Assembly: GCA_947165975.1 (NCBI GenBank)
Contig: CAMVCL010000002.1
Span: 4,987 to 68,986 of the forward strand
DNA length: 64,000 nucleotides
Source: an uncultured Candidatus Saccharibacteria bacterium
GTDB lineage: Bacteria; Patescibacteriota; Saccharimonadia; Saccharimonadales; Saccharimonadaceae
Direction of reading: 5' to 3'
In this document: positions 1 to 64,000 of the stretch, one piece after another
How the letters are laid out: each line of letters starts with the position of its first letter
Position numbering within the stretch: the first letter of the stretch is position 1
The notes under the pieces: model-generated
What the model was told of the DNA's origin: nothing
The model's input: only the letters and a program-made list of their open reading frames with translations
Databases searched by the model: none
Position numbers and translations under genes: made by a program

Positions 1-84
1 ACTAAGCCAGAAAATCATCGTGCCCTTGATGATATTAATGGTTCAATAGAGGAGCTCAAATGGTACCTGACCTTTCTCAAATAA
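1..84 (+). CDS. 3' end of an ORF entering from upstream of the window (frame 1, ...HRALDDINGSIEELKWYLTFLK*)
   Basis: Frame 1 is open from the window edge to TAA at 82-84. 27 residues are too few to name a product. The tail resembles the missing first helix of the YjbR-like ORF that follows in another frame. Confidence 0.25.
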   Translation, partial: TKPENHRALDDINGSIEELKWYLTFLK

Positions 85-347
85 GTGGAATTGACGACTA
101 TCAAACAAGATCAAAAAAAGATCGCACTCTGTACTTGAAGAAGGATAAGGCCTTTCTTATTATCAATAAGAATACTATAGAAGTTAGGTGTGATGATAAA
201 TTAAGTCAATTTCTCCAAGAAAAATACGAATCCGTAATGGAATCACGATACTTTGGTCGAGGTGGTATAGAGGTTGTTCTAACCAATCAATTAAGCCCCC
301 AAGAACTTGAGGACTTAATTAGATTGAGCTATTCCTTGACTATTTAG
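60..347 (+). CDS. MmcQ/YjbR-family-like small protein (possibly 5'-truncated or frameshifted)
   Basis: 95-aa ORF. ...AFLIINKNTIEVRCDDKLSQFLQEKYESVMESRYFGRGGIEVVL...LEDLIRLSYSL is colinear with E. coli YjbR as I remember it. Confidence 0.5.
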   Translation: MVPDLSQISGIDDYQTRSKKDRTLYLKKDKAFLIINKNTIEVRCDDKLSQFLQEKYESVMESRYFGRGGIEVVLTNQLSPQELEDLIRLSYSLTI

Positions 348-729
348 CTTCTTTTTTGGCTTTCCTGGCTTCACGTCTACGGTTCATGCGGTTCATCGCC
401 TTAATCACCATGAAAATTACCCAAGCAATTACTAAGAACTGCACAACGTTCTGGATAAAATTACCATAGCCAATTACAGCTTCATCACCAGTCCCGAAGA
501 AATTTGGAACGCGTATTGCTAACCCTGTAAAGTCTACGCCTCCTAGGAGCAAACCTACAACTGGCATCACTATATCGTTCACTAATGAGTTAACAATTGT
601 CGTGAACGCACCACCTACTGCTACACCTACTGCGAGATCAATCATTGAACCGCGATTGATGAACTCAATGAATTCTTCCTTAAGACCCTGTTTTTCCTTA
701 AGTTTTTCGGCCTCCTCAGATTTTGCCAT
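340..729 (-). CDS. mscL: large-conductance mechanosensitive channel MscL
   Basis: EFIEFINRGSMIDLAVGVAVGGAFTTIVNSLVNDIVMPVVG is the MscL N-terminus/TM1 signature. There is a second TM helix and a basic C-tail, total 129 aa. Confidence 0.9.
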   Translation of the reverse strand: MAKSEEAEKLKEKQGLKEEFIEFINRGSMIDLAVGVAVGGAFTTIVNSLVNDIVMPVVGLLLGGVDFTGLAIRVPNFFGTGDEAVIGYGNFIQNVVQFLVIAWVIFMVIKAMNRMNRRREARKAKKEAK

Positions 730-746
730 AAAACTCCTTCCTTAGA

Positions 747-1364
747 TTATTTTGTCTCTGAAAAATCGCTAAATTTATTATAAAGATTTTCCAGACTAGA
801 ATAAGATGTATTAAGTAGATCTCTGTAACCATCGTTCTTGGTGGTTTTTATAATTTGACTTTCTTCAGCCATTATCATAGTTATTTCATAAGCCATCTTA
901 TGGGCAAAAATACGATCCAATATCCCGTTGATCTTTGCTTCAAATAGCTCATTATTTAGAGCTTCGTTATCCGAAGTCGTTTTTGCTAATATTTTGTCGC
1001 TTACTTTCTTTGCGTCATAATTGTATTTAGATTCTAGATAAGGTAACAAATCTTTTTCGGTATTATGCAACACACCACTAAACGAAGAACTACTAGATCG
1101 TAAATCAGACGATTTAATATATTGCTGGTATTCGTCTACCGTCGTCACAGTATTTGTGACATGTAGCATCAAACTGATGCTATTATCTTTTTCACTACTC
1201 TTACCACTAGACAAAACTGCCCCGATTATCATTATTACAATTAAGGCAATCACTGCACCAGCGCCAAACAAGAAATATTTTGATGTCAAAAAATTCTTTC
1301 CTTTTGATTGATCATTCGTTCGGTTAGAAGCTGAAATTTGATTAAGATATTCTTGCCCGTCCAT
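747..1364 (-). CDS. hypothetical membrane-anchored protein (single N-terminal TM helix)
   Basis: 205-aa ORF with hydrophobic stretch FLFGAGAVIALIVIMIIGAVL. It is divergent from dnaG across an 18-bp intergenic promoter core. Confidence 0.5.
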   Translation of the reverse strand: MDGQEYLNQISASNRTNDQSKGKNFLTSKYFLFGAGAVIALIVIMIIGAVLSSGKSSEKDNSISLMLHVTNTVTTVDEYQQYIKSSDLRSSSSSFSGVLHNTEKDLLPYLESKYNYDAKKVSDKILAKTTSDNEALNNELFEAKINGILDRIFAHKMAYEITMIMAEESQIIKTTKNDGYRDLLNTSYSSLENLYNKFSDFSETK

Positions 1365-1366
1365 AT

Positions 1367-1382
1367 GCTATAATTATACCAT
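1367..1382. promoter_or_regulatory. palindromic bidirectional extended -10 core (TGcTATAATTATAcCA) serving both divergent genes
   Basis: TATAAT on + at 1369-1374 and TATAAT on - at 1378-1373. Each is preceded by TGn and lies 8 nt from its ATG (1383 on +, 1364 on -). Confidence 0.6.
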
Positions 1383-3017
1383 ATGAACGACGCAAAGGAG
1401 GAAATAAAATCCCGATTGAGCGTGGAAGATGTGGTGGGTCAATACGTGGAGCTAAAAAGAGCCGGCCGCAACCTCAAAGGCCGTTCACCTTGGGGTGTTG
1501 ATAAAAACCCGAGCTTCATGGTATCACCTGAAAAAGGCATTTGGCATGATTTTTCTGCCAATAAGGGCGGTGATATCTTCACCTTTGTTATGGAGGTTGA
1601 AGGTATCGGTTTTCGTGAAGCTCTCGAAAAACTTGCCGGACAAGCCGGTGTTGATCTCTCCAAATATCGTGGAGGCGATCCCGCTGTTTCCAAGAAAAAA
1701 GCTCGTGCCAGGGAAACTCTCGCTCTTGCTACAAAATATTATCAAGCATGTCTCGTGCGCAACAAATCAGTTTGTGAATATGTTTTTTACCGACGCAACC
1801 TTAATCGCCCCACTGTTGCCGAATTCAAAATTGGCTACGCTCCAGCTAGCGGTAAGGCTTTAACCACGGTCCTTCAAAAACGCGGCTACAGTCTAGACGA
1901 GCTAGATGCTGCTGGTTTACTGAATCGTTTTAAAACAGACATGTTTCGTGATCGTATGACCGTACCATTTATTGACACTACCGGCAATATAATTGGCTTC
2001 ACGGCTCGCATCATTGGCAAAGGTGAACCTAAATATTTGAATACACCAGAGACCATCTTGTTTAACAAATCTAAATTTATCTTTGGTCTATATCAAGCTA
2101 AAGAGTCCATTCGCCGTAGCGGTTTCGTCGTAATAGTGGAAGGCAACATGGACGTGATCTCATCTCATCAGGCTGGCGTTAAAGAGGCTGTCGCTACTTC
2201 TGGTACTGCCATGACTGAACAACATTTGAAAGCACTCTCAAACCTTACTAATGATATTCGTTTAGCCTACGATGGCGATGAAGCTGGAGTCAAGGCCACT
2301 GAGCGCGCTATTATGATGGCTGGCGATTTAGGTATAGATCTCACCGTTATCTCTGATTATCATGGCGCTAAGGATCCAGATGAGCTGATCCAAAAAGACC
2401 CGAAACTTTGGCAAGAAGCCGTCAAAAATAGTGTCCCGGCCGTCGACTGGCTTCTTCAGAAGTATGAAGAAAATCTTAACCTTCGTACCTCGCCGGGTAA
2501 ACGTAAATATTCTGACATTGCTTTAAAACTGCTCAGCTATGTTAAAGATGAGGTCGAACGAGCTAGCTATGAAGAAAAAGTCGCTAAGAAGATCGACGTT
2601 GGTGTGGAGATTTTACGTGAAAAAGGCGCTCGTCTCGAGCAAAAGCTATCTGAATCCCCGACTAAATATCTCAAAAAACCTAAAACTTCGGTCAAGAATG
2701 ATACTCTAGGGCAGCTTGAAAATTCCTTGCTTGCTCTTAAGATTTACGGCGGCATCACTAAGACAGATATTCCTTTTGAGATTCCCGATGATGATATTAA
2801 ACTCGCTGAGCTCGAACTAGTATTTAATCGTGAGCATGAACTATCTGACAACACTGACTTAGAAAAAGAATCTGCCGAGCTCCTTACTCGCTACAAAAGG
2901 GAATTGAGTAAGCAAAAAATTACAACCTTGACCGAACAATTAAACAACTTTGACGAAGACTCTGACGAGTATATCGATATTTTAAAAAACATACAAGAAT
3001 TACAACAATCAGATTGA
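1383..3017 (+). CDS. dnaG: DNA primase DnaG (Zn-ribbon ligands substituted)
   Basis: Toprim block VVIVEGNMDVISSHQAG...LAYDGDEAG and a primase core. The N-terminal region aligns with the CHC2 zinc finger but has S/G/D/A at the ligand positions. Confidence 0.9.
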   Translation: MNDAKEEIKSRLSVEDVVGQYVELKRAGRNLKGRSPWGVDKNPSFMVSPEKGIWHDFSANKGGDIFTFVMEVEGIGFREALEKLAGQAGVDLSKYRGGDPAVSKKKARARETLALATKYYQACLVRNKSVCEYVFYRRNLNRPTVAEFKIGYAPASGKALTTVLQKRGYSLDELDAAGLLNRFKTDMFRDRMTVPFIDTTGNIIGFTARIIGKGEPKYLNTPETILFNKSKFIFGLYQAKESIRRSGFVVIVEGNMDVISSHQAGVKEAVATSGTAMTEQHLKALSNLTNDIRLAYDGDEAGVKATERAIMMAGDLGIDLTVISDYHGAKDPDELIQKDPKLWQEAVKNSVPAVDWLLQKYEENLNLRTSPGKRKYSDIALKLLSYVKDEVERASYEEKVAKKIDVGVEILREKGARLEQKLSESPTKYLKKPKTSVKNDTLGQLENSLLALKIYGGITKTDIPFEIPDDDIKLAELELVFNREHELSDNTDLEKESAELLTRYKRELSKQKITTLTEQLNNFDEDSDEYIDILKNIQELQQSD

Positions 3018-3061
3018 CCTACTCTTGCAAAAAAGGATCGTTTAGATTATAATCTATCATA

Positions 3062-4036
3062 ATGAGCTCGAAAAAAGATGATATTTTGAACGCAAAAGAT
3101 TTGCCTCTGGAGATCGACGAGCCAGAGACTGACGATTTAGAACAAGAAGAAGAATTAACTGACGAAGAACTCGCTATTACAGCTGAGAACGTCGATTCTT
3201 TTGCGGATGACTCAGTGCGACTATATCTTCGTGAAATCGGTAAGATACCGTTACTTACTCCAGATGAAGAGGCTGAACTTGCTCAGCGCATTGTTAAAGG
3301 TGATAAAAAAGCCAAAGATAAAATGGTTGAATCTAATATGCGCCTTGTTGTATCTATTGCAAAACGTTATGGGGGACGTGGCTTAGACTTCCTCGATCTT
3401 ATTCAGGAGGGGAATACTGGTCTTTTGCGTGCCGTTGAAAAATTTGATCCGGCCAAGGGATTTAAGTTTTCAACCTATGCTACATGGTGGGTTCGACAAG
3501 CTATTACTCGCGCTATAGCCGACCAAGCGCGCACGATTCGTATCCCAGTTCATATGGTTGAAACTATTAATAAGGTCTTAAGAACCACACGTAAGTTGAC
3601 CGCTGAACTTAATCGTGAACCGACCAACGAAGAGATCGCTAAAGCTCTCGATATGGAACCAGAAAAGATTGACTACGTCATGCGTATTAAACAGGATATC
3701 GCTTCACTCGATGCTTCCATTGGTCGCGAGGGCGACGATGAGGACTCTGTCCTGGGCGATTTTGTCGAAGACGAGGAACGCGATTCGCCTGAAGATTCTG
3801 CAGCTAATCAAATTCTCAAAGAACAACTATCTGAAATTATTGCTACATTAACTGATCGAGAACAGAAAATCATTCGTCTAAGGTTTGGTATTGGTGGTGG
3901 ACGTCCACATACTCTCGAAGAAGTTGGTGCCGAATTCGATGTCACTCGTGAACGTATTCGTCAAATTGAAGCCAAGGCTCTTTCTAAACTTCGCAAGAAT
4001 AAAGAGACCAAAAAACTTCATGAATATTTGAGGTAA
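3062..4036 (+). CDS. rpoD: primary sigma-70 factor
   Basis: Regions 2-4 are present: [52 protein letters not shown]. Promoter is TTGCAA-16-TATAAT (3026..3053), 8 nt before the ATG. Confidence 0.92.
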
Positions 4037-4042
4037 TTACCT

Positions 4043-4444
4043 ATGAAAAAAATATTGACAACTTTTATGGCAGCTTGTTTTAGCCTCGTTTTCTTAGCGA
4101 CTCCTGCATTTGCCAAATGTCCAGAAGGAACCATTCCTATTTCAGTCTTAGATGGTGGTGAAGTTGTCACTGGTAGCGAGGGAGAACGCTGTTCCAAAGA
4201 AAAAGAACAGGGCTCTGGTATCTCCAATATCATAAACCTAGTTTTAGATATTATGACCACAGGCATCGCTATTATCGCCGTAATATCTATCACTGTTATT
4301 GGCATTCAATATCTTACTGCTGGTCCAGATGTTGGCAAAACCATTAAAGCTAAGCAACGTATCTCAGAGATTATTATCGGATTAGCCGCCTACGTATTAA
4401 TTTATGCATTGATTAAATGGCTCATGCCGGGTTCTGGTGTATAA
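4043..4444 (+). CDS. secreted two-TM small protein, TrbC/VirB2-like (type IV secretion pilin-like)
   Basis: Signal peptide MKKILTTFMAACFSLVFLATPAFA, then two hydrophobic helices separated by a basic loop (YLTAGPDVGKTIKAKQRISEIIIGLAA). The layout is that of T4SS pilins. Confidence 0.45.
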   Translation: MKKILTTFMAACFSLVFLATPAFAKCPEGTIPISVLDGGEVVTGSEGERCSKEKEQGSGISNIINLVLDIMTTGIAIIAVISITVIGIQYLTAGPDVGKTIKAKQRISEIIIGLAAYVLIYALIKWLMPGSGV

Positions 4445-4453
4445 GGGATAATC

Positions 4454-5362
4454 ATGAAACGTATAATTATTATATATAACCCTCGTTCATCACGTTTTAT
4501 TGATGTAAAAAAAGAAGTTCTATCCAAAACCACTTCCTTTAAAGGTTATATGGTTGGCAAATACGAAGTAGAACCTACTGACGTAAACAAAAATGCCATT
4601 AAATTTGCCAAAATACTTAAGAATGGTGATCTAGTTATTGCGGCTGGTGGTGACGCTACCGCCTCAATTGCCGCAAACGGCATCATGCAATCTAAAAAAG
4701 ATGTATCTTTTGCAGTGTTGCCGTATGGAAACTTCAATGATCTTGCTCGCACACTCGGCAACCAGACTATATCGGACATTTTTTCCGAAAAAGCTCACAT
4801 TGAAAACTTATACCCCCTTGAAATCATTGTTGACGGCAAATTTTTCCGTTACGCCACTTGCTACGTGACAATCGGTATGACTGCCGAAGCTGTCGAGCTA
4901 TTTGACGAGCCAAACACCCGTAAAAAATTACAAAAAGGTCACAAAAGTTCTTGGCGTTCCTATTTGTATCTGATGTTTTGGTATTTTAAAAACCGCCACA
5001 AAAAACAATTTATCCCAGATTTTAAACTAAATGGTGTCAAACAACACCAGAAGACTTCTGACTACGCAGCGGTTAACGGTCGTTCAATGTGTCGAGTTAT
5101 GAAGGGTGGCAATGATTATCATATCCCTCAAAAATTCCGCAGCACCACCGATCGACTCACTAATTTCTGGAGACTTTTTAAGCTCATGACGAAAAGTATT
5201 TTAATTCGTACACCAGGCGAAGAGACTACGGAGGACATTCTAGAGTTTCAAAATCCAGCCACTGTGGAGCTACAAGCCGAAGGTGAATACCAGGTTTTTA
5301 AAGACATTAAAACTATTAAAATAAGAAAGGCTCACAAATGTCTGAAGGTAATCGAGAATTAG
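4454..5362 (+). CDS. diacylglycerol kinase-family lipid kinase (YegS/DgkB-like)
   Basis: IIIYNPRSS...DLVIAAGGDATASIAANG...AVLPYGNFNDLARTLG matches the DAGK catalytic domain. The GGDGT motif reads GGDAT. Confidence 0.75.
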   Translation: MKRIIIIYNPRSSRFIDVKKEVLSKTTSFKGYMVGKYEVEPTDVNKNAIKFAKILKNGDLVIAAGGDATASIAANGIMQSKKDVSFAVLPYGNFNDLARTLGNQTISDIFSEKAHIENLYPLEIIVDGKFFRYATCYVTIGMTAEAVELFDEPNTRKKLQKGHKSSWRSYLYLMFWYFKNRHKKQFIPDFKLNGVKQHQKTSDYAAVNGRSMCRVMKGGNDYHIPQKFRSTTDRLTNFWRLFKLMTKSILIRTPGEETTEDILEFQNPATVELQAEGEYQVFKDIKTIKIRKAHKCLKVIEN

Positions 5363-6138
5363 AGCAAATCATTAAATATATGAAGGCGCATTGGCCTTCA
5401 ACGGTTAAACCGGAATGGCAAGTTAAGCTTAATGAATATCCAATTATTCTACAAAAAGTGATTGCAGATTTTACTCTTGCCGCGACTAAGAATCACCATC
5501 TGATTCGTATAGCCGGAGTATCTGGTTCCGGTAAAACCACCCAAATCCTTCCAGCGGTTGAAGCCTACTGCAAAAAAAATAATTATGAACCAATCTTGAT
5601 GGCTGCTCGTCGTTTTGTCGAATATCATCCACATTATCAAGAGATCAAAGAATATTATGGCGACGAAAATCTTCGCAAGCTAACTGATGAATTTAGTACC
5701 ATCATGTTATTCCTGACATTATCAGAACTAATTAAAAATGGTTACGATATCATACTTGATGTTACACTGTTGGACCCTGAAATGGAAGCCATCTTACTAA
5801 AACTATTAAAAGCAGGGGATTATCAAATGTTGATTCTAATGATTGCAGTCTCGCCTACAATCACTGAACAATATTTACGGGGTCGCGCTTGGCGACATAC
5901 TAAAGAAACCGAGCTTGAATTCATCCGCGCCACCTCGCACGCATTAGCATTCTATGCCGAAAACGCGCCCGAGCAACGTATTATCATCTGGAGTGTCTAC
6001 GATAAACCACCAATCTATGATGGCCCAATCAAAGAATCACTAAGTATTTTTAACGATTATTCTGCGCGAGAAACTCTACCTCAAAAAGATGACGACGCTC
6101 GTCGTAATGCAAAAATTGACTATCTCAGTAATTTATAA
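5338..6138 (+). CDS. P-loop kinase, zeta-toxin/UDP-GlcNAc kinase-like
   Basis: Walker A IRIAGVSGSGKTT. Size and overall layout are those of zeta-type kinases. SD AAGAAAGG precedes the ATG at 5338. Confidence 0.4.
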   Translation: MSEGNRELEQIIKYMKAHWPSTVKPEWQVKLNEYPIILQKVIADFTLAATKNHHLIRIAGVSGSGKTTQILPAVEAYCKKNNYEPILMAARRFVEYHPHYQEIKEYYGDENLRKLTDEFSTIMLFLTLSELIKNGYDIILDVTLLDPEMEAILLKLLKAGDYQMLILMIAVSPTITEQYLRGRAWRHTKETELEFIRATSHALAFYAENAPEQRIIIWSVYDKPPIYDGPIKESLSIFNDYSARETLPQKDDDARRNAKIDYLSNL

Positions 6139-6945
6139 TTGGTTCAAATTGATTTCAGGAAATTTGGCGCGAATGTGCTCAGCATAACCATTATCAATAT
6201 TTTTCCAGGCCTTCTTCATTCGAGAGATTTCTTTCTCATTATCAAAGAAAGACAGAAACGCTTTTTCAAATTCTTCAGGGGCTGGTCTAGACACCATTCT
6301 TGCCACATCCATATTGGGGTTACCAGTTCCTGCAAAGCAAAAATCAATCACTCCTATTACCTTATCATTCTCATCTAACAAAATATTACCAAGATTTAAA
6401 TCTCCATGCACAAGCTTAGCTTCTTCTGTAGCCTTTATATACCTATGGTCTGCATCAATATGCTTGTTATAATGCTCGTAATCCAACTCGTGCAAAAAAT
6501 CCGACAAGGGATACTTTACTTCGTCTGGGGCACCTTTTAAGTCGATACCAGAAAGTTCCTTGATAAATTTCGCCGTATCATAGGCTACACCTAAAAGGGC
6601 AGTATGTGATAGATGATAGATTCTGTCACCTAAAGTATACCCTTCAATCTTTTTGTGTACTGAAAATGGTCGTCCCTTCGAGTCATAATATAATTTCATT
6701 TGGGGCGTATAATAACTAGTTTTTCCGTCTACAAAATTACAAACTGCGGCATCTTTCACAATCATCTTGGACCAAAATGGGTTGCGCGGAAAACGGAAGA
6801 AATAGGAACCCTTGTCAGTAGTTACTTCAATTACTATATTGGTCCACCCTGTCAAAATATGCTCTGATTTAATCACCTTCTTACCCGCTAATGTTTCGGC
6901 AATAATATCATCCAACGGATCGGAAGGAACAAAAAAATTGTTCAT
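6133..6945 (-). CDS. aminoglycoside-phosphotransferase (APH)/choline-kinase-fold small-molecule kinase
   Basis: Catalytic loop HGDLNLGNILLDENDKVIGVIDF. I place the start at 6945 because TGGTATAAT (6961..6953 on the minus strand) lies 7 nt upstream. The ORF track extends to 6978. Confidence 0.7.
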   Translation of the reverse strand: MNNFFVPSDPLDDIIAETLAGKKVIKSEHILTGWTNIVIEVTTDKGSYFFRFPRNPFWSKMIVKDAAVCNFVDGKTSYYTPQMKLYYDSKGRPFSVHKKIEGYTLGDRIYHLSHTALLGVAYDTAKFIKELSGIDLKGAPDEVKYPLSDFLHELDYEHYNKHIDADHRYIKATEEAKLVHGDLNLGNILLDENDKVIGVIDFCFAGTGNPNMDVARMVSRPAPEEFEKAFLSFFDNEKEISRMKKAWKNIDNGYAEHIRAKFPEINLNQL

Positions 6946-6999
6946 ATACACAATTATACCATACAAGCAGTTATTCATAGAATATGATATACTATTACT

Positions 7000-7566
7000 A
7001 TGGACAATGTTAAAATTCTCGCCGTAGTCGGCATGAGTGGCAGCGGCAAATCAGTCATAGTGGACCATCTCACCGATAAAGGCTATCCAAAGGTTTATTT
7101 TGGGGGTATGATCTACAAAGAAATGGAAAAACGAGGAATTGTTCGCACTGAAGATGGTGAATCTGAAAAAAAATTTCGTGAGGAGATTCGTGAAAAAGAG
7201 GGCAAAGATTGGGTGGTAAATCAAGTTATCGCTGAGACCAAAGACCTCATTAGTGCCGGACAAAAGCGTATCATCCTAGACGGAGTTTACTCTTGGACTG
7301 AGTACAAGATATTGAAACACGAATTTCCGACCTGTCTAACTTTTGTCGCTGTAGTGGTAGACAAAAAAATACGTTATGATCGTGTCGCCAAACGTCCAGG
7401 GCGTGCGTTTGATGGGAAGGCCATTCGAGAACGTGATCGTTCCGAAATTGAAAATCTCGAAAAAGGTGGTCCAATCGCCGCCGCCGACTTTTATATTCTG
7501 AATAACGGTACGATAGAAGATGCTAAAACTAGAACAGATGAAATACTAAAGGAGATTGGATTTTGA
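7000..7566 (+). CDS. P-loop nucleotide kinase (archaeal UPF0200 / dephospho-CoA-kinase-like)
   Basis: Walker A VVGMSGSGKS, ...ILDGVYSWTEY..., RERDRSEIE...GGPIAAADFYILNNGT. TGaTATACT lies 6 nt upstream of the ATG. Confidence 0.5.
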   Translation: MDNVKILAVVGMSGSGKSVIVDHLTDKGYPKVYFGGMIYKEMEKRGIVRTEDGESEKKFREEIREKEGKDWVVNQVIAETKDLISAGQKRIILDGVYSWTEYKILKHEFPTCLTFVAVVVDKKIRYDRVAKRPGRAFDGKAIRERDRSEIENLEKGGPIAAADFYILNNGTIEDAKTRTDEILKEIGF

Positions 7567-8000
7567 GCAACGAAATTTCAGCAGTTTCATACAAAAAAGG
7601 GAATTGGATGCGCTATACCTTATGGGGTTTAGCAGCATTCTGTATAGCTATTTTGATAATTACTTTTATCAATATGATGAGCGGAGAAATATCCGCCGCA
7701 GTACCCGAGGGCTATAAGTTCGCTATCTCTGATGAGTATGGAGAAGGTAACGGAAAAGTTCGCACCACATACTACGTTTACGACAAGGCAATTTATGTTG
7801 AAACAGAAGGATATAAAGAAGATGGTGTAGATCGGGCTGTTTTGATATATGATGGTGTCAATACTTCAAAACTCGAGTTGAACGAAGCTGAAACCACTAA
7901 GGTCTGCTACGAAGGTAGCTGTGTCTATAAGCCAAAGGTACTGATTACGATTAAAAATCTAATAGCGCACAAAATTGGTCGCGAATATATAGGCTTTTAA
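7563..8000 (+). CDS. hypothetical membrane-anchored protein
   Basis: 145-aa ORF with one TM helix (YTLWGLAAFCIAILIITFINMM). Start overlaps the upstream stop. Confidence 0.4.
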   Translation: MSNEISAVSYKKGNWMRYTLWGLAAFCIAILIITFINMMSGEISAAVPEGYKFAISDEYGEGNGKVRTTYYVYDKAIYVETEGYKEDGVDRAVLIYDGVNTSKLELNEAETTKVCYEGSCVYKPKVLITIKNLIAHKIGREYIGF

Positions 8001-8001
8001 C

Positions 8002-10371
8002 ATGAAACGACTCGTGCTTATAGATGGAAAATCGGTGTTTTACCGGGGCTATTATGCTATGGGTGCGCTCAGCCTTTCCGATGGCACACCTACGGGTGGA
8101 GTATATGGCTTTGCTGCCATTGCCATGGAAATCGTCAAAAAACTTGACCCCACCAAAGTCGTAGTGGCCTGGGATTCTAAAACCTCCGTCAGCAAACGTC
8201 GCGCCATCTATCGAGATTATAAAGCCGGGCGTATCAAGCCAGGAGATGATTTCTATACTCAAATCCCATTATTAGAAGAGCTAATCCACGATCTGGGTTG
8301 GAATTTTGTAGAAATCGATGAATATGAAGCTGATGATATTATTGGCACATTGAGCCGTGAAGCTGACGAAATTGGCGATTGGGAAACATATATTATTTCA
8401 TCCGACCTCGACATGCTTCAGATCGTCGATGAAAACACTCATATGTGGCGTATTCTAAAAGGTTTTACTAATATAGAAAAAATCAATGTTCCTGAGGTTG
8501 AGGATAAGTACGGCATCAAAAAATCACAATTTTTAGATCTGAAAGCCTTAAAAGGTGATTCGTCGGATAATATCCCTGGGGTACCTGGTATTGGCGAAAA
8601 AACCGCTGCCAAACTATTAAACGAATACGATTCTCTTGATGGTATATACGACAATATAGATAACATATCTGGCTCAATTAAGATTAAGCTTGAATCTGGC
8701 AAAGAATCTGCCTATATGTCCAAGCAATTAGCTCAGATAATGTTTGATGCGCCCGTTGATTTAAACTCTCTGATTGATTTTAAATTCGATAAACCCCAAG
8801 TGATTAGTGGGCTAAAAAAACTCGAATTTAATTCTCTCATCCGTAAAATTGAAAAATTTGACAATAATAATTCAGCGACTAATATAGAGAAATATCCACC
8901 AATAGTCGAGAGTACAACAAAAATCGATCCTAAAATTAATCCCCCTGCCAGCGACTTGATTATTGATTGGAATATCAAATCATTAATGCATAATGATATT
9001 GACGTCGCTAAAGACATCATAGATAATCACAAACCATTCTGGGACTTATCACAGGCGGCCTTTCTATTGAATCCGTTGTCTAGGGAAGAGCCGCAATTAA
9101 TTGCGTCAGAGGAAGTTTATCGGTCTCAACTTTCCCAATTTAATGAATATCCTAAACTGTATGATATATATACTCAATTTGACTTACCTCTAATCCCTAT
9201 TCTTTATAAAATGGAAAAAAGAGGAATGTTGATTGATAGGGATTATTTTATCAAACTTAGAACCGAATATGAAAAAAATGCTCAAAGTCTTGAACAAAAG
9301 ATTTATGAACTTGCCGGCACCGAATTTAATGTTAATTCGCCCATTCAACTTTCAGAAGTACTTTTTACCAAGCTACAACTGCCCACCAAAGGGATCAAGA
9401 AGACTACTCGCGGTTATTCAACTGGCGCAAAAGAACTAGAGAAGCTAAAAGAGTGCCACCCTGTTATTTCAGTTATCACCGAGTATCGCGAAGTAGCTAA
9501 ATTACTCAACACCTATATTACCCCAATACCAAATCTTACTGATCAAGATAGCCGTATCCATACTACTTTTACTCAGAACGTTACTGCAACAGGCCGTCTT
9601 AGCTCCAAAGACCCAAATTTGCAAAATATTCCAGTCCGGACGAATGAAGGCAAACGTATCCGTACTGGTTTTATTGCCCCAGCAGGAAAGATTCTAGTAT
9701 CAGCTGATTATTCTCAATTTGAATTGCGTCTTGCTGCCGTATTGTCAGGCGACCAGCCACTTATTGATGATTTTAATCAAGGAATTGATATTCATACTAA
9801 AACCGCTTCTGAAGCTTTCGGGATACCTATGTCGGAAGTCACCAAAGACCAACGCCGCGCCGCCAAAGTAATCAATTTCGGTATCTTATATGGCATGAGC
9901 GTCAAAGGTCTCTCTGATGCCGCTAAAATGCCTTTTTATGAAGCCAAACAATTTATTGAAAATTATTTTACTTTACGTGCCCCCATAAAAAAGAAGCTAG
10001 AAGAAATTTTGAAACAAGCTCGTGAAGAGGGCTACGTTGAGACTTTCTATGGTCGTCGCCGTCCTACTCCCGATGTAAAATCTTCTAATTTTGTCATTCG
10101 TCAGGCTGCTGAACGTGCTGCCGAAAATATGCCGATTCAGGGCACCGAAGCTGATTTAATGAAGCGCGCGATGATCAAAGTTGACGCCAAACTCCCGAAA
10201 GGCGCCAACCTTGTTATGCAGGTACATGATTCCTTGATTGTAGAGTGTGAAGAATCCCAAGCTGACGAAGTCTCCAAAATATTAAAACAAGAAATGGAAT
10301 CAGTTGCCCCTGAGCTCCAGATTAAGCTTGCAGTCGACGTTACTACTGGTAAAAACTGGGGAGAACTCTAA
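8002..10371 (+). CDS. polA: DNA polymerase I
   Basis: 5'-nuclease domain (GGVYGF, GDSSDNIPGVPGIGEKTA). Pol motifs A DYSQFELRLAA, B RRAAKVINFGILYG, C QVHDSLIVE. 789 aa with a short middle (proofreading) region. Confidence 0.93.
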   Translation: MKRLVLIDGKSVFYRGYYAMGALSLSDGTPTGGVYGFAAIAMEIVKKLDPTKVVVAWDSKTSVSKRRAIYRDYKAGRIKPGDDFYTQIPLLEELIHDLGWNFVEIDEYEADDIIGTLSREADEIGDWETYIISSDLDMLQIVDENTHMWRILKGFTNIEKINVPEVEDKYGIKKSQFLDLKALKGDSSDNIPGVPGIGEKTAAKLLNEYDSLDGIYDNIDNISGSIKIKLESGKESAYMSKQLAQIMFDAPVDLNSLIDFKFDKPQVISGLKKLEFNSLIRKIEKFDNNNSATNIEKYPPIVESTTKIDPKINPPASDLIIDWNIKSLMHNDIDVAKDIIDNHKPFWDLSQAAFLLNPLSREEPQLIASEEVYRSQLSQFNEYPKLYDIYTQFDLPLIPILYKMEKRGMLIDRDYFIKLRTEYEKNAQSLEQKIYELAGTEFNVNSPIQLSEVLFTKLQLPTKGIKKTTRGYSTGAKELEKLKECHPVISVITEYREVAKLLNTYITPIPNLTDQDSRIHTTFTQNVTATGRLSSKDPNLQNIPVRTNEGKRIRTGFIAPAGKILVSADYSQFELRLAAVLSGDQPLIDDFNQGIDIHTKTASEAFGIPMSEVTKDQRRAAKVINFGILYGMSVKGLSDAAKMPFYEAKQFIENYFTLRAPIKKKLEEILKQAREEGYVETFYGRRRPTPDVKSSNFVIRQAAERAAENMPIQGTEADLMKRAMIKVDAKLPKGANLVMQVHDSLIVECEESQADEVSKILKQEMESVAPELQIKLAVDVTTGKNWGEL

Positions 10372-10451
10372 TTTAAGAGAATTTAAACGTAGGGGGTTGC
10401 ATTCGTTTTTGACATGTGCCTATAATAGCGCAACCTAAGATAGGAGACACT

Positions 10452-12206
10452 ATGTTAACCAAAAAACATCGTGTCATACATGTCAAAACACTCGCTAAAA
10501 AATACACGATTCCAATTAGAATAATGGCCTTAACATTGATCGTGCTATCAGGCGCTCTTAATATTTCGGCAAGAGAAGTCGCTGCAACTGGCTGCCCCGA
10601 TTTAAAAGTAATCTTTATTCGTGGTTCTGGTGGCAAACGCTACACTAGCAAAGATTATCTAACCTTTAAGCGCGCGATGGAACAAAAACTCAACACTAGC
10701 TCGCTTCAATACATTATAGATGATCTAGACTACCCTGCTGCTAGTATTGATATCAGTGAAGGACACTTGGATACTTTTATAGGTGCCTACATTGGAGGTG
10801 GAGAAGCTTATAAATTTGGCGATAGTGTTCACGCGGGCACTAAATCACTCATAAAAGCCATTAATGACAACAAATGCAAAGATACTAAATATGTTATAGC
10901 TGGTTATTCTCAAGGCACAATTGTGCTATTAGATGCACTCAACAGTATCAGTGCCAATAAGATCATTTTTGCTGCCACATTCGGCGATCCCAAGATATAT
11001 CTTCCCGAAGGTGCTGGTCTTGTTCCTAAAGCTTGTAGTGGCAAAAATTTATCTTCATATCGTATCCATGTTCCAGACTGCCGTGCCTACAAAGGTATGC
11101 TTGGAGCTAAAAGACCATACATTCCATCTAGTTATCAATATAAATATGGTACCTGGTGTAATAAAAAAGATATTCTTTGTAGTTCACGGTTTAGTATTAG
11201 CGACCACACGGCTTATGTAGAAGACGGCCTTTATGAGGATGCTTCGCGGTTTATTTTTGCTAAAGTCGCCAAAGCCTTTAACTTCAAAAATGAATATACT
11301 TCACCTCATGATACCGCTATCATTATTAATTCGACTTCATCAATTCCAAATAAGATCCCGCAGTTTAAAGTTGCGGTCTACGATCTGGCCAGTAGGACTT
11401 TTGAAGCGGGCGGTCGTGTTGCTCTTTACGACTATCATGGCAGTGCTAACTCTTTTACGCCCACAAAAAGATGCGACTTCTCATCTTGCACCCTAGCGGA
11501 CATCAAAGTTCACCTAGACGATATAGAAAATGATCTGGGCCCACAGTCCAACAATGCATTACTCTCTAACTCTTTTCAGGTCATGAGGCAACTCAATTGG
11601 AGGTTTGGTTCAACTAAATCGCTAGCGATCTTTACGGATGCGAACTACGACTCATCAGGCCTCGGCGGTGTTAAGTTTTATGATGTTCAAAAGCTCAGTA
11701 AGCAAATCGATCCTGTCAATTTCTATATTATGACTAATCCTGAAAATGTTGAAAATTATCAGTCGCTCGCTAAAGCTACGGATGGCCAGGTTTTTTCTTC
11801 CGAGAATGACTCGTCAATATTTGTGGATGCCATCATGTCTCGTTACGATAGTCTACCGCGAGTAGAGGAAGAATTTCCTGATGAAAGTTATGACCATAAT
11901 TATCCATCTTTACGAATTGATCAAATAGACAGGGAATCGAACACTTCCGCAAAAGTTTTTTTCACTTCAACTGGCAGCAAGACCATTGTCATTTTAAATG
12001 ACACGATTCTTGGTGTTACGAATTTAAATCATCTTACTCTCACAGATTTAAGAAATGACCATGAGAACACCCTCACTTTAGTGCCAATCTTGAACGATTA
12101 TCGCGGAGAACCCGTCTCAACCAAATTAAATTCCAAAGAAAACGAAATCGAGCCTTTTTCATTAAAAGGATTTATGCCTAAAGCACCCAATACTGGTAGG
12201 CAATAA
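10452..12206 (+). CDS. secreted cutinase-family serine esterase with a long C-terminal extension
   Basis: GCPDLKVIFIRGSGG, nucleophile elbow IAGYSQGT, FGDPK and SDHTAY are in cutinase order. An N-terminal signal/TM is present. AGGAGA SD precedes the ATG at 10452; the ORF track starts at 10416. Confidence 0.65.
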   Translation: MLTKKHRVIHVKTLAKKYTIPIRIMALTLIVLSGALNISAREVAATGCPDLKVIFIRGSGGKRYTSKDYLTFKRAMEQKLNTSSLQYIIDDLDYPAASIDISEGHLDTFIGAYIGGGEAYKFGDSVHAGTKSLIKAINDNKCKDTKYVIAGYSQGTIVLLDALNSISANKIIFAATFGDPKIYLPEGAGLVPKACSGKNLSSYRIHVPDCRAYKGMLGAKRPYIPSSYQYKYGTWCNKKDILCSSRFSISDHTAYVEDGLYEDASRFIFAKVAKAFNFKNEYTSPHDTAIIINSTSSIPNKIPQFKVAVYDLASRTFEAGGRVALYDYHGSANSFTPTKRCDFSSCTLADIKVHLDDIENDLGPQSNNALLSNSFQVMRQLNWRFGSTKSLAIFTDANYDSSGLGGVKFYDVQKLSKQIDPVNFYIMTNPENVENYQSLAKATDGQVFSSENDSSIFVDAIMSRYDSLPRVEEEFPDESYDHNYPSLRIDQIDRESNTSAKVFFTSTGSKTIVILNDTILGVTNLNHLTLTDLRNDHENTLTLVPILNDYRGEPVSTKLNSKENEIEPFSLKGFMPKAPNTGRQ

Positions 12207-12209
12207 AAA

Positions 12210-12228
12210 GGAGCCCCCTCGGGGCTCC
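12210..12228. terminator. GC hairpin between convergent genes (ggagcccc-ctc-ggggctcc)
   Basis: 8-bp GC stem. The A5 run on + gives a T-tail for the minus-strand gene. Confidence 0.7.
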
Positions 12229-12240
12229 TCCATTCAGATC

Positions 12241-12681
12241 TTAATTTGTTGCATAGGCAATATTATGTTCCATCGCCTGAGTTTCCAATGCGACTAGACG
12301 TTCTGCGTCATTGATTGCTGAGTTAACGCAATGCTTTACGCGCGCCTTTTCTTCGGCTTTTTTAGCATCGTTCCAGCGATCCAAAGTACCAACTAGATAT
12401 CCAGTAATGCGACGTAATCTCTCAAACTTACCCTCTTCAAACCACATCGAATGTTCGTCGAAATATTCCTTCATTGCTGCTTCGCCAGCTTTTTCACCAA
12501 TCAATTTCATACCAGTTTCAACCAAACAAGAAACATGCATATTTTCGTATTGCTCAAATTTTGCCAAAGCATCTTTCACTTCTTTTTCTGAAACCTTTGC
12601 GTAACGTGAGATCGACTTCACAAATCTTTTTATGTCGAAATTTTCAACTTCATTTGGGTTTCTATAAATAATTTTCTTCAT
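12241..12681 (-). CDS. stand-alone NrdD-type glycyl-radical domain protein (146 aa)
   Basis: C-terminal KFERLRRITGYLVGTLDRWNDAKKAEEKARVKH is colinear with the class III RNR glycyl-radical signature (E. coli ...RRVCGYLGSPDARPFNAGKQEEVKRRVKH, from memory). No barrel domain. The N-terminus is loosely ATP-cone-like. Confidence 0.75.
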   Translation of the reverse strand: MKKIIYRNPNEVENFDIKRFVKSISRYAKVSEKEVKDALAKFEQYENMHVSCLVETGMKLIGEKAGEAAMKEYFDEHSMWFEEGKFERLRRITGYLVGTLDRWNDAKKAEEKARVKHCVNSAINDAERLVALETQAMEHNIAYATN

Positions 12682-12748
12682 GGTTTTTCCTTTCTAAGGG
12701 CTTCCTTTCAAGCGCCCACCATTTATTTATAAGCATTACCTACAATTC

Positions 12749-12776
12749 ATTATACCCCACATATAGCGTCTGTCAA
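12749..12776 (-). promoter_or_regulatory. sigma-70 promoter of the glycyl-radical gene (TTGACA-16-TATAAT on the minus strand)
   Basis: + strand tgtcaa at 12771-12776 and attata at 12749-12754. The spacer is filled by an NrdR-like box. Confidence 0.65.
12754..12769. promoter_or_regulatory. NrdR-box-like palindrome 1 (accccacatatagcgt)
   Basis: 12/16 match to the remembered NrdR box consensus acaCwAtATaTwGtgt. It lies in the promoter spacer. Confidence 0.5.
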
Positions 12777-12786
12777 TACATTTTTC

Positions 12787-12802
12787 ACACTAAATGTGGT
12801 GT
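12787..12802. promoter_or_regulatory. NrdR-box-like palindrome 2 (acactaaatgtggtgt)
   Basis: 14/16 identical to the box at 44902..44917 upstream of nrdD. It is 33 bp centre-to-centre from box 1. Confidence 0.55.
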
Positions 12803-12846
12803 TTTTCCACAATTTGGCCATTTCGTGATAAAATTAAGAAGATAAA

Positions 12847-13485
12847 ATGCCAAGTTGGAATATTCATTTAGAGGCGGGAGAGCGCCTTGCGAAAAAAATC
12901 AAGTTTTCCGGAGCCGAGCGGAAAGAATTTTTGTTAGGATGCTTACTGCCCGACATCAATAATGGCTATATTAATAAAGTTAAAATTAAAAAACAGCATA
13001 AAGAAACCCACTATGCCTATAATCAAAAGAGTTCTTTAAATTTTTATGCCGAGAACCGCCAAAAGATATTAGAAAAAGACCCCATCTATCTTGGATACCT
13101 TTTTCATTTATATACTGACGGCTTCTTTAATTATGATTTTTATCGCACCATTAAACGCCATAAACTTGGCGAAGGATTAAATCATGACGAAAAAAGAAAA
13201 ATAAAACACAATGATTTCTATATTTATGACACTAATTTCCATCATAATCTAGGCATCAAATCAGAAGATTTGCCCGTTCTGGCCAAGCGTGCAAACCAAA
13301 TTAGTGTCGCCGAAATCACTCCTGATGATATTCAAGAGATCGAAAATATCCTAGTTGGAGACCAATTAAATGCCTCATCAAAAGGAAAAAAATATCTATT
13401 TTACACCAAAAAACGCTTAGACGAATTAATGGAAGATATGATAGATAGTTTCATGAACGATTACATTAGGAGAAACCATGCCTGA
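12847..13485 (+). CDS. hypothetical protein, possibly zinc-dependent phospholipase C-like / metal hydrolase fold
   Basis: 212-aa ORF. N-terminal MPSWNIHLEAGERL and His-rich spacing weakly resemble the Zn-PLC family. Confidence 0.3.
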   Translation: MPSWNIHLEAGERLAKKIKFSGAERKEFLLGCLLPDINNGYINKVKIKKQHKETHYAYNQKSSLNFYAENRQKILEKDPIYLGYLFHLYTDGFFNYDFYRTIKRHKLGEGLNHDEKRKIKHNDFYIYDTNFHHNLGIKSEDLPVLAKRANQISVAEITPDDIQEIENILVGDQLNASSKGKKYLFYTKKRLDELMEDMIDSFMNDYIRRNHA

Positions 13486-14386
13486 ACTACCAGAAGTGGA
13501 GACCATTCGTCGCGGACTTAGTAAGTTTATTATTAATCATAAATTACAAGACACCGAAGTATTATGTGACAAATCCTTCATTGGCCAACCAGTCACAGGT
13601 AAAGTCAAATCAATTCGTCGTTTTGGCAAAGCATTAATTATCGATCTAGATAATAGTCAATCACTGATGATTCATCTGCGTATGACTGGCCAATTAATCT
13701 ATGATGACCGCAATAATACTAGTGAACGATATGCTGCTGGCCACCCCAGTGACAATTTTACTGCCGATTTACCGAATAAACAGACCAGAGTCATCTTAAA
13801 ATTAGACACCGGTACGCTCTATTTTAACGACCAACGCAAGTTTGGCTTTATTAAAGTGATAGCAACGAATGATGTTTCAAAAGATGCCTTTATTAAAAAG
13901 CTTGCTAAAGAACCCTGGGATATGTTACCAGACGAATTCTACGCAAAACTTCAAAAACACCCCAATTCCTGTATTAAAGCGACCATTTTGGACCAGACTA
14001 TCATTTGTGGATTAGGTAATATTTATGCAGACGAAGCACTTTTTGCTTCGCATATTCATCCAGAACGCAAATGTAGCTCCATTACAAAAGATGAATCAAC
14101 CAAACTTCTCGAATCGGCCAAGGAAGTTATGGATAAATCTATCGCTTCGGGTGGCTCGACCATGGCGACCTATGTTAAAGCAGACGGCACCAAAGGTGAT
14201 TATCTAGAAAAATTTGCCCAGGTTTTTCGTCGTGAGGGTCTAGACTGCCCGAATTGTCATACCAAGATTATCAAAATCAAAGTTGCCGGCCGAGGTACAC
14301 ATATTTGTCCACAATGTCAATTATTGGCTCCATCAAAGCCCCAAAGGAGCGCGTATCATCTTTCCGAAAGGAGCTCGAAAAAATGA
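13478..14386 (+). CDS. mutM: formamidopyrimidine-DNA glycosylase
   Basis: N-terminal MPELPEVETIRRGL. C-terminal zinc finger CPNC...CPQC is intact. Confidence 0.92.
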   Translation: MPELPEVETIRRGLSKFIINHKLQDTEVLCDKSFIGQPVTGKVKSIRRFGKALIIDLDNSQSLMIHLRMTGQLIYDDRNNTSERYAAGHPSDNFTADLPNKQTRVILKLDTGTLYFNDQRKFGFIKVIATNDVSKDAFIKKLAKEPWDMLPDEFYAKLQKHPNSCIKATILDQTIICGLGNIYADEALFASHIHPERKCSSITKDESTKLLESAKEVMDKSIASGGSTMATYVKADGTKGDYLEKFAQVFRREGLDCPNCHTKIIKIKVAGRGTHICPQCQLLAPSKPQRSAYHLSERSSKK

Positions 14387-14988
14387 TTAAGATTTTCACC
14401 GGCGATGATCGTCTTCGTGCTAACCAAACAATCACTAGATTGCTTGGCCAAAACTATGAGATTATAGAAGGGGGCGATTTAACCCCCAACGATTTACCAA
14501 GTATCTTTCAGGGCTCATCTCTCTTTGATAAAACTAGAAACATCCTTATTCGCGACCTTAGTGTTAATCAAGCAACCTTCGAAAAACTCCCGGACTATCT
14601 CAACACTCCGCACAATGTCATTATCCTGGAATTAAAGCTTGATAAACGCTCCGCAACTTACAAAAATTTGAAAGATCAAATTGAGATTATCGATTTTTCT
14701 TTACCCAAAGATCCTAATCTTAAGTTGGTGTTCGATATCTACAAAATCGCCAAAACTGATGGGCAGCGTGCAGTCAAAATGCTTTCCAAGATTCAGGCCA
14801 GTGAAGAACCTATCAGATTTTGTGGACTTTTAATTTCACAGGCACTCAAAGACTATAAGAATCACCAGGGAATCAAAGAAAAGAGAGTCCTACATGAACT
14901 CTCTAAGCTCGATTTAGATCTCAAATCTACTTCTTTTCAGCCTTGGCTTTTGGTGCAGTCTTTTTTGCTGAAGCTTCCTTCGTTGTAG
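14383..14988 (+). CDS. holA: DNA polymerase III delta subunit (HolA)-like, short form
   Basis: ATGA overlap with the mutM stop, and SD AAAGGAG at 14367. Sequence reads MIKIFTGDDRL...LPSIFQGSSLFDKTRNILIRDL. The position next to rpsT is the usual holA neighbourhood. The ORF track starts at 14254. Confidence 0.45.
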   Translation: MIKIFTGDDRLRANQTITRLLGQNYEIIEGGDLTPNDLPSIFQGSSLFDKTRNILIRDLSVNQATFEKLPDYLNTPHNVIILELKLDKRSATYKNLKDQIEIIDFSLPKDPNLKLVFDIYKIAKTDGQRAVKMLSKIQASEEPIRFCGLLISQALKDYKNHQGIKEKRVLHELSKLDLDLKSTSFQPWLLVQSFLLKLPSL

Positions 14989-15262
14989 CGGCCTTTTTAG
15001 CAGTCTTGGCAGTCAATTTAATACCAGCAGCCTTTGCCATCTCGTGAAGTTTGGACTTACGACGAGCAGCTGTATTTTTCTTAATTAAATCCTTCTTAGC
15101 GGCTTTGTCATACTCTGATTGAGCTTTTGCCAAAGTTTCAGCCGAAGGGTTCAAACGAAAAGCCTTCAAAGCAGTCTTGATATCTTTCTTAATTTGTACA
15201 TTGTGCTCGGTGCGTTTTTCAGCCTGACGAGCAGCCTTTTTGGCAGATTTAATAATCGGCAT
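14927..15262 (-). CDS. rpsT: 30S ribosomal protein S20 with Lys/Ala-rich C-terminal tail
   Basis: MPIIKSAKKAARQAEKRTEHNVQIKKDIKTALK is the S20 N-terminus. Confidence 0.9.
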   Translation of the reverse strand: MPIIKSAKKAARQAEKRTEHNVQIKKDIKTALKAFRLNPSAETLAKAQSEYDKAAKKDLIKKNTAARRKSKLHEMAKAAGIKLTAKTAKKAATTKEASAKKTAPKAKAEKK

Positions 15263-15391
15263 CTAACTTCCTATTTGAATTAAAAATTAATGACTTTGGT
15301 ACATTATACCGCACTTCCCCTAAAAAGTAAAGGGTAAAGAATCTTGCGGTTTTTTTAAGCTTATGGTAATATAAAAAAAGAAAGGTAAAAT

Positions 15392-17623
15392 ATGCCAGAC
15401 GACAACACCCAAACAACACCATCGATTCCGCCGGTTGATCCGACTGTGGCTGGTACTTCGGCACCAACTGAATCAGAATCCAATCCGATTACTGATTCGG
15501 CCCCTGAACCAACTCCGGCACCTGAACCCGTCCCAGAGCCTACTTCGGCCCCCGTCAGTTCTAGTGTTGTCGATCCAACTTTACCACCGCCCGATGACTC
15601 GGCATCTAAGCCGGCTCCGGTATCAGATAAGTCGTCTATCTATGCGGAAGTGACTAGCAAGATTGCCTCATCTAAAAATGTTTTAATTGCACTTTCTAGC
15701 GACCCATCTGTAGATGAGATGGCGGCCGCAATTGGTCTTCAGTTATTCCTTGATAAACTAGGCAAGCGTGCTACCGCGATTTATTCTGGTTCCACTCCAA
15801 ACGCGCTTGAATTTCTTAAACCAGAAGAAACTTTTGAGTCTACAGCTGACGCATTGCAGGATTTTGTCATTGCTCTTAATAAGGAAAAAGCTGACCATTT
15901 ACGCTATAAGCTGGATGGTGATTTTGTTAAGATTTATATTACTCCATACAAAACCAGAATAGCCGAAACTGATTTAGATTTTTCATATGGTGATTACAAT
16001 GTCGATCTCGTACTCGCATTAGACGTAGCAAACGGCATCGATCTTGATTCCGCCCTGCGTGAGCACGGTCGTATTATGCACGATGCTGTAATCATCAATA
16101 TTACGACAGGTAAACCAGGTAAATTTGGCGAAATTGAATGGAGCGATAAGTCTGCCAGCTCAGTATCAGAAATGATTGCAACCCTACTTTACAAAATTAG
16201 CGATGCAAAAATAGAAAAAGAGGAAGCTACCGCATTTCTCACTGGTATCGTCGCCGCCACCAACCGTTTTTCTAATTCCATGACTACATCCGATACAATG
16301 AAGATTGCATCCAAGCTTATGGAATCTGGTGCCAATCAACAGCTCGTTTCTAAGAATATTACTCCTGACGTTGATAACGAGATGGCAACCATAACTATGG
16401 CCACACCAGCTGGAGATTCGCTCGCCACACTAGAGACAGAACAAGAAGAAGTTGACCCGACTAAACTTGACATTCAACACGGCAATGAAAGTCCGACTGA
16501 CGAAGCTAAAGAGATTGATGATCCTATCACTGAAAAAAGCAGTTCTTTACTCGATGATTTAAAGGCTGCAGAAGCAAGTTTGGCTGGTGCGGGCGCCGAA
16601 GTCACACCAGAAGATAAGCAAACCGCCCTAAAAATCAATAATGGAGAAGAAGAAAAACCCTCCGACGACGACAAAGAGTCGGTTAGTCCAGAAGAATCTA
16701 AGATAGATAATGAAGAATCCAAGGTTGAGTCCAAAGATGAGAACACGATAAAATCTGACGAAAGTAAGCCTACAGAAAAAACAGAGACTTCTGCGGAAGA
16801 ATCCGAAGAAGATGCGCTTTCACTTTCGCTTAAAGAAGCTGCCGCTGAATTAACAAAAGAGGCTTCAAACGAAATCCCGGCTCCGGCTCCAGAACCAGTT
16901 CAAGAGCCTGCTCCGACGTCAGCTTCTGAGCCAGTTGCCGAAGCTCCAGCTGAAGCATCACAAGAAGAACCAGCCCCGGCTCCAGAACCAGCTCCAGTTC
17001 CAACGCCGGCTCCGACCCCAGCCCCAGCCCCGGCCCCGGCTCCAGAACCAGCTCCAGTTCCAACGCCGGTTCCCGAGCCAACCGCCCCAAAGTTTTTGGT
17101 AGAACCACTTCCAGAATCTGGAGAAGATGAGGGTTTATCGTCCGACAGTGAGCCAATACACTTAAATAGTCAAGAAAAAGTATTACAGCCTACTACCGAT
17201 TTATCAACTATCGGTACAGGTGAGCCAGGTGATAATAAATATGGTCAAATGCTTGAAGCTGCTCTTGAGGGTCTAAATAATGCAACTCCAACAATGCCTG
17301 CTGCAGCACCAGCTGCTAATCCAGCAGCTGCTAGCGCACCATCCGTGCCATCTAATCCAGAGATTAATGGTGTACCAGAAATGAATTATATGCCAATGCC
17401 AGGCGAAGAGATTCTGCCACCACCTCCGACTCCACCAATCAATATGGCAAATGTCACTGCGCCAAATCCTAGTGCCGCTCTACCACCTACTGAACCAATT
17501 CAGCCGGCCGGTCCCGCCCCAGAGCCCACTCCAGAACCATTAGGTGCTCAACCTGCTATGCAAGATCAGATATATACTCCACAAGCTGCTGATCCAGGCG
17601 CCTTCAAGATTCCTGGAATGTAA
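15392..17623 (+). CDS. NrnA-like DHH-domain protein with substituted catalytic motifs, flanked by Pro/Ala/Glu-rich disordered regions
   Basis: The core (approx. aa 95-320) follows DHH motif order: LIALSSDPSVDEMAAAIGL, LVLALDV, VIINITTG (where DHH is expected), GIVAATNRF. There is no DHHA1/GGGH. The termini are PAPEP-type low complexity. Confidence 0.55.
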   Translation: MPDDNTQTTPSIPPVDPTVAGTSAPTESESNPITDSAPEPTPAPEPVPEPTSAPVSSSVVDPTLPPPDDSASKPAPVSDKSSIYAEVTSKIASSKNVLIALSSDPSVDEMAAAIGLQLFLDKLGKRATAIYSGSTPNALEFLKPEETFESTADALQDFVIALNKEKADHLRYKLDGDFVKIYITPYKTRIAETDLDFSYGDYNVDLVLALDVANGIDLDSALREHGRIMHDAVIINITTGKPGKFGEIEWSDKSASSVSEMIATLLYKISDAKIEKEEATAFLTGIVAATNRFSNSMTTSDTMKIASKLMESGANQQLVSKNITPDVDNEMATITMATPAGDSLATLETEQEEVDPTKLDIQHGNESPTDEAKEIDDPITEKSSSLLDDLKAAEASLAGAGAEVTPEDKQTALKINNGEEEKPSDDDKESVSPEESKIDNEESKVESKDENTIKSDESKPTEKTETSAEESEEDALSLSLKEAAAELTKEASNEIPAPAPEPVQEPAPTSASEPVAEAPAEASQEEPAPAPEPAPVPTPAPTPAPAPAPAPEPAPVPTPVPEPTAPKFLVEPLPESGEDEGLSSDSEPIHLNSQEKVLQPTTDLSTIGTGEPGDNKYGQMLEAALEGLNNATPTMPAAAPAANPAAASAPSVPSNPEINGVPEMNYMPMPGEEILPPPPTPPINMANVTAPNPSAALPPTEPIQPAGPAPEPTPEPLGAQPAMQDQIYTPQAADPGAFKIPGM
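16974..17069 (+). repeat. 36-bp perfect direct repeat, two copies 60 bp apart, inside the Pro/Ala-rich coding region
   Basis: ccccggctccagaaccagctccagttccaacgccgg occurs at 16974..17009 and 17034..17069. Confidence 0.85.
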
Positions 17624-17624
17624 G

Positions 17625-17651
17625 AAAAAAGACCCTCTCGGGGTCTTTTTT
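17625..17651. terminator. bidirectional intrinsic terminator (aaaaaagaccc-tctc-gggtctttttt)
   Basis: Hairpin with A-run and T-run flanks, between the 743-aa ORF and the convergent tRNA-Asp. Confidence 0.8.
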
Positions 17652-17674
17652 TATTGTTTTTTTGTGCAAAAAAA

Positions 17675-17751
17675 TGGCGGAACCGACGAGACTCGAACTC
17701 GCGACCTCTGCCGTGACAGGGCAGCGCTCTAACCAACTGAGCTACGATTCC
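17675..17751 (-). tRNA. tRNA-Asp (GTC), CCA encoded
   Basis: The reverse complement folds as a cloverleaf: acceptor GGAATCG/CGGTTCC, anticodon loop CTGTCAC, T-loop GGTCGCGAGTTCGAGTCTCG. Confidence 0.92.
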
Positions 17752-17834
17752 AGTAATCACATTATATATTATTTCGAGTCAAAACGCAACCCCCCTTGTA
17801 AAATTAGTGAATCCGTGCTATAATACACGCTAAT

Positions 17835-18053
17835 ATGGCTATAAAAGTAACTAGAAAAGATCAAGGCGAGGCAAACGAAAATATCATTCGTCGTTTTAAT
17901 CGCAAAGTCCTTCAGAGTGGTATGATGCCGTTGAAAAAGTCGCAAATGCGCTTTAGCAAACCAATGTCTAAGCGTGAACGACGCTTAAAGGCTATCATTC
18001 GTGAAGCCCGCAAGGCTGAAAAGACCGAACGCATCAAATTAGGACTCAAATAA
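17835..18053 (+). CDS. rpsU: 30S ribosomal protein S21
   Basis: 72 aa, basic. ...ENIIRRFNRKV...FSKPMSKRERR is an S21-like pattern. TGcTATAAT lies 10 nt upstream. Confidence 0.8.
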   Translation: MAIKVTRKDQGEANENIIRRFNRKVLQSGMMPLKKSQMRFSKPMSKRERRLKAIIREARKAEKTERIKLGLK

Positions 18054-18156
18054 ATAAATCTCTCCTTATGGGGGAGATTTTTGATGCATATGCTCCCTAA
18101 CTCCTCTAAAGGCTAGAACCGTTTAGAATATGCTATAATTACACCAAAGGAGATTT

Positions 18157-18750
18157 ATGATTATATTATTTGGTCTGGCTGGTTCAGGCAAAGGTACCCA
18201 AGGCAAAGCATTATCTGAGATTTTTGGTTGGCGCTGGCTATCAGTTGGCGAAGCAATTCGTCAACATGGCGGCTACGAGGAGATTATTAACAGAGGCGGT
18301 CTTATTCCTGACGAAGATGTTATCAAACTTATGGATAAACAGATAAAAAAGGCCGAAGACGAAGGATTCGATGTGATCTTAGACGGCTACCCACGCGATA
18401 AAGAACAAGCCGAATATATTATGAACACCATGGCTGAAAAAATCGATGGCGCCATTATTTTGGAGGTCCCCAAAGAAGAATTATTCGCCAGACTGGCACT
18501 TCGTGGCCGTGACGACGACAAAGAAAGATCGAGTATAGAAAAGCGTTTTGCAGTCTTTGAACAAAATATTTATTCAATTCTACCGCTATTAGAAGGCAAG
18601 AACGTTCCAATTGAACGTGTAAATGGTGTTGGTAAAATTGAAGAAGTTACTGAACGGCTAGTACAAGTTGTTAAAAAGATGAATATAGACGCCACTGAAC
18701 AAACCTCTGATGTTAATGGTGGAGAAATCGAGAAAAGTTATGGGGAATAG
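18157..18750 (+). CDS. adk: adenylate kinase (short lid, no Zn)
   Basis: IILFGLAGSGKGTQGKALSE P-loop, ILDGYPRD, LALRGRDDD. Confidence 0.85.
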   Translation: MIILFGLAGSGKGTQGKALSEIFGWRWLSVGEAIRQHGGYEEIINRGGLIPDEDVIKLMDKQIKKAEDEGFDVILDGYPRDKEQAEYIMNTMAEKIDGAIILEVPKEELFARLALRGRDDDKERSSIEKRFAVFEQNIYSILPLLEGKNVPIERVNGVGKIEEVTERLVQVVKKMNIDATEQTSDVNGGEIEKSYGE

Positions 18751-19531
18751 TGGTATTATCAACATCGAAACAGCCAGTCGCGAAAAAGTTCAAGAGAAAA
18801 TCTCTGCTATGCGAGAGTGTGGCAAGATTCACGGACAGCTATTTAAAGACCTTAGAGAATACGTCAAGCCTGGCATGACCGGCAAAGAAATCGATGCTTG
18901 GGTTCGCAAAGAGATTGTGAAACGTGGTGCTAAAGTCGCCTATGACATGCTTGAAGAAGAATTTCCTGGCGCAATCTGCATTTCAGTTAATGATGAGTTG
19001 GTCCATGGTGCACCTAAAGACGAACCATTAGAAGAAGGTGATAAAGTCTCTTTCGATTTAGATATTTATTATAAAGGCTACTATACTGATTCTGCCTTTA
19101 CTATCCTAGTCGGCGATAAAGGTTCTCCCGCCATCAAGAAAATGATTTCCGTGACAGAATCATCCATGTGGGAGGGAATTGCCCAAGTCAAACCCGGTGC
19201 GCATATCGGTGACATTGGACATGCTGTCGAAAAAGTTTTGAAAAGAGGACATCTAGGCGTGATTGAGAATTATATTGGTCACGGTATAGGTAAAACTATG
19301 CACGAATCTCCTGAGGTCCCAAATTATGGCAAAAAAGGTCACGGTTACAAGTTAGTCGAAGGCGATACGATTTGTATTGAGCCAATGTCATGTCTTGGTA
19401 AACCTGCCAACTATATTGATAAGGATGACAACTGGACTGTCAAAATGAAAGACGGCAGCATTGGTTGTCACTGTGAACATACAGTACTTGTCACTAAAGA
19501 TGGTTATGAAGTATTAACCTTAGCAGACTAG
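18740..19531 (+). CDS. map: methionine aminopeptidase type I
   Basis: Metal-ligand blocks FDLDIYYKGYYTDSAFT, GHGIG, CIEPM, CHCEHTV. The start is ambiguous (18710 or 18740). Confidence 0.9.
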   Translation: MGNSGIINIETASREKVQEKISAMRECGKIHGQLFKDLREYVKPGMTGKEIDAWVRKEIVKRGAKVAYDMLEEEFPGAICISVNDELVHGAPKDEPLEEGDKVSFDLDIYYKGYYTDSAFTILVGDKGSPAIKKMISVTESSMWEGIAQVKPGAHIGDIGHAVEKVLKRGHLGVIENYIGHGIGKTMHESPEVPNYGKKGHGYKLVEGDTICIEPMSCLGKPANYIDKDDNWTVKMKDGSIGCHCEHTVLVTKDGYEVLTLAD

Positions 19532-19569
19532 TATATTAGCATTTTGATTTTTTATGATATAATAAGCTT

Positions 19570-20799
19570 ATGGATGAAAATAATCGTTTCGTGACAGGTC
19601 TCGATGTAGGCACAGAAAATGTCCGTGCCGTGATTGCTTCTGTCGACAAAGATGGCAAAGTTGCTATTGTTGGCTACAACGAGGGTAAATCCGCTGGTAT
19701 GCGCAAAGGTATTCCAGCTAACCTTGCAGGCCCCGCTGGCGCAATCGATAAAATGCTCGGAGACGCCGAGCGCATGGGCGGCTACGATGTTCGTTCAGCC
19801 TATGTATCCATCAATGGTTCTACAGTGATTTCTACTCAAACCGAGGGCATGATTGCTGTCGGTAATTCTGACCACGAAATCGTGGGCGAAGATTTGGATC
19901 GTGTTGAAGATGTTGCCGTTTCTGGACGCATTCCAGCCAACAGAGACGTTTTAGCGGTAATCCCACTCGAATATGCTATCGATGGTCAAGCTGGCATTAA
20001 AGATCCAATGGGTATGGCGGGTGCTCGCCTAGAGATGCGCGCTAACGTTATCTCAGCCCTCACGCCAAATTGTGAAAATCTTAAAAAAGCAACAATGAAC
20101 GCTGATGTACAGGCGCTCAGACTGGTTCCAAGTGTAGTCGCAGCTGCTCGTGCTGTATTGACTGATCGTCAAAAAGAAAATGGTGTCGCCGTAATTGATT
20201 TTGGTGCTACTACAACCTCAGTTGCAGTTTATGAAGAAGGCGATTTACAATATGTAGGCGTAGTTCCAGCTGGCTCCAACAACATTACTAATGATCTCGC
20301 TATCGTCCTTGCCGTTGATCCAGACCTTGCCGAAGAGATTAAAACCCGTTTCATTACTGGTAATTTTGATACCGATAAATCTCCCGCCATCAAAGTAGGG
20401 AAGCACGGCGAGCGTACTTTTGATCGTAAAGAAGTTGAAGAAGTTGTCATGGCTCGTCTCGACGAAATATTTGCTGAAATTCGCAAAAAACTAAAAGCCG
20501 CCAAGTATGACCAACGTCTTCCAGAGGGAATTATACTCACTGGCGGAGGCGCCAAAATGCGCGATATTGAACTCTACGCTAAAAAATGCCTTGAAGCGTC
20601 TGTTAAAATCGGTACCCCAATTGGTCTTGAAGGTGTTGCTGATGCCGTAGAAAAACCCGAATTTGCTGCTGCTGTCGGTCTTGCTCAACTTGCCGCCGAA
20701 GACTCTATGTATCAAGCTCCTATGGGCAAAAAAGCTAAAAAAGCTAAAAAATCTGGCGATTCTGCTGGGTTCTTTAAGAAATTGTTCTCTAGATTCTAA
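19570..20799 (+). CDS. ftsA: cell division protein FtsA
   Basis: Actin-fold motifs GLDVGTENVRAV, VIDFGATTTSV, IILTGGGAKM, plus a C-terminal amphipathic tail. TGaTATAAT lies 6 nt before the ATG. Confidence 0.92.
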   Translation: MDENNRFVTGLDVGTENVRAVIASVDKDGKVAIVGYNEGKSAGMRKGIPANLAGPAGAIDKMLGDAERMGGYDVRSAYVSINGSTVISTQTEGMIAVGNSDHEIVGEDLDRVEDVAVSGRIPANRDVLAVIPLEYAIDGQAGIKDPMGMAGARLEMRANVISALTPNCENLKKATMNADVQALRLVPSVVAAARAVLTDRQKENGVAVIDFGATTTSVAVYEEGDLQYVGVVPAGSNNITNDLAIVLAVDPDLAEEIKTRFITGNFDTDKSPAIKVGKHGERTFDRKEVEEVVMARLDEIFAEIRKKLKAAKYDQRLPEGIILTGGGAKMRDIELYAKKCLEASVKIGTPIGLEGVADAVEKPEFAAAVGLAQLAAEDSMYQAPMGKKAKKAKKSGDSAGFFKKLFSRF

Positions 20800-20913
20800 A
20801 GCAAAAAATCAGCCTTTAACAAACCCCTTATTTCAGATAAAATCACGCTTTCAACCCCCTTGATTTTTCGTGTTTTTCGGTGTATACTAAACACAAAGTA
20901 AAGTGAGGTAGTT

Positions 20914-22083
20914 ATGCCAGAAATTAAACCAACAGAGGTGGAAAGTAAAGCAAGTATTAAAGTTGTAGGTGTAGGCGGTGCCGGTGGTTCTGCAGTTGAG
21001 CGCATGAAGGAAGTGGGACTTTCTGGCGTGGAATTTGTTGCCATTAACACCGATGCTCAAGCCCTACATCACTCCCCAGCCGATGTCAAAGTCCATATCG
21101 GTAAAGGCCTTGGTGCCGGTGGTGATCCCGAAAAAGGTCGTGAGGCTGCCGAAGAAGGCAGAGAAGCCATCGATAAGGCTCTAGACGGCGCTGACATGGT
21201 ATTTATTACGTTAGGTGCCGGTGGTGGTACTGGCTCTGGTGCGGGTCCTATCGTTGCCGAAGAGGCTCGTAAGAAAGATATCCTTACCGTAGGTGTGGCA
21301 ACTAAGCCATTTACCTTCGAAGGCGCACGTCGTCGTGCAAATGCCGAAGTTGCTATTGATAAGCTCGCTCGTCAAGTTGATGCCCTTATTACTATTCCGA
21401 ACGATCGCTTACTTCAGACTATTGACCCACGTACTCCGCTTCTCGAAACCTTCAAGATTGCTGACGACGTTCTACGTCAAGGTGTCCAAGGCATTTCGGA
21501 GTTAATTACTGAACACTCACTCATCAACCTAGACTTTGCTGATGTTAAATCCATCATGAAAAACGCCGGTTCTGCCCTAATGGGAATTGGTCGCGCTTCT
21601 GGCGAAAACCGTGCCGTAATTGCAGCTCAGCAAGCTGTCGAATCACCACTAATTGAAGTCAAGATTGAAGGCGCTCGTGGTGTGCTCTTCAGCGTCGCCG
21701 GTGGTTATGATATGTCAATGAGCGAAGTTCAAGAAGCCGCCGAAGTTATCACTGGCGCTGTCTCGCCAGATGCTAACATTATCTTCGGTGCTTCTATCCG
21801 CCCAGAATTAGAAGATGAGCTTATTGTTACGGTGGTCGCTACTGGATTCGATTCTGATTATTATGCAGAACCTGAACCAGAACCAATTGCCGAAACCACT
21901 AGTAGTTTCAAAGACGAGAAACCAGCCGCCGAAGCTAAGGATTTTGCCTTAGAGAATAAATCCAATATGTGGGATTCTATCAAACAAGAACCAGAACCAG
22001 AGCAGCCCGCCATCACTAATGATGACGAACTCGATGTCCCACCTTCCCTAAGAGAACGTCTCAAAAACAAGAAGCGCAAATAG
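20914..22083 (+). CDS. ftsZ: cell division GTPase FtsZ
   Basis: [14 protein letters not shown] and tubulin signature [15 protein letters not shown]. Confidence 0.96.
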
Positions 22084-22096
22084 AAAGGAACCGCGG

Positions 22097-22546
22097 ATGG
22101 AACGTAAATTCAGGATCGGAGATAGCAAAGTTCTAGAAAGCCGCGAAACGGTAGATGGTACTATGATTCGTCGCCGCCGTGAGACTACGGACGGTCATCG
22201 TTTTACTACTTATGAACGCATCGAAATGCCACCGCTTACTGTTAATAAACGTAGTGGTAATAAGGAAATCTACGATCGCGACAAACTTTTACTTGCTGTA
22301 CGTCGTAGTGTAGGCAAATTCTTCAATTCTGAACTTGAAGTTGAAGAAGTCGTTAATAAAGCTTCTGATATCCTTTATTCTTATGGTACTGACGAGATTA
22401 CTAGTAAGCAGATCGGTGAGGCTGTACTTGATGTACTTGCTGAAGTGAATGAAGTTGCCTATGTGCGTTTTGCCTCCGTCTTCCGTGAATTTAAAACGCT
22501 CGAAGATTTTGAAAATATCTTAAAAGAGCAGAAAAGGAAAAAATAA
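22097..22546 (+). CDS. nrdR: transcriptional repressor NrdR (Zn-ribbon cysteines all substituted)
   Basis: SKVLESR...IRRRRE....HRFTTYE plus an ATP-cone (KRSGNKEIYDRDKL...VAYVRFASVF). There are no Cys at the four ribbon positions. Confidence 0.85.
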   Translation: MERKFRIGDSKVLESRETVDGTMIRRRRETTDGHRFTTYERIEMPPLTVNKRSGNKEIYDRDKLLLAVRRSVGKFFNSELEVEEVVNKASDILYSYGTDEITSKQIGEAVLDVLAEVNEVAYVRFASVFREFKTLEDFENILKEQKRKK

Positions 22547-22549
22547 TTT

Positions 22550-22804
22550 ATGAGGGTGGTTTGTATCTATAAAGATAATCAAGATTATTCGCGTTCCGTC
22601 GAAGAATGGATTGAAAATTTGTATCGTCAAACTGGACGCGAAATCGAAACTATGGACCCAGATCAGAATCCGGGTTTTTGTGAAGCATATGATATCGTCG
22701 AATATCCCACTATCGTTGCGATTGCCAACGACAGTTCGGTTCGTGCCATGTGGCGCGGTCGTGAACTGCCGCTTCTCAACGAGGTGCTCTCATATATGAT
22801 ATAA
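22550..22804 (+). CDS. thioredoxin-fold small protein, NrdH/glutaredoxin-like without a CxxC
   Basis: 84 aa. MRVVCIYKDNQDYSRS...YDIVEYPTIVAI follows a beta-alpha-beta thioredoxin-fold pattern, with DYSR where a CxxC would sit. Confidence 0.35.
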   Translation: MRVVCIYKDNQDYSRSVEEWIENLYRQTGREIETMDPDQNPGFCEAYDIVEYPTIVAIANDSSVRAMWRGRELPLLNEVLSYMI

Positions 22805-22811
22805 TGTAAGC

Positions 22812-23642
22812 ATGAACGATATGGATATAGATATTAATGCTACCGAGACGGTTGATACCATCGTCAACAATATTTGGGTACAAAGATTATTTTGGTCTTG
22901 TGTTGTTATCCTGGTATGCATTTTGTTATATTTTATTATTTCGCGCATCATAGCTTCAAGAGAAAAGAAACGCTCCAAAATTTTTAGCAACAAAAAAAGT
23001 AAGACTTATTTAAAAATGCTGCGCAGTGTCACTGGTTATGTTCTAATGGCTGTGGCCGTCCTAGCAATTCTGCAAATTTTTGGTATCGATACGTCCTCAA
23101 TGCTTACCGGCATCGGCATTATTGGTATCATCGTTGGTTTTGCCGTTCAGGATGCATTAAAAGATATCATCAAAGGGTTCGACATTCTTTCAGATGACTA
23201 CTATAATGTAGGAGATATCGTTAAGTACGGTGAAAATACTGGCAAGATTCTTTCTGTTGGGCTTAAGACGACCAAAATGCAAGACATTATGACGGGAAAC
23301 ATTGTTTCAGTTTCAAATCGCAATATTGATCAGGTTGAAGTTGTTTCGGGTGATATCTATCTCACTATCCCTTTGCCATATGATTTACCAGTTAAAAAAG
23401 CCGAAGAAATACTCCGTACCGCGACCGCCAAAATACGTCGTCAAGATGATGTAAAATCGGCTGAGATGTATGGACTCACTTCGCTCGGTGATTCCGCCAT
23501 GAACTATCTTATTGGTGTCACTACTGATCCGTCACTCAAACTTCGCATTCGTCGCAAAGCACTACATACAATTGTTACAACTCTGGAAGAAGACAAAATC
23601 CATATTCCATATCCACAACTAGATATACATAACAAAAAATAA
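22812..23642 (+). CDS. small-conductance mechanosensitive channel (MscS family)
   Basis: TM3/beta-domain signature GIIGIIVGFAVQDALKDIIKGFDILSDDYYNVGDIV. Confidence 0.82.
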   Translation: MNDMDIDINATETVDTIVNNIWVQRLFWSCVVILVCILLYFIISRIIASREKKRSKIFSNKKSKTYLKMLRSVTGYVLMAVAVLAILQIFGIDTSSMLTGIGIIGIIVGFAVQDALKDIIKGFDILSDDYYNVGDIVKYGENTGKILSVGLKTTKMQDIMTGNIVSVSNRNIDQVEVVSGDIYLTIPLPYDLPVKKAEEILRTATAKIRRQDDVKSAEMYGLTSLGDSAMNYLIGVTTDPSLKLRIRRKALHTIVTTLEEDKIHIPYPQLDIHNKK

Positions 23643-23698
23643 ATCACCAGACGACACAAACGTTTTATCACAACAGGGAAATGTGGTATAATTTTAGA

Positions 23699-26683
23699 AT
23701 GAAATATAGAGCTGGAGAACGCCGTAAGGCTATTGAATATGAAAAAGCCATCACTGATTGGTGGAAGAAAAATCATACTTTTGAAAAATCGGTAGAAGAG
23801 AGGCCGATTGATAAATCTTATGTTTTTTATGACGGCCCCCCATTTATCACCGGTAATCCACATCATGGCACGCTGCTTAGCTCTATTGTCAAAGATGCCG
23901 TACCGCGTTTTTGGACTATGAATGGTTATCGAGTAGAAAGAAGGTGGGGTTGGGATTGTCACGGTCTCCCAGCCGAAAATTTCGTTGAAAAACAACTCGG
24001 CATCACTGATCGTCGCGAAATCGGCACCAAATGGTCACTTGAGGATTACATTATTAAAGCTCGTGAATCCATGGTTGCTAATTCCGAAACCTGGCGTTCT
24101 ACGATTGATCGCATTGGACGCTGGGTAGATTTCGATAATTGCTATCGTACTATGAATAAGGATTTCATGGAATCTGTTTGGTGGGCTTTTAAACAACTCT
24201 ACGACGCTGGCAAAATCTATGAAGGCCGCAAAGTTCTGATGTATGATACCAAATTCGCTACTCCAGTTTCTAAAGCGGAAGTTACTATGGATAACGACGC
24301 CTACCAAACCGTCACCGACCCAAGCGCATATGTAAAATTCAAATTAACAGATAAAGTCGAGCGACTCCAGTCCGAAGATGCAGATACTGATATTTATCTT
24401 CTCGCTTGGACTACAACGCCGTGGACTTTACCGGCAAATATGTGTCTAGCCGTCAGTCCAGACTTGGAGTATGGTGTCTACGATGTCGACGGAGAAAAGT
24501 TTATCGTTGCTCTTGAACGTGGCAAAACCCTCTTCAAAGGCCAAAAACCCGAAAAGGCCTTTAAAGGCGGTTCTTTAGTCGGCAAGAAATACCAACCTAT
24601 CATCGAGGTTGCCGATGGATTATATGATTTGGGCTTGCGTGGCGATAAGGGTACGATAATGCGCAAAGATACTTATACCGTGCTTCCTGGCGACTTTGTT
24701 TCTGCTGAAGACGGTACCGGCATCGTTCACTGTGCACCGGCCTATGGTGAAGATGATTATGCACTAGCAGGGAAATACGAATTAGATTTCGTTGATTGTC
24801 TAGATGAAAATGGCTACTATCTTCCAGAGATGGCTGAAGAGCTTCATAAAATTGGCGTTCGAGACACTGATGAACACGGCATTCAGATTTGGGCTGCTAA
24901 TAAGTTTATCGCCAAATGTCTCGAAGCTGCTGGTATTATCTATAAGATTGAATACATTCAACACGAATACCCCTTCAACCCGCGCAGTAAAGAGCGCATC
25001 ATGTACCGCGCTTTTCCATCTTGGTTCTTTGATGTCGAAAATCAAAAACCCCTCATGCTTGCTGAGAACGAAAACATTAACTGGTTCCCAGGCTATTTAA
25101 AACATGGTCGCTTTGCAAACAATATTGAACAAGCGCCAGATTGGAACCTCAGCCGCGATCGCTTTTGGGCCACTGCTATGCCAGTTTGGAAAGGGGATAA
25201 GGGCACAATAAAAGTTGTCGGCTCCTATCATGAGCTCGAAGAACTTTCAGGTAAAACCCTAGAAGATTACCACCGTCCTTGGGTAGACGAGATCGAATTT
25301 GACATTGACGGCGAGCATTTCACTCGTATTGAAAAGGTATTAGATTGTTGGTTTGAATCTGGCTCTATGCCATTTGCTCAACTTCACTATCCATTCGAGA
25401 ATAAAGAAAAATTCGAAATGAACTACCCGGCTGATTTTATCGTTGAATACGTTGGTCAGGTACGCGCTTGGTTCTATTATGTGCATACAGTAAATACCGC
25501 ATTAGCTGAAATTGGTGCTTTTGGCGAGAAAGCCAAAAAAGGCGCCAAAAATGCCTATAAAAACGTCATTACCACCGGTACTCTCGCTGGTAATGATGGC
25601 CGCAAAATGAGTAAATCTCTAGGTAACTACACCGATCCAAATGTTCTGATGGATCAATTTTCGGCCGATTCTTTACGCTTCTTGCTCCTTTCTAGCCCGG
25701 TTTTATCTGGCGAAGATTTTGCCTTGCTTGATAAAGACGTCTCAGACGTTAATCGTAAGTTAGCTATGATCTGGAATGTTTATGACTTCTTTACTACCTA
25801 TGCTGAAGTCGAAGGCCTAGATTCTGATGATTTTACAGACGAGCGAGCACCGAAGTCAAATAATCCTCTAGATGCCTGGGTTCTCTCCCGTATTTATCAA
25901 CTCCGCGATGAGATTACTGAAGGTATGGAAGAATATAATCTCCCTAAGGCCTTAGAAAGCGTTTTGCCTTTCATTGATGATATGAGCAACTGGTTTGTTC
26001 GTCGTTCGCGTCGTCGTTTCAGTAAAAATATTGATAATACTGACAAAAAACAAGCCTTTTCAACGCTATATTATATATTGGTATATCTTTCTAAACTTCT
26101 CGCTCCCTTTACTCCGTTTCTTGCTGAAGAATTATACCAAAAAATGACAGGGAAAAACGAATCTGTCCACCTTCTAGATTGGCCTAAAGCTGGTACTATT
26201 GACACCGATATCCTTGAAGAAATGGCTCGTACACGTCAAATCATTACAGACGCTTTAGCACTTCGTATGCAGAAGTCAGAGAATGAGTCTCAGATCAAGA
26301 TTCGTCAGCCACTCGCTAAGCTCACCTATGACGGTGATAAATTAGATAATTATTATGAGCAGATTATCGCTGATGAAGTTAACGTCAAAAAAGTTGAACA
26401 CGCCAAAAAGTTCACTCTTGATAAGAAGATTACTAAAGACCTTGCGGACGAAGGGCAGGCACGCGAAATAATTCGTGCTGTTCAGGCCGCCCGCAAACAT
26501 GCCAATTTAAATATCGATGATGAAATTAAATTATCATTATCATGTAATATACCTAAAGGCTTTGAAAATCTTATCAAAACTGAAGTCGGCGCTCTAGAAA
26601 TTACCAAGACAGGGAATTACTCTCACGACGAAATTGCTAAGATCTCTGGTGAGTCCGTCACCATCTCACTTGAAAAAATCTGA
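23699..26683 (+). CDS. ileS: isoleucine--tRNA ligase (type 2, long form)
   Basis: HIGH-type motif PHHGT, KMSKS, and CP1 editing-domain length. I place the start at 23699 because TGgTATAAT (23685..23692) lies inside the track ORF start, 6 nt before this ATG. Confidence 0.95.
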   Translation: MKYRAGERRKAIEYEKAITDWWKKNHTFEKSVEERPIDKSYVFYDGPPFITGNPHHGTLLSSIVKDAVPRFWTMNGYRVERRWGWDCHGLPAENFVEKQLGITDRREIGTKWSLEDYIIKARESMVANSETWRSTIDRIGRWVDFDNCYRTMNKDFMESVWWAFKQLYDAGKIYEGRKVLMYDTKFATPVSKAEVTMDNDAYQTVTDPSAYVKFKLTDKVERLQSEDADTDIYLLAWTTTPWTLPANMCLAVSPDLEYGVYDVDGEKFIVALERGKTLFKGQKPEKAFKGGSLVGKKYQPIIEVADGLYDLGLRGDKGTIMRKDTYTVLPGDFVSAEDGTGIVHCAPAYGEDDYALAGKYELDFVDCLDENGYYLPEMAEELHKIGVRDTDEHGIQIWAANKFIAKCLEAAGIIYKIEYIQHEYPFNPRSKERIMYRAFPSWFFDVENQKPLMLAENENINWFPGYLKHGRFANNIEQAPDWNLSRDRFWATAMPVWKGDKGTIKVVGSYHELEELSGKTLEDYHRPWVDEIEFDIDGEHFTRIEKVLDCWFESGSMPFAQLHYPFENKEKFEMNYPADFIVEYVGQVRAWFYYVHTVNTALAEIGAFGEKAKKGAKNAYKNVITTGTLAGNDGRKMSKSLGNYTDPNVLMDQFSADSLRFLLLSSPVLSGEDFALLDKDVSDVNRKLAMIWNVYDFFTTYAEVEGLDSDDFTDERAPKSNNPLDAWVLSRIYQLRDEITEGMEEYNLPKALESVLPFIDDMSNWFVRRSRRRFSKNIDNTDKKQAFSTLYYILVYLSKLLAPFTPFLAEELYQKMTGKNESVHLLDWPKAGTIDTDILEEMARTRQIITDALALRMQKSENESQIKIRQPLAKLTYDGDKLDNYYEQIIADEVNVKKVEHAKKFTLDKKITKDLADEGQAREIIRAVQAARKHANLNIDDEIKLSLSCNIPKGFENLIKTEVGALEITKTGNYSHDEIAKISGESVTISLEKI

Positions 26684-26719
26684 CAGAAATATCCTAAATA
26701 GGTAATAATCTAGGTAAAG

Positions 26720-26868
26720 AATAGCTTAATTTTAGTGAGCATTTGACAAATCCATTTATTTTTACATCCTTTCTTCATCCGAGCCAATACTTTTTTAGCG
26801 GGGATGGAGCGAAACGTTGTAAAAATAACGTGACATACAATCAATCGCAAACTAAAAATTAAGCTATT
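26720..26868. repeat. 17/18-bp inverted repeat (aatagcttaattttagt / actaaaaattaagctatt) bracketing about 114 bp
   Basis: Arms at 26720..26736 and 26851..26868 differ by a single extra A. Confidence 0.6.
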
Positions 26869-26928
26869 TTTGCTAGTTTTTTACCTCTGTTAATTTGACA
26901 AAACATCAATTTTAAAGCATAAACACTA

Positions 26929-26957
26929 TTGACAAAATTAACAAAGTGTGCTACACT
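26929..26957 (+). promoter_or_regulatory. sigma-70 promoter TTGACA-17-TACACT with TGc extension
   Basis: Direct reading. It lies about 80 nt upstream of the 69-aa ORF. Confidence 0.6.
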
Positions 26958-27037
26958 TAAAACAAGTTAGAAAATAAAATAAAAATTCTAACAAATAATA
27001 AACAAAAACAAAAATAATAAAAACAAAGGAAAACATC

Positions 27038-27247
27038 ATGGAAGAAACTATCAATCTACCAAAACAAGTTATCGATTCTGAATGGAAAGATGACATAGAC
27101 TATGTACCATACGAAGACGAAGGAACGTACGTATCACCACAAGAAGTAAGAAAGACAACGATCGACAGAATCAAAAAATCGCCCATTAAACTAGCCATAA
27201 GGGGCATGGTAGATTGGGACAAAATTAAAGAAAATCTCTCAGCCTAA
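27038..27247 (+). CDS. hypothetical small acidic protein (69 aa)
   Basis: ORF with SD AAAGGAAAA and a promoter upstream. No recognisable family. Confidence 0.35.
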   Translation: MEETINLPKQVIDSEWKDDIDYVPYEDEGTYVSPQEVRKTTIDRIKKSPIKLAIRGMVDWDKIKENLSA

Positions 27248-27298
27248 CTAGGTTAGAGTAAAAACCAAAACGTTTTCCAGAAAGGAGTACTTTATAAG

Positions 27299-27418
27299 AT
27301 GAGTGCCAAAATAACAACCTTAATCGAAAGGATGACCAATGTAAAATATAGCCCATTAAATATTAGTAACTTTCAAACAGTTTACGAGTTAGCGATATTA
27401 CTAACAAGTATATTATAA
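27299..27418 (+). CDS. possible 39-aa micro-ORF with hydrophobic C-terminus
   Basis: ATG preceded by AAAGGAG (27281..27287) and followed by the terminator at 27435. Translation by eye: MSAKITTLIERMTNVKYSPLNISNFQTVYELAILLTSIL. Confidence 0.2.
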   Translation: MSAKITTLIERMTNVKYSPLNISNFQTVYELAILLTSIL

Positions 27419-27434
27419 AAACCATAAATTACCT

Positions 27435-27463
27435 AAAAAACCGAACACTATGTTCGGTTTTTT
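27435..27463 (+). terminator. intrinsic terminator (aaaaaaccgaac-actat-gttcggtttttt)
   Basis: 6-bp GC-containing stem extended by A/T pairing, followed by a T6 tail. Confidence 0.75.
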
Positions 27464-27508
27464 AGTGCAAAAAATCCCAAAATTTATTCAGAGATAAGCA
27501 TAAAAACA

Positions 27509-27537
27509 TTGACCAAAAAATAAGCTTATGTTAAACT
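27509..27537 (+). promoter_or_regulatory. sigma-70 promoter TTGACC-17-TAAACT with TGt extension
   Basis: Direct reading. It lies 47 nt upstream of cassette A. Confidence 0.55.
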
Positions 27538-27583
27538 AAAAAACAGAAAGGTCTACCAATAAAATAATTTAATAGAAAAAGCT

Positions 27584-27913
27584 ATGGACAACTATCTCAT
27601 AGATCGAGAAACTCTTGGTAAGTTTGTCGATGAACTTATTAAAAGAAAGGCTCTGCCAGTCAATACTCCAGAGGAGCTCAATAGCCTCAGGGAAGAATCT
27701 ATTAAGTCGCTAGACGACAAAATCGGCATGGCTATTTTCGGCAGCTTAACCGCCGAGCAGGATACTGAATTTAATCAACTACTTGATCGTGGTGATGCGA
27801 GCGAAAGTGAATTTGAAGATTTCTTCAATCGTATTGGTCTTGATGTTGAACAAAAGATTACCGACACAATGAACGCTTTCGGCGCAGAATTTTTAGGAGG
27901 TCAAAATGCCTAA
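27584..27913 (+). CDS. cassette A small helical protein (paralog of 31082..31456; DUF5663-like by recollection)
   Basis: 109 aa. Colinear with the 124-aa paralog (FVDELIKRK..IGMAIFGSLTAEQDTEFNQLL.. vs FIDGLMEEK..IDRSIIAELPDDKLEELTRAA..). 8-nt overlap with the next gene. Confidence 0.6.
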   Translation: MDNYLIDRETLGKFVDELIKRKALPVNTPEELNSLREESIKSLDDKIGMAIFGSLTAEQDTEFNQLLDRGDASESEFEDFFNRIGLDVEQKITDTMNAFGAEFLGGQNA

Positions 27914-29621
27914 TCCAGAAATAATGAGTTTTTCTAATAGTGAATCGACTGATCCATCCGCAGAACACATCGGAGAGGATCTAGGAACAGTCCAAGCTCG
28001 TGGTGCTATGGCAATGGATGTTGCCAAAGAACAAACTGGAGGCCAAATCTTTCAAAACTTAAGCAAAGAAGAATTTAATAGCTTCGATGTCAGTAAGCTG
28101 AGCAATGAGCAATTAGTGCAGGCTTATCATGAGGTAACAGCACTTAGAGCTCAAATTGAACAAGGTAGCTCCGCTCAGAACTCCGAAAATACACAGAATA
28201 TGAGCGCCACAGAAGTTGCTCAAAAAGTAGCCGAGCCTGAACCTACTCCACAGGAGCCAGAGATAATCGATTCAGAGAGAGCACGTAGTACCTTAGATAA
28301 AGCCAAGAAAAATCAATCAGCTAAAAGTTGGCTAACTAAGAAGACCATGGCAGTAGTAATCGCTGCATCACTTTTGGTTGGAGGAGCTATCGGCTATTAC
28401 GGAGCTGAAGCTAGCACTTCGTCAGCAGAATCAGGTGGACGTACAACGGTCGAAGACAATATCGACCAAGACGCTCTTGGCCAAGAGACTATTGAAAATA
28501 CTGAACTAACAGGTGAATTATCTAACGGCGTACACTATGATTATCGCGAATATGCAGACTACGACAATAAAACAAGCGAATATGCATTCGGCTACGATAA
28601 ATCAGAATTTTTCAATGACCGAGAAGCGACCGAAGATGCCTGGATGGAAATGGCAAATAAATCGCCAGAATACATCAGTTCATACATCGACGTTTTGACT
28701 GACGAAGAAAAAGCCGAGCTTGGTATCGACAATATGTCCACTAGTGAACTAGATGATTATCTAAGTAATGCGCAAAACATTGACGGCGGAGCAAAACAAC
28801 AAAAGATATTTGAAAAACTCAATCAAATTGCCCGCGACAAAGAGAACACACGCTATGAATTTTATTATGAGAACGATACGGAGTATTCTTACTATCATGT
28901 TTTCAATGACGAAAACAAAGACGGCAAATATTCGCCAGAAGAAATGCGTGTTTATTATTCCAAGGTTCCAAGAAATGGCGCCCCTCAAGTCGATGTGTAT
29001 CGTCTAATTAACGGGCAATGGACCAAAGTTATTGATCTGAACATCCAATGTGGTTTCCAGCCAAATCAAGAGACTGTGCCAGAAAACATGCAACTTATTC
29101 CAGACAATCCGGATACTGGTTCAGAAACGACTGGTTCCGAAGGTACCGGTTCCGAAGGTACTGGCTCCGAGGGTACTGGCTCCGAAGGTACTGGTTCTGA
29201 GGGTACTGGTAATGAAGGCACTGATATCAATCCAAAAGACCCCGATAACCTAATACGTATTGATCAAAACATTGACGAAAACATTAGTACCGACATTGGC
29301 ACCGAAAATATTAATCATAATCCAAATCCGGGTGTTTCTGAAGCAGATAAGACCAATAAACCATCAGGCGAAGAACACAAAGGGACAAAACCTGAGATCA
29401 AACAAAATGATTCGTCTAAGTCAGCCGAAAAAGTTCAGCCCCAAAAAACTGAGAATAGTCACAATCAAGATAAAGGCGGCAAAAATGATAAAGAATATAA
29501 ACCTGTTCAAAGTAAAGAAGAGGCTCAGAAAAAAGCTGACAGTTCAGCTACTGAGGTCAAAAATGCTCCAACTGATAAACAATCAGTTAGCAATGAATTA
29601 AAAGATCTAGGAATTGATTAA
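27906..29621 (+). CDS. cassette A large single-pass membrane/surface protein with (TGSEG)7 repeat and conserved C-terminal module
   Basis: 571 aa with a TM helix at MAVVIAASLLVGGAIGYYGA. GGAGG SD. The C-terminal 130 aa are colinear with the end of the 1320-aa protein. Confidence 0.7.
   Translation: MPNPEIMSFSNSESTDPSAEHIGEDLGTVQARGAMAMDVAKEQTGGQIFQNLSKEEFNSFDVSKLSNEQLVQAYHEVTALRAQIEQGSSAQNSENTQNMSATEVAQKVAEPEPTPQEPEIIDSERARSTLDKAKKNQSAKSWLTKKTMAVVIAASLLVGGAIGYYGAEASTSSAESGGRTTVEDNIDQDALGQETIENTELTGELSNGVHYDYREYADYDNKTSEYAFGYDKSEFFNDREATEDAWMEMANKSPEYISSYIDVLTDEEKAELGIDNMSTSELDDYLSNAQNIDGGAKQQKIFEKLNQIARDKENTRYEFYYENDTEYSYYHVFNDENKDGKYSPEEMRVYYSKVPRNGAPQVDVYRLINGQWTKVIDLNIQCGFQPNQETVPENMQLIPDNPDTGSETTGSEGTGSEGTGSEGTGSEGTGSEGTGNEGTDINPKDPDNLIRIDQNIDENISTDIGTENINHNPNPGVSEADKTNKPSGEEHKGTKPEIKQNDSSKSAEKVQPQKTENSHNQDKGGKNDKEYKPVQSKEEAQKKADSSATEVKNAPTDKQSVSNELKDLGID
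29115..29219 (+). repeat. 7 x 15-bp in-frame tandem repeat encoding T-G-S/N-E-G
   Basis: Units start at 29115, 29130, ... 29205 and are nearly identical (actggttccgaaggt variants). Confidence 0.9.
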
Positions 29622-29641
29622 TGGTAGGAGAAAGGAAGACC

Positions 29642-31015
29642 ATGAAAAATCACAAAACTAAACTTAAAACGCTAAGCGTTCTTGCTACGGCGGGTCTTAG
29701 CTTGGTTTCCGTTGCTTCAGTCTCTGCTTGGGGACCAGAACGCACCACATTCACGATGGAGAAGCCGGCTACTTATCCGACCTTTAACTCTATCACTAAC
29801 AACCCAACCATTGGCGATGAAAGGGATTTCGTTAGGGTGGGAGAAATTAACGCTAAGGTTACCGACCTGAAAAACGAAGTTGAAATTGTACCAGGAAGAC
29901 AATACTTAGTTTATGTCTATTTCCATAACAATGCTTCATCGACATTTAACGATTCTGCACACAATAATTCAGGTGTTGCACTAAGAACACATATGTCTAC
30001 AGCATTTTCAACCGTGTTGACTCCCAGTAACAAGGGAAAAATTTCTGCAACCATTACAGCTGACAATAGTAATCCAGCTTCAGTATGGGACGAAGCTTAC
30101 ATGACTACCAAGACCGAAAAAGTTCTCATGCATTACGTCGCAGGCTCAGCCAAAATTTATAACGATTGGAAGGCCAATGGTTCAGTCATGCCTTCAACGC
30201 TATTTACCGAAGAAGGAGCCTTACTTGGTCTCAATAATCTAAACGGTATCATTCCAGGTTGTGAAGAGTATCACGGAGTAGTATCATATGTCCTCCAAGC
30301 CGAAGAGTTAGGTGGCTCAATTGATAAATCTGTTTCAAAAGATGGTGAAAAGTTTGGTGAAAGCATCAACCTTGCTCCAGGCGAAGAAGCCACTTACAGA
30401 TTAACCATCAGAAACACCGGCGACGTTGCTTTGACCAATGCTACCATAAAAGATGTTCTACCAGCTGGTCTTACATTAGTCCCCGGCAGTGTAAAACTTA
30501 CCGCTAACGACTCAAAGACCCCAGAATCATTATCAGACAATATCTTTGGAACTGGCTATAATCTTGGTACCATCGGTACTGGCAACACAGTCTACATTAC
30601 TTATAAAGTAAAGGCAGGCGCCGACTTTGATTGCAAAGGTACGGAATTAACTAATAAGGCTACTTTGACCTACGACAGTGACCAAGAAAGTGGCGAAACC
30701 AAAGAAGACACAACGACGATCACTGTCAAAAAGACCGATTGTGAAGAACCAAATGAGCCGTTAGACGATTGCGAATCTAACCCTGGCTTACCAGAATGTA
30801 AAGAAAAGAACTGTAAGACTAATCCAGAGATGGAAGGATGCCAAGAGCTACCAAATACTGGTCCTGTTGAAATCATTATGGCAGCAGTAATCATTATCGG
30901 TATTGGCGGCGGCGGGTACTATCTATACAGAACGCAAAAGACTCTCAAAACTGTTGAAAGTGGAGTTTCCGGTAAAGAACCAAAAGTTAAAGACGGTTCT
31001 GACGAACTTAAATAA
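29642..31015 (+). CDS. LPNTG-anchored cell-surface protein with DUF11-type repeat domain and Cys-rich stalk
   Basis: Signal peptide, GEEATYRLTIRNTGDVALTNATIKDVLPAGLTLVPGSV, and C-terminal LPNTG + hydrophobic helix + YRTQK. SD AGGAGAAAGGAAG precedes the ATG at 29642. Confidence 0.8.
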   Translation: MKNHKTKLKTLSVLATAGLSLVSVASVSAWGPERTTFTMEKPATYPTFNSITNNPTIGDERDFVRVGEINAKVTDLKNEVEIVPGRQYLVYVYFHNNASSTFNDSAHNNSGVALRTHMSTAFSTVLTPSNKGKISATITADNSNPASVWDEAYMTTKTEKVLMHYVAGSAKIYNDWKANGSVMPSTLFTEEGALLGLNNLNGIIPGCEEYHGVVSYVLQAEELGGSIDKSVSKDGEKFGESINLAPGEEATYRLTIRNTGDVALTNATIKDVLPAGLTLVPGSVKLTANDSKTPESLSDNIFGTGYNLGTIGTGNTVYITYKVKAGADFDCKGTELTNKATLTYDSDQESGETKEDTTTITVKKTDCEEPNEPLDDCESNPGLPECKEKNCKTNPEMEGCQELPNTGPVEIIMAAVIIIGIGGGGYYLYRTQKTLKTVESGVSGKEPKVKDGSDELK

Positions 31016-31025
31016 TAACCGTTAA

Positions 31026-31062
31026 ATCTACCCTCAGACCTAATTAGGGTTTGAGGGTAGAT
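31026..31062 (+). terminator. long hairpin (atctaccctca-15 nt-tgagggtagat), weak T-tail
   Basis: 11-bp perfect stem directly after the LPNTG gene. Confidence 0.5.
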
Positions 31063-31081
31063 ATAAGAAAGGGAAACTACA

Positions 31082-31456
31082 ATGGAGCAAACAATAAATA
31101 ACGACAATCCATCAGAAAAGCTTAACGATGATGAAGTCATCGATCTTTTTATTGATGGTTTAATGGAGGAAAAAGGTACGGCTGCTCCAACTGCAGAAGT
31201 TCACCAAGACATCCACGACAATCTTAAAAATCAGCTTCTCACCGAAATAGATCGCTCAATTATTGCCGAATTACCAGATGATAAACTAGAAGAACTAACT
31301 CGCGCTGCGGCAAGTGAAGGCGAGCTAAGTCCAGAAGTTGTAGCAAAGGCTGTTGAAGCATCCAATATTAATGTTACGGAAATTACTGGTGTTACAATGC
31401 AACGTTTTCGAGATCTTTATCTAAATAATGCAAATCAACAAAAGACGGAGGAATAA
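31082..31456 (+). CDS. cassette B small helical protein (paralog of 27584..27913)
   Basis: 124 aa, colinear with the cassette A small protein. It lies 3 nt before the next gene. Confidence 0.6.
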   Translation: MEQTINNDNPSEKLNDDEVIDLFIDGLMEEKGTAAPTAEVHQDIHDNLKNQLLTEIDRSIIAELPDDKLEELTRAAASEGELSPEVVAKAVEASNINVTEITGVTMQRFRDLYLNNANQQKTEE

Positions 31457-31459
31457 TCC

Positions 31460-34400
31460 GTGAGCGAATCTGCACTAGAACAAAAAAGTGGACAAGAAAT
31501 CAATCCATCTTCTGAAGAATGGCAAAAGCTTGGTCATGAAGTCCCCAAAAGTGACACGGAGACTACCGACGGGGGATCATCTAATCCAGAACAACCTACA
31601 CAATCATCGGAACAAGTTGTCGACTCATTATCCAAAGAACAGCTTGAATACATTACCGAAAAATTAGGGAAACGTGGCCGTATCGCACTCATTGCGGCAG
31701 AACTTTCGAAAGAAGATCGCGATAATATTGTTCGTGAAGCCATTGACATGAAAGTCAAAGAGACTTCAAAAGAGCATCCTCTTATTACTAATTTCCCAAT
31801 TATTGGTAGCTTAGTCAAAGCAGGGTATGCTGCTAGGCATCGCGATCGGGCCCGAGCTGCTATTAAAGAAGAAGGAAACTTATCAGCGGCATTTACATCT
31901 TTGAATTTAGATCCTACTAAAAGCCGCATTATGAACAGCAACTCGGAAAACATCGAAGATCGTGCTTTTCAGGTATTAGAAAATGCCGGCTACTCCGAAG
32001 AAAACCAAATTGATCGTGCTAGTTCTAGGCTTAACCAGAATGAAATAGTTGAAAAAATGGATGATGCATCCCAGGCGGCAGTGAAACAGGCGCTTAACGA
32101 ATACTATTCTGGATTAAAAGGTGGAGAAAAATCTAAAGATGAACTCGCCAAAACATTTGACGAGCAGATTAAGGATACCTTTAAAGGCAAAGAATCTATT
32201 TCGTTTGATTCTATCAATAGGCAAAGGGAAGCACTTGAAAGCCTAGTCGATGATCCCAATATTCAAGCCAGCCAAGTTAAGACATACATCGATGAGCATC
32301 TGACATTATATAAAGCCTCCATGAAAGAAAGTATCAATACTACTCAAAAGGTAGACGGTATAATAAATGCGGTGGACAAAGCCGGGTTAATCGGCGGAGT
32401 TGCTTATGCGCTGATCGGTCGTGAAGCACGTTCTAAATTGCGTGGCGCACTTGGTACTATTGGCGGAGCGGGCGCCGTAGGTGCAGCAGTAGGTGCAGTT
32501 GCAGGTGCTATTCGTGGCGTCGAAAAAGCTAATGTTAAATTATCTAATGCAGAGATAAATGCAGTTACGGCCACCGATTCACCAGAAAGAATCGAAACAA
32601 ATGACCAAGAAGGTTCGGAAGCAGCCTCTCCGAATCCTGAAAAAGCTAAGCAAAAGGAAAACCTTTTTGCTATAATTAATCGCTACAAGAGTATCGCGAC
32701 CGGTGAAGAAAAATACTTAGCTAATATTGAAAAACTACGCGATCGTAAAGACGCTAACGATTTGATTGATAATTTCGATCAATTGATCAATCAATTTAAT
32801 GCAGAGGATAATGATTCCAGAAATAATCTCGTCGACGCCTATGCAGAAGTCATAGCACGAGGTCGCTTTTCGAACGAGAATCGCGTAGATTTGATCAGAT
32901 ATAAAGATAACCGTGCCGCGCTCGAACAGAAACTTTCGGAGGCCGAAAAGAAATTATATGGAGAGAATTCTGAAAATGTTGACAATCTTTTAAATGATGA
33001 AGACTCTGCCCTAAATAAGTTGATTCAAGAAAAAATGGAACAACTTAGTAATAACTATAATGAAGCCAATAAACTTCGTACCAAATTCCTCATCCGTTCT
33101 GCCTTAGTGGATGCTACGGCAGGTGCATTAATAGGTGCTAGCGCAGGTTCATTATTCCATCTTGTCTCTTCGCACTTACCCGAGGGGGGCATTGCTGGGG
33201 CTCTTGGCCTTGAAACAGCCGAAACTGACAATCTTCAAGGCAGTCAAGTCGAATTAGTTGAAGATCCCGATGGAGGATATACAGTTATGCTAGGCGATGA
33301 AGAACTAATAGGCAAAGGAGAGAGTTCTGGCATTGAATTCGATGACAGTGGCGCACTCACCAATGAATCCAAAGAGATGCTTGAAAAGGCAGGGATTGAT
33401 GTTAAAGAAAACATTACTGAACATACTTTTGAAAATGCCACCAAACAAGTTGATCTACGTGAATACTTCAACCCAGAGAATAAAGATGCAAATAATCTCA
33501 CTGAAATCTCAAGTCGTAGTTGGATCACTGACGCTAGCGGCCGTGATCAGATTATGGTTGGCAATACCCATATGGATGGAGAAGGCAACATCATCATGCA
33601 AGTCGCCCCTACAGCCAACTCGGATGTTACTCTCGAAGACATGAAAATGGTTCTAACACCAGGCAATGGTAATATTGATACTGCTATAACCGTTGATGTA
33701 AACCCAGATGGAACTATCGAGATCCCTGCTGGCTCTCCGGCCGCCAGTTTCTTTGACGGTGAAAACTTCCAAGGTGGTTATGCCGAAATAGCCCGTGAAG
33801 GAGCAGATGGCCATCTAGATGTCTATACTACTATGGGCGATGGTAGGCCAAGCATCAATACTCTTACTATAGATAATCCAGACGCAACTTACAACACCTA
33901 TGATTATTCATTTACTATCAACGATCAATCATATGAAGTTTCTGTTCCGGAAAATATTACGGCTGCTGCCCGCATGGAGGCACTAAATGGTATTGAGTCC
34001 CTTAAGGGTACCGGTGAACCAATTGGTTACGAAGCGAACGGAGATATTACTGGACTAACCACTACTAGCGGCGAGACAGTTGAAGTCGAGCACTTTGAAC
34101 ATCACGGTGGCTATAGTGATACGACAGACAGCTATTTTGGTGAAAAAGATGGAGTTTATAATAGTGGCGCATCGGTAATTCGTTCAATGGTCGGAGAAGA
34201 AGGGAAGGGGTTAAGCTCCGGTGAAGTTGACCGTATCTTCCTGGAAAAAGTAAATAGTGGCGAGATCTCTGAGGGTGATGTCGTAGAGGAATATCTTAAG
34301 ACCATTGGTAATTCACCAGAAGCTCTTACTACTACCCGCGCAATGATGGGTGGCTTTGAAATGGATTTGAATGGTGATGGTGTTGCGGAATTGATAGATA

Positions 34401-35422
34401 CACAAGATGAGATTAATATTGCCGCAGATATTTTGAGTCGAGATCCAGAAGCATACGACAATTTCGTCAACGACACTTATGAAGTGTTCTATGAGAAGAT
34501 TGAGGGTGGCTCCATTCGCTTTGTTGACTATACGCAAGAACAATATCAATTTACGACGTGGGGCGTATTAGACAAAGATACCAACAATATCTTGCAACGA
34601 CTAGGTACAGTTGGTGATCGCCAAACTGACGGCGTTGGCATAGTCTTTGTTGACAAAGATGGTAACTCAATTTACGACAAAGAAATTGCGAGAAATCTCT
34701 GGCATTTACCAGAAGGTTATAATCTAAATTATATTGCTGATCGTCTCAACTGCGATCAAAAAACTGGTAACGGCTTCTTTACAGAACAATCAACCGGCAA
34801 TGAAGGTACAGGCGAAGAAGGCACTGGTGACGAAGGTACCGGCAATGAGGGTACTGGTAATGAAGGAACTGGTGACGAAGGTACCGGCAATGAGGGTACT
34901 GGTAATGAAGGCACTGGTGACGAAGGTACCGGCAATGAGGGTACTGGCAACGAAGGTACAGGCGAAGAAGGTACTGGTAACGAAGGAACCGGAGAAGAAG
35001 GTACTGGCGACGAAGGCACCGATATTGAACCAAAGGATTATGAGAACATGGAACGCATCGATAAAAACATTGATAATGATATCAAAGACGATATCGGCAC
35101 CGAAGAAATTAGACATAATCCTAATCCTGGTGTAGACGAGAGAGACTTGACCGAGAAACCTTCATCTGATGAATACCAAGGCACAGAAGTTAAAACAACC
35201 CCATCAGAAGCATCCACGAAGGCAGAACCAGTACAAGAAAAAGTCAGCCAGGATAATAACTACAGCTCAGACAGAGGCGGCAGTAATTCTCAAGAATATT
35301 CCCCAGTTAAAGAAAATAGCGCAGCTCAAGAAAAAGCCGATAGTAGCTCTACTCCAGTAAAAGAAGCTCCAGTCAAACAAGAAGAAGTTAAAACAGAGCT
35401 AGAAGACTTGGGGATTGAATAG
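31460..35422 (+). CDS. cassette B giant membrane/surface protein (1320 aa) with (TGxEG)15 repeat and conserved C-terminal module
   Basis: GTG start 8 nt after GGAGG. Gly/Ala-rich hydrophobic segments (GGAGAVGAAVGAVAGAI; ATAGALIGASAGSLFHLV). The C-terminus is colinear with the 571-aa protein. Confidence 0.75.
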   Translation: MSESALEQKSGQEINPSSEEWQKLGHEVPKSDTETTDGGSSNPEQPTQSSEQVVDSLSKEQLEYITEKLGKRGRIALIAAELSKEDRDNIVREAIDMKVKETSKEHPLITNFPIIGSLVKAGYAARHRDRARAAIKEEGNLSAAFTSLNLDPTKSRIMNSNSENIEDRAFQVLENAGYSEENQIDRASSRLNQNEIVEKMDDASQAAVKQALNEYYSGLKGGEKSKDELAKTFDEQIKDTFKGKESISFDSINRQREALESLVDDPNIQASQVKTYIDEHLTLYKASMKESINTTQKVDGIINAVDKAGLIGGVAYALIGREARSKLRGALGTIGGAGAVGAAVGAVAGAIRGVEKANVKLSNAEINAVTATDSPERIETNDQEGSEAASPNPEKAKQKENLFAIINRYKSIATGEEKYLANIEKLRDRKDANDLIDNFDQLINQFNAEDNDSRNNLVDAYAEVIARGRFSNENRVDLIRYKDNRAALEQKLSEAEKKLYGENSENVDNLLNDEDSALNKLIQEKMEQLSNNYNEANKLRTKFLIRSALVDATAGALIGASAGSLFHLVSSHLPEGGIAGALGLETAETDNLQGSQVELVEDPDGGYTVMLGDEELIGKGESSGIEFDDSGALTNESKEMLEKAGIDVKENITEHTFENATKQVDLREYFNPENKDANNLTEISSRSWITDASGRDQIMVGNTHMDGEGNIIMQVAPTANSDVTLEDMKMVLTPGNGNIDTAITVDVNPDGTIEIPAGSPAASFFDGENFQGGYAEIAREGADGHLDVYTTMGDGRPSINTLTIDNPDATYNTYDYSFTINDQSYEVSVPENITAAARMEALNGIESLKGTGEPIGYEANGDITGLTTTSGETVEVEHFEHHGGYSDTTDSYFGEKDGVYNSGASVIRSMVGEEGKGLSSGEVDRIFLEKVNSGEISEGDVVEEYLKTIGNSPEALTTTRAMMGGFEMDLNGDGVAELIDTQDEINIAADILSRDPEAYDNFVNDTYEVFYEKIEGGSIRFVDYTQEQYQFTTWGVLDKDTNNILQRLGTVGDRQTDGVGIVFVDKDGNSIYDKEIARNLWHLPEGYNLNYIADRLNCDQKTGNGFFTEQSTGNEGTGEEGTGDEGTGNEGTGNEGTGDEGTGNEGTGNEGTGDEGTGNEGTGNEGTGEEGTGNEGTGEEGTGDEGTDIEPKDYENMERIDKNIDNDIKDDIGTEEIRHNPNPGVDERDLTEKPSSDEYQGTEVKTTPSEASTKAEPVQEKVSQDNNYSSDRGGSNSQEYSPVKENSAAQEKADSSSTPVKEAPVKQEEVKTELEDLGIE
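34793..35017 (+). repeat. 15 x 15-bp in-frame tandem repeat encoding T-G-N/D/E-E-G, with a 45-bp higher-order unit x3
   Basis: Units run from 34793. TGDEG-TGNEG-TGNEG triplets repeat almost perfectly at the DNA level. Confidence 0.9.
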
Positions 35423-35430
35423 GTGACAAA

Positions 35431-36717
35431 GTGACGATTTCTTCAAATCAAAAACATCGCACTCTTACTGTAATGGAAGGCAGAGAAGAAAACCGCCATA
35501 TGGTTGAAGGTTTTGCTGACGCAGCTAAACGAAAAGGTTGGAATTTTTGTCAATTATTTGGCATAAATTCTGACCGAGTTGCCCGTTTTGATTTTGCTGA
35601 TACCCCGCTTGACTATGTGATTTTTCGTGAGCTATCCAAAAATAATTATCACGAAGCTGAACGGATCATGTACTGGCTTAAACAAAACCACAAAGTCTGC
35701 ATTAACGTAGATGTAGCCGGCAGGCGTATGTCTACGTCAGACAAACATTTTCAACAAGGTTTGTTTTTAATGGACCCATTTTTAAAAAAATATGCCCTAC
35801 CCACATTCGAAGCCAAGCATAAAGCCAACGTACTGTCATACATTGAAGCAAATCGTGTGCATTATCCTATAGTGCTTAAAGATCGTCGTGGAACAGCAGG
35901 GAAAAACATTACACTGATAAGTGCCGCTGAAGATTTAGATGATATCAAAGATTTTAGGAACCTACTGATTGAACAATATATCAAACCAGAATGCGACTAT
36001 CGTGTATTTGTGATCGGCGGTGTAGCTGTGGGGACAATGCGTAAAATTGGCGATGAACAAAATCCTGGTGACTTCGTTTCCTGGAGTGCCGGACGTCAAA
36101 AAAACAAAGAAGAGGATCAAGAAACCCTTAATCTCTTGGCTGAAATCGCAACCAGGGCAGCGGCCGTTTCAAAACTTGAATATGCCGGTGTTGATATTAT
36201 CAAAGAAGCCGAGACGGGTAACTATTACCTCCTAGAGACCAATATTGCTGCCGGCTGGCCAAATTTCACGCCAATCACGCATATTAATATTCCAGATTTA
36301 GTTTTGGATTGGTTCGAAGACATCGACGAAGGCAAAGAAGAATCCATTAGTAAAGCGGTCGAAAACTATATTAGCCACCGTAAGAACTACCTCCCAACCT
36401 ATATTCAGGATAGTTATGAGCAAATTTTATCAGGACTACCCGGCGCTACTGAGCCATATCGAGAAAAGTTTTCAAACTATCCAAACCAATATCTTTATGA
36501 CGCAGGCAGAATATTTGAACGATTAGAAGATGCTTATCAAAAAATCACTGAGCAAAATGAGGACGGAAATATCTATAAGGACCTTATTCAAGAGATAAAA
36601 TCCATGCCTCTTTCATGGGCAGGGAATTATATTGGTCCAGAGGTTGGGACTATGCATGATGGAGCTATCCTCTCGGCCCTTTACCTCTATATACTTCACA
36701 AAATCGACAAAATATGA
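35431..36717 (+). CDS. RimK-like ATP-grasp ligase with extended C-terminal domain
   Basis: YPIVLKDRRGTAGKNITLI, LIEQYIKPECDYRVFVIGGVAVGTMRK, YAGVDIIKEAETGNYYLLETNIAAGW. Starts 8 nt after the giant gene (GTG). Confidence 0.7.
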   Translation: MTISSNQKHRTLTVMEGREENRHMVEGFADAAKRKGWNFCQLFGINSDRVARFDFADTPLDYVIFRELSKNNYHEAERIMYWLKQNHKVCINVDVAGRRMSTSDKHFQQGLFLMDPFLKKYALPTFEAKHKANVLSYIEANRVHYPIVLKDRRGTAGKNITLISAAEDLDDIKDFRNLLIEQYIKPECDYRVFVIGGVAVGTMRKIGDEQNPGDFVSWSAGRQKNKEEDQETLNLLAEIATRAAAVSKLEYAGVDIIKEAETGNYYLLETNIAAGWPNFTPITHINIPDLVLDWFEDIDEGKEESISKAVENYISHRKNYLPTYIQDSYEQILSGLPGATEPYREKFSNYPNQYLYDAGRIFERLEDAYQKITEQNEDGNIYKDLIQEIKSMPLSWAGNYIGPEVGTMHDGAILSALYLYILHKIDKI

Positions 36718-36747
36718 TACAATAAGACAGATTAATAAAGGATTAAT

Positions 36748-37056
36748 ATGAAAAAAGCAGTCATTCTCGTCGGCGGGAAACAATATCTCGTTGCCGAAAA
36801 AGAGACCCTACGGGTGGACCTCCTCCCGGCAGGCACCAAAGAGCTCGAAACTGACGCTTTACTCGTAATTGACGGCGATAAGACCACCGTTGGTACACCT
36901 ACAGTAAAGGGCGTGAAAGTTTCAGCTAAAGTCATTACGCCTGAAGTAAAAGGTGATAAAGTACGCGTTATTCGCTACAAAGCCAAAAAACGCGTTCATA
37001 AAGAAACCGGTCATCGCCAAAAATACAGTGAGATCGAGATTACTAAAATTGGCTAA
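36748..37056 (+). CDS. rplU: 50S ribosomal protein L21
   Basis: MKKAVILVGGKQYLVAEKETLRVD...RVIRYKAKKRVHKETGHRQKYSEIEI. Confidence 0.92.
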   Translation: MKKAVILVGGKQYLVAEKETLRVDLLPAGTKELETDALLVIDGDKTTVGTPTVKGVKVSAKVITPEVKGDKVRVIRYKAKKRVHKETGHRQKYSEIEITKIG

Positions 37057-37068
37057 AGAATTAGCCCA

Positions 37069-37097
37069 AAAATAAGTCCTAGAAAGGACTTATTTTT
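37069..37097 (+). terminator. intrinsic terminator (aataagtcct-agaa-aggacttatt + T-run)
   Basis: 10-bp perfect stem followed by a T-tail. Confidence 0.85.
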
Positions 37098-37116
37098 ATG
37101 GTATAATATAAGCATT

Positions 37117-37890
37117 ATGGCGAAGGTAATATGTGTTACAAATCAGAAAGGTGGCGTCGGTAAAACAACTACTGCTGTTAATTTGAGCTATTATCTTGCT
37201 AAAGATAAATACAGAACACTTTTGATTGATTTTGATCCTCAGGGTAATGCCACCAGTGGTCTTGGCATCGAGAAGACTGACACCAAAAATCTCGGCCTTA
37301 CGATGACTGAAGTTTTACTCGGCACCGCTCCCTTGGCCGAGGCTATTCGTTCAACCAAATACAAAAATTTTTCAATTGCCCCTGCCACCCCAGAACTAGC
37401 CAACGCTGAAGTTGAAATCACTAGTACAAAACGTAAGTTCACACGTCTACGTGACGCTATTCGTAGTATTGAAGCGAATTTTGACTACATCATCATTGAT
37501 TCACCGCCATCACTAAGCCTATTAACCGTGAATGGTATGATTGCCTCTAACTATCTATTATTACCAGTCCAAACGGAATTCTATGCTCTCGAAGGTGTCG
37601 CACAACTCCTGGAATCCATGAAACTCGTGATGAAACAGGCTAATCCCAACCTTAGATTACTCGGCGTGGTTGCCACTATGTACGATAAGCGCACCAGTCT
37701 CTCATCGCAGGTTTATAGTGAAATTCAAAAATATTTCAAGAAATTAACTTTTCGTACTACTATTCCGCGCAATGTACGTGTAGCGGAGGCTCCTTCCCAC
37801 GGTGTGCCTATCGGTGCCTATGATAAATTCAGTAAGGGCGCCAAAGCCTATAAAGAATTTGCTAAAGAAGTTGAGGAGAGAACCAAATGA
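37117..37890 (+). CDS. parA: chromosome partitioning ATPase ParA/Soj
   Basis: Deviant Walker A NQKGGVGKTTTAVNL, plus IIIDSPPSL. Confidence 0.92.
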   Translation: MAKVICVTNQKGGVGKTTTAVNLSYYLAKDKYRTLLIDFDPQGNATSGLGIEKTDTKNLGLTMTEVLLGTAPLAEAIRSTKYKNFSIAPATPELANAEVEITSTKRKFTRLRDAIRSIEANFDYIIIDSPPSLSLLTVNGMIASNYLLLPVQTEFYALEGVAQLLESMKLVMKQANPNLRLLGVVATMYDKRTSLSSQVYSEIQKYFKKLTFRTTIPRNVRVAEAPSHGVPIGAYDKFSKGAKAYKEFAKEVEERTK

Positions 37891-38729
37891 AAGGACTAGG
37901 TAGAAGTTTTGAGTCGCTTATTCCAACAGAACTGATTGATGAAGAATTCGATCCAACCGCTACTGAAGACAAAAAAGAAAGCAAGCTCAAAGAGCTCAAA
38001 ATTGACGAAATTGTTCGCGATGAGGAACAACCTCGTCGTGAATTCGACAAAGATGCCCTCGAGGCTCTAGCTGCTTCAATCAAAGAGCATGGCGTCTTGC
38101 AGCCCATCGTTGTTACCAGGGAAGAGGGTAAATACAAGATTGTTGCAGGCGAAAGAAGGTGGCGTGCCAGTAAGATTGCTGGTCTCGATAAAATCCCCGC
38201 CATCATTCGCACTCTAGATTCTCAAAATCGTCTAGAACTTTCTATTATCGAAAACGCTCAGCGTGAAGATTTAAATGCTATTGAACTTGCTACAGCTTAT
38301 GCAAAACTAAGTGCGCAATTTAATCTTAGCCCCGAAGAAATCGCCGCAAAGGTTGGTAAGTCCGAACAAACCATTCATAATACTCTGAGACTATTAAATC
38401 TTCCCGATGATGTTAAGAAAATAATGGTCAAGGAAAAACTCACCGAAGGTGTAATGAGACCACTAGTTTCACGTGACGAAGCCACTATTAAGAAGGTTCT
38501 ACCAAAAATTATTAAAGAAGGTTGGACCGCCCGCAAAGTGGAGCGTTATTTCGCCGAAACCAAGAAGAAATCGTCCAGTACGGCTATTAAACGCGCTGAA
38601 TATATTAAAGTTGAAAATGCCCTTTCTGCCAAGTATAATAATCCAGTCAAGATCACTGGTCGCTCGCTTACTTTTAAATGCAAAAACGAATCCGAACTTA
38701 AGAAGATAATAGAAAAACTTAGTAATTAA
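37887..38729 (+). CDS. parB: chromosome partitioning protein ParB/Spo0J
   Basis: ParB box GVLQPIVV...KIVAGERRWRA, and HTH region EEIAAKVGKSEQTIHNTLRLL. Confidence 0.92.
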   Translation: MKGLGRSFESLIPTELIDEEFDPTATEDKKESKLKELKIDEIVRDEEQPRREFDKDALEALAASIKEHGVLQPIVVTREEGKYKIVAGERRWRASKIAGLDKIPAIIRTLDSQNRLELSIIENAQREDLNAIELATAYAKLSAQFNLSPEEIAAKVGKSEQTIHNTLRLLNLPDDVKKIMVKEKLTEGVMRPLVSRDEATIKKVLPKIIKEGWTARKVERYFAETKKKSSSTAIKRAEYIKVENALSAKYNNPVKITGRSLTFKCKNESELKKIIEKLSN

Positions 38730-38731
38730 AT

Positions 38732-38752
38732 AATCCCCCGAAAGGGGGATTT
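38732..38752. terminator. bidirectional hairpin aatccccc-gaaa-gggggatt between convergent genes
   Basis: 8-bp stem with a GNRA-like loop. Confidence 0.75.
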
Positions 38753-39440
38753 AAAATGTTCTAATCTTGTTTAGCGGGAACAATCGTAAAATTACTGGTC
38801 CTACGATGCGGCAATAAGGAATTGTACCAAGCCCATTACGTGAATCCCAGGAGTTTGAACCTTCGCGGTTATCTCCAGATACAAATAGCTCGCCTTCCGG
38901 CACCACCATATCTACTTCACCAGAAGTATATTCTTTTGGCCCATCCGTTTCAGAAACTCGCCATTCGGCGTCGTAAACAATCCCCTCAGATGAATCACCA
39001 CTCGGATAGACTTTCATTTCTCCATCTTTAACTGTAACTCTTTCACCGGGAAAGGCGATAACACGCTTAATAATATACTGATCACTTACATTGGAAGGTA
39101 CATTACAGGTCATCGGATTGGATACTCCAGCAGCTTTATATTCTTCTACTTTTTCCTCATCTTCATTCAAAAACACAATAATCTGACCACGTTCAGGCAC
39201 ATACTCTTCACCTTTAAAATGAGACCATGACACGGCAGCTCTGTTCACAATCACGCGATCATCGCCATGTAAAGTATTTTCCATACTTCCACCTACTACA
39301 TTATATGAGCGATAGATAAAAGTATTTAAAAACAAAGTACCTAGTATAATAGCACCAATGAACCCAGCCAAACTGAGCAAATCCTTAAGCAAAGGATGCT
39401 TCTGAAAAAATTTAGGTTCTATCGTGTCCATAACAGCCAT
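38751..39440 (-). CDS. lepB: signal peptidase I
   Basis: GGSMENTL (Ser box), IIKRVIAFPGERV (Lys box), GDNREGSNSWDSR. Confidence 0.88.
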   Translation of the reverse strand: MAVMDTIEPKFFQKHPLLKDLLSLAGFIGAIILGTLFLNTFIYRSYNVVGGSMENTLHGDDRVIVNRAAVSWSHFKGEEYVPERGQIIVFLNEDEEKVEEYKAAGVSNPMTCNVPSNVSDQYIIKRVIAFPGERVTVKDGEMKVYPSGDSSEGIVYDAEWRVSETDGPKEYTSGEVDMVVPEGELFVSGDNREGSNSWDSRNGLGTIPYCRIVGPVILRLFPLNKIRTF

Positions 39441-39483
39441 TATATCATTTTTAAGCTAGGTTTAAAATATTTGGTATAATATA

Positions 39484-40272
39484 ATGTATATGGCTGATTA
39501 TGTACTAGCAAGAAAATCTCGCAATATCGCCAGTAGTATGGTTCATATTTTCTTGAATTTATTACTTGGTATAGGCGCTGTCGCTATCACAGTATTATCA
39601 AACAGCCCAATGCTAGGTATTATTTTAGTGTTGGTTTCAAAATGGCGTGTTTTTGCCGTGCGAGCTCGATACATTTGGATTAACCTTAAATCAAATCTCG
39701 TAGACATTATTGTTGGTCTTAGTGTAGTGCTTATCGCTTATTACGCAGGTCCCGATTTTCTCCCTGTCGATTTCGTTTTAATGGCTTTCTATTCAGTTTG
39801 GCTACTTTTCATCAAACCACTTTCATCTGAGAGTGCTGCTATGGCTCAATCTCTCATCGCCGTATTTATGGGGATGTGTGCAGCTACTATCATGTCGGCG
39901 AATCTTAACGCCATTGCAATAACATTTCTCGCATTCTTAGTTGGTTATGCTGCTAGTCGTCACACCCTTATTCAGAGCAACGACAAAGATTTTACTTTGA
40001 CTACTTTGGTTTGTGGCCTAGTTTTCTCGGAAATTGCCTGGCTTTGTCATACATGGTCAATCATCTATACTTTTGGCAATACTGGTATCCGCATTCCGCA
40101 GCTTGCTATTATCCTTTCCATTTTTGCATTTGTCTATAATTATGCTCGCCAAGCCATGATTAAATATCAAGCTGATTTCCGCTTTAAGCATATTCTCGGT
40201 CCAGTTATTTTTGGCACAATCCTAATCAGTATAATTGTTTTATTCACAAGTAATCCAATTTTTAATATATAA
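39484..40272 (+). CDS. hypothetical polytopic membrane protein (about 7 TM)
   Basis: 262-aa hydrophobic ORF. TGGTATAAT ends at 39480, so the second ATG at 39490 may be the leaderless start. Confidence 0.5.
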   Translation: MYMADYVLARKSRNIASSMVHIFLNLLLGIGAVAITVLSNSPMLGIILVLVSKWRVFAVRARYIWINLKSNLVDIIVGLSVVLIAYYAGPDFLPVDFVLMAFYSVWLLFIKPLSSESAAMAQSLIAVFMGMCAATIMSANLNAIAITFLAFLVGYAASRHTLIQSNDKDFTLTTLVCGLVFSEIAWLCHTWSIIYTFGNTGIRIPQLAIILSIFAFVYNYARQAMIKYQADFRFKHILGPVIFGTILISIIVLFTSNPIFNI

Positions 40273-40282
40273 AGGAGAAGAA

Positions 40283-41563
40283 ATGAAAGAAGAAGAAAAG
40301 GGTAAAGTTGTTGAAGCTGAAGAAATCGCCGAGTCTAATACGTCCACCGATGAGGCCAAAGAGAGCTCCGACAGGAAAGAAAAAAAGACTGTGTCATTGG
40401 CGGAATCAGCCAAAGAAACGTCAGCCGTGATCAACGAACCTAAAAAAAATAACAGTAAAGCCGCAATTGCATTATCTATCGTCGCATTATTGATGGGCGG
40501 ATGTGGTCTCGGACTCGGATTACTAGCCTATCAGAAAAGTGGCACTCCCATCACATTCTTAGGAAGTGGGACAGACGGCAATTCAGCAAATTTTGTTGAA
40601 GGTTCTATTTCTGATATCGCTAGCAAAGTGTCCAAAAGTGTGGTTTCTATCGTAACTTCCACTAAAGTCATGAATTTCTTTGGCGAAAGCACGGATTCCG
40701 CCGCCGCTGGCACTGGCATGATTGTTACGAGTGATGGGTATGTGCTTACTAATAAGCATGTCATAAATGGCGCCGATAAAGTTACCGTCATCTTAGACGA
40801 CGGCACCACTTATGAAAAAGTCAAAGTGGTAGCCACCGATCCGCTTAACGACGTGGCTTTCCTAAAAATTGAAGACGCCTCCGATTTGCCAGCAGTTACA
40901 CTCGGCGATTCCAAGACCATCAATGTTGGCCAACAGGTTATTGCTATCGGTAATGCTCTAGGTGAATATCAAAACACTGTCACGTCTGGCATCATATCAG
41001 GGACAGGTCGTTCAGTCACTGCATCAGATAGTACTGGTCGTAATACCGAGACTCTTTCAGATATGATTCAAACTGATGCAGCTATTAACTCAGGTAACTC
41101 TGGCGGTCCATTAGTTAATGCCGCTGGCGAAGTGATTGGTATTAATACTGCTACTTCTTCATCGGCAGAAAATATGGGTTTTGCTATTCCTATCTCTAGT
41201 GTGAAAGGTATGCTAAGTCAACTTACTGAGACCGGTAAAGCCGAGCGTACATATATCGGTGTATACTCCGTTGAGATTACTTCTGAAGCTGCTAAAGCCT
41301 ATGACTTACCGGTAACTTCCGGAGCCTATCTTTACAGCCCATCCGCTTATTCTGCCATTGTTAAAGGTGGTCCAGCTAGCAAAGCTGGCCTCAAGGATAA
41401 AGACATAGTTACTAAAGTCAACGGGGTAGCGGTTGGTTCAGCCGGTTCGTTAGCAAATCTAATTGGCGAATATAAACCAGGCGATACTGTACAGCTTACA
41501 GTAATTCGTGATAATAAAGAAATTGCCGTCAATGTTACTCTTGAGGGCTATTCTGAAAAATAA
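40283..41563 (+). CDS. htrA: HtrA/DegP-family serine protease with PDZ domain
   Basis: GTGMIVTSDGYVLTNKHV (His), DVAFLKI (Asp), GNSGGPLVN (Ser), and a C-terminal PDZ. SD AAAGGAGAAG precedes the ATG at 40283. Confidence 0.9.
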   Translation: MKEEEKGKVVEAEEIAESNTSTDEAKESSDRKEKKTVSLAESAKETSAVINEPKKNNSKAAIALSIVALLMGGCGLGLGLLAYQKSGTPITFLGSGTDGNSANFVEGSISDIASKVSKSVVSIVTSTKVMNFFGESTDSAAAGTGMIVTSDGYVLTNKHVINGADKVTVILDDGTTYEKVKVVATDPLNDVAFLKIEDASDLPAVTLGDSKTINVGQQVIAIGNALGEYQNTVTSGIISGTGRSVTASDSTGRNTETLSDMIQTDAAINSGNSGGPLVNAAGEVIGINTATSSSAENMGFAIPISSVKGMLSQLTETGKAERTYIGVYSVEITSEAAKAYDLPVTSGAYLYSPSAYSAIVKGGPASKAGLKDKDIVTKVNGVAVGSAGSLANLIGEYKPGDTVQLTVIRDNKEIAVNVTLEGYSEK

Positions 41564-42204
41564 AGAATAAAACCTCTGGTCTCGGCCAAGCTGAGACCTT
41601 TTTTCTTGGCATATTGAATAATCAATTCATGCTGGCACGGGTCAGCCTCTAAAATCAAGTGTTGAATTCTTTTGTCAGTTGCCTGATCTATTAATCTATA
41701 GATCAATTCTAAGCCTTTGTTATTGGCAAAAAGAGCCGACTCTGGTTCATGCGATAAAGATTCAAGGTTTAGCCAATCCCAGTCTTTATCGACATAAGGT
41801 AGATTAGCTATTATAAGATCGGGAGTAATATTAATTTCTTTCAATAAATCTGATTGTAAAAATTTAATTTTAGCACCAAGTTTTTCGGCATTCTTCTTAG
41901 CAACTTTTATTGCTTCACTCGATACGTCCGTAGCGACTATTTTTGACATAGGTAGTTCCAGACTTAAAGTGATGCCAATACAGCCAGAACCAGTTCCGAC
42001 ATCCAAAATAGTCAGATCTTGTGGCAATTTAGCCTTACTAGGTCTAACACCGGGTAAATATGGTTTACCAACTAGATTCAGGACCATATCGATTGCCAAC
42101 TCAGTTTCCGGGCGGGGAATCAAGACGCTAGAGTTCACCAAAAAATCACGCCCATAAAAATTCTGCGAACCTTTTTTATATGCCCTCGGATAATTCTCGT
42201 TCAT
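41548..42204 (-). CDS. prmC: release-factor glutamine N5-methyltransferase, short form
   Basis: SAM motif [12 protein letters not shown] and catalytic NLPY (an NPPY variant). Overlaps the prfA 3' end. Confidence 0.8.
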
Positions 42205-43219
42205 TACGAATTAGCTCTGCTACTAAGTCATCGATATCGCCATCCATTGCTGCCGGTAGATTGGAACGTGAATAATGGATTCGATGATCGGTGATTCTGT
42301 CCTGCGGAAAATTATATGTTCTGATTTTTTCGCTACGGTCTCCAGTTCCAATCAATGATTTACGTGCCTCAGAAGCATTTTTGCGCTCTTCTTCTTTTTT
42401 GCGCTCTAATAAACGCGTGCGAAGTACATTCATTGCTTTAATCCGATTTTGCTGCTGTGAACGTTCATCCTGCATGGCTACGACAATCCCAGTAGGTAAA
42501 TGTGTAATACGCACAGCCGAATCAGTAGTATTAACACCCTGCCCACCATGTCCACCTGAACGATAAATATCAATCCGTAAATCTTCCGGTTTGATCTCCA
42601 AATCTTTTTCCGATGCTTCTGGTAAAACTGCTACCGTAACAGTAGAAGTATGGATGCGCCCTTGTGATTCAGTTACCGGAACTCTTTGTACTCTGTGTAC
42701 GCCACCTTCAAATTTTAACTGTCCGTAAGCATTGTCGCCGGATAGTTTAAAGATTACTTCTTTCATACCACCAGCTTCGTTTTGATTCTCTGAAATTAAC
42801 TCAAATTTTAGCCCGTGGCGTTCACCATATTTCATATATAAACGATACAGTTCGGCCGCAAAAAGGGAAGCTTCGTCGCCGCCTGCCCCCGCTCGGATTT
42901 CAAAAATTGCAGGCTTATCATCCTCAGGATCACGCGGGATTAAAAGCTCCTCCAATTTAGTTTCAGCTTCTTTGAGCTCTTTTTTTAATCTATCAGAGTC
43001 TTCTTTTGCTATTTCACCTAGCTCAGGGTCATTTAATAGGGAATTAGCTTCCTCTAGATTATTTTTCATTTGTTCAATATTCTTATTCAACTCTAAGATT
43101 TCACGCAAAAGAGTCGCGCGCTTACTCTTCGTTGCAAATTCTGTATCCGCGTATGCATCAGGTTGAGCTAAAAATTCATCAATGCTTCTTAACTCCTCTT
43201 TAAACTTAGTTAGATCCAT
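42176..43219 (-). CDS. prfA: peptide chain release factor 1
   Basis: The PVT tripeptide context [14 protein letters not shown] indicates RF1. GGQ motif [17 protein letters not shown]. Confidence 0.93.
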
Positions 43220-43235
43220 GATATAATTATACCAT
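43220..43235. promoter_or_regulatory. palindromic bidirectional extended -10 core (TGaTATAATTATAcCA) for prfA (-) and tRNA-Val (+)
   Basis: TATAAT on + at 43222-43227 and TATAAT on - at 43231-43226. The prfA ATG lies 6 nt downstream on - and the tRNA 5' end 15 nt downstream on +. Confidence 0.6.
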
Positions 43236-43242
43236 ATCGATT

Positions 43243-43319
43243 GGGGATTTAGCTCAGCTGGCTAGAGCGTACGATTCACATTCGTAAGGTCACAGGTTCA
43301 AGCCCTGTAATCCCCACCA
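43243..43319 (+). tRNA. tRNA-Val (CAC), CCA encoded
   Basis: Cloverleaf with acceptor GGGGATT/AATCCCC, anticodon stem TACGA/TCGTA, loop TTCACAT. Confidence 0.92.
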
Positions 43320-43700
43320 TTCCGAATATAAGACACTTTTTCGGTCGTTTTCCCCCTGTAAATCGTGGTTAAATCCCTTATCGATTTCTGGGGCAATTTT
43401 TTTAGCATTTTTTTGCCAATTTTTCGAGCCATGGATACGGCTTGACCTCTATAAATTTCTTGGTTAAATCCTTTCCATTTTTATATGTACCGACTTTGCG
43501 TTCTACTAGCTTTTTTCATGGAGGGAATAAAGAACTTAAAAAACCTACTTCACATTTTATTAAAAATAACTTCACATATTCAATCTTAGAAATATTTAAG
43601 TCTACAACGCTTGACGAAATAATCGACGTGAGAGAAAAATGATGAAAGAAAGTTTTGAAGACTAAAGAATTTGGGTATAATAATAACTGAGAATAATAAC

Positions 43701-44348
43701 ATGAAAAAAATACTATTAGAAGATGAATATAATAATTTTGCCCACATAGGACTGCATAGTGCAGAACAGTGTTTAGGCAAAAAAATCAAGATTAAAATTG
43801 ATCGTCCGATGGGGAGTAAACACCCAAAACACGGATTTATTTATCCTGTTAACTATGGTTATGTACCGGGTGTAATGGGCGGAGACGGCGAAGAACTTGA
43901 CGCTTATCTACTTGGCGTATTTGAGCCAGTCGAAGAATATGAAGGGAGACTTATCGCCGTTATCTACCGCGAAGACGACGTAGAAGAAAAACTCGTAGTA
44001 GCACCAAGGACATATACAGCAGACCAAATTACGGCACTAGTTGAGTTTCAAGAACGCTGGTTCCGTAGTTGGGTAGCATTTTGTTACAACAAACCATATT
44101 GGCCAGATACTTTCAGTCCGTCTTCACCAGAAGTTCAGAAAGCTGTCAAAGCAGCTATAAAATACGGTAAATATTCTATCGCTAAAACACAAACAGTGTT
44201 AGAAAAAGGTTATGGGTATTGTCATGCTTTGGGGTGTTGGTTAGAAGACAATAAAATAGTTGAGAAACGAGAAGATACAAAGCCAAAAAAACTCAATGTC
44301 AAAACCTATGAAGAAGCGATAAAAAGATTAAAGGAGGCAAATGGCTAA
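43701..44348 (+). CDS. inorganic-pyrophosphatase-like domain protein with unknown C-terminal domain
   Basis: KIDRPMGSKHPKHGFIYPVNYGYVPGVMGGDGEELDAYLLG...AVIYREDDVEEKLVVAP is a family I PPase-like core. TGgTATAAT at 43673..43681 lies inside the track ORF, so I start at the ATG at 43701. Confidence 0.5.
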   Translation: MKKILLEDEYNNFAHIGLHSAEQCLGKKIKIKIDRPMGSKHPKHGFIYPVNYGYVPGVMGGDGEELDAYLLGVFEPVEEYEGRLIAVIYREDDVEEKLVVAPRTYTADQITALVEFQERWFRSWVAFCYNKPYWPDTFSPSSPEVQKAVKAAIKYGKYSIAKTQTVLEKGYGYCHALGCWLEDNKIVEKREDTKPKKLNVKTYEEAIKRLKEANG

Positions 44349-44793
44349 AAAATACATCGATGTAAAGACGGAAGGTTTTAGTAATTTGAATATTTATCTT
44401 GATATTGACGGTGTTTTAATCGGCACAAAATCTCCCAGGGAAGATGTAATCAATCTGATTAGGTATATATTGGAGTATTATCCAAATAACACGTATTGGC
44501 TAACAACACATTGCAAAGGCGGAGTGAACCGCTGCGCCGAGTGGCTACGGATGAATGACTTTCCGGCAGATCTCGTTAATGAAATGGATAAGACTATCAA
44601 GCCCACCGATTGGGGAGTAATGAAGACCGAAGCCATCGACATGGACCAAGATTTTATTTGGTTTGACGATTCGTTATTTGAAACAGAGAGAAAAACCCTA
44701 GAAGCCTACTATGTACTAGATGGTTTTTATAGAATGAACCCGAAAGACCCCGAGGCAGCCAAAAAAGCACTGGAGTTTTTGCAATCTCGGTAG
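44341..44793 (+). CDS. HAD-superfamily-like small hydrolase
   Basis: Motif I-like LDIDGVLIG, and a later FIWFDDS (motif IV-like). 150 aa. Confidence 0.4.
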   Translation: MAKKYIDVKTEGFSNLNIYLDIDGVLIGTKSPREDVINLIRYILEYYPNNTYWLTTHCKGGVNRCAEWLRMNDFPADLVNEMDKTIKPTDWGVMKTEAIDMDQDFIWFDDSLFETERKTLEAYYVLDGFYRMNPKDPEAAKKALEFLQSR

Positions 44794-44863
44794 CCTTCAT
44801 GTAGGTGGTTCTTCCAAAATAGACCCATTTGTTTGAATAATTCAAAAATCGCATAAAAAGCAC

Positions 44864-44892
44864 TTGCATTTCCATATTTAGTGTTATATACT
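44864..44892 (+). promoter_or_regulatory. nrdD promoter (TTGCAT-17-TATACT, or TGtTATATA extended -10)
   Basis: Direct reading. The spacer is occupied by an NrdR-like box. Confidence 0.55.
44869..44884. promoter_or_regulatory. NrdR-box-like element A (tttccatatttagtgt)
   Basis: The right half is a perfect NrdR half-site, 11/16 overall. It lies in the promoter spacer. Confidence 0.45.
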
Positions 44893-44901
44893 AAGATACA
44901 G

Positions 44902-44917
44902 ACACTAAATGTAGCGT
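44902..44917. promoter_or_regulatory. NrdR-box-like element B (acactaaatgtagcgt)
   Basis: 12/16 self-complementary. It is 33 bp centre-to-centre from element A and 14/16 identical to 12787..12802. Confidence 0.55.
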
Positions 44918-44954
44918 ACAACACATAAAAATTTGAACAAGAAGGAGGTATCAG

Positions 44955-47150
44955 ATGTTCAAAAGAATCGTCAAGAGAGACGGTAAAATCGTTAAATTCG
45001 ATCCAGAAAAGATTACTGAAGCTATCGCTAAGGCTGGTCTTGCCACTGAAGAATTCAAACATGATCGCGCGAAGGCTCTAACCGAAAAAGTTTTGACTCG
45101 CGCTGAGGAGAAAATCACTTCACGTACTCCCAATGTTGAACAACTCCAAGACATCGTCGAAGAGGTGCTTATGGAATCTAGCTTCAAGAAGACTGCTCGT
45201 GCCTACATACAATATCGCCAAGAACGTTCCCGCCGTCGTGAAGCCAAATCTGATCTCATGATGATCTATCGTACCATTAGTCATGCTGACGCCTCCGAAG
45301 ACTCCGACGTTAAGCGTAGCAACGCCAACGTCGATGGTAACTCCGCCATGGGCAAAATGCTTCAATTTGGTGCTGAAGGCTCAAAGGTCTTTGCTAAGTC
45401 ATTACTCCTTCGTCCTGATATTGCCGCCGCACATGATAATGGCGATATTCATATTCATGATCTAGATTTCTATGCTACTGGTACGCTCACATGCTGCCAA
45501 TCTGACCCATTCGTATTATTCGAAAATGGTGGTTTCAACACCGGCCACGGTCACTTACGTACTCCAAATTCTATCGGTTCTTACGGCGCACTTGCTGCTA
45601 TCTTGCTCCAGGCCAATCAGAATGAACAGCACGGTGGTCAGTCTATCCCTAATTTTGACTATGCTATGGCGCCAGGCGTCAACAAATCATTCCGCAAGGC
45701 CCTGAAGCGCAATCTAGCTAAATATAACAAATTCACTAAGAAGCATCTTGAACTCGATGTCAAAGACACTTACGAATATGGTGATGACGAAAAACTTAAA
45801 AAAGCCAAATGGCCAAAAGAGGTTATTGAAGCTTCCAACGATGATGTTGAGCGCGAAACTCTTCAAGCCATGGAGGGATTCATTCATAATCTCAATACCA
45901 TGCATTCGCGTGCTGGCGCCCAGGTACCATTTACCTCAATCAACTTCGGTACCGACACGAGCCCATCCGGTCGTTTAGTTTCTAAATACCTACTTGAGGC
46001 TACCGAAAATGGTCTTGGTAAAGGTGAGACTCCGATTTTCCCAATTTCTATCTTTAAGGTTAAATCTGGCATCAATTACGAACCAGATGATCCAAACTAC
46101 GACCTCTTTAAAAAATCTATGGAAGTTTCCGCAAAACGTCTCTTCCCAAATTTCTGCTTTATTGATGCTCCATATAATCTCAAATATTACAAAAAAGGCG
46201 ATTATCGCACCGAGATTGCTACCATGGGTTGCCGTACTCGTGTATTCTCGTCCGTTTTTCCAGAATCAGACGGCATCGTCACCGGTCGTGGCAACCTTTC
46301 CTTCACCACTGTGAATCTAGTTCGTATTGGCATCAAACACGGTATTTGTACTGGTGAGCGTAAAGAGGCTGATTGGGAAGGATTCTATAAAGAACTCGAC
46401 GAAAAGATGGACTTGGTTAGGGATGAATTACTTGAACGCTTTGAATTCCAGGCTAACCAACATGTCCGTAACTTCCCATTCCTCATGGGGCAAGGGAACT
46501 GGTTCGGTTCAGAAAAACTCGGGCCTAATGATACATTGCGTGATGTCATCAAACACGGTACACTTTCAATCGGTTTCATCGGCCTAGCTGAAACTCTCGT
46601 CGCTATGACTGGAAAACACCATGGCGAAGATGAAGACGCTCGCGATCTTGGCCTTGACATTGTTACTCATATGCGTGAGAAATGCGACTCATACTGCAAG
46701 AAACACAAGCTTAACTTTAGTCTCCTTGCTACTCCAGCCGAAGGTATTGCTGGGCGTTTTACAAAGATTGATCGCAAGGAATTTGGCAAGATTAAAGGCG
46801 TAACTGATCGTGAATTCTACACCAACTCTTTCCATGTGCCAGTCTATTACCCAATTTCTGCTTTTGAAAAGATTGAGATTGAAGCTCCGTATCATAACCT
46901 CTGTAATGCTGGCCACATTACCTACATCGAATTAGATGGTGACCCATCTCAAAATATCGCTGCCTTTGAATCTGTAATCCGCAAGATGCACGATGAAGGT
47001 ATTGGCTATGGTTCAGTCAACCATCCAGTAGATCGTGATCCAGTTTGTGGCTTCTCTGGTATAATCACCGGTAATCGCTGTCCACACTGCGGACGTCTCG
47101 AAGGCGATTTGCCGTTCGAAAAAGTCAAAACCTGCGCGAAAGGGGAATAA
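44955..47150 (+). CDS. nrdD: anaerobic (class III) ribonucleoside-triphosphate reductase catalytic barrel, lacking the C-terminal glycyl-radical segment
   Basis: N-terminal ATP-cone IVKRDGKIVKFDPEKITEAIAKA. NrdD core blocks (GDIHIHDLDFY, TMGCRTRV, LLATPAEG). It ends ...VCGFSGIITGNRCPHCGRLEGDLPFEKVKTCAKGE* with no RxxGY. Confidence 0.88.
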   Translation: MFKRIVKRDGKIVKFDPEKITEAIAKAGLATEEFKHDRAKALTEKVLTRAEEKITSRTPNVEQLQDIVEEVLMESSFKKTARAYIQYRQERSRRREAKSDLMMIYRTISHADASEDSDVKRSNANVDGNSAMGKMLQFGAEGSKVFAKSLLLRPDIAAAHDNGDIHIHDLDFYATGTLTCCQSDPFVLFENGGFNTGHGHLRTPNSIGSYGALAAILLQANQNEQHGGQSIPNFDYAMAPGVNKSFRKALKRNLAKYNKFTKKHLELDVKDTYEYGDDEKLKKAKWPKEVIEASNDDVERETLQAMEGFIHNLNTMHSRAGAQVPFTSINFGTDTSPSGRLVSKYLLEATENGLGKGETPIFPISIFKVKSGINYEPDDPNYDLFKKSMEVSAKRLFPNFCFIDAPYNLKYYKKGDYRTEIATMGCRTRVFSSVFPESDGIVTGRGNLSFTTVNLVRIGIKHGICTGERKEADWEGFYKELDEKMDLVRDELLERFEFQANQHVRNFPFLMGQGNWFGSEKLGPNDTLRDVIKHGTLSIGFIGLAETLVAMTGKHHGEDEDARDLGLDIVTHMREKCDSYCKKHKLNFSLLATPAEGIAGRFTKIDRKEFGKIKGVTDREFYTNSFHVPVYYPISAFEKIEIEAPYHNLCNAGHITYIELDGDPSQNIAAFESVIRKMHDEGIGYGSVNHPVDRDPVCGFSGIITGNRCPHCGRLEGDLPFEKVKTCAKGE

Positions 47151-47711
47151 ATGGCCGAAAAAACCGATTGGCATCAAATCGCATTAGATAAAATCGCCAA
47201 ACAACTTGAAACTCCAGAGGGGTATATCCGCCTCTCTGGTCCCCTAGAACATGATAATATCGTCAATGGTGATGGCCTTCGTGTCGTGCTTTGGACTCAA
47301 GGTTGCCCTAACCATTGTAAGGGTTGCCAAAATCCAGAGACTTGGGATTACGAAGCTGGTTTCCTTATCGAAATCGAAGAGATTAAACAAAGGCTTAAAC
47401 AGTTCCGTGGGCAAGCCGGCATTACCTTTTGTGGTGGTGAACCATTTGTCCAAGCCAAAGCTTGTAAAGAAATCGCCGATTGGGCTAGAAAAGAATTAAA
47501 CTGGAACGTTTGGAGCTTCTCCGGTTTTACGCATGAAATCATCAAAGAATATGGCGGCGAACCTTGGGAATTACTAAAATCGCTCGATGCATTGATCGAC
47601 GGCCCATTTATACTAAGTCAGCGCGATTTAAGTCTTAGGTTTCGCGGCTCTAAAAATCAGCGACTCTTAAGACTTGAGCTAGGTACCGGCAAAATATTGT
47701 CAATCGAATAA
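47151..47711 (+). CDS. nrdG: class III RNR activating enzyme (radical SAM)
   Basis: CX3CX2C cluster motif GCPNHCKGC, and GITFCGGEP. The ATG abuts the nrdD stop. Confidence 0.88.
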   Translation: MAEKTDWHQIALDKIAKQLETPEGYIRLSGPLEHDNIVNGDGLRVVLWTQGCPNHCKGCQNPETWDYEAGFLIEIEEIKQRLKQFRGQAGITFCGGEPFVQAKACKEIADWARKELNWNVWSFSGFTHEIIKEYGGEPWELLKSLDALIDGPFILSQRDLSLRFRGSKNQRLLRLELGTGKILSIE

Positions 47712-47751
47712 TATCTGTTATAATGATAAATAATAAAATGTGGAGGAAATC

Positions 47752-48609
47752 ATGGACAGCAACATGTTTACACTCTTGCCGATGAGTCAGCGTTTTTCGC
47801 TAGAGCCCGGTAAGACTTACGAGGGGTCAATTACTGTGGTTAATCCTGCAGATGCTACCGAGGATTTTGTCTATAAAGTCGCAGTCAGTCCATATGGCGT
47901 TTCTGGACGTGATTATCAAGCCGATCTTATTACTGATTCAGATCGTACAGCAATTGCAAAATGGATTAAAATCAAAGAACCAACCGGCAAGATTAAACCA
48001 AACGAATCTAAAGAGGTTAAATTTACCATTACTGTCCCTAATAATGCTCCAAGTGGCGGTCAATACGCCGCTATAACTGTCACCTCGGACAATTCTGGTA
48101 AAGAAGGAGAAGGTGTAACTGTCCAAAACGTTTTCGAAATGGCCAGTATCGTCTATGGAAACGTTGCAGGTGAGACTAAATACGAGGGCGAAGTTCTTGA
48201 AAATAATATTCCGGGCTTTGTAGCTGTCGCACCAGTTAAACTTAGTGCATTAATCACCAACACTGGCAACGTTCATTCTGATGCTACTTTCGTAATCACA
48301 GTTACAGATATCTTTTCTGGTAATGTCATTTTGCCAACTGATGAGAATGATGGTCAGTACACTGAACTCATCATGCCCGAATCTGAGCGTTTCGTTGAAC
48401 GCGAGGTCAGTAATCTTCCGACTTTGGGTATAGTTAAAATCAATCAGACCATTTATTATAATGGACAAGCATATCCGTTAGAGAAAAATGTTATTCTTTG
48501 TCCGATTTGGTTTATTATTTTAGTAGTAGTTACGATTGCGGCTATTGTTGCGACCATTGTTCATCTTGTTAGGAAGCACTATAGAGGCAAAAAACACATT
48601 GATGTCTAG
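47752..48609 (+). CDS. hypothetical tail-anchored protein with beta-sandwich-like domains
   Basis: No signal peptide. C-terminal TM ILCPIWFIILVVVTIAAIVATIVHLV plus a basic tail. SD GGAGG lies 5 nt before the ATG at 47752. Confidence 0.45.
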   Translation: MDSNMFTLLPMSQRFSLEPGKTYEGSITVVNPADATEDFVYKVAVSPYGVSGRDYQADLITDSDRTAIAKWIKIKEPTGKIKPNESKEVKFTITVPNNAPSGGQYAAITVTSDNSGKEGEGVTVQNVFEMASIVYGNVAGETKYEGEVLENNIPGFVAVAPVKLSALITNTGNVHSDATFVITVTDIFSGNVILPTDENDGQYTELIMPESERFVEREVSNLPTLGIVKINQTIYYNGQAYPLEKNVILCPIWFIILVVVTIAAIVATIVHLVRKHYRGKKHIDV

Positions 48610-48636
48610 GCTCCCTATTTGTAGTATAATATATCT

Positions 48637-50136
48637 ATGAAACCATCGGTTACTGAATCCGAGCGCATTGAGCGTGCAGTTGAATTTGCTAAAAAAGCCC
48701 ACGAGGGTCAGCTTAGGAGAACTGGCGAACCCTACATCGTCCATCCTCTAGCAGTCAAAAAGATTCTTGAAGAGTGGGGAATGGATGAAGACACTATTAT
48801 TGCCGGTATTTTGCATGACACAGTCGAAGATACAGATGTTACTCTAGATGATATTCGTCACGAGTTTGGCAATTCTGTGGCTTTTTTAGTTGACGGCGTT
48901 ACTAAACTTTCTACCGCACGTACAGGCATGCGTGACATTGACACCTATCTCCCCGCCACTAAAGACAATTTCCTCCGACTTATGATCGCGCTCGGAGACG
49001 ATATTCGCGTTCTGATTATCAAACTGGCTGACCGTTTGCATAATCTGCGTACTCTTTCTGCTCTTCCACCTGACAAACAAAAGAAGATTGCTAAAGAAAC
49101 TCTTGAAGTATTCGCTCCGCTTGCCGATAGATTAAATATGGGGTTATTACGTGTCGAGATGGCTGACCTGGCTTTTAAATATGTGGACCCTCGTCGTTTC
49201 GAAGAACTTAAGACTTTGATCGAAAAGACCAATAAATCTGCCGAAAAATCACTTAATAAAATCAAGCAGGAAGTATCAACCGCTCTAAAGAAGGAAAAGA
49301 TCGAATTTGAAATCTCTGGTCGTGTGAAGTCAGTTTATTCGCTTCACAAAAAATTAGCCAAACATAATCAAAATATTAATGAGATCTACGATCTAACTGC
49401 GCTGCGTATCATTGTGAACGATATCACCGATTGCTATCTTGTGCTAGGTATTATCCATTCTCTTTATATGCCTATGAATGGACGCATTAAGGATTATATC
49501 GCCATGCCTAAACAAAATGGTTACCAATCCTTACATACCACTGTAATCACTAAGGACAAACATGTCGTTGAATTCCAAATTCGCACACGTGAGATGCATG
49601 AATATGCCGAGCGAGGTCTTGCTGCAAGCTTCTACTATAACGAACAAAAACTTACCGAAAACTATAAAAAGGGAAAGATCGAACACCTTCCGACCAATCT
49701 TCTCTGGATTACTGAGCTTCAAATGACTGCGGCTAAACTGCGCGAAGGCAAAAAAGTCGATTTAAAAAAGCTTAAACTTAATCTATTTGCCGATAAAATC
49801 TTTGTTTATACACCTAAAGGCGACATTATTGATTTGCCAGCTGGTGCTATGCCACTAGATTTCGCTTATCGTCTGCATTCAGAAATCGGCGATCATGTCG
49901 TCGGAGTAAAGATTAATGGCAAGATGAGCAATCTGAACAAAAAATTAGAACAAGGTGACATTGTAGAGATACTTACCTCTAAAAATCAGACACCCAAACC
50001 AACATGGCTTGATAAGATTTTTACACCTCATGCGCGTTCTAAATTACTTCGGGCTCTTAATTTATCTGCTCGTTCAGCCGCTGGCGAAAATATCGAAAGA
50101 AATACCAAAAAGCGCCGTAAGCCTCGCAAGGTATGA
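48637..50136 (+). CDS. rel: bifunctional (p)ppGpp synthetase/hydrolase (RelA/SpoT homolog), short C-terminus
   Basis: HD hydrolase HDTVEDT, synthetase YDLTALRIIV..GYQSLHTTV, and a TGS domain. TATAAT lies 6 nt before the ATG. Confidence 0.9.
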   Translation: MKPSVTESERIERAVEFAKKAHEGQLRRTGEPYIVHPLAVKKILEEWGMDEDTIIAGILHDTVEDTDVTLDDIRHEFGNSVAFLVDGVTKLSTARTGMRDIDTYLPATKDNFLRLMIALGDDIRVLIIKLADRLHNLRTLSALPPDKQKKIAKETLEVFAPLADRLNMGLLRVEMADLAFKYVDPRRFEELKTLIEKTNKSAEKSLNKIKQEVSTALKKEKIEFEISGRVKSVYSLHKKLAKHNQNINEIYDLTALRIIVNDITDCYLVLGIIHSLYMPMNGRIKDYIAMPKQNGYQSLHTTVITKDKHVVEFQIRTREMHEYAERGLAASFYYNEQKLTENYKKGKIEHLPTNLLWITELQMTAAKLREGKKVDLKKLKLNLFADKIFVYTPKGDIIDLPAGAMPLDFAYRLHSEIGDHVVGVKINGKMSNLNKKLEQGDIVEILTSKNQTPKPTWLDKIFTPHARSKLLRALNLSARSAAGENIERNTKKRRKPRKV

Positions 50137-50151
50137 TATAATATACGAGAC

Positions 50152-50227
50152 GCCGATGTAGCTCAGTTGGTAGAGCAGCTCATTCGTAACGAGCAGGTCA
50201 CAGGTTCGATCCCTGCCATCGGCTCCA
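50152..50227 (+). tRNA. tRNA-Thr (CGT), CCA encoded
   Basis: Cloverleaf with acceptor GCCGATG/CATCGGC and anticodon loop TTCGTAA. Confidence 0.9.
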
Positions 50228-50361
50228 TCTAAAACCGCACCTTTTGGTGTGGCGATTTTATATAAATATTCTATTCTATCTTTCAAATAAGATATTTTTA
50301 TGCTTTATATTAATTAGTTTTCCCGTCCAAGTATATGGTATAATTATTAAAAGGAGTTTTT

Positions 50362-50967
50362 ATGTCTAAGGTGGAAGTTATTAAACGTCCAGTAGAAAAT
50401 ATTAGCAATCATTTCAAACAAGCTGCGTGGATGGCAATTCTAGAATCGCTCGCTACGGCGATAGTTGGTGTATTTTTGATTGCTTGGCCTGATACTGTCA
50501 TAAAGGTTGTCGCATATGTTGTAGGCGTTTTCTTCGCTATAAAAGGAGCGTATCAAATAATCAATTACTTTATCGTCAAAGGTCAGAACGATTACTTTAA
50601 TAACGGTCTTCTCATGGGAGTTATTTCGGTACTTGTCGGGATCGCAGTTCTTGTAATGGGGGAAGAGATTGCTAGCGTTTTTCGCATCGTTGTTGGTATT
50701 TGGATGATTTACGAATCACTAGTTCGCATGAATACAGCCATTAAGCTTCATGCGGCCAAGATCAATATCTGGAAGTATGTACTTCTTTTGGCTTTGTCAA
50801 TGTTGATAATTGGCATATTCGTCACCTTCTACGAAGGCGCGGTAGTGGTCCTAATTGGCTGGATGATGGTCCTAAACGGCATCATTGGCATTGTGGGAGA
50901 TGTTATGTTTATCCAATACGTTAACGACTTTGCTGAAAAACTAACTGGTAAAAAGGCCCATGAATAA
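50362..50967 (+). CDS. DUF308/HdeD-like membrane protein
   Basis: Six hydrophobic helices with a repeated G..i..Gi pattern. SD AAAGGAG. Confidence 0.5.
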   Translation: MSKVEVIKRPVENISNHFKQAAWMAILESLATAIVGVFLIAWPDTVIKVVAYVVGVFFAIKGAYQIINYFIVKGQNDYFNNGLLMGVISVLVGIAVLVMGEEIASVFRIVVGIWMIYESLVRMNTAIKLHAAKINIWKYVLLLALSMLIIGIFVTFYEGAVVVLIGWMMVLNGIIGIVGDVMFIQYVNDFAEKLTGKKAHE

Positions 50968-51322
50968 TCTAAAAAAAGATTTCATTAAAATCTATCATGA
51001 TGAGAGAGGTGTGCTACTCTTAATGGTTCTCAATCTGCTAATTTCGCTTGGGTTATTCGTCTTTTCTATTCTTAGCTTAAACCCCAACGCTGCTGTAGTA
51101 AAAGTTGGTTATGGTGATATCGGTGGCTATCGTGATGGGACATGGGTAAGTTTAATTGCATTTCCAGTTTTAGCACTAATTTATGGTATTTTGCATAATA
51201 TTCTCACTATTAGAATATTTCACAAGCGAGGTAGCGGTATGGCGAAATTTTTCCTTATTTCTACCACCCTATTGATTCTTGGTACAATTCTAGTATTGAC
51301 GCGCTTACTCGGAGAAGCCTAG
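50960..51322 (+). CDS. hypothetical small membrane protein (3-4 TM)
   Basis: 120-aa hydrophobic ORF that overlaps the upstream stop. Confidence 0.45.
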   Translation: MNNLKKDFIKIYHDERGVLLLMVLNLLISLGLFVFSILSLNPNAAVVKVGYGDIGGYRDGTWVSLIAFPVLALIYGILHNILTIRIFHKRGSGMAKFFLISTTLLILGTILVLTRLLGEA

Positions 51323-51326
51323 AAAT

Positions 51327-52952
51327 ATGCGTAAGAATCTCGAAATACCTCAGGGCAAGCGCACTAAACTTTACCGTGCTCTAGAAGTCTTACCTGGATT
51401 TATTTCCTATAGTGCCATCATTTTGTTATTTGTTTTGTCGCTAGTGAATCCAGTTATTGGGGCGATCTATCTATTCATTCTAATTGCAACAACTTTAGTT
51501 AAGGCAATCGGCGTAGCCTATCGGACCATCCAGGGATACGAAGTGATTAAGCGAGCAGGATACGTGGATTGGCGTTCGCGTGTAGAAGATTTGGAGAATC
51601 CTCACGATGCCTACGAAAAGCTTCACGGTAATGAAGGTAAAAGTTATCACTTTTCCGAACACCTTGAGAATCTTAGAATGATGTCGGCCATGGCATCAGA
51701 CTATCCTAAAGCATCAGCTATTCAGCACGCAGTCATTATGACAGCTTATAATGAAGGCCCAGAAGTATTGGAGCCATCTATTAATGCCGTCAGAAAAAGC
51801 ACTTTTCCGAAAAAGCGCATCATCTTTGTTTTGGCTTATGAAGAACGGGGTGGCGAAGTAATGGAGAATGTTGCCAAAGAGCTTGCAAAAAAATACAAAG
51901 GTGTCTTTAGAGATTTTTTGCTCGTAAAACATCCAGCTAATCTGCCTAACGAAGTCATAGGTAAGGGCCCGAACTTGACCTACGCTGGCCAAGCTCTCAA
52001 AGCATATGTTGAAAAAAATCACATTCCTATCGAAAATGTCATCGTAACCTCTCTAGATAGCGACAACCACATGGCACCTAAATATTTAGATTCTGTTGCT
52101 TACGAGTTTATTACACATCCCAATCGCCAGCGACTCAGCTACCAGCCTGTCTCCTTATTTATGAATAATATTTGGGATGCACCAGCTCCTACTCGTATCA
52201 TCGCAGTTTCGAACTCATTCTTTAATGTGATTTCAACTATGCGCCCGCATTTACTTCGTAACTTCGCTTCGCATTCGCAACCCCTCCAGGCGTTAGCCGC
52301 TATGGATTTTTGGAGTAAACGCACTATTGTTGAAGATGGCCATCAATTTTGGCGCAGTCTATTTTTCTTTGATGGTGACTATTCAGTTTTACCTATTCGT
52401 ATCCCTATCTACCAGGATGCCGTCATCGATGAGACTTTTTGGAAGACCATTAAAGCTCAGTTCGTCCAAGTACGCCGCTGGTATTATGGCGCCAGCGATG
52501 TTGCCTATGTCGGTTCCAGATTGTTTGTGCCCAAAGAGAAGCGTATCATCCCGTTTTGGCAACTCTTTCCAAAATTCTGGCGTTTGTTAGATGGTCATGT
52601 CACTCTTGCAATTCTTGCTCCTATCGTTGCCTTTGGTGGCTGGGTGCCCATGATTATGAATATTTCTGCCCACTCAATGATCACTTATAATATTCCGAAT
52701 ATCGTCAGCGTTGTAGAAACGTTCGCATCAATAGGTCTAATTGTATCAATCCTAGTTTCACTCAGAATGCTCCCTAAGCGTCCGGCTAGATACAAAAAAG
52801 GCCGCAATATCCTTATGGTAGTGCAATGGATCCTTATGCCAATAACCTCAATCATCTATCAGTCACTAGCTGCTTTTTATGCTCAAACACGCCTAATGTT
52901 AGGGCGCTATATGGAGAAATTCGATGTTACCAAGAAGGTGGTAAAAAAATAA
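51327..52952 (+). CDS. membrane-embedded family 2 glycosyltransferase (processive, cellulose/chitin-synthase-like)
   Basis: VIMTAYNEG, TSLDSDN, EDGHQF and QVRRW (the QxxRW motif), with flanking TM helices. Confidence 0.75.
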   Translation: MRKNLEIPQGKRTKLYRALEVLPGFISYSAIILLFVLSLVNPVIGAIYLFILIATTLVKAIGVAYRTIQGYEVIKRAGYVDWRSRVEDLENPHDAYEKLHGNEGKSYHFSEHLENLRMMSAMASDYPKASAIQHAVIMTAYNEGPEVLEPSINAVRKSTFPKKRIIFVLAYEERGGEVMENVAKELAKKYKGVFRDFLLVKHPANLPNEVIGKGPNLTYAGQALKAYVEKNHIPIENVIVTSLDSDNHMAPKYLDSVAYEFITHPNRQRLSYQPVSLFMNNIWDAPAPTRIIAVSNSFFNVISTMRPHLLRNFASHSQPLQALAAMDFWSKRTIVEDGHQFWRSLFFFDGDYSVLPIRIPIYQDAVIDETFWKTIKAQFVQVRRWYYGASDVAYVGSRLFVPKEKRIIPFWQLFPKFWRLLDGHVTLAILAPIVAFGGWVPMIMNISAHSMITYNIPNIVSVVETFASIGLIVSILVSLRMLPKRPARYKKGRNILMVVQWILMPITSIIYQSLAAFYAQTRLMLGRYMEKFDVTKKVVKK

Positions 52953-52983
52953 TCGTAAAACTATTATGCTATAATACAAACTA

Positions 52984-53571
52984 GTGGCGGACAGAATTAC
53001 CGAAGAAAAACTCAAAAATAAAAGATTTAGAGATACGGAGGAGAAAATCCTCACTGCTTTTTTCTTAGTCAAAGATTATCTCAGTATAGAAAGAATCATT
53101 AAGATCGCTAAAATATCTCGTTCTACATTGTATCGTCATCATAAAAATCTCACCCAAGTCGTGCCGGACTACGAAAGATATATTATAAAAAAATTTCGTA
53201 GGATTATTCAAAAGTCTTTATGTTCAAATAATAACAACATCAAAGAACTTTACCAACGAATGCTCATTTTTATCGTAGCTAATAAGAGAATTGCTCAATT
53301 TCTGTTCAGCTTCGGTGATAATCACATTACTCTTGAAAAGATGATTCAATGTCTGCAATCTAAGCTTCTATCATCGCGTAAGATTGCCAACGAAAAGATG
53401 CTGAATATTTATGTAAAAGAAGTCGCAGGTGTTATTGAAGAGTGGGAAAAGAATGGTTATAGTATCGACGAAATTTCGACGACTGTTAATAAGATTGTGT
53501 ATTTGACTAGTACTGCTAGAGCTCGCCTTGGCCCTATCACCTACCAGGATAAATATGATAAAATTAAGTAA
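52984..53571 (+). CDS. TetR/AcrR-like HTH regulator
   Basis: IERIIKIAKISRSTLYRHHKNL resembles the TetR HTH. GTG start. Confidence 0.45.
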   Translation: MADRITEEKLKNKRFRDTEEKILTAFFLVKDYLSIERIIKIAKISRSTLYRHHKNLTQVVPDYERYIIKKFRRIIQKSLCSNNNNIKELYQRMLIFIVANKRIAQFLFSFGDNHITLEKMIQCLQSKLLSSRKIANEKMLNIYVKEVAGVIEEWEKNGYSIDEISTTVNKIVYLTSTARARLGPITYQDKYDKIK

Positions 53572-53582
53572 AGGAGTTTATT

Positions 53583-54467
53583 ATGAATAGCAAGGTCTTT
53601 TTTACCAAAGACATAACCCCAGAAAACCTCATTAAGATATATGAAGCACTCGGCACAGAGTTACCAGGCAAAATCGGCATTAAAGTATCGACTGGTGAAG
53701 CTGGTGCCAAAGGGTATTTAAAAGCGGAGTTAATCGCGCCTCTAGTTCAAAAACTTAAAGGCACGATTGTTGAGTGCAATACCGCATATCCTGGTGAACG
53801 GAACAAGGCCGAAGATCATCTTAAGGTTGCTGCCGAACATGGCTTCACTAGCTTTGCCGAAGTAGATATCATGGATGCTGATGGTGAATTTAAAATTCCA
53901 GTAAAACAAGGTAAGCATCTAGAGTATGATATTTTAGGTGAGCATTTTAACGATTATGATAGTTTTATTAATTTGGCTCACGGCAAAGGTCACGCCATGG
54001 GTGGATTTGGCGCTAATCTGAAGAATCAATCAATTGGCTTTGCTTCCAGAAAAGGGAAAGCCTACATTCACTCTTGTGGCAAAACCGAAAGTCCTAAATT
54101 ATGCTGGATATCTAAACATGAACAGATTGATTTCATTGAATCAATGGCCGAGTCCGCTACTGCTGTAGCCGACTATCTCAAGGAAAAGAATAAACCAATC
54201 GTCTATATTACAGTTATGAATGCTCTTTCGATTGATTGCGACTGTGATTCCAGACAAGGTGATCCAGTGATGAGCGATCTTGGTATTATAGCCTCGCTAG
54301 ATCCAGTTGCTAATGACCAAGCCTTTATTGATATGATTTGGGATAGTAAGGATCCTGGCGCTACCGCACTTAAGGAACGAATCGACTCTCGTCTTGGCCG
54401 TGAAATTCTACCATATGCTGAATCGCTTGGTCTCGGTAGCAGAAAATATGAATTAGTTAAACTATAG
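53583..54467 (+). CDS. DUF362-like protein
   Basis: 294 aa. KIGIKVSTGE...IVECNTAYPG...HGKGHAMGGFG...SIDCDCDS. Family assignment is from memory of DUF362 proteins. Confidence 0.4.
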   Translation: MNSKVFFTKDITPENLIKIYEALGTELPGKIGIKVSTGEAGAKGYLKAELIAPLVQKLKGTIVECNTAYPGERNKAEDHLKVAAEHGFTSFAEVDIMDADGEFKIPVKQGKHLEYDILGEHFNDYDSFINLAHGKGHAMGGFGANLKNQSIGFASRKGKAYIHSCGKTESPKLCWISKHEQIDFIESMAESATAVADYLKEKNKPIVYITVMNALSIDCDCDSRQGDPVMSDLGIIASLDPVANDQAFIDMIWDSKDPGATALKERIDSRLGREILPYAESLGLGSRKYELVKL

Positions 54468-54473
54468 TCTTTA

Positions 54474-54508
54474 CATAGAACGGGTGGTGACAGAACCCCC
54501 GTTCTATG
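54474..54508 (+). terminator. hairpin catagaacggg-13 nt-cccgttctatg, followed by TATAAT for the tRNA
   Basis: 11-bp perfect stem. TATAAT at 54510..54515 lies 8 nt before tRNA-Val. Confidence 0.6.
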
Positions 54509-54523
54509 TTATAATGATTCTGT

Positions 54524-54600
54524 GGGTTGTTAGCTCAGCTGGCTAGAGCGTCTCGTTTACACCGAGAAGGTCGGGGGTTCGAGTCCCTCACAACCCACCA
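54524..54600 (+). tRNA. tRNA-Val (TAC), CCA encoded
   Basis: Cloverleaf with acceptor GGGTTGT/ACAACCC, anticodon stem TCTCG/CGAGA, loop TTTACAC. Confidence 0.92.
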
Positions 54601-54667
54601 GTTATAAAAAATACGCCCAACGGGCTTATTTTTTTGTGGCGATAAAGAAATATACTACAAATAATTA

Positions 54668-54703
54668 TTTAGTGTTTTGCAACAAATGTTGCAAAACACT
54701 AAA
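54668..54703. repeat. perfect 36-bp palindrome (16-bp arms, 4-nt centre)
   Basis: tttagtgttttgcaac-aaat-gttgcaaaacactaaa. The outer ends carry the same TTTAGTGT/ACACTAAA half-sites as the NrdR-like boxes. Confidence 0.85.
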
Positions 54704-54774
54704 GGTTGTAAAAACAGATTAGTGTCAGAGTGATATAATCGCCCTAACGGAGGAGAAAGGGAATAAAAAGCGGA

Positions 54775-55434
54775 ATGTTAAAAATTGTTGTTTTTGATAG
54801 CGGATATGGCGGAGAAGTCTTTGCCGACGAGTTAAAAGAAGAACTACCTATAGTGGACATTATTAGAGTGATTGACTGGCGTCATGCAGCAGCGTTGCTT
54901 GCTAGTCCCAAAGAGGCGCGTAAAACCGCAAAAGAAGCTTTAAAGCCATATATTGGCAAAGTAGACCTGATTGTTTTTGCAAATCATTTGCTTAGTGCCA
55001 CCAGCTTGAAGCATTTTCGTAGACGATATAAAAATCAATTGTTCACAGGGCTTAAACTCAAAGTACCCGAACAATCTAATAAGACTACTACTATTATCCT
55101 CACAACCAAGGCCGTAGCTAGAACAATTAATTATTATAATTATTTGTTCAGGCTTCACAAAAAAGCCACTACACTCGTTCTTGATTCTTGGCCGGCTAAA
55201 ATTGATGATGGAGAACTTTCCGAACAAGAGATTAAGAGTGCTTTAGATAAATACATAAATGGTGATGTTAAATATACAGAAGTTATTTTGGCTTGTTCTC
55301 AATTTTCGGATCTTAAACCAGAACTTCGTCGTATTTTTGGACGCAACCTTAAAATATATGATAGCACCAAAGATACTATCAAAGATGTTTATAAATTGCT
55401 TAAACTGCGCGGTAGTGCCAAAAAATTCAGTTAG
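54775..55434 (+). CDS. divergent Asp/Glu-racemase (MurI)-like protein
   Basis: N-terminal KIVVFDSGYGGEVF resembles MurI. The later motifs are degenerate (FANHLLSATS for ACNTAS; LACSQFS for GCTHYP). Confidence 0.4.
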   Translation: MLKIVVFDSGYGGEVFADELKEELPIVDIIRVIDWRHAAALLASPKEARKTAKEALKPYIGKVDLIVFANHLLSATSLKHFRRRYKNQLFTGLKLKVPEQSNKTTTIILTTKAVARTINYYNYLFRLHKKATTLVLDSWPAKIDDGELSEQEIKSALDKYINGDVKYTEVILACSQFSDLKPELRRIFGRNLKIYDSTKDTIKDVYKLLKLRGSAKKFS

Positions 55435-55519
55435 CTAGATAAATGACAATGCATGTTATATGACTCATCTTGGCTAATCTCTGTGGTATAATATAGATAA
55501 TAGTTAAACGGGAAACAAA

Positions 55520-57262
55520 ATGAAGAACTTAGAAGAGATGAGACATACTCTGAGCCATGTGCTCGCTGCAGCTGTGCAAGAGCTCTATCCTGATGTCAAA
55601 TTCGGCATTGGACCAGCTATTGAAAACGGCTTTTATTACGATATTGATTTTGGCAAAACCAAAATCTCGGATACCGATTTACCAAAGATAGAAAAAAAGA
55701 TGCGTGACATCATCAAGCGCAAGCTACCGATGACAAAACGTGTAGTTTCTAAATCTGAAGCGCTCGATTGGGCGCGTGACCATAAGCAAGATTACAAAGT
55801 CGAACTCATTAACGAACTTCCCGAAAAAGAAGAGATTTCTTTCTATGACATGAAAGATCTGTTCACTGATCTTTGCAAAGGTCCGCATGTCAAAAATCTT
55901 TCCGAAACAGGCCCATTTAAGCTAGTTCGTGTTGCTGGTGCCTACTGGCGCGGCGACGAAAAACGCCCTATGTTGACCCGTATTTATGGCGTAGCCTTTG
56001 CTACTGAAAAAGAACTCGAGGAATATCTGGCTCGTCAAGAAGAAGCAAAAAAACGCGATCACCGTAAACTTGGTAAAGAGTTAGACTTGTTCTGTTTTTC
56101 TGATTTAGTTGGCGCAGGTCTACCTTTATTCACCCCACGCGGTACCGAACTGCGTGAATTAATGGCGAATTATTCTTTAAGCCTTCGTGGTAGGGAAGGA
56201 TTCAAAAAAGTCTTCACTCCCCACATTACTAAAACCGATCTCTACAAAACTTCTGGCCACTACGCAAAGTTTGGTGACGAGTTGTTTATGGTCCATTCTC
56301 AAGTAAATGGCGATGATTTCGCAATGAAGCCAATGAATTGCCCGCACCATACTCAGATTTTTGCTTCTCGTCCTCGTACTTACCGAGAGATGCCGATTCG
56401 CTATATGGAAGCTACAACTGATTACCGCGACGAAAAGACTGGAGAATTAGGCGGCCTCTCTCGCGTCCGCGCTCTTACTCAGGATGACTCACACGTCTTT
56501 TGCCGCAGGGAACAAATCAAAGAAGAAGTTAAACGATTAGTTGGTATTGTTAAAGAACTATACGAAACTGTCGGTATGCAAAAATTACGCGCCCGTCTCT
56601 CTTATCGCTCTGATGAAGATAAATACCTCGGCGATAAAAAACTGTGGGAGATGGCCCAGAATCAGATTAAGCAGGCCGCAATTGATAATGGATTGGATTA
56701 TTTCGAACAAGAAGGCGAAGCTGCCTTTTATGGTCCTAAAATTGACTTTATGGCCGAAGACGCCATTGGTCGTGAGCATCAGCTTGCCACCATTCAATTA
56801 GACTTTGTGATGCCAGAACGCTTCGAGCTCGAATTTACTAATGAAAAAGGCGAAAAAGAACGTCCAGTTATGATTCATCATGCCACCTTAGGCTCAATCG
56901 AAAGATTCTTATCGGTCTATATTGAGCATACTGGTGGTTGGTTCCCATTCTGGTGCGCTCCAGAGCAGGTTCGTATTGTCACCGTAAACGATACGGTATC
57001 CGACTATGTCACCAAAATTACTAAGATTCTTGACGAGATCGTTCTGGATAAGCCACTTAAATATAACGAACTACGTTATACCATAGACGAGTCCGCTGAC
57101 TCGCTTGGTAAAAAGATCCGTCGTGCCACCGAAATGAAAATACCAGCAGTACTCGTAGTTGGTCCAAAAGATGCCGCAGAGGGAATCGTCTCAATTCGTC
57201 TTCGTGACAAAGAAGAAAAACTGAAACTTTCCGAACTTACTGATTATCTTAAGGAATTATAG
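55520..57262 (+). CDS. thrS: threonine--tRNA ligase (no N-terminal TGS domain)
   Basis: Editing/SAD motif HTLSHVLAAAV. Class II motifs with the Zn site MNCPHH. Anticodon-binding C-terminus. Confidence 0.93.
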   Translation: MKNLEEMRHTLSHVLAAAVQELYPDVKFGIGPAIENGFYYDIDFGKTKISDTDLPKIEKKMRDIIKRKLPMTKRVVSKSEALDWARDHKQDYKVELINELPEKEEISFYDMKDLFTDLCKGPHVKNLSETGPFKLVRVAGAYWRGDEKRPMLTRIYGVAFATEKELEEYLARQEEAKKRDHRKLGKELDLFCFSDLVGAGLPLFTPRGTELRELMANYSLSLRGREGFKKVFTPHITKTDLYKTSGHYAKFGDELFMVHSQVNGDDFAMKPMNCPHHTQIFASRPRTYREMPIRYMEATTDYRDEKTGELGGLSRVRALTQDDSHVFCRREQIKEEVKRLVGIVKELYETVGMQKLRARLSYRSDEDKYLGDKKLWEMAQNQIKQAAIDNGLDYFEQEGEAAFYGPKIDFMAEDAIGREHQLATIQLDFVMPERFELEFTNEKGEKERPVMIHHATLGSIERFLSVYIEHTGGWFPFWCAPEQVRIVTVNDTVSDYVTKITKILDEIVLDKPLKYNELRYTIDESADSLGKKIRRATEMKIPAVLVVGPKDAAEGIVSIRLRDKEEKLKLSELTDYLKEL

Positions 57263-58050
57263 TGCCTAAAAATAAGAGCGTTAAAGAAACTTTGAGACAG
57301 GGCAGTATTCCGATTATTCTAGGTCCGACTGGTTCTGGCAAAACCGGCATTTCAATCAAGCTCGCAAAGGTTCTAGACGGTGAAATAATCTCAGCTGATT
57401 CGCGAGCTATTTACAAAGGAATGGATATAGGAACAGCCAAACCTACTAAAAAGGAAATGTCAAACATCCCGCACTGGGGAATTGATCTAGTCGAACCGGG
57501 TCAGCGTTTTACAGTCGCCGATTGGAAAGTATATACAGAAAAAAAAATAAAGGAGATAAAAGCGCGTAATAAAGTCCCGATTGTTGTTGGCGGCACTGGA
57601 CTATATATAGACGCCTTAATCTATGACTATAATTTTAAAGGACCCACCGGAGCCAAGATTGGCGACTTTGAACAAAAAAGTTGTTCAGACAGAACAGAGA
57701 TAAAAGGCGACTATTTAATTATTGGTATCAAATGGTCGACACCAGAGTTAAGGGAACGCCTCAAGGCCAGAATCGACCAAATGTTTTGCGAAGAGTTATA
57801 CGAAGAGACCAAGAAACTTGTTCAAAAATATGGCTGGGGCAGTGGTGCCATGAAGAGTAATATTTATGAGTTTGCCTGGAAATACTTACAGGGCGAGCTG
57901 TCTATAGATGAAGCCAAAGAAAGATGTTTCTATGAAGATTGGCATCTTGCCAAACGTCAACTTACTTGGTTTAAACGTAACCACGACATCACTTGGCTCG
58001 AGCTTGAAAAAATTTATCCATTTGTGCTAAAATATATACAGAATGAGTAA
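57262..58050 (+). CDS. miaA: tRNA dimethylallyltransferase
   Basis: P-loop GPTGSGKTGISIKLA, and EIISADSRAIYKGMDIGTAKPT. GTG start overlaps the thrS stop. Confidence 0.85.
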   Translation: MPKNKSVKETLRQGSIPIILGPTGSGKTGISIKLAKVLDGEIISADSRAIYKGMDIGTAKPTKKEMSNIPHWGIDLVEPGQRFTVADWKVYTEKKIKEIKARNKVPIVVGGTGLYIDALIYDYNFKGPTGAKIGDFEQKSCSDRTEIKGDYLIIGIKWSTPELRERLKARIDQMFCEELYEETKKLVQKYGWGSGAMKSNIYEFAWKYLQGELSIDEAKERCFYEDWHLAKRQLTWFKRNHDITWLELEKIYPFVLKYIQNE

Positions 58051-58648
58051 AGCGGATAGTACACCAACAGAAAAATTGTTTGGGTCTAAAACCAGAGCCA
58101 AACTCCTAAATTTATTTTTTGAAAATCCCGACAAAAGCTTTTATGTTCGCGAGATGACAAGAGTAATTAACGAGCAGATTAACTCTGTTCGTCGTGAACT
58201 ACTTAATCTCGAAAGCATTGGTGTCATTAAAAATGAAACTTTTGATAACAAAGTTTATTATTCAGCCAATAACAAACATCCATTTGCTCGTCCGTTGACA
58301 GATATTTTTTCGAAAAAAATTGATTCAAATCGCGATAAAGATATCAAAGAAAGCACCTGGGAGGATTATTGTCGTCCAGTCAAGCATTATTTGAAAGGTC
58401 TCATAGTCACTAATCGTTTACCAGGTCAAGACGGAATCGACCTATTGATTATCGGCAACGATAAGACCAAAAAATTGACTAGATGGGCTGAAGTTATCGA
58501 AAAAAAGCAGGGAAAACCCATTAATTATGTTATTATGACGCCCGATGATTTTACCTATCGTAGGAGCGTCAAGGATCGTTTCGTTATGGAAATCTTCGAA
58601 ATGGAAATTTCAGAAATAATTGACCCAGAAAAAATAATCAAACCATAG
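58043..58648 (+). CDS. winged-helix (ArsR-like) DNA-binding protein with C-terminal domain of unknown function
   Basis: LFGSKTRAKLLNLFFENPDKSFYVREMTRVINEQINSVRRELLNLESIGVI. Confidence 0.45.
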   Translation: MSKADSTPTEKLFGSKTRAKLLNLFFENPDKSFYVREMTRVINEQINSVRRELLNLESIGVIKNETFDNKVYYSANNKHPFARPLTDIFSKKIDSNRDKDIKESTWEDYCRPVKHYLKGLIVTNRLPGQDGIDLLIIGNDKTKKLTRWAEVIEKKQGKPINYVIMTPDDFTYRRSVKDRFVMEIFEMEISEIIDPEKIIKP

Positions 58649-58655
58649 GAGGCAC

Positions 58656-59102
58656 ATGTTTGAGATTGAAAGCAAAAAACCAGAAGAAATCACTATTTTG
58701 ACCAAAAAAACCACTATTAAATTTAATATTGAAGATTCTGTTATTGATGCAGGTCTTGCAGTTGGCAAGATCACTGGCCCTGGCGAGTTTGAAGTGGGCG
58801 ATGCTACTATTCGAGGTATTGCTACCGAGAGCGGAAAAACTATTTATGATGTTGAAGTTGGCGGTGTTCATATCGGCATTATCGGTGGCATCGAGGAAAA
58901 CCTTGATGATATTGTTGCTGATATTCTCTGTACTTCCTCTGTTCGTGCTATTCGTGAAATCGAACCAAAACTGATTATTGCTATGGGAAACGTAGACGGT
59001 ATGGTTGCTGAACTAAAATTAACTGCCCGTACCGAGAAAAAACTTAAGGTTAAAAATCTCGACTCTCTTTCTACGACTAAAGAAGTGGTGGTGCTTAACT
59101 GA
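58656..59102 (+). CDS. hypothetical protein (possibly a truncated MBL-fold-like beta-sandwich)
   Basis: 148-aa ORF with GGAGG SD. No catalytic motif recognised. Confidence 0.35.
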   Translation: MFEIESKKPEEITILTKKTTIKFNIEDSVIDAGLAVGKITGPGEFEVGDATIRGIATESGKTIYDVEVGGVHIGIIGGIEENLDDIVADILCTSSVRAIREIEPKLIIAMGNVDGMVAELKLTARTEKKLKVKNLDSLSTTKEVVVLN

Positions 59103-59169
59103 TGCTCGTAAGATGGGTTGGGTCAGGAATGAATATAATTGACAGCACTTATGAGGAGATTTCTGAGGC

Positions 59170-59814
59170 ATGAATGGTAACATATTGTATATTATTATCG
59201 TTCTGGTGATTATAATAGGTTCGGTAATTATGCACGAACTCTCTCATGGTATTGTGGCTTACTGGCTCGGTGATAATACTGCCAAAGAAGCTGGCCGCCT
59301 CAGTTTTAATCCCATAAAGCATATTGATCCATATATGTCTATCCTTGTCCCCGTCGTATTATATATTTTAAATGCTCCAGTCTTTGGTGGCGCTAAACCC
59401 GTTCCGATCAACACGGCGAATCTTAAGTGGAAAGAATGGGGCATGGCTTTAGTTGCCTTTGCTGGTCCATTCATGAATTTTCTCTTATCGTTTGCCTTTT
59501 TCTTGATCGGCCACTTTACTGGGATGCTTTATGGCTCATTCGGGGAATTACCTGCCTTTATCTTTAAGGAGGCAGTATTCGTTAACCTTGGTTTTATGCT
59601 TTTTAACTTAATTCCAATTCCGCCCTTAGATGGTTCGCGTATCCTTTATGCTATTTCGCCAGATTATTTTCGCAATTTTCTTATGAATTTAGAGCAATAC
59701 GGCATCTTTATAGTCTATTTTATGATTTTCTTCTTCAGCGAAATCTTTTCACATCTTATCATTGGCGGTATGGACGCCGTCATCAATTTCTATTACTGGG
59801 TAGTCGGCGCTTAA
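59170..59814 (+). CDS. site-2 protease family (M50) membrane metalloprotease
   Basis: HELSHGIVAYWLGD (HExxH) and NLIPIPPLDGS motifs, with multiple TM helices. Confidence 0.85.
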   Translation: MNGNILYIIIVLVIIIGSVIMHELSHGIVAYWLGDNTAKEAGRLSFNPIKHIDPYMSILVPVVLYILNAPVFGGAKPVPINTANLKWKEWGMALVAFAGPFMNFLLSFAFFLIGHFTGMLYGSFGELPAFIFKEAVFVNLGFMLFNLIPIPPLDGSRILYAISPDYFRNFLMNLEQYGIFIVYFMIFFFSEIFSHLIIGGMDAVINFYYWVVGA

Positions 59815-60521
59815 TCGAATTTCCACTCAAAACTTGGATTATTGCGGTCAACGTGTCCAGTAGTTACTTTGCAACCAAAGATTTTTTTAAGTAATTTAGC
59901 TAGCTCCTCTGTAGCCTTATCAACCTCTTTATCGTTGATCCCTTTAAAACCATCAATAGGGAAGAATACATAGGATGTCTCAGCATCAATTTTGCCGCGT
60001 TCTCCCTGACGCCACGCCCAACGTCTTGTACGAATCTCATTCGCCACGATATAGGCTACCTCATCTTTGTCAGGTTTTTCTACTTCGGTGGAGCCCATCG
60101 GTATGAAAGTGTCCTTTTCGTTAGCATAACGCATCTCTATATTTGCTCTATCGTTAAAAAGTCTGTGTGTTCCCATTGGCAAATTATGTTTTAAAGAGAT
60201 TGCATTGTTCAAATCGACTAAGGGGTTGATGCTCGGTACTCTTTTGCCTTTAGATATTCTAGTAAATAAAGCCTCAACCGAACACTGATACCTATTCGGA
60301 TTAATACCTAATTTCGAAAAAGCTTCACGGTAGGGGATGATCAGCGGATCTTCCTTAACTTTTTTATCTAAAAACTTTTTTTCTGCCAATTTGATTGATG
60401 AGTCAAGCATCTTATCTATCTCCGGATAATGTTTGCTATTGTCGACGCCTTTTGCAACAACTACTCCAATATACAGATTATCGATTTTTTCAAATATTCT
60501 CTTATCGACAACAAATTTCAT
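59811..60521 (-). CDS. B3/B4 tRNA-binding-domain protein (PheT B3_4-like stand-alone)
   Basis: MKFVVDKRIFEKIDNLYIGVVVAKGVDN... is typical of stand-alone B3/4 proteins. SD GGAG lies 6 nt before the ATG at 60521; the ORF track starts at 60548. Confidence 0.55.
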   Translation of the reverse strand: MKFVVDKRIFEKIDNLYIGVVVAKGVDNSKHYPEIDKMLDSSIKLAEKKFLDKKVKEDPLIIPYREAFSKLGINPNRYQCSVEALFTRISKGKRVPSINPLVDLNNAISLKHNLPMGTHRLFNDRANIEMRYANEKDTFIPMGSTEVEKPDKDEVAYIVANEIRTRRWAWRQGERGKIDAETSYVFFPIDGFKGINDKEVDKATEELAKLLKKIFGCKVTTGHVDRNNPSFEWKFD

Positions 60522-60744
60522 ATTGACTCCATTATTATATTTATTCATTATATCATAGCTTGTCCCAGAGAATTTTATCTGCTATAATAAAAGTAGCCCT
60601 GTTGGCAGCATGATTTTCCTGAATAATCATGTTATAGGGATTTCGTGGCGCTACACCCGTGGGTGTAGGGCATAAGAATTTACCCACCTTGTATATATTA
60701 CGGGGAAAACAGGTCGACAGGGTTTTATGATGATAAGAGGTGGG

Positions 60745-61593
60745 ATGAAACAAAGAATCCGTGTAGTTGGAATTATTAAAAATGATGAGGGGGTTTTAAT
60801 TTTTAAACGCAGCCGGGGTCGTAGTGAATCGCCGGTTTTTTGGGAGCTTCCTACTGGTAAAATTAAATTTGGTGAACAGCCCGAAGAGGCTATGGCGCGT
60901 TCTCTTACTGAATATACAGGATTAAACGCTAGTAATGTCAAATTGAAGGATGTCATTACATTTTTAGCGCCAGAAGATTCAAGTCAGCTTAGCAATCTTT
61001 ATATCGTCTATGAACTTGGCATAAATGGCGAGATTAAGCCAATCCCGCGCGATCGTTATACCGCCTACAAATTTGTTAAAGATTTCGCTAATTCAACTAT
61101 TCGTTTAAATGAAACTAGTATGTCAGTAATCGAGATTGAGGAAGAAAAAACTTCTCCAGGCAGAATCTCCTCTCGAGATACCGCTAACTCAGTCACTATC
61201 AACGTCGATGGAGCTTCTCGGGGCAATCCTGGCCCTTCGGGTATCGGCTATTGCATTCATGATAACACTGGTCAAATTATTGAAAAAGGCGGTGAATTCA
61301 TTGGTTTTGCCACCTCTCGCGTGGCCGAATATTGTGCCATGCGCAAAGGGTTAGAACGGGCTATCGAACTTGGCTATAAGACCTGCCGCTTCATCGCCGA
61401 TAGCTTGATGGTGGTAAACCAATTAAACGGTGTTTTTAGCGTAAAAAACCAAGATATTATGCCTATCTACAAAGATATTCAAGGAAAATTAGACCAGTTT
61501 GAAGCCGTTTCGTTTACTCATGTCCCACGTAGCAAAAATGCCATTGCCGACTCTGAGGCTAATATCGCAATCGATAAAATATTGCGAAAATAG
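60745..61593 (+). CDS. rnhA: fusion protein: degenerate Nudix domain + RNase HI-type ribonuclease H
   Basis: The Nudix box reads GKIKFGEQPEEAMARSLTEYTGL. RNase H DEDD residues sit in INVDGASRGNPGPSGIG, VAEYCAM, IADSLMV, NAIADSEAN. An alternative start is 60727. Confidence 0.7.
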   Translation: MKQRIRVVGIIKNDEGVLIFKRSRGRSESPVFWELPTGKIKFGEQPEEAMARSLTEYTGLNASNVKLKDVITFLAPEDSSQLSNLYIVYELGINGEIKPIPRDRYTAYKFVKDFANSTIRLNETSMSVIEIEEEKTSPGRISSRDTANSVTINVDGASRGNPGPSGIGYCIHDNTGQIIEKGGEFIGFATSRVAEYCAMRKGLERAIELGYKTCRFIADSLMVVNQLNGVFSVKNQDIMPIYKDIQGKLDQFEAVSFTHVPRSKNAIADSEANIAIDKILRK

Positions 61594-61616
61594 CCCAATT
61601 ATGGTATAATTAATTC

Positions 61617-62129
61617 ATGTCAACAGATAGTCATACCCTAAATATTATCGGTTCAACCGAGTATGTCGAAATCGCTGGTGTTAAAAATATTCCCGCGAAG
61701 ATCGATACGGGTGCCGATTCTTCGGCTATCTGGGCTTCCGACATTAATATTTCAGAGGATGGCGCTCTGATTTTTTGTTTATTTGATCAAAAATCGCCTC
61801 TTTATACTGGTAAAAAACTAAAAACCCGAGATTTTGCTGCTAAAATGGTGCGCTCTTCTCATGGTGACACAGAGGTGCGCTACCGAGTAAAACTCAAACT
61901 AAAGATTGCTAGTAAATCTTTTGAAACTAACTTCACTCTAGCTAATCGTTCACGTAATAAATTCCCAGTGTTGATTGGACGTCGTACCCTTCATAAAAAA
62001 GGATTCATTGTTGATGTTTCGAAATCTTCCGTAGCACGACAGAAACCTAAAACTAGTGTAGAATTGAATCAGGAATTAAAAAAGAATCCACACGAATTCC
62101 ATCAAAAATACATCAAAGGAGTAGAATAA
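61617..62129 (+). CDS. RimK-associated retropepsin-like protease (DUF785 / ATP-dependent zinc protease family)
   Basis: IPAKIDTGADSSAIWA...PVLIGRRTL, immediately upstream of rimK. TGgTATAAT lies 6 nt before the ATG. Confidence 0.65.
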   Translation: MSTDSHTLNIIGSTEYVEIAGVKNIPAKIDTGADSSAIWASDINISEDGALIFCLFDQKSPLYTGKKLKTRDFAAKMVRSSHGDTEVRYRVKLKLKIASKSFETNFTLANRSRNKFPVLIGRRTLHKKGFIVDVSKSSVARQKPKTSVELNQELKKNPHEFHQKYIKGVE

Positions 62130-62130
62130 A

Positions 62131-63039
62131 ATGAAAATTGCTATTTTATCAAACGGACCAGGGAATTATTCTACTAAGCGCCTAGTTGAAGAGGCCAAGA
62201 AGCGCGGTCACCAGGTCGCAGTTATTAAATATAAAAATTGTTATCTAGCACTAGACGATAAGCATCCAGACGTGTATTATGACGGCGAAAAACTGTTAAA
62301 ATATGACGCCATTTTGCCACGCATTTCGAATTCCATGACTCGGTATGGATGTGCAGTAGTTAGGCAGTTTGAAATGCAAGGAGTATACACTGCCGCATCC
62401 TCTGTAGCTATCACTCGTTCACGCGATAAACTTCGCGCAGCTCAAATTCTGGCAAAATATGATGTAGACACCCCGAAAACCTTGGTCTCACGCAATACTT
62501 CTGACATCGATGATCTGCTAGAACAGATTGGTCTTCCGGTAATAATCAAACTTGCCAAGGGCACTCACGGCAACGGTGTGATCTTAGCTGACACTAGAAA
62601 AGCCGCCAAATCAGCACTCCAGGCCTTCTATCTTTATAATGAAGATGGCACCAATATCCTTCTTCAAGAGTATATTAAAGAATCCGCTGGTACAGATATT
62701 CGTGCTTTTGTTGTGGGCAATCAAGTAGTTGCCTCAATGCAACGAGAGTCTTTAGATGACGATTTCCGTTCGAATATTCATCAGGGGGGATCTGGCAAAC
62801 CTATTAAGTTGACTAATCAAGAGAAAAAGACTGCTATTAAGGCCGCCAAAGCTATGGGGCTTCATATCTGTGGCGTTGATTTAATGCGTTCTGAACGTGG
62901 CCCACTAGTATTAGAGGTAAATGCATCACCAGGTTTTGCTATTGAAAAAATCACTGGACGCGATGTTGCCTCGAAAATAATTGAGTATATCGAGCGCAAT
63001 GCTAAACGTCGCCATAGTAAAGATAAGATTGGCGCATAA
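62131..63039 (+). CDS. rimK: ribosomal protein S6 glutamate ligase RimK (ATP-grasp)
   Basis: LPVIIKLAKGTHGNGVIL, LQEYIKESAGTDIRAFVVGNQVVASMQR, CGVDLMRSERGPLVLEVNASPG. Confidence 0.88.
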   Translation: MKIAILSNGPGNYSTKRLVEEAKKRGHQVAVIKYKNCYLALDDKHPDVYYDGEKLLKYDAILPRISNSMTRYGCAVVRQFEMQGVYTAASSVAITRSRDKLRAAQILAKYDVDTPKTLVSRNTSDIDDLLEQIGLPVIIKLAKGTHGNGVILADTRKAAKSALQAFYLYNEDGTNILLQEYIKESAGTDIRAFVVGNQVVASMQRESLDDDFRSNIHQGGSGKPIKLTNQEKKTAIKAAKAMGLHICGVDLMRSERGPLVLEVNASPGFAIEKITGRDVASKIIEYIERNAKRRHSKDKIGA

Positions 63040-63061
63040 CAATCGAATATGGTATAATATT

Positions 63062-63400
63062 GAGGAGCCTGAAAGGCAGTCGCTTAGGTTTTCTAAGAGG
63101 AAAGTCCGGGCAACATAGAGCATGGTAGTCGCTAACGGCGACCGTCCGTAAGGATAGGGAAAGTACCACAGAAACTTATACCGCCCCCTCAGGGGTAAGG
63201 GTGAAAAGAGTGAGGTAAGAGCTCACAGCGTCTCGTAGCGATATGAGATGGAGGCAAACCCTACCTGTTGCAAGGAGTGCTAATCGACCTGGCTCGGGTA
63301 CGCACGCTTACCGCTAGAGTGCTATAGCAATGTAGTGCCAAGATAGATGATTGCCAGTCTTCTCTGAAGATTACAAAACCCGGCTTAAAGATGGCTCACA
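63062..63400 (+). ncRNA. rnpB: RNase P RNA, bacterial type A
   Basis: GAGGAAAGTCCGGGC (P4 5' strand), ACAGAAA, GGTAAGGGTGAAA, ACAAAACCCGGCTTA (P4 3' strand), and P1 GAGCC/GGCTC. TGgTATAAT at 63050..63058. The ends are approximate. Confidence 0.88.
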
Positions 63401-63402
63401 TC

Positions 63403-63429
63403 AAAAAACCACCCGAGGGGTGGTTTTTT
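63403..63429. terminator. bidirectional intrinsic terminator (aaaaaaccaccc-gag-gggtggtttttt)
   Basis: GC stem with A-run and T-run flanks, between rnpB and the convergent rpmB. Confidence 0.85.
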
Positions 63430-63435
63430 GATAAA

Positions 63436-63663
63436 TTATTTATTCGATTTCTTTTCGGCACGTGCCTTTGGAGATTCAATCAAACCCTTTTTCTTCAAAG
63501 TACGAAGTGCAGATGTTGAAACGTTAGCTTTCACTTTTTGTCCATTGATTACAAGAGTTCGCTTAGATACATTTGGTTTGAAAACTTTGCGAGTATGGCG
63601 TTGGGAGAAGGAAACGTTGTGACCATACATCTTGCCTTTGCCGGTGATTTCACAAATAGCCAT
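63436..63663 (-). CDS. rpmB: 50S ribosomal protein L28
   Basis: MAICEITGKGKMYGHNVSFSQRHTRKVFKPNV is an L28 signature. Confidence 0.9.
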   Translation of the reverse strand: MAICEITGKGKMYGHNVSFSQRHTRKVFKPNVSKRTLVINGQKVKANVSTSALRTLKKKGLIESPKARAEKKSNK

Positions 63664-63664
63664 T

Positions 63665-64000
63665 TTATTTCTCCTTTACCGAATTAACAATTGCTTTGAA
63701 TGCTTCAGGATTATTGACTGCTAAATCGGCCAAAACTTTACGGTCAAGATTTATGTTTTTAGCCTTCATACCAGCGATCAATTGGGAGTAGGAAACGCCA
63801 AGCTCCCTAGAAGCATTATTAATGCGCGCAATCCAAAGGGAACGAAGATCGCGCTTGCGATTACGCCTATCGCGATAACTATAAGACAAAGCCTTAATCA
63901 CGCCCTGCTTGCCGAGACGATAGCTACGGCGGCGATAGTGTTGCATACCCTTAGTTTTGTTCAATAATTTCTTATGTTTCGCGTGTGCCGCGACACCTCT
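63665..64000 (-). CDS. rplT: 50S ribosomal protein L20 (5' end beyond the window)
   Basis: ...RGVAAHAKHKKLLNKTKGMQHYRRRSYRLGKQ...YRDRRNRKRDLRSLWIARINNA. The frame stays open to the window edge, so the true start is outside. Confidence 0.9.
   Translation of the reverse strand, partial: RGVAAHAKHKKLLNKTKGMQHYRRRSYRLGKQGVIKALSYSYRDRRNRKRDLRSLWIARINNASRELGVSYSQLIAGMKAKNINLDRKVLADLAVNNPEAFKAIVNSVKEK

What the first reader, a model, noticed from the sequence alone, without database searches (positions are those of the whole stretch)
12749..12802. Pair of NrdR-box-like palindromes overlapping a consensus promoter in front of the glycyl-radical gene, with the same motif and spacing as at nrdD
On the minus strand the gene has TTGACA-16-TATAAT (12776..12749). 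The spacer is filled by accccacatatagcgt (12754..12769), which matches 12/16 of the NrdR box consensus acaCwAtATaTwGtgt as I remember it. A second box, acactaaatgtggtgt (12787..12802), lies 33 bp away centre-to-centre.

Upstream of nrdD there are also two boxes (44869..44884 and 44902..44917) with exactly the same 33-bp spacing, and one of them again sits in the promoter spacer. Box 12787..12802 and box 44902..44917 are 14/16 identical, sharing an 11-mer acactaaatgt. Two unlinked genes sharing a tandem operator of identical geometry is the regulatory signature expected if they encode two parts of one enzyme.
Basis: partly seen in the sequence, partly recalled or inferred. Interest (0 to 1): 0.65.

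Follow-up and report, generated by a model that had tools for sequence, protein, structure and literature searches.

The report
NrdR operator on split-reductase radical gene
Two repressor-binding sites of the kind that control DNA-precursor enzymes sit on the promoter of a small gene that carries the missing radical-bearing tail of this bacterium's only ribonucleotide reductase, and the same paired sites sit on the reductase gene 32 kb away, so the two pieces are very probably switched on and off together.

Summary
Boxes 12754-12769 and 12787-12802 lie 33 bp apart. The first fills the spacer of a perfect TTGACA-16-TATAAT promoter for the 146-aa gene 12241-12681(-). nrdD has an equivalent pair at 44869-44884 and 44902-44917.

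Plain consensus counting is not significant. Three stricter tests are:
- All four boxes carry the six positions shown experimentally to be critical for NrdR binding (C4, A6, A8, T9, T11, G13). Their 17-bp spacer is within the functional 14-17 bp range.
- A matrix built only from relatives' sites ranks three of the four boxes as the top three hits in the 882-kb genome.
- Across 41 genomes of the genus, a strict two-box pattern matches 71 times and its reversed control 0 times. 64 of the 71 lie directly upstream of nrdD or of the small gene. Genomes without the small gene have one pair, and the one genome without nrdD has none.

All 24 orthologues examined keep the order box, -35, box, -10.

Two qualifications apply. 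The operator sits one box further upstream relative to the promoter than at nrdD. Six relatives with an intact NrdD also have the NrdR-controlled small gene, so the operator shows a link to the reductase rather than proving a split enzyme.

The genus's NrdR lacks all four zinc-binding cysteines but keeps the DNA-contact residues. Binding itself is untested.

The parts
12787..12802 (.). Promoter-distal NrdR box (ACACTAAATGTGGTGT), upstream of the -35
   Evidence: It has all six critical positions (6/6) and scores 21.0 bits with the matrix built from relatives, rank 3 in the genome. It is conserved in 24/24 orthologues.
12754..12769 (.). Promoter-proximal NrdR box (ACCCCACATATAGCGT) filling the -35/-10 spacer
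   Evidence: It has all six critical positions (6/6) and scores 21.2 bits, rank 2 in the genome. The centre distance to the distal box is 33 bp, a 17-bp spacer.
12771..12776 (-). -35 hexamer TTGACA
   Evidence: The promoter matches 12/12. TTGAC is conserved at this position in the orthologues.
12749..12754 (-). -10 hexamer TATAAT
   Evidence: Found by the promoter scan. The orthologues have TATAAT or TAGAAT here.
12241..12681 (-). 146-aa gene: N-terminal domain plus the NrdD-type glycyl-radical tail (FERLRRITGYLVGTLDRWND..RVKH)
   Evidence: Residues 85-117 match Pfam NRDD positions 532-562 of 562. The motif is invariant in 24 orthologues.
12803..12811 (+). TTTTCCACA, a DnaA-box-type 9-mer next to the distal NrdR box
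   Evidence: The same 9-mer occurs four times just upstream of dnaA. It is present upstream of 13/24 orthologues, in either orientation.
12727..12741 (-). Conserved 15-nt element AGGTAATGCTTATAA at the expected transcript start; function unknown
   Evidence: Read by eye in the and printouts, it is present in 16 of the 18 orthologues from the clade with truncated NrdD. The 14-mer is unique in the genome.
44869..44884 (.). nrdD NrdR box 1 (TTTCCATATTTAGTGT) in the promoter spacer
   Evidence: It has all six critical positions (6/6) but a weak left arm and scores 11.3 bits. The homologous box is present in relatives.
44902..44917 (.). nrdD NrdR box 2 (ACACTAAATGTAGCGT) over the expected start site
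   Evidence: It scores 22.0 bits, the best site in the genome. It lies 33 bp from box 1.
44864..44892 (+). Putative nrdD promoter TTGCAT-17-TATACT
   Evidence: It matches only 8/12 and falls below the scanner's threshold. Relatives have better hexamers at the same place.
44955..47711 (+). nrdD (731 aa, no glycyl-radical tail) and nrdG (activase)
   Evidence: NrdD covers Pfam NRDD positions 2-529 of 562 plus an ATP-cone. NrdG matches Fer4_12 and Radical_SAM.
22097..22546 (+). nrdR, the presumed repressor; its zinc ribbon has lost all four cysteines
   Evidence: It matches Pfam Zn_ribbon_NrdR and ATP-cone. The cysteine-free form is found in all 30 NrdR sequences of the genus that I read out.

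Best explanation
The two 16-bp palindromes are an NrdR operator, and NrdR represses the small gene.

Inferred mechanism, taken from the characterised NrdR proteins:
- Here the boxes are separated by a 17-bp spacer, about three helical turns between centres.
- One box occupies the -35/-10 spacer of the small gene's promoter and the other lies just upstream of the -35, so bound NrdR keeps RNA polymerase off.
- An equivalent pair does the same at nrdD-nrdG, where it covers the spacer and the start site.
- When dATP is low, NrdR shifts to oligomers that cannot bind DNA, and both promoters open together.

The consequence would be joint production of the reductase body (NrdD without its tail), its activase (NrdG) and the separately encoded glycyl-radical tail.

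Shown here: the sites, their match to the known requirements, their conservation across the genus, and their near-exclusive association with these two genes.

Inferred: the binding, the repression and the nucleotide dependence.
For: 1. All four boxes carry C4, A6, A8, T9, T11 and G13. These are the six positions that Shahid et al. 2026 found highly conserved and critical for NrdR binding (PMC13584703). The same paper shows that two boxes are required.
2. The spacer is 17 bp. Spacers of 14-17 bp bind in vitro, and 15-17 bp repress in vivo (PMC12051234).
3. A matrix built from 92 boxes of relatives, with this genome excluded, has the consensus ACACTATATATAGTGT. It is 99-100% invariant at exactly those six positions.
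4. All 24 orthologues of the small gene (50-92% protein identity) have a box, about 10 nt, TTGACA, a box, then TATAAT, with centre distances of 32 or 33 bp. The surrounding DNA is not alignable. In 26 of the 28 nrdD upstream regions examined the best-scoring pair is 32-33 bp apart, with one box in the spacer and one over the start site. In one of the other two (G006) the pair picker chose a neighbouring site, and in the other (G010) the pair lies outside the 170-nt window; both pairs appear.
5. The strict pattern CYANATNTRG-N20-23-CYANATNTRG matches 71 times in 41 genomes of the genus, and its reversed control 0 times. Of these, 36 lie within 300 bp upstream of nrdD and 25 upstream of the small gene. 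Three more are contig-end fragments with nrdD-type architecture.
6. Genomes with nrdD only have 1 pair, genomes with both genes have 2, and the one genome without nrdD has 0.
7. In 90 genomes of other genera the same pattern, with a wider gap, matches 4 times and its control 8 times.
8. NrdR is encoded at 22097-22546. It keeps the residues that contact DNA in the S. coelicolor structure: R12, D15, R17, R26-29 and R37 correspond here to K11, E14, R16, R25-28 and R35.
Against: - No binding or expression data exist. No RNA run holding this organism could be identified.
- The NrdR of this genus has no zinc ligands, so its ability to fold and bind DNA is assumed, not shown.
- The nrdD box 44869-44884 has a degenerate left arm and scores only 11.3 bits. 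The nrdD promoter in this genome matches only 8/12.
- A 17-bp spacer is at the upper edge of the functional range.
- Three clusters of equally good boxes lie away from any reductase gene in this genome. The motif is therefore not wholly exclusive to reductase promoters.
Confidence: 0.85

Rival explanations
1. The boxes are conserved operators but are read by some other protein. On this view the cysteine-free NrdR has lost DNA binding and survives only as a nucleotide-binding protein.
For: All four zinc ligands are replaced (C3R, C6R, C31T, C34G) throughout the genus. The zinc ribbon is the DNA-binding domain (PMC9110341).
Against: - The box profile in this genus is identical to the canonical NrdR box at all six critical positions.
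- The DNA-contact residues, the RRRR motif and RFTTYE are all conserved.
- The protein is under clear purifying selection across the genus, at 62-97% identity.
- No second NrdR-like gene is present in this genome.
Confidence: 0.06
2. The pair upstream of the small gene is an inherited relic, copied along with nrdD promoter DNA when the small gene arose, and no longer functions.
For: The two promoters look alike: an A-tract, then (C)TTGA(C/A)A, a box in the spacer, then TATAAT.
Against: - The boxes and their 32-33 bp spacing persist in 24/24 orthologues down to 50% protein identity, while the flanking leader and upstream DNA have diverged beyond alignment.
- The core positions are 99-100% conserved.
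Confidence: 0.05
3. The boxes are chance AT-rich palindromes of the kind common in promoters of a 40% GC genome.
For: Simple matching to the degenerate consensus finds about 150 sites at 12/16 or better in the genome.
Against: - Core pairs occur 4 times against 0.43 expected.
- The matrix scores show a clear gap after the top 7 sites, and all 7 are intergenic.
- The genus survey gives 71 matches against 0 for the control.
Confidence: 0.01

Closest known systems
NrdR box pairs at nrdDG, nrdAB and nrdHIEF of E. coli, and at nrdAB and nrdRJ of Streptomyces coelicolor (Rozman Grinberg et al. 2022, PMC9110341; Shahid et al. 2026, PMC13584703)
   Same: Two partially palindromic 16-bp boxes with C4, A6, A8, T9, T11 and G13. 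The boxes are about three helical turns apart and overlap the promoter or start site of a ribonucleotide reductase gene.
   Different: - The spacer is 16-17 bp rather than the usual 15-16.
- One target is a free-standing gene for a glycyl-radical tail, not a reductase operon.
- The cognate NrdR has no zinc-binding cysteines.
- Binding has not been tested.
GrcA/YfiD of E. coli and Y06I of phage T4 (autonomous glycyl-radical 'spare parts' for pyruvate formate-lyase)
   Same: A small protein whose C-terminus copies the glycyl-radical domain of a large glycyl-radical enzyme. In six relatives it coexists with an intact enzyme.
   Different: - The tail is of the NrdD type, not the PFL type.
- In this genome the large enzyme has no tail of its own, so the small protein must be an obligatory subunit rather than a spare.
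- It is regulated by NrdR.
- The 2026 review of glycyl radical enzymes states that spare parts are known only for formate lyases (PMC13450708).
[quoted passage not shown]
   Same: A DnaA-box-type 9-mer (TTTTCCACA) lies next to the NrdR operator of a reductase-related gene.
   Different: It is present in only 13/24 orthologues and in either orientation. No evidence of DnaA binding exists.

Membership tests
NrdR operator (NrdR box pair) | A 16-bp partially palindromic box with conserved C4, A6, A8, T9, T11 and G13 | tested here: met
   All four boxes have 6/6. The criterion comes from PMC13584703.
NrdR operator (NrdR box pair) | Two boxes separated by a spacer of 14-17 bp (or 24-27 bp) | tested here: met
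   The spacer is 17 bp at both genes. Across the genus it is 16 or 17 bp. The criterion comes from PMC12051234.
NrdR operator (NrdR box pair) | Overlaps the promoter or transcription start of a reductase gene | tested here: met
   The small gene has a box inside the spacer of a 12/12 promoter. At nrdD the boxes lie in the spacer and over the start site, but this genome's nrdD promoter matches only 8/12.
NrdR operator (NrdR box pair) | Conserved upstream of orthologues and rare elsewhere in the genome | tested here: met
   24/24 orthologues of the small gene carry the pair. 64 of 71 strict pairs in 41 genomes lie at nrdD or the small gene, against 0 control matches.
NrdR operator (NrdR box pair) | An NrdR (zinc ribbon plus ATP-cone) is encoded in the genome | tested here: inconclusive
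   Both Pfam domains match and the DNA-contact residues are kept. However, all four zinc-binding cysteines are absent throughout the genus.
NrdR operator (NrdR box pair) | Binding by NrdR that depends on dATP and ATP, with repression of transcription | not testable with these tools
   No RNA runs for this organism could be identified. This needs band-shift, thermophoresis or reporter assays.
Two-piece class III ribonucleotide reductase (body plus separate glycyl-radical tail) | The two proteins cover complementary, non-overlapping parts of the NrdD profile | tested here: met
   NrdD covers positions 2-529 and the small protein covers 532-562 of 562.
Two-piece class III ribonucleotide reductase (body plus separate glycyl-radical tail) | A truncated NrdD always co-occurs with the small gene | tested here: met
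   All 18 genomes that have a truncated NrdD and were searched for both genes hold the small gene at 68% identity or more. G062 and G063 also hold it.
Two-piece class III ribonucleotide reductase (body plus separate glycyl-radical tail) | The two proteins assemble, and NrdG installs the radical on the small protein | not testable with these tools
   This needs co-expression, EPR spectroscopy and an activity assay.
GrcA-type spare part | Coexists with an intact parent enzyme and rescues it after oxygen cleavage | tested here: not met
   In this genome NrdD has no tail of its own. Coexistence with a full-length NrdD is seen only in six relatives: G003, G008, G009, G019, G024 and G030. Rescue cannot be tested here.

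The most novel reading that the evidence does not exclude
The small protein began as an NrdR-controlled spare glycyl-radical tail for an intact NrdD. That state still exists in six species of the genus. In one clade of Saccharibacteria it became the obligatory radical-bearing subunit after NrdD lost its own tail.

On this reading a zinc-free NrdR, possibly together with DnaA, keeps the unlinked pieces in step with DNA replication. This would be the first spare-part or detachable radical module for a glycyl radical enzyme other than pyruvate formate-lyase. It would also be the first NrdR that works without zinc.
Probability: 0.45. Interest if true: 0.8.

Novelty: new member of a known kind. Interest (0 to 1): 0.6.

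Why it matters
The operator is the main evidence, independent of protein sequence, that ties an unannotated 146-aa protein to ribonucleotide reduction. Its presence tracks gene content across 41 genomes: one pair per nrdD and one more per small gene.

This makes a question that the 2026 review of glycyl radical enzymes leaves open directly testable: do spare or detachable radical domains exist outside pyruvate formate-lyase (PMC13450708)? The proteins, promoters and repressor needed for that test are now defined.

The result also shows that canonical NrdR boxes are maintained in a genus whose NrdR has lost every zinc ligand. That predicts a zinc-independent fold for a DNA-binding domain now under study as an antibacterial target.

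Tried and rejected
- **Consensus counting.** Counting matches to the remembered consensus genome-wide was too permissive in this AT-rich genome. I replaced it with core-position pairs and a matrix built from relatives.
- **Third operator at window 54660-54711.** I rejected it: one box lacks C4, the other lacks T9, and both score under 8 bits.
- **Expression data.** The only candidate run is of unknown kind and gives fragmentary low-depth contigs with no information on transcript starts.
- **Is 16-17 bp spacing peculiar to the zinc-free NrdR?** I scanned 90 genomes of other genera in the order. The pattern proved too specific to this genus: 4 matches against 8 for the control. The few plausible pairs found also have centres 32-33 bp apart, so no conclusion is possible.
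- **Known RNA families.** None matched at the finding or at two of the three orphan box clusters, the dnaE-smpB and C8 loci.
- **Orphan box element as a conserved repeat.** BLAST across the genus found only short, non-syntenic pieces. The exception is the closest relative, G011, where one orphan is syntenic.
- **Complementarity between the small gene's leader motif (GGTAATGCT) and nrdD leaders.** By eye in the printout it appears in only 4 of 28 nrdD leaders, and it is absent from this genome's. I dropped the idea.

Full report
**What is there**

The window lies on contig 2 of an 882-kb, 40% GC genome. Earlier notes of this scan call the organism a gut Saccharibacterium, and the runs that hold the sequence are goat and sheep gut metagenomes.

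On the minus strand, the gene 12241-12681 encodes a 146-aa protein. Residues 85-117 match positions 532-562 of the 562-position Pfam NRDD profile, which is the glycyl-radical tail (FERLRRITGYL...RVKH).

The nrdD gene at 44955-47150 encodes 731 aa covering profile positions 2-529 plus an ATP-cone. It stops just after the zinc site, and nrdG follows immediately. The genome has no class I or class II reductase, so this is its only route to deoxyribonucleotides.

**Checking the observation**

All coordinates, sequences and match counts in the finding are right.

The promoter scanner independently reports TTGACA-16-TATAAT at 12776..12749 as a 12/12 match. The corresponding nrdD promoter, TTGCAT-17-TATACT, matches only 8/12 and is not reported.

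The genome contains 21 sites at 13/16 or better and 132 at 12/16.

**Are these NrdR boxes?**

Shahid et al. 2026 show that six positions of the box are highly conserved and critical for binding: C4, A6, A8, T9, T11 and G13. They also show that two boxes are needed (PMC13584703). Rozman Grinberg et al. 2025 show that spacers of 14-17 bp bind and that 15-17 bp repress in vivo (PMC12051234).

All four boxes here have 6/6 critical positions, and both pairs have a 17-bp spacer. Pairs meeting these criteria occur 4 times in the genome, against 0.43 expected.

**Conservation in the genus**

I collected the upstream regions of 24 orthologues of the small gene (50-92% protein identity) and of 28 nrdD genes from the same genus.

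Every orthologue of the small gene has this layout: box, about 10 nt of A-rich DNA, TTGACA, box, TATAAT or TAGAAT. The box centres are 32 bp (12 cases) or 33 bp (10 cases) apart. In two further cases the pair picker chose a neighbouring site.

nrdD has a different layout: TTGACA or TTGAAA, a box in the spacer, the -10, then a second box over the start site. Centres are 33 bp (21 cases) or 32 bp (5 cases) apart. G010 looked like an exception only because its pair lies 185 nt upstream of nrdD, outside my window.

The DNA around these elements is not alignable between species.

A matrix built from 92 boxes of relatives, with this genome excluded, has the consensus ACACTATATATAGTGT. It is 99-100% invariant at exactly the six published critical positions.

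**Specificity**

Scanning this genome with that matrix gives 7 sites at 19.7 bits or more, then nothing until 15.2 bits.
- Ranks 1-3 are 44902, 12754 and 12787.
- The fourth box of the finding, 44869, scores 11.3 bits because its left arm is TTT.
- All 7 top sites are intergenic in a genome that is about 92% coding. Lower-scoring sites are mostly inside genes.

Across 41 genomes of the genus, the strict pattern CYANATNTRG-N20-23-CYANATNTRG matches 71 times. The reversed control matches 0 times. The 71 matches break down as follows:

| Location of pair | Number |
|---|---|
| Within 300 bp upstream of nrdD | 36 |
| Upstream of the small gene | 25 |
| Contig-end fragments with nrdD-type layout | 3 |
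| Orphans, away from either gene | 7 |

The number of pairs per genome follows gene content:
- Genomes with nrdD alone have one pair.
- Genomes with nrdD and the small gene have two. G007 and G017 are exceptions, each with one degenerate pair.
- The single genome without nrdD (G061) has none.

In 90 genomes of other genera of the order, the pattern with a wider gap matches 4 times and its control 8 times.

**The repressor**

The protein from 22097-22546 matches Pfam Zn_ribbon_NrdR and ATP-cone, but all four zinc-binding cysteines are replaced: C3R, C6R, C31T and C34G. The same holds in all 30 NrdR sequences of the genus that I read out. Eight genera of other families in the order keep CxxC...CxxC.

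The residues that contact DNA in the S. coelicolor complex are R12, D15, R17, R26-29 and R37 (PMC9110341). Here they are retained as K11, E14, R16, R25-28 and R35. Other genera of the order also have E at the D15 position.

Canonical boxes persist in exactly the genus that lost the zinc ligands. This argues that the protein still binds them, but that is an inference.

**How it most likely works**

The mechanism is inferred from the characterised NrdRs. A tetramer loaded with dATP and ATP binds both boxes on one face of the DNA and kinks each at its central AT. Because one box fills the -35/-10 spacer at both genes, RNA polymerase is excluded. With ATP alone, NrdR forms oligomers that cannot bind, and both promoters open.

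The outcome is joint expression of the reductase body, the activase and the radical-bearing tail.

1. The operator is shifted by one box relative to the promoter between the two genes. This shift is consistent across the genus.
2. Six species with a full-length NrdD of 795-807 aa that keeps its own tail also have the small gene (50-57% identity) behind the same operator: G003, G008, G009, G019, G024 and G030.
3. NrdR control therefore predates the loss of the NrdD tail. It marks the small protein as linked to the reductase, not specifically as half of a split enzyme.
4. In the clade with NrdD at 88% identity or more to this one, NrdD is truncated (open frames of 725-766 aa). All 18 such genomes that were searched for both genes have the small gene, and so do G062 and G063.

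**Comparison with what is known**

The sites are ordinary NrdR operators in every testable respect. What is unusual is one of the targets and the repressor.

The 2026 review of glycyl radical enzymes states that spare-part proteins are known only for formate lyases and that it is undetermined whether others exist (PMC13450708). My literature searches found no description of a split NrdD, of an NrdD-type spare part, or of nrdD regulation in Saccharibacteria. McLean et al. 2020 note only that host-associated Saccharibacteria acquired nrdD (PMC7427843).

Earlier notes of this scan report the same small protein behind NrdR boxes in other genomes. I formed my reading before seeing them and treat them as leads only.

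**Verdict**

The operator is a new member of a known kind. Its value is that it ties an undescribed radical-tail protein to the reductase and shows that a zinc-free NrdR keeps canonical sites.

Noticed in passing
window 22097-22216 (nrdR N-terminus); L061-L098: NrdR lacks all four zinc-binding cysteines in all 30 sequences of the genus that I read out. Eight other genera of the order keep CxxC...CxxC. The DNA-contact residues and the RRRR motif are retained, and canonical boxes persist in the genus.
   Followed up: partly
window 12803-12811: TTTTCCACA lies next to the distal NrdR box. The same 9-mer occurs four times within 120 bp just upstream of dnaA (contig 3, 37884-38002) and once after it, so it is probably this organism's DnaA box. 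It is present upstream of 13/24 orthologues of the small gene, in either orientation, but upstream of only 5/28 nrdD genes.
   Followed up: partly
window 12727-12741 (minus strand): The 15-nt element AGGTAAT(G/A)CTTATAA sits at the expected transcript start of the small gene. By eye in the and printouts it is conserved in 16 of the 18 orthologues from the clade with truncated NrdD. The 14-mer is unique in the genome. Its function is unknown.
   Followed up: partly
genome contig 1, 57983-58031 and 97257-97306; contig 8, 38685-38714 (outside the window): Orphan clusters of two or three high-scoring NrdR-type boxes, all with a CTAGAT half-site. They lie in intergenic DNA after uvrB, between dnaE and smpB, and between two convergent genes. 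The two contig-1 copies share about 100 bp, including a TTGTTCGG-N3-TTGTTCGG repeat. Relatives have 7 such orphans in 41 genomes, mostly at different places; the one in G011 is syntenic with the uvrB copy. I found no known RNA family at the two clusters I scanned, dnaE-smpB and contig 8.
   Followed up: partly
L019-L024: Six species of the genus have both a full-length NrdD with its own glycyl-radical tail and the small gene. This is an apparent intermediate, 'spare-part' state. Position 52 of the small protein is Cys in the clade with truncated NrdD (HVSCLVE) but V, L or R in these six.
   Followed up: partly
window 44831-44846: A 15-bp palindrome, TTTGAATAATTCAAA, lies upstream of the nrdD -35. 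It is absent from the closest relative, G011. Species with a full-length NrdD instead carry a TTGTAA-N3-5-TTACAA palindrome at a similar place.
   Followed up: no
window 12780: An A>C variant in the linker between the two boxes appears in contigs from two runs of the best-matching sample. It lies outside both boxes and both promoter hexamers.
   Followed up: no

What the first reader, a model, noticed from the sequence alone, without database searches (positions are those of the whole stretch)
27584..35422. Two paralogous, translationally coupled cassettes (small helical protein + giant membrane/surface protein) flanking an LPNTG protein
Cassette A is 27584..27913 (109 aa) plus 27906..29621 (571 aa). 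Cassette B is 31082..31456 (124 aa) plus 31460..35422 (1320 aa).

The small proteins are colinear homologs: ..FVDELIKRK...IGMAIFGSLTAEQDTEFNQLL...FEDFFNRIGLDVEQKITDTMNAFGAEFL versus ..FIDGLMEEK...IDRSIIAELPDDKLEELTRAA...VAKAVEASNINVTEITGVTMQRFRDLYL. Each overlaps or abuts its large partner (8-nt overlap in A, 3-nt gap in B), with a GGAGG inside its own 3' end.

The large proteins share one architecture. There is an N-terminal soluble region, hydrophobic segment(s), a divergent middle, a Cys-containing junction, a (T-G-x-E-G)n tandem repeat, and a ~130-aa conserved acidic C-terminal module. I cannot assign any of the four to a characterised family; the small ones remind me of the CPR-restricted DUF5663.

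Duplicated and diverging surface cassettes next to a wall-anchored protein fit a host-attachment or host-range module of an epibiotic bacterium, with the small protein as chaperone or adaptor.
Basis: partly seen in the sequence, partly recalled or inferred. Interest (0 to 1): 0.72.

Follow-up and report, generated by a model that had tools for sequence, protein, structure and literature searches.

The report
Swappable surface protein with matched anchor
A gut Saccharibacteria (TM7) genome carries two copies of an uncharacterised gene set (a small cytoplasmic partner plus a membrane-anchored surface protein) next to one wall-anchored protein, and comparison with about 50 relatives points to a modular surface complex with an exchangeable outer domain, a candidate determinant of how these epibiotic bacteria interact with other cells.

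Summary
The two small proteins look unrelated by BLASTP (E=3) but are homologous at profile level (hhalign 97.5%, E=6e-12). sA is a Pfam DUF5663 member and sB a divergent relative. The two large proteins share only a (T-G-x-E-G)n repeat plus a ~130-aa C-terminal module (56% identity, E=1e-52); the rest is architecture, not homology.

About 55 related loci, all rumen or gut Candidatus Saccharibacteria (Nanosyncoccus-like), show a conserved triad at one chromosomal slot between ileS and rplU/parAB: DUF5663 gene, bitopic large protein, then a CLIPPER/DUF11 LPxTG protein. The small gene's stop usually overlaps the large gene's start by 8 nt.

Two new findings:
- The body of LA is replaced wholesale between close relatives, while its flanks stay 70-82% identical in DNA.
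- The C-terminal tail type of the large protein matches the ectodomain type of the neighbouring CLIPPER protein one-to-one, independent of phylogeny. This implies docking.

No sequence or fold search links the large proteins to any characterised family. A nearly invariant Lys/Glu/Tyr set plus a terminal Cys-x-Gln hints at covalent chemistry. A host-attachment role is plausible but unproven. Verdict: real, uncharacterised, moderately to highly interesting.

The parts
27509..27537 (+). Promoter-like site (TTGACC-17-TAAACT with TG) upstream of sA; likely start of the sA-LA-CLIPPER-sB-LB transcription unit
   Evidence: Consensus scan. It lies just after the hairpin terminator at 27433-27465. No convincing + strand terminator was found inside the five-gene block. 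Consensus match only, not proof.
27584..27913 (+). sA: 109-aa acidic helical cytoplasmic protein, DUF5663 member
   Evidence: PF18908 25.0 bits against the gathering score of 23.7. 169 homologues at 58-94% identity, nearly all pre-annotated PF18908. No hydrophobic segment.
27906..29621 (+). LA: 571-aa bitopic (N-in/C-out) surface protein. Its start overlaps the sA stop by 8 nt. Layout: N-terminal MPNPE motif, TM at aa 146-168, ectodomain about aa 196-396, then linker repeat and C-module
   Evidence: The AlphaFold2 model has pLDDT >90 for aa 200-400 only.
28491..29093 (+). LA ectodomain (aa 196-396). Alpha+beta fold, nearly invariant K222/Y213/E255/Y260, an EF-hand-like loop D335-E346 (28908-28943), and terminal C382-G-F-Q385 (Cys codon 29049-29051)
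   Evidence: The profile finds 285 representatives (E<=1e-3) among 1.84 billion proteins, all with the same architecture. Residue conservation over 199 sequences. Cys context. No significant PDB fold match. The stretch 27921-29114 has no DNA similarity to the closest relatives although the flanks do.
29114..29223 (+). LA (T-G-S-E-G)n linker: 15-nt tandem repeat, about 6.5 copies. This is the point where DNA homology with relatives resumes
   Evidence: TRF; blastn breakpoints at 29114-29144.
29223..29618 (+). LA C-terminal module (aa 440-571), ending ..LKDLGID
   Evidence: 56% identical to the LB C-terminus. Only LA and LB carry it in the window. Its presence co-varies with the CLIPPER ectodomain type.
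29621..31015 (+). CLIPPER/DUF11 protein with a signal peptide, an N-terminal domain of unknown type, a CLIPPER Ig-like domain (aa ~250-365), a Cys-rich stalk, LPNTG (30848-30862), a TM segment and a long conserved cytoplasmic tail. The probable true start is Met8 at 29642
   Evidence: PF01345 39.3 bits, TIGR01451 54 bits, LPXTG_anchor 15.3 against 15.9. Hydropathy. Tail conservation. A gap of 19-21 nt in relatives fits the Met8 start.
31082..31456 (+). sB: 124-aa acidic helical cytoplasmic protein, a divergent DUF5663-like paralogue of sA
   Evidence: hhalign 97.5%, E=6e-12. HMM cross-hits. No direct Pfam hit.
31460..35422 (+). LB: 1320-aa surface protein. Layout: about 545-aa cytoplasmic helical region including a Gly-zipper hairpin (aa 301-354), TM at aa 548-566 (33101-33157), a beta-rich domain at aa ~597-845, a helical/Ca-loop domain at aa ~900-1100 (D969-D980 loop, 34364-34399), then C1098-D-Q (34751-34753)
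   Evidence: Eleven full-length homologues at 40-69% identity. No Pfam, PDB or Foldseek match.
34793..35021 (+). LB (T-G-x-E-G)n linker: 15-nt unit, about 14.7 copies
   Evidence: TRF.
35015..35419 (+). LB C-terminal module (aa 1186-1320), ending ..LEDLGIE

Best explanation
The locus encodes a lineage-specific, three-component cell-envelope complex of Nanosyncoccus-like Saccharibacteria. In this genome the first two components are duplicated (A and B) and share one copy of the third.

Proposed mechanism:
1. The five genes are transcribed together. Each small gene is translationally coupled to its large gene (sequence shown; coupling inferred).
2. The small DUF5663-type protein stays in the cytoplasm and binds the cytoplasmic N-terminal part of its own large protein. 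sA pairs with the MP[NS]PE-type N-terminus and sB with the LB-type N-terminus. It acts as a holdase, targeting factor or adaptor (inferred).
3. The large protein inserts N-in/C-out through one signal-anchor helix. It exports a Ca-binding ectodomain, a flexible acidic (T-G-x-E-G)n tether and a C-terminal tail module (inferred from sequence).
4. The C-terminal tail docks on the ectodomain of the adjacent signal-peptide/LPxTG CLIPPER protein. This is a type-matched pair, analogous to cohesin-dockerin. It ties the membrane-anchored protein to the wall-anchored stalk (inferred from co-variation).
5. The ectodomain supplies ligand specificity. In LA it is exchanged as a cassette between strains by recombination between the conserved 5' end and the repeat/C-module. 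The most likely ligand is on another cell, the bacterial host of the epibiont (speculative).
6. The nearly invariant Lys-Glu-Tyr set and terminal Cys-x-Gln suggest an autocatalytic cross-link or covalent-binding chemistry (speculative).
For: Conserved triad and coupling:
- About 55 loci from rumen or gut Saccharibacteria have [DUF5663][bitopic large][CLIPPER-LPxTG] between ileS and rplU-parAB.
- The small/large overlap is -8 nt in about 30 of 45 loci and -11 to -20 in most others.
- A-type and B-type occupy the same slot in different genomes. Six loci, including the window, have A-CLIPPER-B.

Topology:
- The large proteins have no signal peptide, and 151 of 163 family representatives have a TM before the ectodomain.
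- K/R-rich segments precede the TM.
- EF-hand/dockerin-like loops occur in both ectodomains.

Docking:
- CLIPPER ectodomain identity is 0.80 (0.70-0.96) between genomes that both have the C-module, against 0.45 otherwise. IleRS identity is equal (0.80) in both groups.
- CLIPPER-ectodomain clusters map one-to-one on tail types: DLGI, ERA..F.NGDF, NPS.D..QGF, AAVENGDF.
- The rule holds within the B type. L005's LB lacks the module and has a different CLIPPER (0.39), whereas L002 and L004 have the module (0.78).
- Only the CLIPPER ectodomain differs between types; the stalk, LPNTG, TM and tail do not.

Cassette exchange:
- DNA of the window is 70-82% identical to L012, L001 and L010 everywhere except 27921-29114. 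Homology resumes at the repeat.
- Ectodomain subtypes assort independently of tail/CLIPPER types.

Cytoplasmic partner:
- sA and sB are acidic, helical and lack a TM.
- In Southlakia, DUF5663 genes are Patescibacteria-enriched. One is essential by Tn-seq. One resembles trigger-factor C-domain/LTXXQ chaperone folds (PMC10633639 Tables S1 and S2).

Conserved chemistry:
- K222 is present in 190 of 192 sequences, and Y213, E255 and Y260 are highly conserved.
- The last Cys sits at the domain end in 154 of 163 representatives, with Q/N at +2 or +3 in 152 of 163.
Against: - No experiment and no structural model of any complex. AlphaFold-Multimer was not available.
- Tail/CLIPPER co-variation could partly reflect physical linkage, since the 3' end of the large gene abuts the CLIPPER gene in single-cassette loci. 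The only unlinked cases (LB in the six dual loci) come from one lineage.
- The ectodomain begins only about 30-40 residues after the TM. It may therefore lie beneath the wall rather than at the cell surface, which sits awkwardly with direct host binding.
- LB is not hypervariable.
- The C-module is modelled with low confidence (pLDDT 35-65).
- No sortase gene was looked for outside the ORFs scanned. The CLIPPER protein's long conserved cytoplasmic tail is atypical for a sortase substrate.
- The Southlakia DUF5663 genes lie in a different context, downstream of a 767-aa protein with no CLIPPER, so their phenotype may not transfer. A DUF11 protein there (SEML1_0427) is non-essential.
Confidence: 0.55

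Rival explanations
1. Pure adhesin / host-range module. LA and LB are the host-binding adhesins themselves, the small proteins are their export chaperones, and the LPNTG protein is an independent neighbouring adhesin.
For: - Predicted outward topology and Ca-binding loops.
- Wholesale replacement of the LA ectodomain between close relatives, and 285 representatives each <50% identical, fit diversifying selection at a cell-cell interface.
- CLIPPER domains typify stalks of fibrillar adhesins (bioRxiv 10.1101/2025.04.25.650565).
- Tn-seq in Southlakia shows that several surface adhesins are needed for epibiotic growth (PMC10633639).
Against: - The CLIPPER protein is not independent: its ectodomain type matches the large protein's tail type.
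- The variable domain is membrane-proximal. The distal element is the conserved C-module, not the variable part.
- No known adhesin fold or domain was found.
- Hypervariability could equally reflect phage or predator pressure.
Confidence: 0.25
2. Envelope-architecture or assembly role. The large protein is a membrane-to-wall tether, or a dedicated platform that holds, folds or positions the CLIPPER protein (or polymerises it). The variable domain is under phage-driven rather than host-driven selection.
For: - The C-tail/CLIPPER match.
- A fixed chromosomal position among division and partition genes (ftsA-ftsZ ... parAB) in all genomes.
- Both LA and LB keep a C-module compatible with the single CLIPPER.
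- The conserved cytoplasmic tail of CLIPPER and the cytoplasmic domains of LA/LB allow a transmembrane assembly.
Against: - The slot is empty of this module in Southlakia (ileS, NTP transferase, rplU), so it is not a core envelope function of the phylum.
- A purely structural tether would not be expected to swap its ectodomain between near relatives.
Confidence: 0.15
3. Polymorphic toxin/immunity or contact-dependent inhibition-like system: variable large protein plus small cognate protein.
For: A small gene is tightly coupled to a large, strain-variable secreted or membrane protein.
Against: - The small protein is upstream and conserved (42-90% identity), while the variable region changes completely. 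For example, in L010 sA is 90% identical but LA only 41% globally, with no DNA similarity in the body.
- The variable part is internal, not C-terminal.
- No toxin domain was found in Pfam.
- No relatives in phage or plasmid collections.
Confidence: 0.03
4. Transmembrane signalling pair (sigma/anti-sigma-like, or sensor plus cytoplasmic effector). The ectodomain senses a ligand and the small protein is released or sequestered in the cytoplasm.
For: The gene arrangement (a small cytoplasmic protein overlapping a bitopic protein with a variable ectodomain) resembles ECF sigma/anti-sigma operons.
Against: - DUF5663 is 109 aa and strongly acidic (22% D+E against 10% K+R).
- It has no sigma, HTH or other DNA-binding match.
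- This model does not explain the C-module/CLIPPER match.
Confidence: 0.05

Closest known systems
[quoted passage not shown]
   Same: - The middle gene is a signal-peptide/LPxTG protein with a CLIPPER (DUF11) stalk domain.
- The module is extracellular and Ca-associated, and it varies between strains.
- A conserved Cys followed by Gln, together with invariant Lys/Glu/Tyr, recalls autocatalytic cross-link chemistry.
   Different: - The variable head is on a separate polypeptide that is anchored by an N-terminal TM helix, not by sortase.
- The Cys lies at the C-terminal end of the domain, not in an N-terminal [YFL]C-phi-zeta strand.
- There is no TQxx-phi-W motif.
- Foldseek to TED structures is not significant (E=0.29, probability 0.08).
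Cohesin-dockerin type-specific docking (cellulosomes)
   Same: - A C-terminal module after a flexible linker pairs with a beta-sandwich-containing, wall-attached partner.
- Several mutually exclusive specificity types exist.
- DxNxDG Ca-loop motifs are present in the ectodomains.
   Different: - No sequence or fold homology to dockerin or cohesin was detected.
- The Ca-like loops are in the ectodomains, not in the C-module.
- The interaction itself is inferred, not shown.
Secretion-chaperone/substrate gene pairs (for example T3SS class I chaperones or T7SS EspG-type): a small acidic cytoplasmic protein encoded next to and coupled with its client
   Same: - A small, acidic, helical, signal-less protein is encoded immediately upstream and translationally coupled.
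- Partner types match the client's N-terminal types (sA with LA-type, sB with LB-type).
   Different: - No homology to those chaperone families.
- No dedicated secretion system lies in the neighbourhood.
- The client is a membrane-anchored protein presumably handled by Sec/YidC.
Southlakia epibionticum SEML1_0161-0163 locus (PMC10633639, Tables S1 and S2)
   Same: - DUF5663 genes sit adjacent to a large uncharacterised protein in a Saccharibacterium.
- DUF5663 is flagged there as a Patescibacteria-enriched core family.
- SEML1_0162 and SEML1_0161 are called essential (GD/ES/ES).
   Different: - The order is reversed: the large protein comes first, followed by two DUF5663 genes.
- The chromosomal site is different (after infB).
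- There is no adjacent CLIPPER gene.

Membership tests
DUF5663 (Pfam PF18908) | Score at or above the Pfam gathering threshold (23.7 bits) against the family HMM | tested here: met
   sA scores 25.0 bits, E=3e-5, covering profile positions 3-84 of 84. 169 homologues are almost all pre-annotated PF18908.
DUF5663 (Pfam PF18908), applied to sB | Score at or above the gathering threshold | tested here: not met
   No PF18908 hit for sB or its five orthologues scanned, even at E<=10. Profile-profile comparison nonetheless relates the sB family to the sA family (97.5%, E=6e-12). sB is a divergent sister family, not a Pfam-defined member.
CLIPPER / DUF11 (PF01345; TIGR01451) | HMM match above the curated cut-off | tested here: met
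   PF01345 39.3 bits against 24.6; TIGR01451 54 bits against 24.
CLIPPER / DUF11 | Intramolecular Lys-Asn isopeptide triad (present in some but not all members) | not tested
   No structural model of the CLIPPER protein was made.
Sortase substrates (LPXTG cell-wall anchor, TIGR01167) | N-terminal signal peptide, LPXTG, hydrophobic segment and a short basic tail | tested here: inconclusive
   A signal-peptide-like N-terminus, LPNTG and a TM are present. The HMM scores 15.3 bits against a 15.9 cut-off. The tail is 40-50 aa and conserved, which is atypical.
Sortase substrates | A sortase encoded in the genome | not tested
   Only 10 other ORFs of the window were scanned, and none is a sortase. 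The rest of the genome is not available.
Bacterial thioester domains (TED, class I/II) | TED fold (six-stranded barrel plus three-helix bundle) | tested here: not met
   Foldseek of the LA model against PDB: TIE86 TED E=0.29, probability 0.08, TM 0.15; no hit at E<=0.001.
Bacterial thioester domains (TED) | Cys in an N-terminal [YFL]C-phi-zeta motif, Gln about 150-200 aa downstream, and a TQxx-phi-W motif (PMC6194298) | tested here: not met
   The only conserved Cys is at the C-terminal end of the domain, with Gln at +2 or +3. No conserved TQxx-phi-W appears among the top conserved columns.
alpha2-macroglobulin / C3-type thioester | A CGEQ (or CxEQ) motif inside an alpha/alpha-toroid thioester domain | tested here: not met
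   One subtype has C-G-[FYMWL]-Q and others have C-x-Q. There is no A2M/TED Pfam hit and the predicted fold is alpha+beta. The motif resemblance is only a lead.
Polymorphic toxin / CDI systems | A variable C-terminal toxin domain with a co-varying immunity gene immediately downstream | tested here: not met
   The variable part is internal, the small gene is upstream, and it does not co-vary with the variable part.
VirB8-like / Gram-positive T4SS bitopic proteins | An NTF2-like ectodomain with a significant fold or HMM match, in a T4SS gene cluster | tested here: not met
   Only weak NTF2-like Foldseek hits (E>=0.4). TrbL_3 scores 12 bits against a 23 cut-off. The neighbours are housekeeping genes.
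ECF sigma / anti-sigma pairs | The small protein has sigma-70 regions 2 and 4 | tested here: not met
   No sigma or HTH family hit in Pfam or NCBIfam. The protein is 109 aa and acidic.

The most novel reading that the evidence does not exclude
The ~200-aa ectodomain family is a new kind of autocatalytic covalent domain. Its signature is invariant Lys222, Glu255 and Tyr213/260 with a terminal Cys-x-Gln or Cys-Gly-x-Gln, and its chemistry would be an internal thioester or isopeptide outside the known TED/CnaA/CnaB folds. In this reading an epibiotic bacterium uses it to bond covalently to its host cell. The C-terminal tail/CLIPPER pairs form a cohesin-dockerin-like specificity code that mounts exchangeable heads on a wall-anchored stalk.
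Probability: 0.15. Interest if true: 0.88.

Novelty: new variant of a known kind. Interest (0 to 1): 0.62.

Why it matters
Saccharibacteria and other Patescibacteria live attached to host bacteria. Apart from type IV pili and a few predicted adhesins, the molecules that decide which cell they bind are unknown. This locus offers a concrete, testable candidate:
- a surface protein whose outer domain is swapped between otherwise near-identical strains;
- a partner protein whose type is matched to the surface protein's tail;
- a cytoplasmic partner from DUF5663, a Patescibacteria-enriched family of unknown function that has an essential member in the one Saccharibacterium with Tn-seq data.

It gives DUF5663 its first consistent genomic partner. 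It defines an unannotated ectodomain family (at least 285 clusters at 50% identity) with a sharp conserved-residue signature. It also predicts specific protein-protein pairs that can be tested with AlphaFold-Multimer or pull-downs.

Tried and rejected
1. Rosetta-stone fusion. P0003 looked like an sB+LB fusion in the alignment. The DNA of L050 has a TAG stop between the genes that the source pipeline read as Gln, so it is an artefact. The small/large spacing in B-type loci is not consistently in frame, so readthrough is not supported.

2. Homology of the LA and LB ectodomains. The full-length profile alignment extended upstream of the repeat. A direct test of LB 850-1112 against the LA-ectodomain family gave 1.5% probability. 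Rejected as unproven.

3. Known folds and families:
   - Pfam, NCBIfam and PDB sequence and profile searches found nothing.
   - Foldseek against PDB and BFVD gave nothing at E<=0.001.
   - G3P and designed-helical-bundle hits are compositional (the Gly/Ser/Glu linker and heptads).
   - Per-member Pfam scans of long family members found no accessory domains.

4. Mobile-element origin. No match in the phage or plasmid collections. The neighbours are housekeeping genes.

5. Concerted evolution of the two C-modules within a genome. Not seen: A-B within a genome is about 0.52-0.57, against 0.72-0.83 for orthologous A-A or B-B pairs between the closest relatives, with window LB vs L001/L012 LB at only 0.49-0.53.

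6. T4SS link. Suggested by weak TrbL_3 and CD1107-like hits, all below threshold, and there are no T4SS genes nearby.

7. Window contig. The look-up of the exact contig through P0132 failed.

8. Literature. No paper in the library mentions DUF5663.

Full report
**1. What is in the sequence**

The junction sequences show an 8-nt sA/LA overlap (AAT GCC TAA over ATG CCT AAT) with GGAGG 5 nt upstream. sB and LB are separated by 3 nt, with GGAGG 8 nt upstream of the GTG. The LA stop and the first possible start of the LPNTG gene share one base (TAATG). Met8 at 29642 is the more likely start, because relatives have a 19-21 nt gap there.

A promoter-like site (27509-27537) follows a strong hairpin terminator (27433-27465). 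No convincing + strand terminator interrupts the five genes. These are consensus matches only.

**2. Are the cassettes paralogous?**

The small proteins are not similar by BLASTP (E=3.1). A profile built only from sA relatives finds sB at E=8e-10, and the reverse search gives E=1e-5, with no other hit among the 602 ORFs of the window. hhalign of the two families gives 97.5% probability, E=6e-12, over 107 colinear columns.

sA passes Pfam's DUF5663 gathering score (25.0 against 23.7 bits). sB and its orthologues do not match the Pfam model. sB is therefore a divergent sister of DUF5663.

The large proteins share only the (T-G-x-E-G)n repeat and the C-terminal module (56% identity over 172 aa, E=1e-52). 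TRF reports 6.5 and 14.7 copies of a 15-nt unit. The rest is a common architecture rather than detectable homology: LB 850-1112 against the LA-ectodomain family gives 1.5% probability.

Both proteins lack a signal peptide. Both have a hydrophobic helix preceded by K/R-rich sequence (LA 146-168, LB 548-566). Both have a single Cys at the end of the folded ectodomain.

**3. Organism and context**

Homologues and related loci all come from Candidatus Saccharibacteria. Many are labelled Candidatus Nanosyncoccus, and most are from yak, goat, sheep or cattle gut. The neighbours are housekeeping genes: ftsA, ftsZ, nrdR, mscS and ileS upstream; a RimK-like ATP-grasp gene, rplU, parA, parB and lepB downstream.

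In Southlakia epibionticum the same backbone (ileS, rplU, parAB, lepB) carries only an NTP-transferase gene in this slot (PMC10633639 Table S1). The module is therefore a lineage-specific insert in a conserved backbone.

No relatives exist in the phage or plasmid collections.

**4. The pairing is conserved, and it is a triad**

In about 55 loci the DUF5663-type gene is followed by a large gene and then by a CLIPPER/DUF11 LPxTG gene.

- Forty species-representative genomes carry the A type. In these the large protein is 420-800 aa with one TM helix. The overlap with the small gene is 8 nt in about 30 of 45 loci.
- Four loci carry only the B type, in the order sB-LB-CLIPPER.
- Six loci carry both types in the order A-CLIPPER-B: the window, L001, L012, L050, L051 and L052.

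L010, the closest A-only relative, lacks exactly window 31022-35443, which is cassette B.

**5. A swappable body**

At the DNA level the window is 70-82% identical to L012, L001 and L010 across the whole region except 27921-29114, the body of LA. Homology stops a few codons into LA and resumes at the tandem repeat.

In protein terms, against L010, sA is 90% identical and CLIPPER 87%, but LA is only 41% globally.

LA-type ectodomains fall into at least three deeply divergent subtypes that still align along their length. A profile of this domain finds 285 representatives (239 at E<=1e-10) among 1.84 billion cluster representatives, all of similar size and layout. None has an accessory Pfam domain.

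LB, by contrast, is colinear and 66-69% identical among close relatives.

**6. A matched tail and anchor**

The C-terminal tails of the large proteins come in discrete types: ..L.DLGI[NDE] (the C-module of the window), ..ERA..F.NGDF, ..NPS.D..QGF, ..AAVENGDF and a few singletons.

Clustering the CLIPPER ectodomains at 60% identity gives groups that coincide with these tail types. IleRS identity is equal (mean 0.80) in both comparisons, yet CLIPPER ectodomain identity is 0.80 between genomes that both have the C-module and 0.45 otherwise.

The rule crosses the A/B divide. L002 and L004 (B type, with the module) have window-type CLIPPER (0.78). L005 (B type, different tail) does not (0.39).

Only the ectodomain of CLIPPER (aa ~60-390) differs between types. 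The Cys-rich stalk, LPNTG, TM and cytoplasmic tail are conserved in all. Ectodomain subtypes of the large protein assort independently of tail/CLIPPER types.

The simplest reading is that the tail docks on the CLIPPER ectodomain. Linkage of adjacent DNA is the main caveat.

**7. Structure and conserved residues**

The AlphaFold2 model of LA (21-sequence alignment) is confident only for aa 200-400 (pLDDT >90). That region is a helical subdomain followed by a six-stranded sheet. The C-module is modelled at pLDDT 35-65 with three short helices.

The model of LB(1-1110) gives moderately confident helical cytoplasmic regions, a beta-rich domain (597-845) and a helical domain (900-1020).

Foldseek finds nothing significant in PDB or BFVD. 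The best E-values are 0.13, 0.32 and 0.097, from weak NTF2-like, TED and FnIII-like matches. Profile searches of PDB and per-member Pfam scans are empty.

Over 199 family sequences the most conserved ectodomain residues are K222 (190 of 192), Y213, E255, G208, G370, G273 and Y260.

In 154 of 163 representatives the last Cys sits at the end of the domain. Gln or Asn follows at +2 or +3 in 152 of them (C-[MLIEN]-Q-V or C-G-[FY]-Q-P-N). LB has N-C-[DI]-Q.

This set recalls autocatalytic cross-links, but the defining features of thioester domains are not met. Those features are an N-terminal Cys motif, a distant Gln, a TQxx-phi-W motif and the TED fold (PMC6194298). The idea stays a lead.

EF-hand/dockerin-like loops (LA D335-E346 DENKDGKYSPEE; LB D969-D980 DLNGDGVAELID) fit an extracellular location. 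One 4165-aa representative matched the LA-loop region of the profile 24 times.

**8. The small protein**

sA and sB are acidic (22% D+E), helical and have no hydrophobic segment. They match their partners by type: sA with MP[NS]PE-type N-termini (95 of 163 representatives) and sB with LB-type N-termini. Part of the MP[NS] conservation is forced by the overlapping reading frames.

No paper in the library mentions DUF5663. The supplementary tables of PMC10633639 list two DUF5663 genes in Southlakia:

- SEML1_0162 is a core, Patescibacteria-enriched gene called GD/ES/ES, the same call pattern as dnaA.
- SEML1_0163 is called NE/GD/GD. Its model resembles trigger-factor C-terminal and LTXXQ (Spy-like) folds.

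Both lie just downstream of an essential 767-aa hypothetical protein. That supports a chaperone or adaptor reading by analogy only. The context differs and orthology was not tested.

**9. Interpretation**

The best-supported model is a three-part envelope complex with these components:

- a cytoplasmic DUF5663 partner;
- a bitopic surface protein with an exchangeable Ca-binding ectodomain, a flexible acidic tether and a docking tail;
- a type-matched CLIPPER LPxTG protein.

The window carries two large/small pairs that share one CLIPPER.

What the complex binds is unknown. A ligand on the epibiont's host cell is the most attractive guess, given the lifestyle and the cassette exchange. Against this, the membrane-proximal position of the variable domain and the lack of any adhesin fold keep confidence moderate. 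Rivals are envelope tethering or CLIPPER assembly, phage-driven variation, signalling, and toxin/immunity. The last is disfavoured because the small protein does not co-vary with the variable part.

**10. Things that did not hold up**

The apparent sB-LB fusion (P0003) is a gene-calling artefact: there is a TAG in the DNA. There is no concerted evolution between the two C-modules within a genome. The weak T4SS-like hits are below threshold and lack context.

**11. Verdict**

The module is real, conserved and uncharacterised. It is best filed as a new variant of Gram-positive-type surface-protein loci, with two features not described before: cassette exchange of the ectodomain between conserved flanks, and a tail-to-CLIPPER specificity code. 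Interest 0.62.

Noticed in passing
window 27038-27247 (+), with 26929-26957 and 27433-27465: A 69-aa ORF with its own strong promoter-like site (TTGACA-17-TACACT) and a 15-bp hairpin terminator. It is conserved at the same position, between ileS and the DUF5663 gene, in about 40 related loci, including one B-only locus. It has no Pfam match.
   Followed up: partly
window 35431-36717 (+): A RimK-like ATP-grasp gene (428 aa; RimK domain at aa 130-294) lies 8 nt after LB. It follows the cassette in some relatives (L001, L004, L010) but is absent in others (L002, L006, L008). Whether it modifies the acidic C-termini (..DLGID / ..DLGIE) is unknown.
   Followed up: partly
window 30863-31015 (C-terminus of the LPNTG protein): After LPNTG and the TM helix there is a 40-50 aa conserved cytoplasmic tail (YYLYRT.KTLKTVE..VSGK; many relatives end in DSSQKPDNMVK). 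This is far longer than the short basic tail of ordinary sortase sorting signals.
   Followed up: partly
L050 6080-6200: A public protein record (P0003) fuses the sB-like and LB-like genes because the source pipeline translated an in-frame TAG as Gln. The DNA has a stop codon, so the fusion is an artefact.
   Followed up: yes
window 10416-12206 (+): A 596-aa protein with a cutinase domain (PF01083, E=1e-18). A cutinase gene also lies upstream of ileS in L008/L009. It could be a secreted esterase relevant to life on Actinobacteria.
   Followed up: no
window 15392-17623 (+): A 743-aa Pro/Ala/Glu-rich protein with no Pfam match, in the most GC-rich stretch of the window (GC 0.466 at 16-18 kb).
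   Followed up: no
window 31016-31081: The 66-nt spacer between the CLIPPER gene and sB contains a short inverted repeat (CCCTCA..TGAGGG) without a T-run. In L010 the sequence from about 31022 to 35443 (cassette B) is absent, so this spacer marks one edge of the indel.
   Followed up: partly

What the first reader, a model, noticed from the sequence alone, without database searches (positions are those of the whole stretch)
44955..47711. nrdD-nrdG operon in which NrdD terminates before the glycyl-radical loop
The NrdD here has the N-terminal ATP-cone and the barrel blocks. Its last residues are ...GIGYGSVNHPVDRDPVCGFSGIITGNRCPHCGRLEGDLPFEKVKTCAKGE*. The TAA at 47148-47150 is followed immediately by the nrdG ATG at 47151, so there is no room for a shifted-frame continuation.

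In canonical NrdDs the second CxxC of the Zn site is followed within ~15-20 residues by RxxGY. Here that stretch is absent. The first CxxC is also degraded to C-G-F-S. NrdG keeps an intact CX3CX2C radical-SAM motif, so an activase is present but its normal substrate loop is missing in cis. Together with the ORF at 12241..12681, this points to a two-polypeptide class III RNR.
Basis: seen in the sequence. Interest (0 to 1): 0.8.

Follow-up and report, generated by a model that had tools for sequence, protein, structure and literature searches.

The report
Two-piece anaerobic ribonucleotide reductase
In this Saccharibacteria genome the oxygen-free enzyme that makes DNA building blocks lacks the short loop that carries its catalytic radical, and that loop is instead encoded 32 kb away on a small, conserved, apparently co-regulated protein; this arrangement has apparently not been described for this enzyme in a cellular organism.

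Summary
NrdD (44955-47150, 731 aa) has the ATP-cone, NxN flap, thiyl Cys426 and most of the Zn site. It stops 18 residues after CPHCG and has no R-x-x-G-Y motif. nrdG starts at the next base.

The missing piece is the 146-aa ORF at 12241-12681(-). Its residues 82-118 match profile positions 708-744 of 746, and NrdD covers positions 1-709.

This is not decay or an artefact:
- All 120 closest NrdDs end the same way.
- The small gene is intact in all 84 related loci, under strong purifying selection.
- At least 80 species-level Ca. Saccharibacteria/Nanosyncoccus genomes carry it, never within 10 kb of nrdDG.
- Both promoters carry the same NrdR-type double box, found nowhere else in the window.

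New here: the small protein's N-terminal 80 residues are predicted to adopt an ATP-cone-like fold. Gut phages also have the same core/loop split, as adjacent genes.

Best reading: an obligate two-polypeptide class III RNR with a separately made, replaceable radical subunit. It works like GrcA/YfiD for pyruvate formate-lyase, but is constitutive. No biochemistry exists, and the docking model failed. This is a new variant of a known kind.

The parts
44955..47150 (+). nrdD core subunit, 731 aa. It contains an ATP-cone (residues 4-92), the NxN flap (SNANVDGNS, about residues 122-130), the barrel with thiyl Cys426 (MGCRTR), and a Zn half-domain (D695-x2-C698 ... C709-x2-C712). It has an 18-residue tail and no glycyl-radical loop.
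   Evidence: Pfam NRDD 123-714 and ATP-cone 4-92. NF005497 positions 1-709 of 746. Alignment to 8p23. No R..G[YF] motif.
47151..47711 (+). nrdG, the radical-SAM activase, 186 aa. Its start codon directly follows the nrdD stop codon.
   Evidence: TIGR02491 at 130.8 bits against a cut-off of 126.1; Fer4_12 and Radical_SAM. Junction sequence.
44869..44917 (+). Double NrdR-type operator of nrdDG: box TTTCCATATTTAGTGT (44869-44884), a 17-bp linker, and box ACACTAAATGTAGCGT (44902-44917). It overlaps a putative promoter, TTGCAT (44864-44869) - 17 nt - TATACT (44887-44892).
   Evidence: A two-box PWM trained only on the small-gene promoters of other genomes scores 35.8 bits here. The next best site in the window scores -9, and the best of 30 shuffles scores 5.3. 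The boxes are conserved upstream of nrdD in L088-L091. All six key positions of the published consensus (C4 A6 A8 T9 T11 G13, PMC13584703) are present.
12241..12681 (-). Glycyl-radical subunit, 146 aa. Residues 1-80 form an ATP-cone-like domain. Residues 82-118 are the NrdD-type Gly loop (FERLRRITG94YLVGTLDRWNDAKKAEEKARVKH). Residues 121-146 form a conserved C-terminal helix.
   Evidence: NF005497 positions 708-744 of 746 and PF13597 positions 532-562 of 562. 8p23 residues 707-739. AF2 model and Foldseek search. Family conservation.
12754..12802 (-). Double NrdR-type operator of the small gene: box ACACCACATTTAGTGT (12802-12787), a 17-bp linker, and box ACGCTATATGTGGGGT (12769-12754).
   Evidence: A pair of boxes 32-33 bp apart (start to start) is present in 69 of 82 orthologous upstream regions.
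12749..12776 (-). Perfect sigma-70 consensus promoter of the small gene, TTGACA - 16 nt - TATAAT.
   Evidence: 12 of 12 matches. Conserved across loci.
12202..12231 (-). Intrinsic terminator of the small gene: a G+C-rich 10-11 bp stem, a 3-nt loop, then UUUUUAUU.
   Evidence: Sequence. Fold at -19.6 kcal/mol.

Best explanation
This is an obligately two-polypeptide class III (anaerobic) ribonucleotide reductase.

The 731-aa NrdD core supplies the ATP-cone, the substrate and effector sites, the thiyl Cys426 and the Zn hairpin.

The 146-aa protein encoded 32 kb away supplies the glycyl-radical loop. NrdG is inferred to install the radical on Gly94 of this small protein. The loop is then inferred to insert into the NrdD barrel next to Cys426, as the cis loop does in canonical NrdD.

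The small protein's N-terminal ATP-cone-like domain and its C-terminal helix are inferred to provide the docking energy that the covalent link normally gives, possibly by pairing with the NrdD cone.

Both transcription units sit behind the same NrdR-type double operator, so the two halves are probably made together.

A likely benefit is economy. Oxygen destroys a glycyl-radical enzyme by cutting the chain at the radical Gly. Here only a cheap 146-aa cartridge, transcribed from a consensus-strength promoter, needs replacing. This is the GrcA/YfiD principle made constitutive.

Shown: the complementary architecture, its conservation, purifying selection, the shared operator, and the parallel split in phages.

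Inferred: activation on Gly94, docking, the role of the cone-like domain, the identity of the regulator, and the selective advantage.
For: 1. Exact complementarity. NrdD covers NF005497 positions 1-709 and the small ORF covers 708-744 of 746. On 8p23 the ranges are 5-704 and 707-739.

2. Catalytic apparatus. The core keeps the catalytic motifs (MGCRTR, NxN flap, HxHD-type motif) at about 50% identity to the active P. copri enzyme. NrdG is intact.

3. Conserved truncation. All 120 closest NrdDs (at least 90% identical) are 725-777 aa. All ten read in full end just after CPHCG and none has the Gly motif.

4. Conserved small gene.
- More than 2000 clusters at 90% identity.
- Full-length relatives down to 40% identity.
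- At least 80 species-level Saccharibacteria/Nanosyncoccus genomes.
- Intact in 84 of 84 loci, with an ATG start in 83.
- pN 0.125 against a saturated pS of 0.86. pN is 0.049 in the Gly loop and 0.164 in the N-domain.

5. Co-occurrence. Both genes lie on this contig. In assembly JAFWDS01 the core is in L091 and the small gene in L009.

6. Shared operator. The two-box operator is found only at these two promoters in 64 kb. It fits the published NrdR box consensus.

7. Independent unit. The small gene has a 12/12 promoter and its own terminator.

8. Cone-like domain. The N-domain model has pLDDT 80-89, and the top 43 Foldseek PDB hits are all ATP-cone proteins: NrdR, NrdB, NrdD and NrdA.

9. Parallel case in phages. 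Gut-phage contigs encode a Gly-less NrdD core, then an 87-92 aa Gly-loop ORF with its own Shine-Dalgarno sequence, then NrdG.
Against: - No biochemical, EPR, expression or structural data exist.
- The fused-chain AlphaFold run failed (mean pLDDT 41), so docking is unmodelled.
- I could not scan whole genomes, so a second, full-length NrdD or another RNR class elsewhere in the genome is not excluded.
- No nrdR gene was found in the 1.48 Mb of held sequence.
- The published loose NrdR regex matches at chance level in this AT-rich window. The linker is 17 bp, at the upper edge of the usual 15-16 bp.
- The ATP-cone assignment rests on fold only. Pfam ATP-cone is not hit by any of 41 family members, hhalign is weak, and the K-R-D-G nucleotide motif is not kept.
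- The Zn site has three Cys plus Asp instead of four Cys.
Confidence: 0.8

Rival explanations
1. GrcA/YfiD-type spare part only. The small protein rescues an oxygen-damaged, full-length NrdD encoded elsewhere in the genome, and the tail-less NrdD here is a non-essential or inactive paralogue.
For: YfiD/GrcA does this for pyruvate formate-lyase (review PMC13450708). I could not scan whole genomes. Stand-alone NrdD-type Gly-loop proteins also occur in bacterial contigs without an adjacent nrdD (L086).
Against: All 120 closest NrdD relatives are tail-less and 90-96% identical, which is stronger conservation than the small protein shows. nrdG is translationally abutted to the tail-less gene. The shared operator links the small gene to this nrdDG operon. 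In phages the tail-less core, the Gly-loop ORF and nrdG form one cluster with no full-length copy nearby.
Confidence: 0.07
2. Decaying locus. nrdD was truncated by a nonsense mutation, is on its way to loss in a nucleotide-scavenging epibiont, and the small ORF is an unrelated leftover.
For: Saccharibacteria have reduced genomes and acquired nrdD by horizontal transfer (PMC7427843). The Zn site is degraded, and the tail after the Zn site is variable.
Against: The same end point occurs in every close relative and in 120 of 120 phage-type relatives that are only 55% identical. No frameshifts or internal stops occur in 84 small-gene orthologues. pN is far below pS. The promoter, operator and terminator are conserved.
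Confidence: 0.03
3. The small protein is a regulator or decoy rather than the catalytic radical carrier. It could be a cone-domain protein that titrates NrdG or NrdD, while the core obtains its radical in some other way.
For: The N-domain has the fold of a regulatory domain, and its best structural matches are NrdR repressors. Cone-cone pairing controls activity in class III RNRs (PMC12662201).
Against: No alternative radical source is known for NrdD. The most conserved part of the small protein is the Gly loop itself, with R88, R91, G94, Y95 and G98 invariant and pN 0.049. It matches the catalytic loop of active enzymes residue for residue.
Confidence: 0.05
4. The two halves are joined after transcription or translation (trans-splicing, a split intein, frameshifting), or the split is an assembly artefact.
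For: Phage nrdD genes are often interrupted by introns, inteins and homing endonucleases (PMC3653736, PMC12880540).
Against: The genes are 32 kb apart on opposite strands, each with its own promoter. The small gene also has its own terminator. The core tail is only 18 aa and the small protein's N-domain is cone-like, so neither is an intein half. The same arrangement appears in independent assemblies from many samples.
Confidence: 0.02

Closest known systems
Canonical class III RNR NrdD/NrdG (P. copri 8p23, phage T4 1h78, S. thermophilus 9d3x)
   Same: ATP-cone, NxN flap, barrel, thiyl Cys, Zn hairpin, Gly-loop sequence RITGYLVGT..RWN, and a radical-SAM activase encoded next to nrdD.
   Different: The Gly loop is on a different polypeptide, encoded 32 kb away on the other strand. 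[quoted passage not shown] The first Zn Cys is Asp.
GrcA/YfiD, the autonomous glycyl-radical 'spare part' of pyruvate formate-lyase (and T4 Y06I)
   Same: A small stand-alone protein carries a glycyl-radical loop that is activated by the parent enzyme's activase and inserts into the parent barrel. The parent fragment and the small protein appear to overlap by one short strand (FEKV in the core tail and FERL in the small protein). The review describes such an overlap for YfiD and cleaved PFL.
   Different: - GrcA backs up a full-length enzyme after oxygen damage. Here the parent never has its own loop.
- The loop is NrdD-type, not PFL-type.
- The N-terminus is a folded cone-like domain, not disordered.
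- The 2026 review states that spare parts are known only for formate lyases.
Split RNRs: NrdJa/NrdJb of Pseudomonas (class II), the Aeromonas phage Aeh1 NrdA split by a homing endonuclease (recalled from memory, not checked here), and fragmented nrdD of T4-like and Jug phages
   Same: A catalytic RNR subunit is delivered as two polypeptides. The Jug phage study reports a 91-aa C-terminal nrdD fragment with no evidence of splicing (PMC12880540), which resembles the phage loci seen here.
   Different: In those cases the pieces are adjacent genes, usually separated by a mobile element, intron or intein. Here the pieces are unlinked and separately promoted in a cellular genome. The small piece has gained an extra domain, and no mobile element is involved.
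ATP-cone 'transplants' (NrdR; Leeuwenhoekiella NrdB with an N-terminal cone)
   Same: A cone fold is attached to a non-catalytic RNR component. These are the best structural matches (9fvr, 5olk).
   Different: There is no sequence-level ATP-cone signature and the K-R-D-G motif is replaced by Y-x-x-P. A cone fused to a glycyl-radical loop did not turn up in my literature searches.

Membership tests
Class III RNR catalytic subunit (NrdD) | RNR/GRE barrel with the thiyl-radical Cys on the finger loop | tested here: met
   PF13597 at E 8e-180. NF005497 at 1022 bits against a cut-off of 764. EIATMGC426RTRVF aligns to P. copri Cys416.
Class III RNR catalytic subunit (NrdD) | C-terminal glycyl-radical loop (R-[IV]-x-G-[YF]) in the same chain | tested here: not met
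   The profile match ends at position 709 of 746, and no R..G[YF] occurs anywhere in the protein. The loop is supplied in trans by ORF 12241-12681.
Class III RNR catalytic subunit (NrdD) | Four-Cys structural Zn site before the Gly loop | tested here: not met
   D695-P-V-C698 ... C709-P-H-C712, so the first Cys is Asp. This is conserved in relatives. Metal binding was not testable.
Class III RNR catalytic subunit (NrdD) | Dedicated radical-SAM activase NrdG | tested here: met
   TIGR02491 above its cut-off, with the CX3CX2C motif; the gene abuts nrdD.
Class III RNR catalytic subunit (NrdD) | Ribonucleotide reduction that depends on a glycyl radical | not testable with these tools
   This needs an enzyme assay and EPR.
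GrcA/YfiD spare-part proteins | Small autonomous protein carrying a glycyl-radical loop | tested here: met
   146 aa, with its own promoter and terminator and an invariant Gly loop.
GrcA/YfiD spare-part proteins | Homology to the PFL C-terminus (Pfam Gly_radical PF01228) | tested here: not met
   Only NRDD (PF13597) is hit. No PF01228 hit was found in any of 41 members.
GrcA/YfiD spare-part proteins | Coexists with a full-length parent enzyme that has its own loop | tested here: not met
   The parent in this window and its 120 closest relatives lack the loop. Whole genomes were not scanned.
ATP-cone domain (PF03477) | Sequence match to the family profile, including the nucleotide-binding K-R-x-G motif | tested here: not met
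   No Pfam ATP-cone hit in 41 members at E up to 5. hhalign probability is 13%. The sequence IIYRNP replaces V-K-R-D-G.
ATP-cone domain (PF03477) | Cone fold (beta hairpin plus four-helix bundle) | tested here: met
   AF2 N-domain pLDDT is 80-89. The top 43 Foldseek PDB hits are all ATP-cone proteins, with probability up to 1.0 and E 1e-2. This is a prediction, not a solved structure.
NrdR regulon | Two 16-bp boxes with C4, A6, A8, T9, T11 and G13, about three helical turns apart, in the promoter | tested here: met
   All six positions are present in all four boxes, with a 17-bp linker (the accepted range is 14-17 bp; PMC13584703). The loose published regex alone is not specific in this window.
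NrdR regulon | An nrdR gene in the genome, and binding of NrdR to the boxes | tested here: inconclusive
   No NrdR signature was found in the window or in 1.48 Mb of held loci. The rest of the genome was not available.
Intein- or intron-split RNR genes | Intervening intron, intein or homing endonuclease, or split-intein halves at the break | tested here: not met
   The core tail is 18 aa. The small protein's N-domain is cone-like with no Hint/intein Pfam hit. The genes are 32 kb apart on opposite strands.

The most novel reading that the evidence does not exclude
A whole, so far unrecognised branch of class III RNRs, found in rumen and gut Saccharibacteria and in many gut phages, works as a core enzyme plus a diffusible, separately regulated glycyl-radical subunit.

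In Saccharibacteria that subunit has acquired an ATP-cone-derived domain. Delivery of the radical to the core could then itself be a controlled step, for example through cone-cone pairing with the NrdD cone, possibly sensitive to nucleotides. The oxygen-damaged part could also be swapped without remaking the 731-aa enzyme.

This would be the first glycyl-radical enzyme outside the formate lyases with a trans-acting radical carrier, and the first in which the carrier is obligatory.
Probability: 0.45. Interest if true: 0.85.

Novelty: new variant of a known kind. Interest (0 to 1): 0.78.

Why it matters
Glycyl-radical enzymes are thought to carry their radical on their own C-terminus. The one known exception, GrcA/YfiD, is a repair part for pyruvate formate-lyase. 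A 2026 review states that it is unknown whether other glycyl-radical enzymes have such parts (PMC13450708).

A natural, conserved RNR in which the radical loop is always a separate protein would:
- answer that question for class III RNRs;
- give experimenters a system in which activation by NrdG, docking of the radical domain and radical transfer can be studied as separate binding steps;
- show a new use of the ATP-cone fold;
- explain how oxygen-exposed, genome-reduced epibionts and phages keep an oxygen-labile enzyme running cheaply;
- correct annotation, since the small subunit is currently labelled 'hypothetical protein' and the cores 'anaerobic ribonucleoside triphosphate reductase' with no flag.

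Tried and rejected
1. AlphaFold model of the complex.
- MAFFT misplaced the small-protein family onto the NrdD cone whenever many NrdDs were included.
- The accepted run used three NrdD homologues and gave mean pLDDT 41, which is unusable.

2. Sequence-level proof that the N-domain is an ATP-cone. There was no Pfam hit in 41 members. hhalign was weak. A PDB profile search found only the Gly loop.

3. Looking for nrdD or nrdG next to the small gene. None was found within 10 kb in 84 loci.

4. Looking for nrdR. It is absent from the window and the held loci, and no literature links NrdR to Saccharibacteria.

5. The published NrdR regex as a specificity test. It matches at chance level in this AT-rich window. 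I used a PWM trained on other genomes instead.

6. Exact look-ups of the window's own two proteins. Neither is on record.

7. Context of distant family members P0151, P0156 and P0167. The contigs were too short to be informative.

8. A search of cultured phages for stand-alone Gly-loop ORFs. Only unannotated faecal contigs and full-length C. difficile phage NrdDs were found.

9. Literature searches for a split or spare-part NrdD. Nothing matching turned up, apart from phage gene fragmentation reports.

10. Rejected readings: artefact, pseudogene, intein or trans-splicing. See the rival explanations.
Full report
**What the window is**

The window is bacterial chromosome. It carries RNase P RNA, four tRNAs, PolA, IleRS and a RelA/SpoT protein. 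Identical or near-identical proteins come from Candidatus Saccharibacteria, and related loci are titled Ca. Nanosyncoccus (the G3 group), mostly from ruminant guts.

**Checking the observation**

- ORF 44955-47150(+) encodes 731 aa ending ...DRDPVCGFSGIITGNRCPHCGRLEGDLPFEKVKTCAKGE*.
- The TAA stop is at 47148-47150 and the nrdG ATG is at 47151.
- The protein hits Pfam NRDD (E 8e-180) and ATP-cone.
- It matches NCBIfam NF005497 over profile positions 1-709 of 746.
- It aligns to the structurally solved Prevotella copri NrdD (8p23) over residues 5-704 of 743.
- The NxN flap, the HxHD region and the thiyl-radical Cys (EIATMGC426RTRVF, equal to P. copri Cys416) are conserved.
- The match stops two residues after the second CxxC.
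- No R..G[YF] motif exists anywhere in the protein.
- NrdG passes TIGR02491.

The first Zn pair aligns as D695-P-V-C698 against P. copri C-L-D-C, so the first cysteine is replaced by Asp.

**Where the missing loop is**

ORF 12241-12681(-) encodes 146 aa. Residues 82-118 (FERLRRITGYLVGTLDRWNDAKKAEEKARVKH) match NF005497 positions 708-744 of 746, Pfam NRDD positions 532-562 of 562, and 8p23 residues 707-739.

The two proteins therefore tile the family profile with no gap and almost no overlap.

A six-frame search of the window with the loop peptide finds only this site, at E 3e-19. The next best hit is E 0.4.

[quoted passage not shown] It consists of a Zn site followed by the buried Gly711 loop and a tail (PMC11226230). 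The split here falls inside that domain. The Zn hairpin stays on the core and the Gly loop goes to the small protein.

**Is it real and maintained?**

The core:
- The 120 closest NrdD clusters are 90-96% identical and 725-741 aa long.
- A few are 766-777 aa. Those read in full owe this to an upstream start call or a Lys-rich tail.
- Most tails after the last CPHCG read RLEGD[LV]PFEKVC[NS]CAKG[EK], and the rest are other short tails. None has the Gly motif.

The small protein:
- It defines a family of more than 2000 clusters at 90% identity.
- Full-length relatives reach down to 40% identity.
- A scan of one genome per species found it in at least 80 Saccharibacteria/Nanosyncoccus genomes.
- In 84 loci the gene is intact, with an ATG start in 83 and a length of 143-148 aa.
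- Across 81 orthologues, synonymous sites are saturated (pS 0.86) while pN is 0.125. By region, pN is 0.164 in the N-domain, 0.049 in the Gly loop and 0.118 in the C-terminal helix.

Linkage and co-occurrence:
- In none of the 84 loci is nrdD or nrdG within 10 kb.
- The small gene's own neighbourhood (Fpg, a Zn-dependent phospholipase C family gene, the small gene, a cutinase-family gene) is syntenic in the three other loci examined.
- Both genes co-occur on this contig. They also co-occur in assembly JAFWDS01, with the core in L091 and the small gene in L009.

Pseudogene, artefact and splicing explanations are therefore very unlikely.

**Co-regulation**

The small gene is a self-contained unit. 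It has a 12/12 consensus promoter, TTGACA-16-TATAAT, a Shine-Dalgarno sequence and a strong terminator.

Its promoter is overlapped by two 16-bp boxes, ACACCACATTTAGTGT and ACGCTATATGTGGGGT, separated by 17 bp. A pair of such boxes 32-33 bp apart (start to start) is present in 69 of 82 orthologous upstream regions.

I trained a two-box weight matrix only on those other genomes and scanned the window:
- The small gene's own promoter scores 53 bits.
- The nrdD promoter at 44869-44917 scores 35.8 bits.
- The next best site scores -9 bits.
- The best of 30 shuffles scores 5.3 bits.

The same boxes precede nrdD in four related loci.

All four boxes carry the six positions that define the NrdR box: C4, A6, A8, T9, T11 and G13. 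The published arrangement is two boxes with a 15-16 bp linker, and 14-17 bp is accepted in the authors' own scan (PMC13584703).

Caveats:
- The authors' loose regex matches at chance level in this AT-rich window.
- No nrdR gene is present in the sequence I hold.

The shared operator is shown. NrdR as the regulator is inferred.

**The extra domain**

AlphaFold2 on a 41-sequence alignment gives pLDDT 80-89 for residues 11-80, with a beta-beta-alpha-alpha-beta-alpha-alpha topology. Confidence is low for the isolated Gly loop, as expected for a loop that is normally buried in a barrel.

Foldseek against the PDB returns ATP-cone proteins as all of the top 43 hits. These are E. coli and Streptomyces NrdR, the cone-bearing NrdB of Leeuwenhoekiella, S. 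thermophilus and P. copri NrdD, and class Ia NrdA. The best E-value is 1e-2 and the probability reaches 1.0.

Sequence methods do not see the similarity. The canonical V-K-R-D-G start is I-I-Y-R-N-P here. MAFFT nevertheless aligns the family onto the NrdD cone (M1, F15, D16 and Y84 coincide).

I therefore call it an ATP-cone-like fold of unknown nucleotide-binding capacity. Cone-cone pairing is an established control mechanism in class III RNRs (PMC12662201; PMC11226230). That makes docking through the cones a reasonable but untested idea.

**A wider phenomenon**

The representative search also returned many other short proteins with a start Met, a different N-domain and the same Gly loop.

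- One of them (P0188, 92 aa) lies in a phage contig with the gene order NrdD (603 aa), a 77-aa ORF, the Gly-loop ORF, then NrdG.
- That NrdD lacks a cone and is 55% identical to the window's core. It ends ...DRDPVCGFNGIINDVCPCCGRREHKIVTEVVKRSRTED*. This is the same Asp-for-Cys change and the same truncation point.
- All 120 of its closest relatives lack the Gly motif, and 117 have DRDPxCG.
- In a phage lineage seen in five samples, the 629-aa core is overlapped by 11 nt by an 87-aa Gly-loop ORF with its own Shine-Dalgarno sequence. Two small ORFs and nrdG follow.
- A 2026 study of Jug phages noted nrdD 'split' fragments, including a 91-aa piece with no splicing evidence (PMC12880540).

So the core/loop split exists in phages as adjacent genes. 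The Saccharibacteria version differs in three ways: it is in a cellular genome, it is unlinked with a duplicated operator, and it carries the cone-like domain.

**Possible origin**

The core tails look like remnants of the strand before the Gly. An unsplit-type sequence, the L085 ORF, reads CPSCG-RHEADGPSFERLRRITGY. The Nanosyncoccus cores read CPHCG-RLEGDLPFEKVCNCAKGE*. In both, a Gly sits 17 residues after the CxxCG, and the core stops one residue later.

Both halves thus keep an F-E-[KR]-[VL] strand. This echoes the strand overlap between YfiD and oxygen-cleaved PFL described in the GRE review. It suggests duplication of the 3' end followed by decay of the cis copy. This is inference only.

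**Comparison with what is known**

It works like a canonical NrdD/NrdG system, with the radical loop supplied the way GrcA/YfiD supplies it to pyruvate formate-lyase.

- It is not a member of the GrcA family. The loop is NrdD-type, the N-domain is folded, and no full-length parent is seen.
- It fails two textbook NrdD features in cis, the Gly loop and the four-Cys Zn site.
- The split class II NrdJa/b and phage 'genes in pieces' are the nearest precedents for a two-chain RNR catalytic subunit (PMC9669993, PMC3653736).
- The 2026 GRE review states that spare parts are known only for formate lyases and that it is undetermined whether others exist.
- The Saccharibacteria paper that discusses nrdD acquisition does not mention a split in its nrdD passages.
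- My literature searches found no description of this arrangement. The library is not exhaustive.

**Verdict**

- Best explanation: an obligate two-polypeptide class III RNR with a replaceable, co-regulated glycyl-radical subunit (confidence about 0.8).
- Open points: docking, the role of the cone-like domain and the selective advantage are inferred. The complex model failed, and whole-genome absence of another RNR was not testable.
- Novelty: a new variant of a known kind.
- Interest: 0.78.

Noticed in passing
L095-L099 3501-6529; L087 5961-8850: Gut-phage contigs encode a Gly-loop-less NrdD core (603-629 aa, with the same DRDPVCG Zn variant), a separate 87-92 aa Gly-loop ORF with its own Shine-Dalgarno sequence, and NrdG in one cluster. 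All 120 closest core relatives lack the Gly motif.
   Followed up: partly
L085 5801-6530: A 103-aa ORF holds half a Zn site (CPSCG), the Gly loop and a C-terminal tail like that of the small-protein family. It sits directly upstream of nrdG in a cobalamin-biosynthesis neighbourhood. Its 5' part looks like the antisense of a neighbouring gene. It may be an assembly chimera or an evolutionary intermediate.
   Followed up: partly
window 47094-47147 and relatives (P0312, P0316, P0365, P0140): The core tail after the Zn site is variable and often Cys-rich (VCNCAKGE, ACC, ACDCGC, CDCVNCDCADCSCTKKD), and in one case Lys-rich. This recalls the redox-shuttle Cys tails of class I/II RNRs. The window's copy has a single Cys.
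   Followed up: partly
L086 4409-4711 and proteins P0174, P0178, P0181, P0198, P0222, P0295: Other stand-alone NrdD-type Gly-loop proteins (about 90-140 aa) have a different, non-cone N-domain (motif ..YI..A..K.P......L....GEDV.I.Y..). At least one lies in a bacterial context with no nrdD within about 4 kb.
   Followed up: partly
window 12730-12745(-) and most of 82 orthologous loci: A conserved leader, AGGTAATGCTTATAA, lies just downstream of the -10 box of the small gene. A variable, often hairpin-forming stretch follows before the Shine-Dalgarno sequence. Its function is unknown.
   Followed up: no
protein P0150: A 3962-aa protein has 57 repeated stretches that match residues 105-142 of the small protein. 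It was the top hit of the representative search and is probably a compositional or coiled-coil match.
   Followed up: no
window 15392-17623(+) and 31460-35422(+): Two large ORFs (743 aa and 1320 aa) have no Pfam match at E 1e-3.
   Followed up: no
window 47151-47250(+): NrdG has an N-terminal extension of about 30 residues relative to the TIGR02491 profile; the match starts at residue 33.
   Followed up: no
window 47697-47724(+): An 11/12 sigma-70-like promoter (TTGTCA-16-TATAAT with an upstream TG) sits at the very end of nrdG, ahead of the 289-aa ORF at 47740.
   Followed up: no
window 10416-14386: The small gene's neighbourhood is conserved in the three related loci checked (L092-L094). It consists of a cutinase-family protein (convergent), a Zn-dependent phospholipase C family protein (divergent) and Fpg/MutM.
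   Followed up: partly
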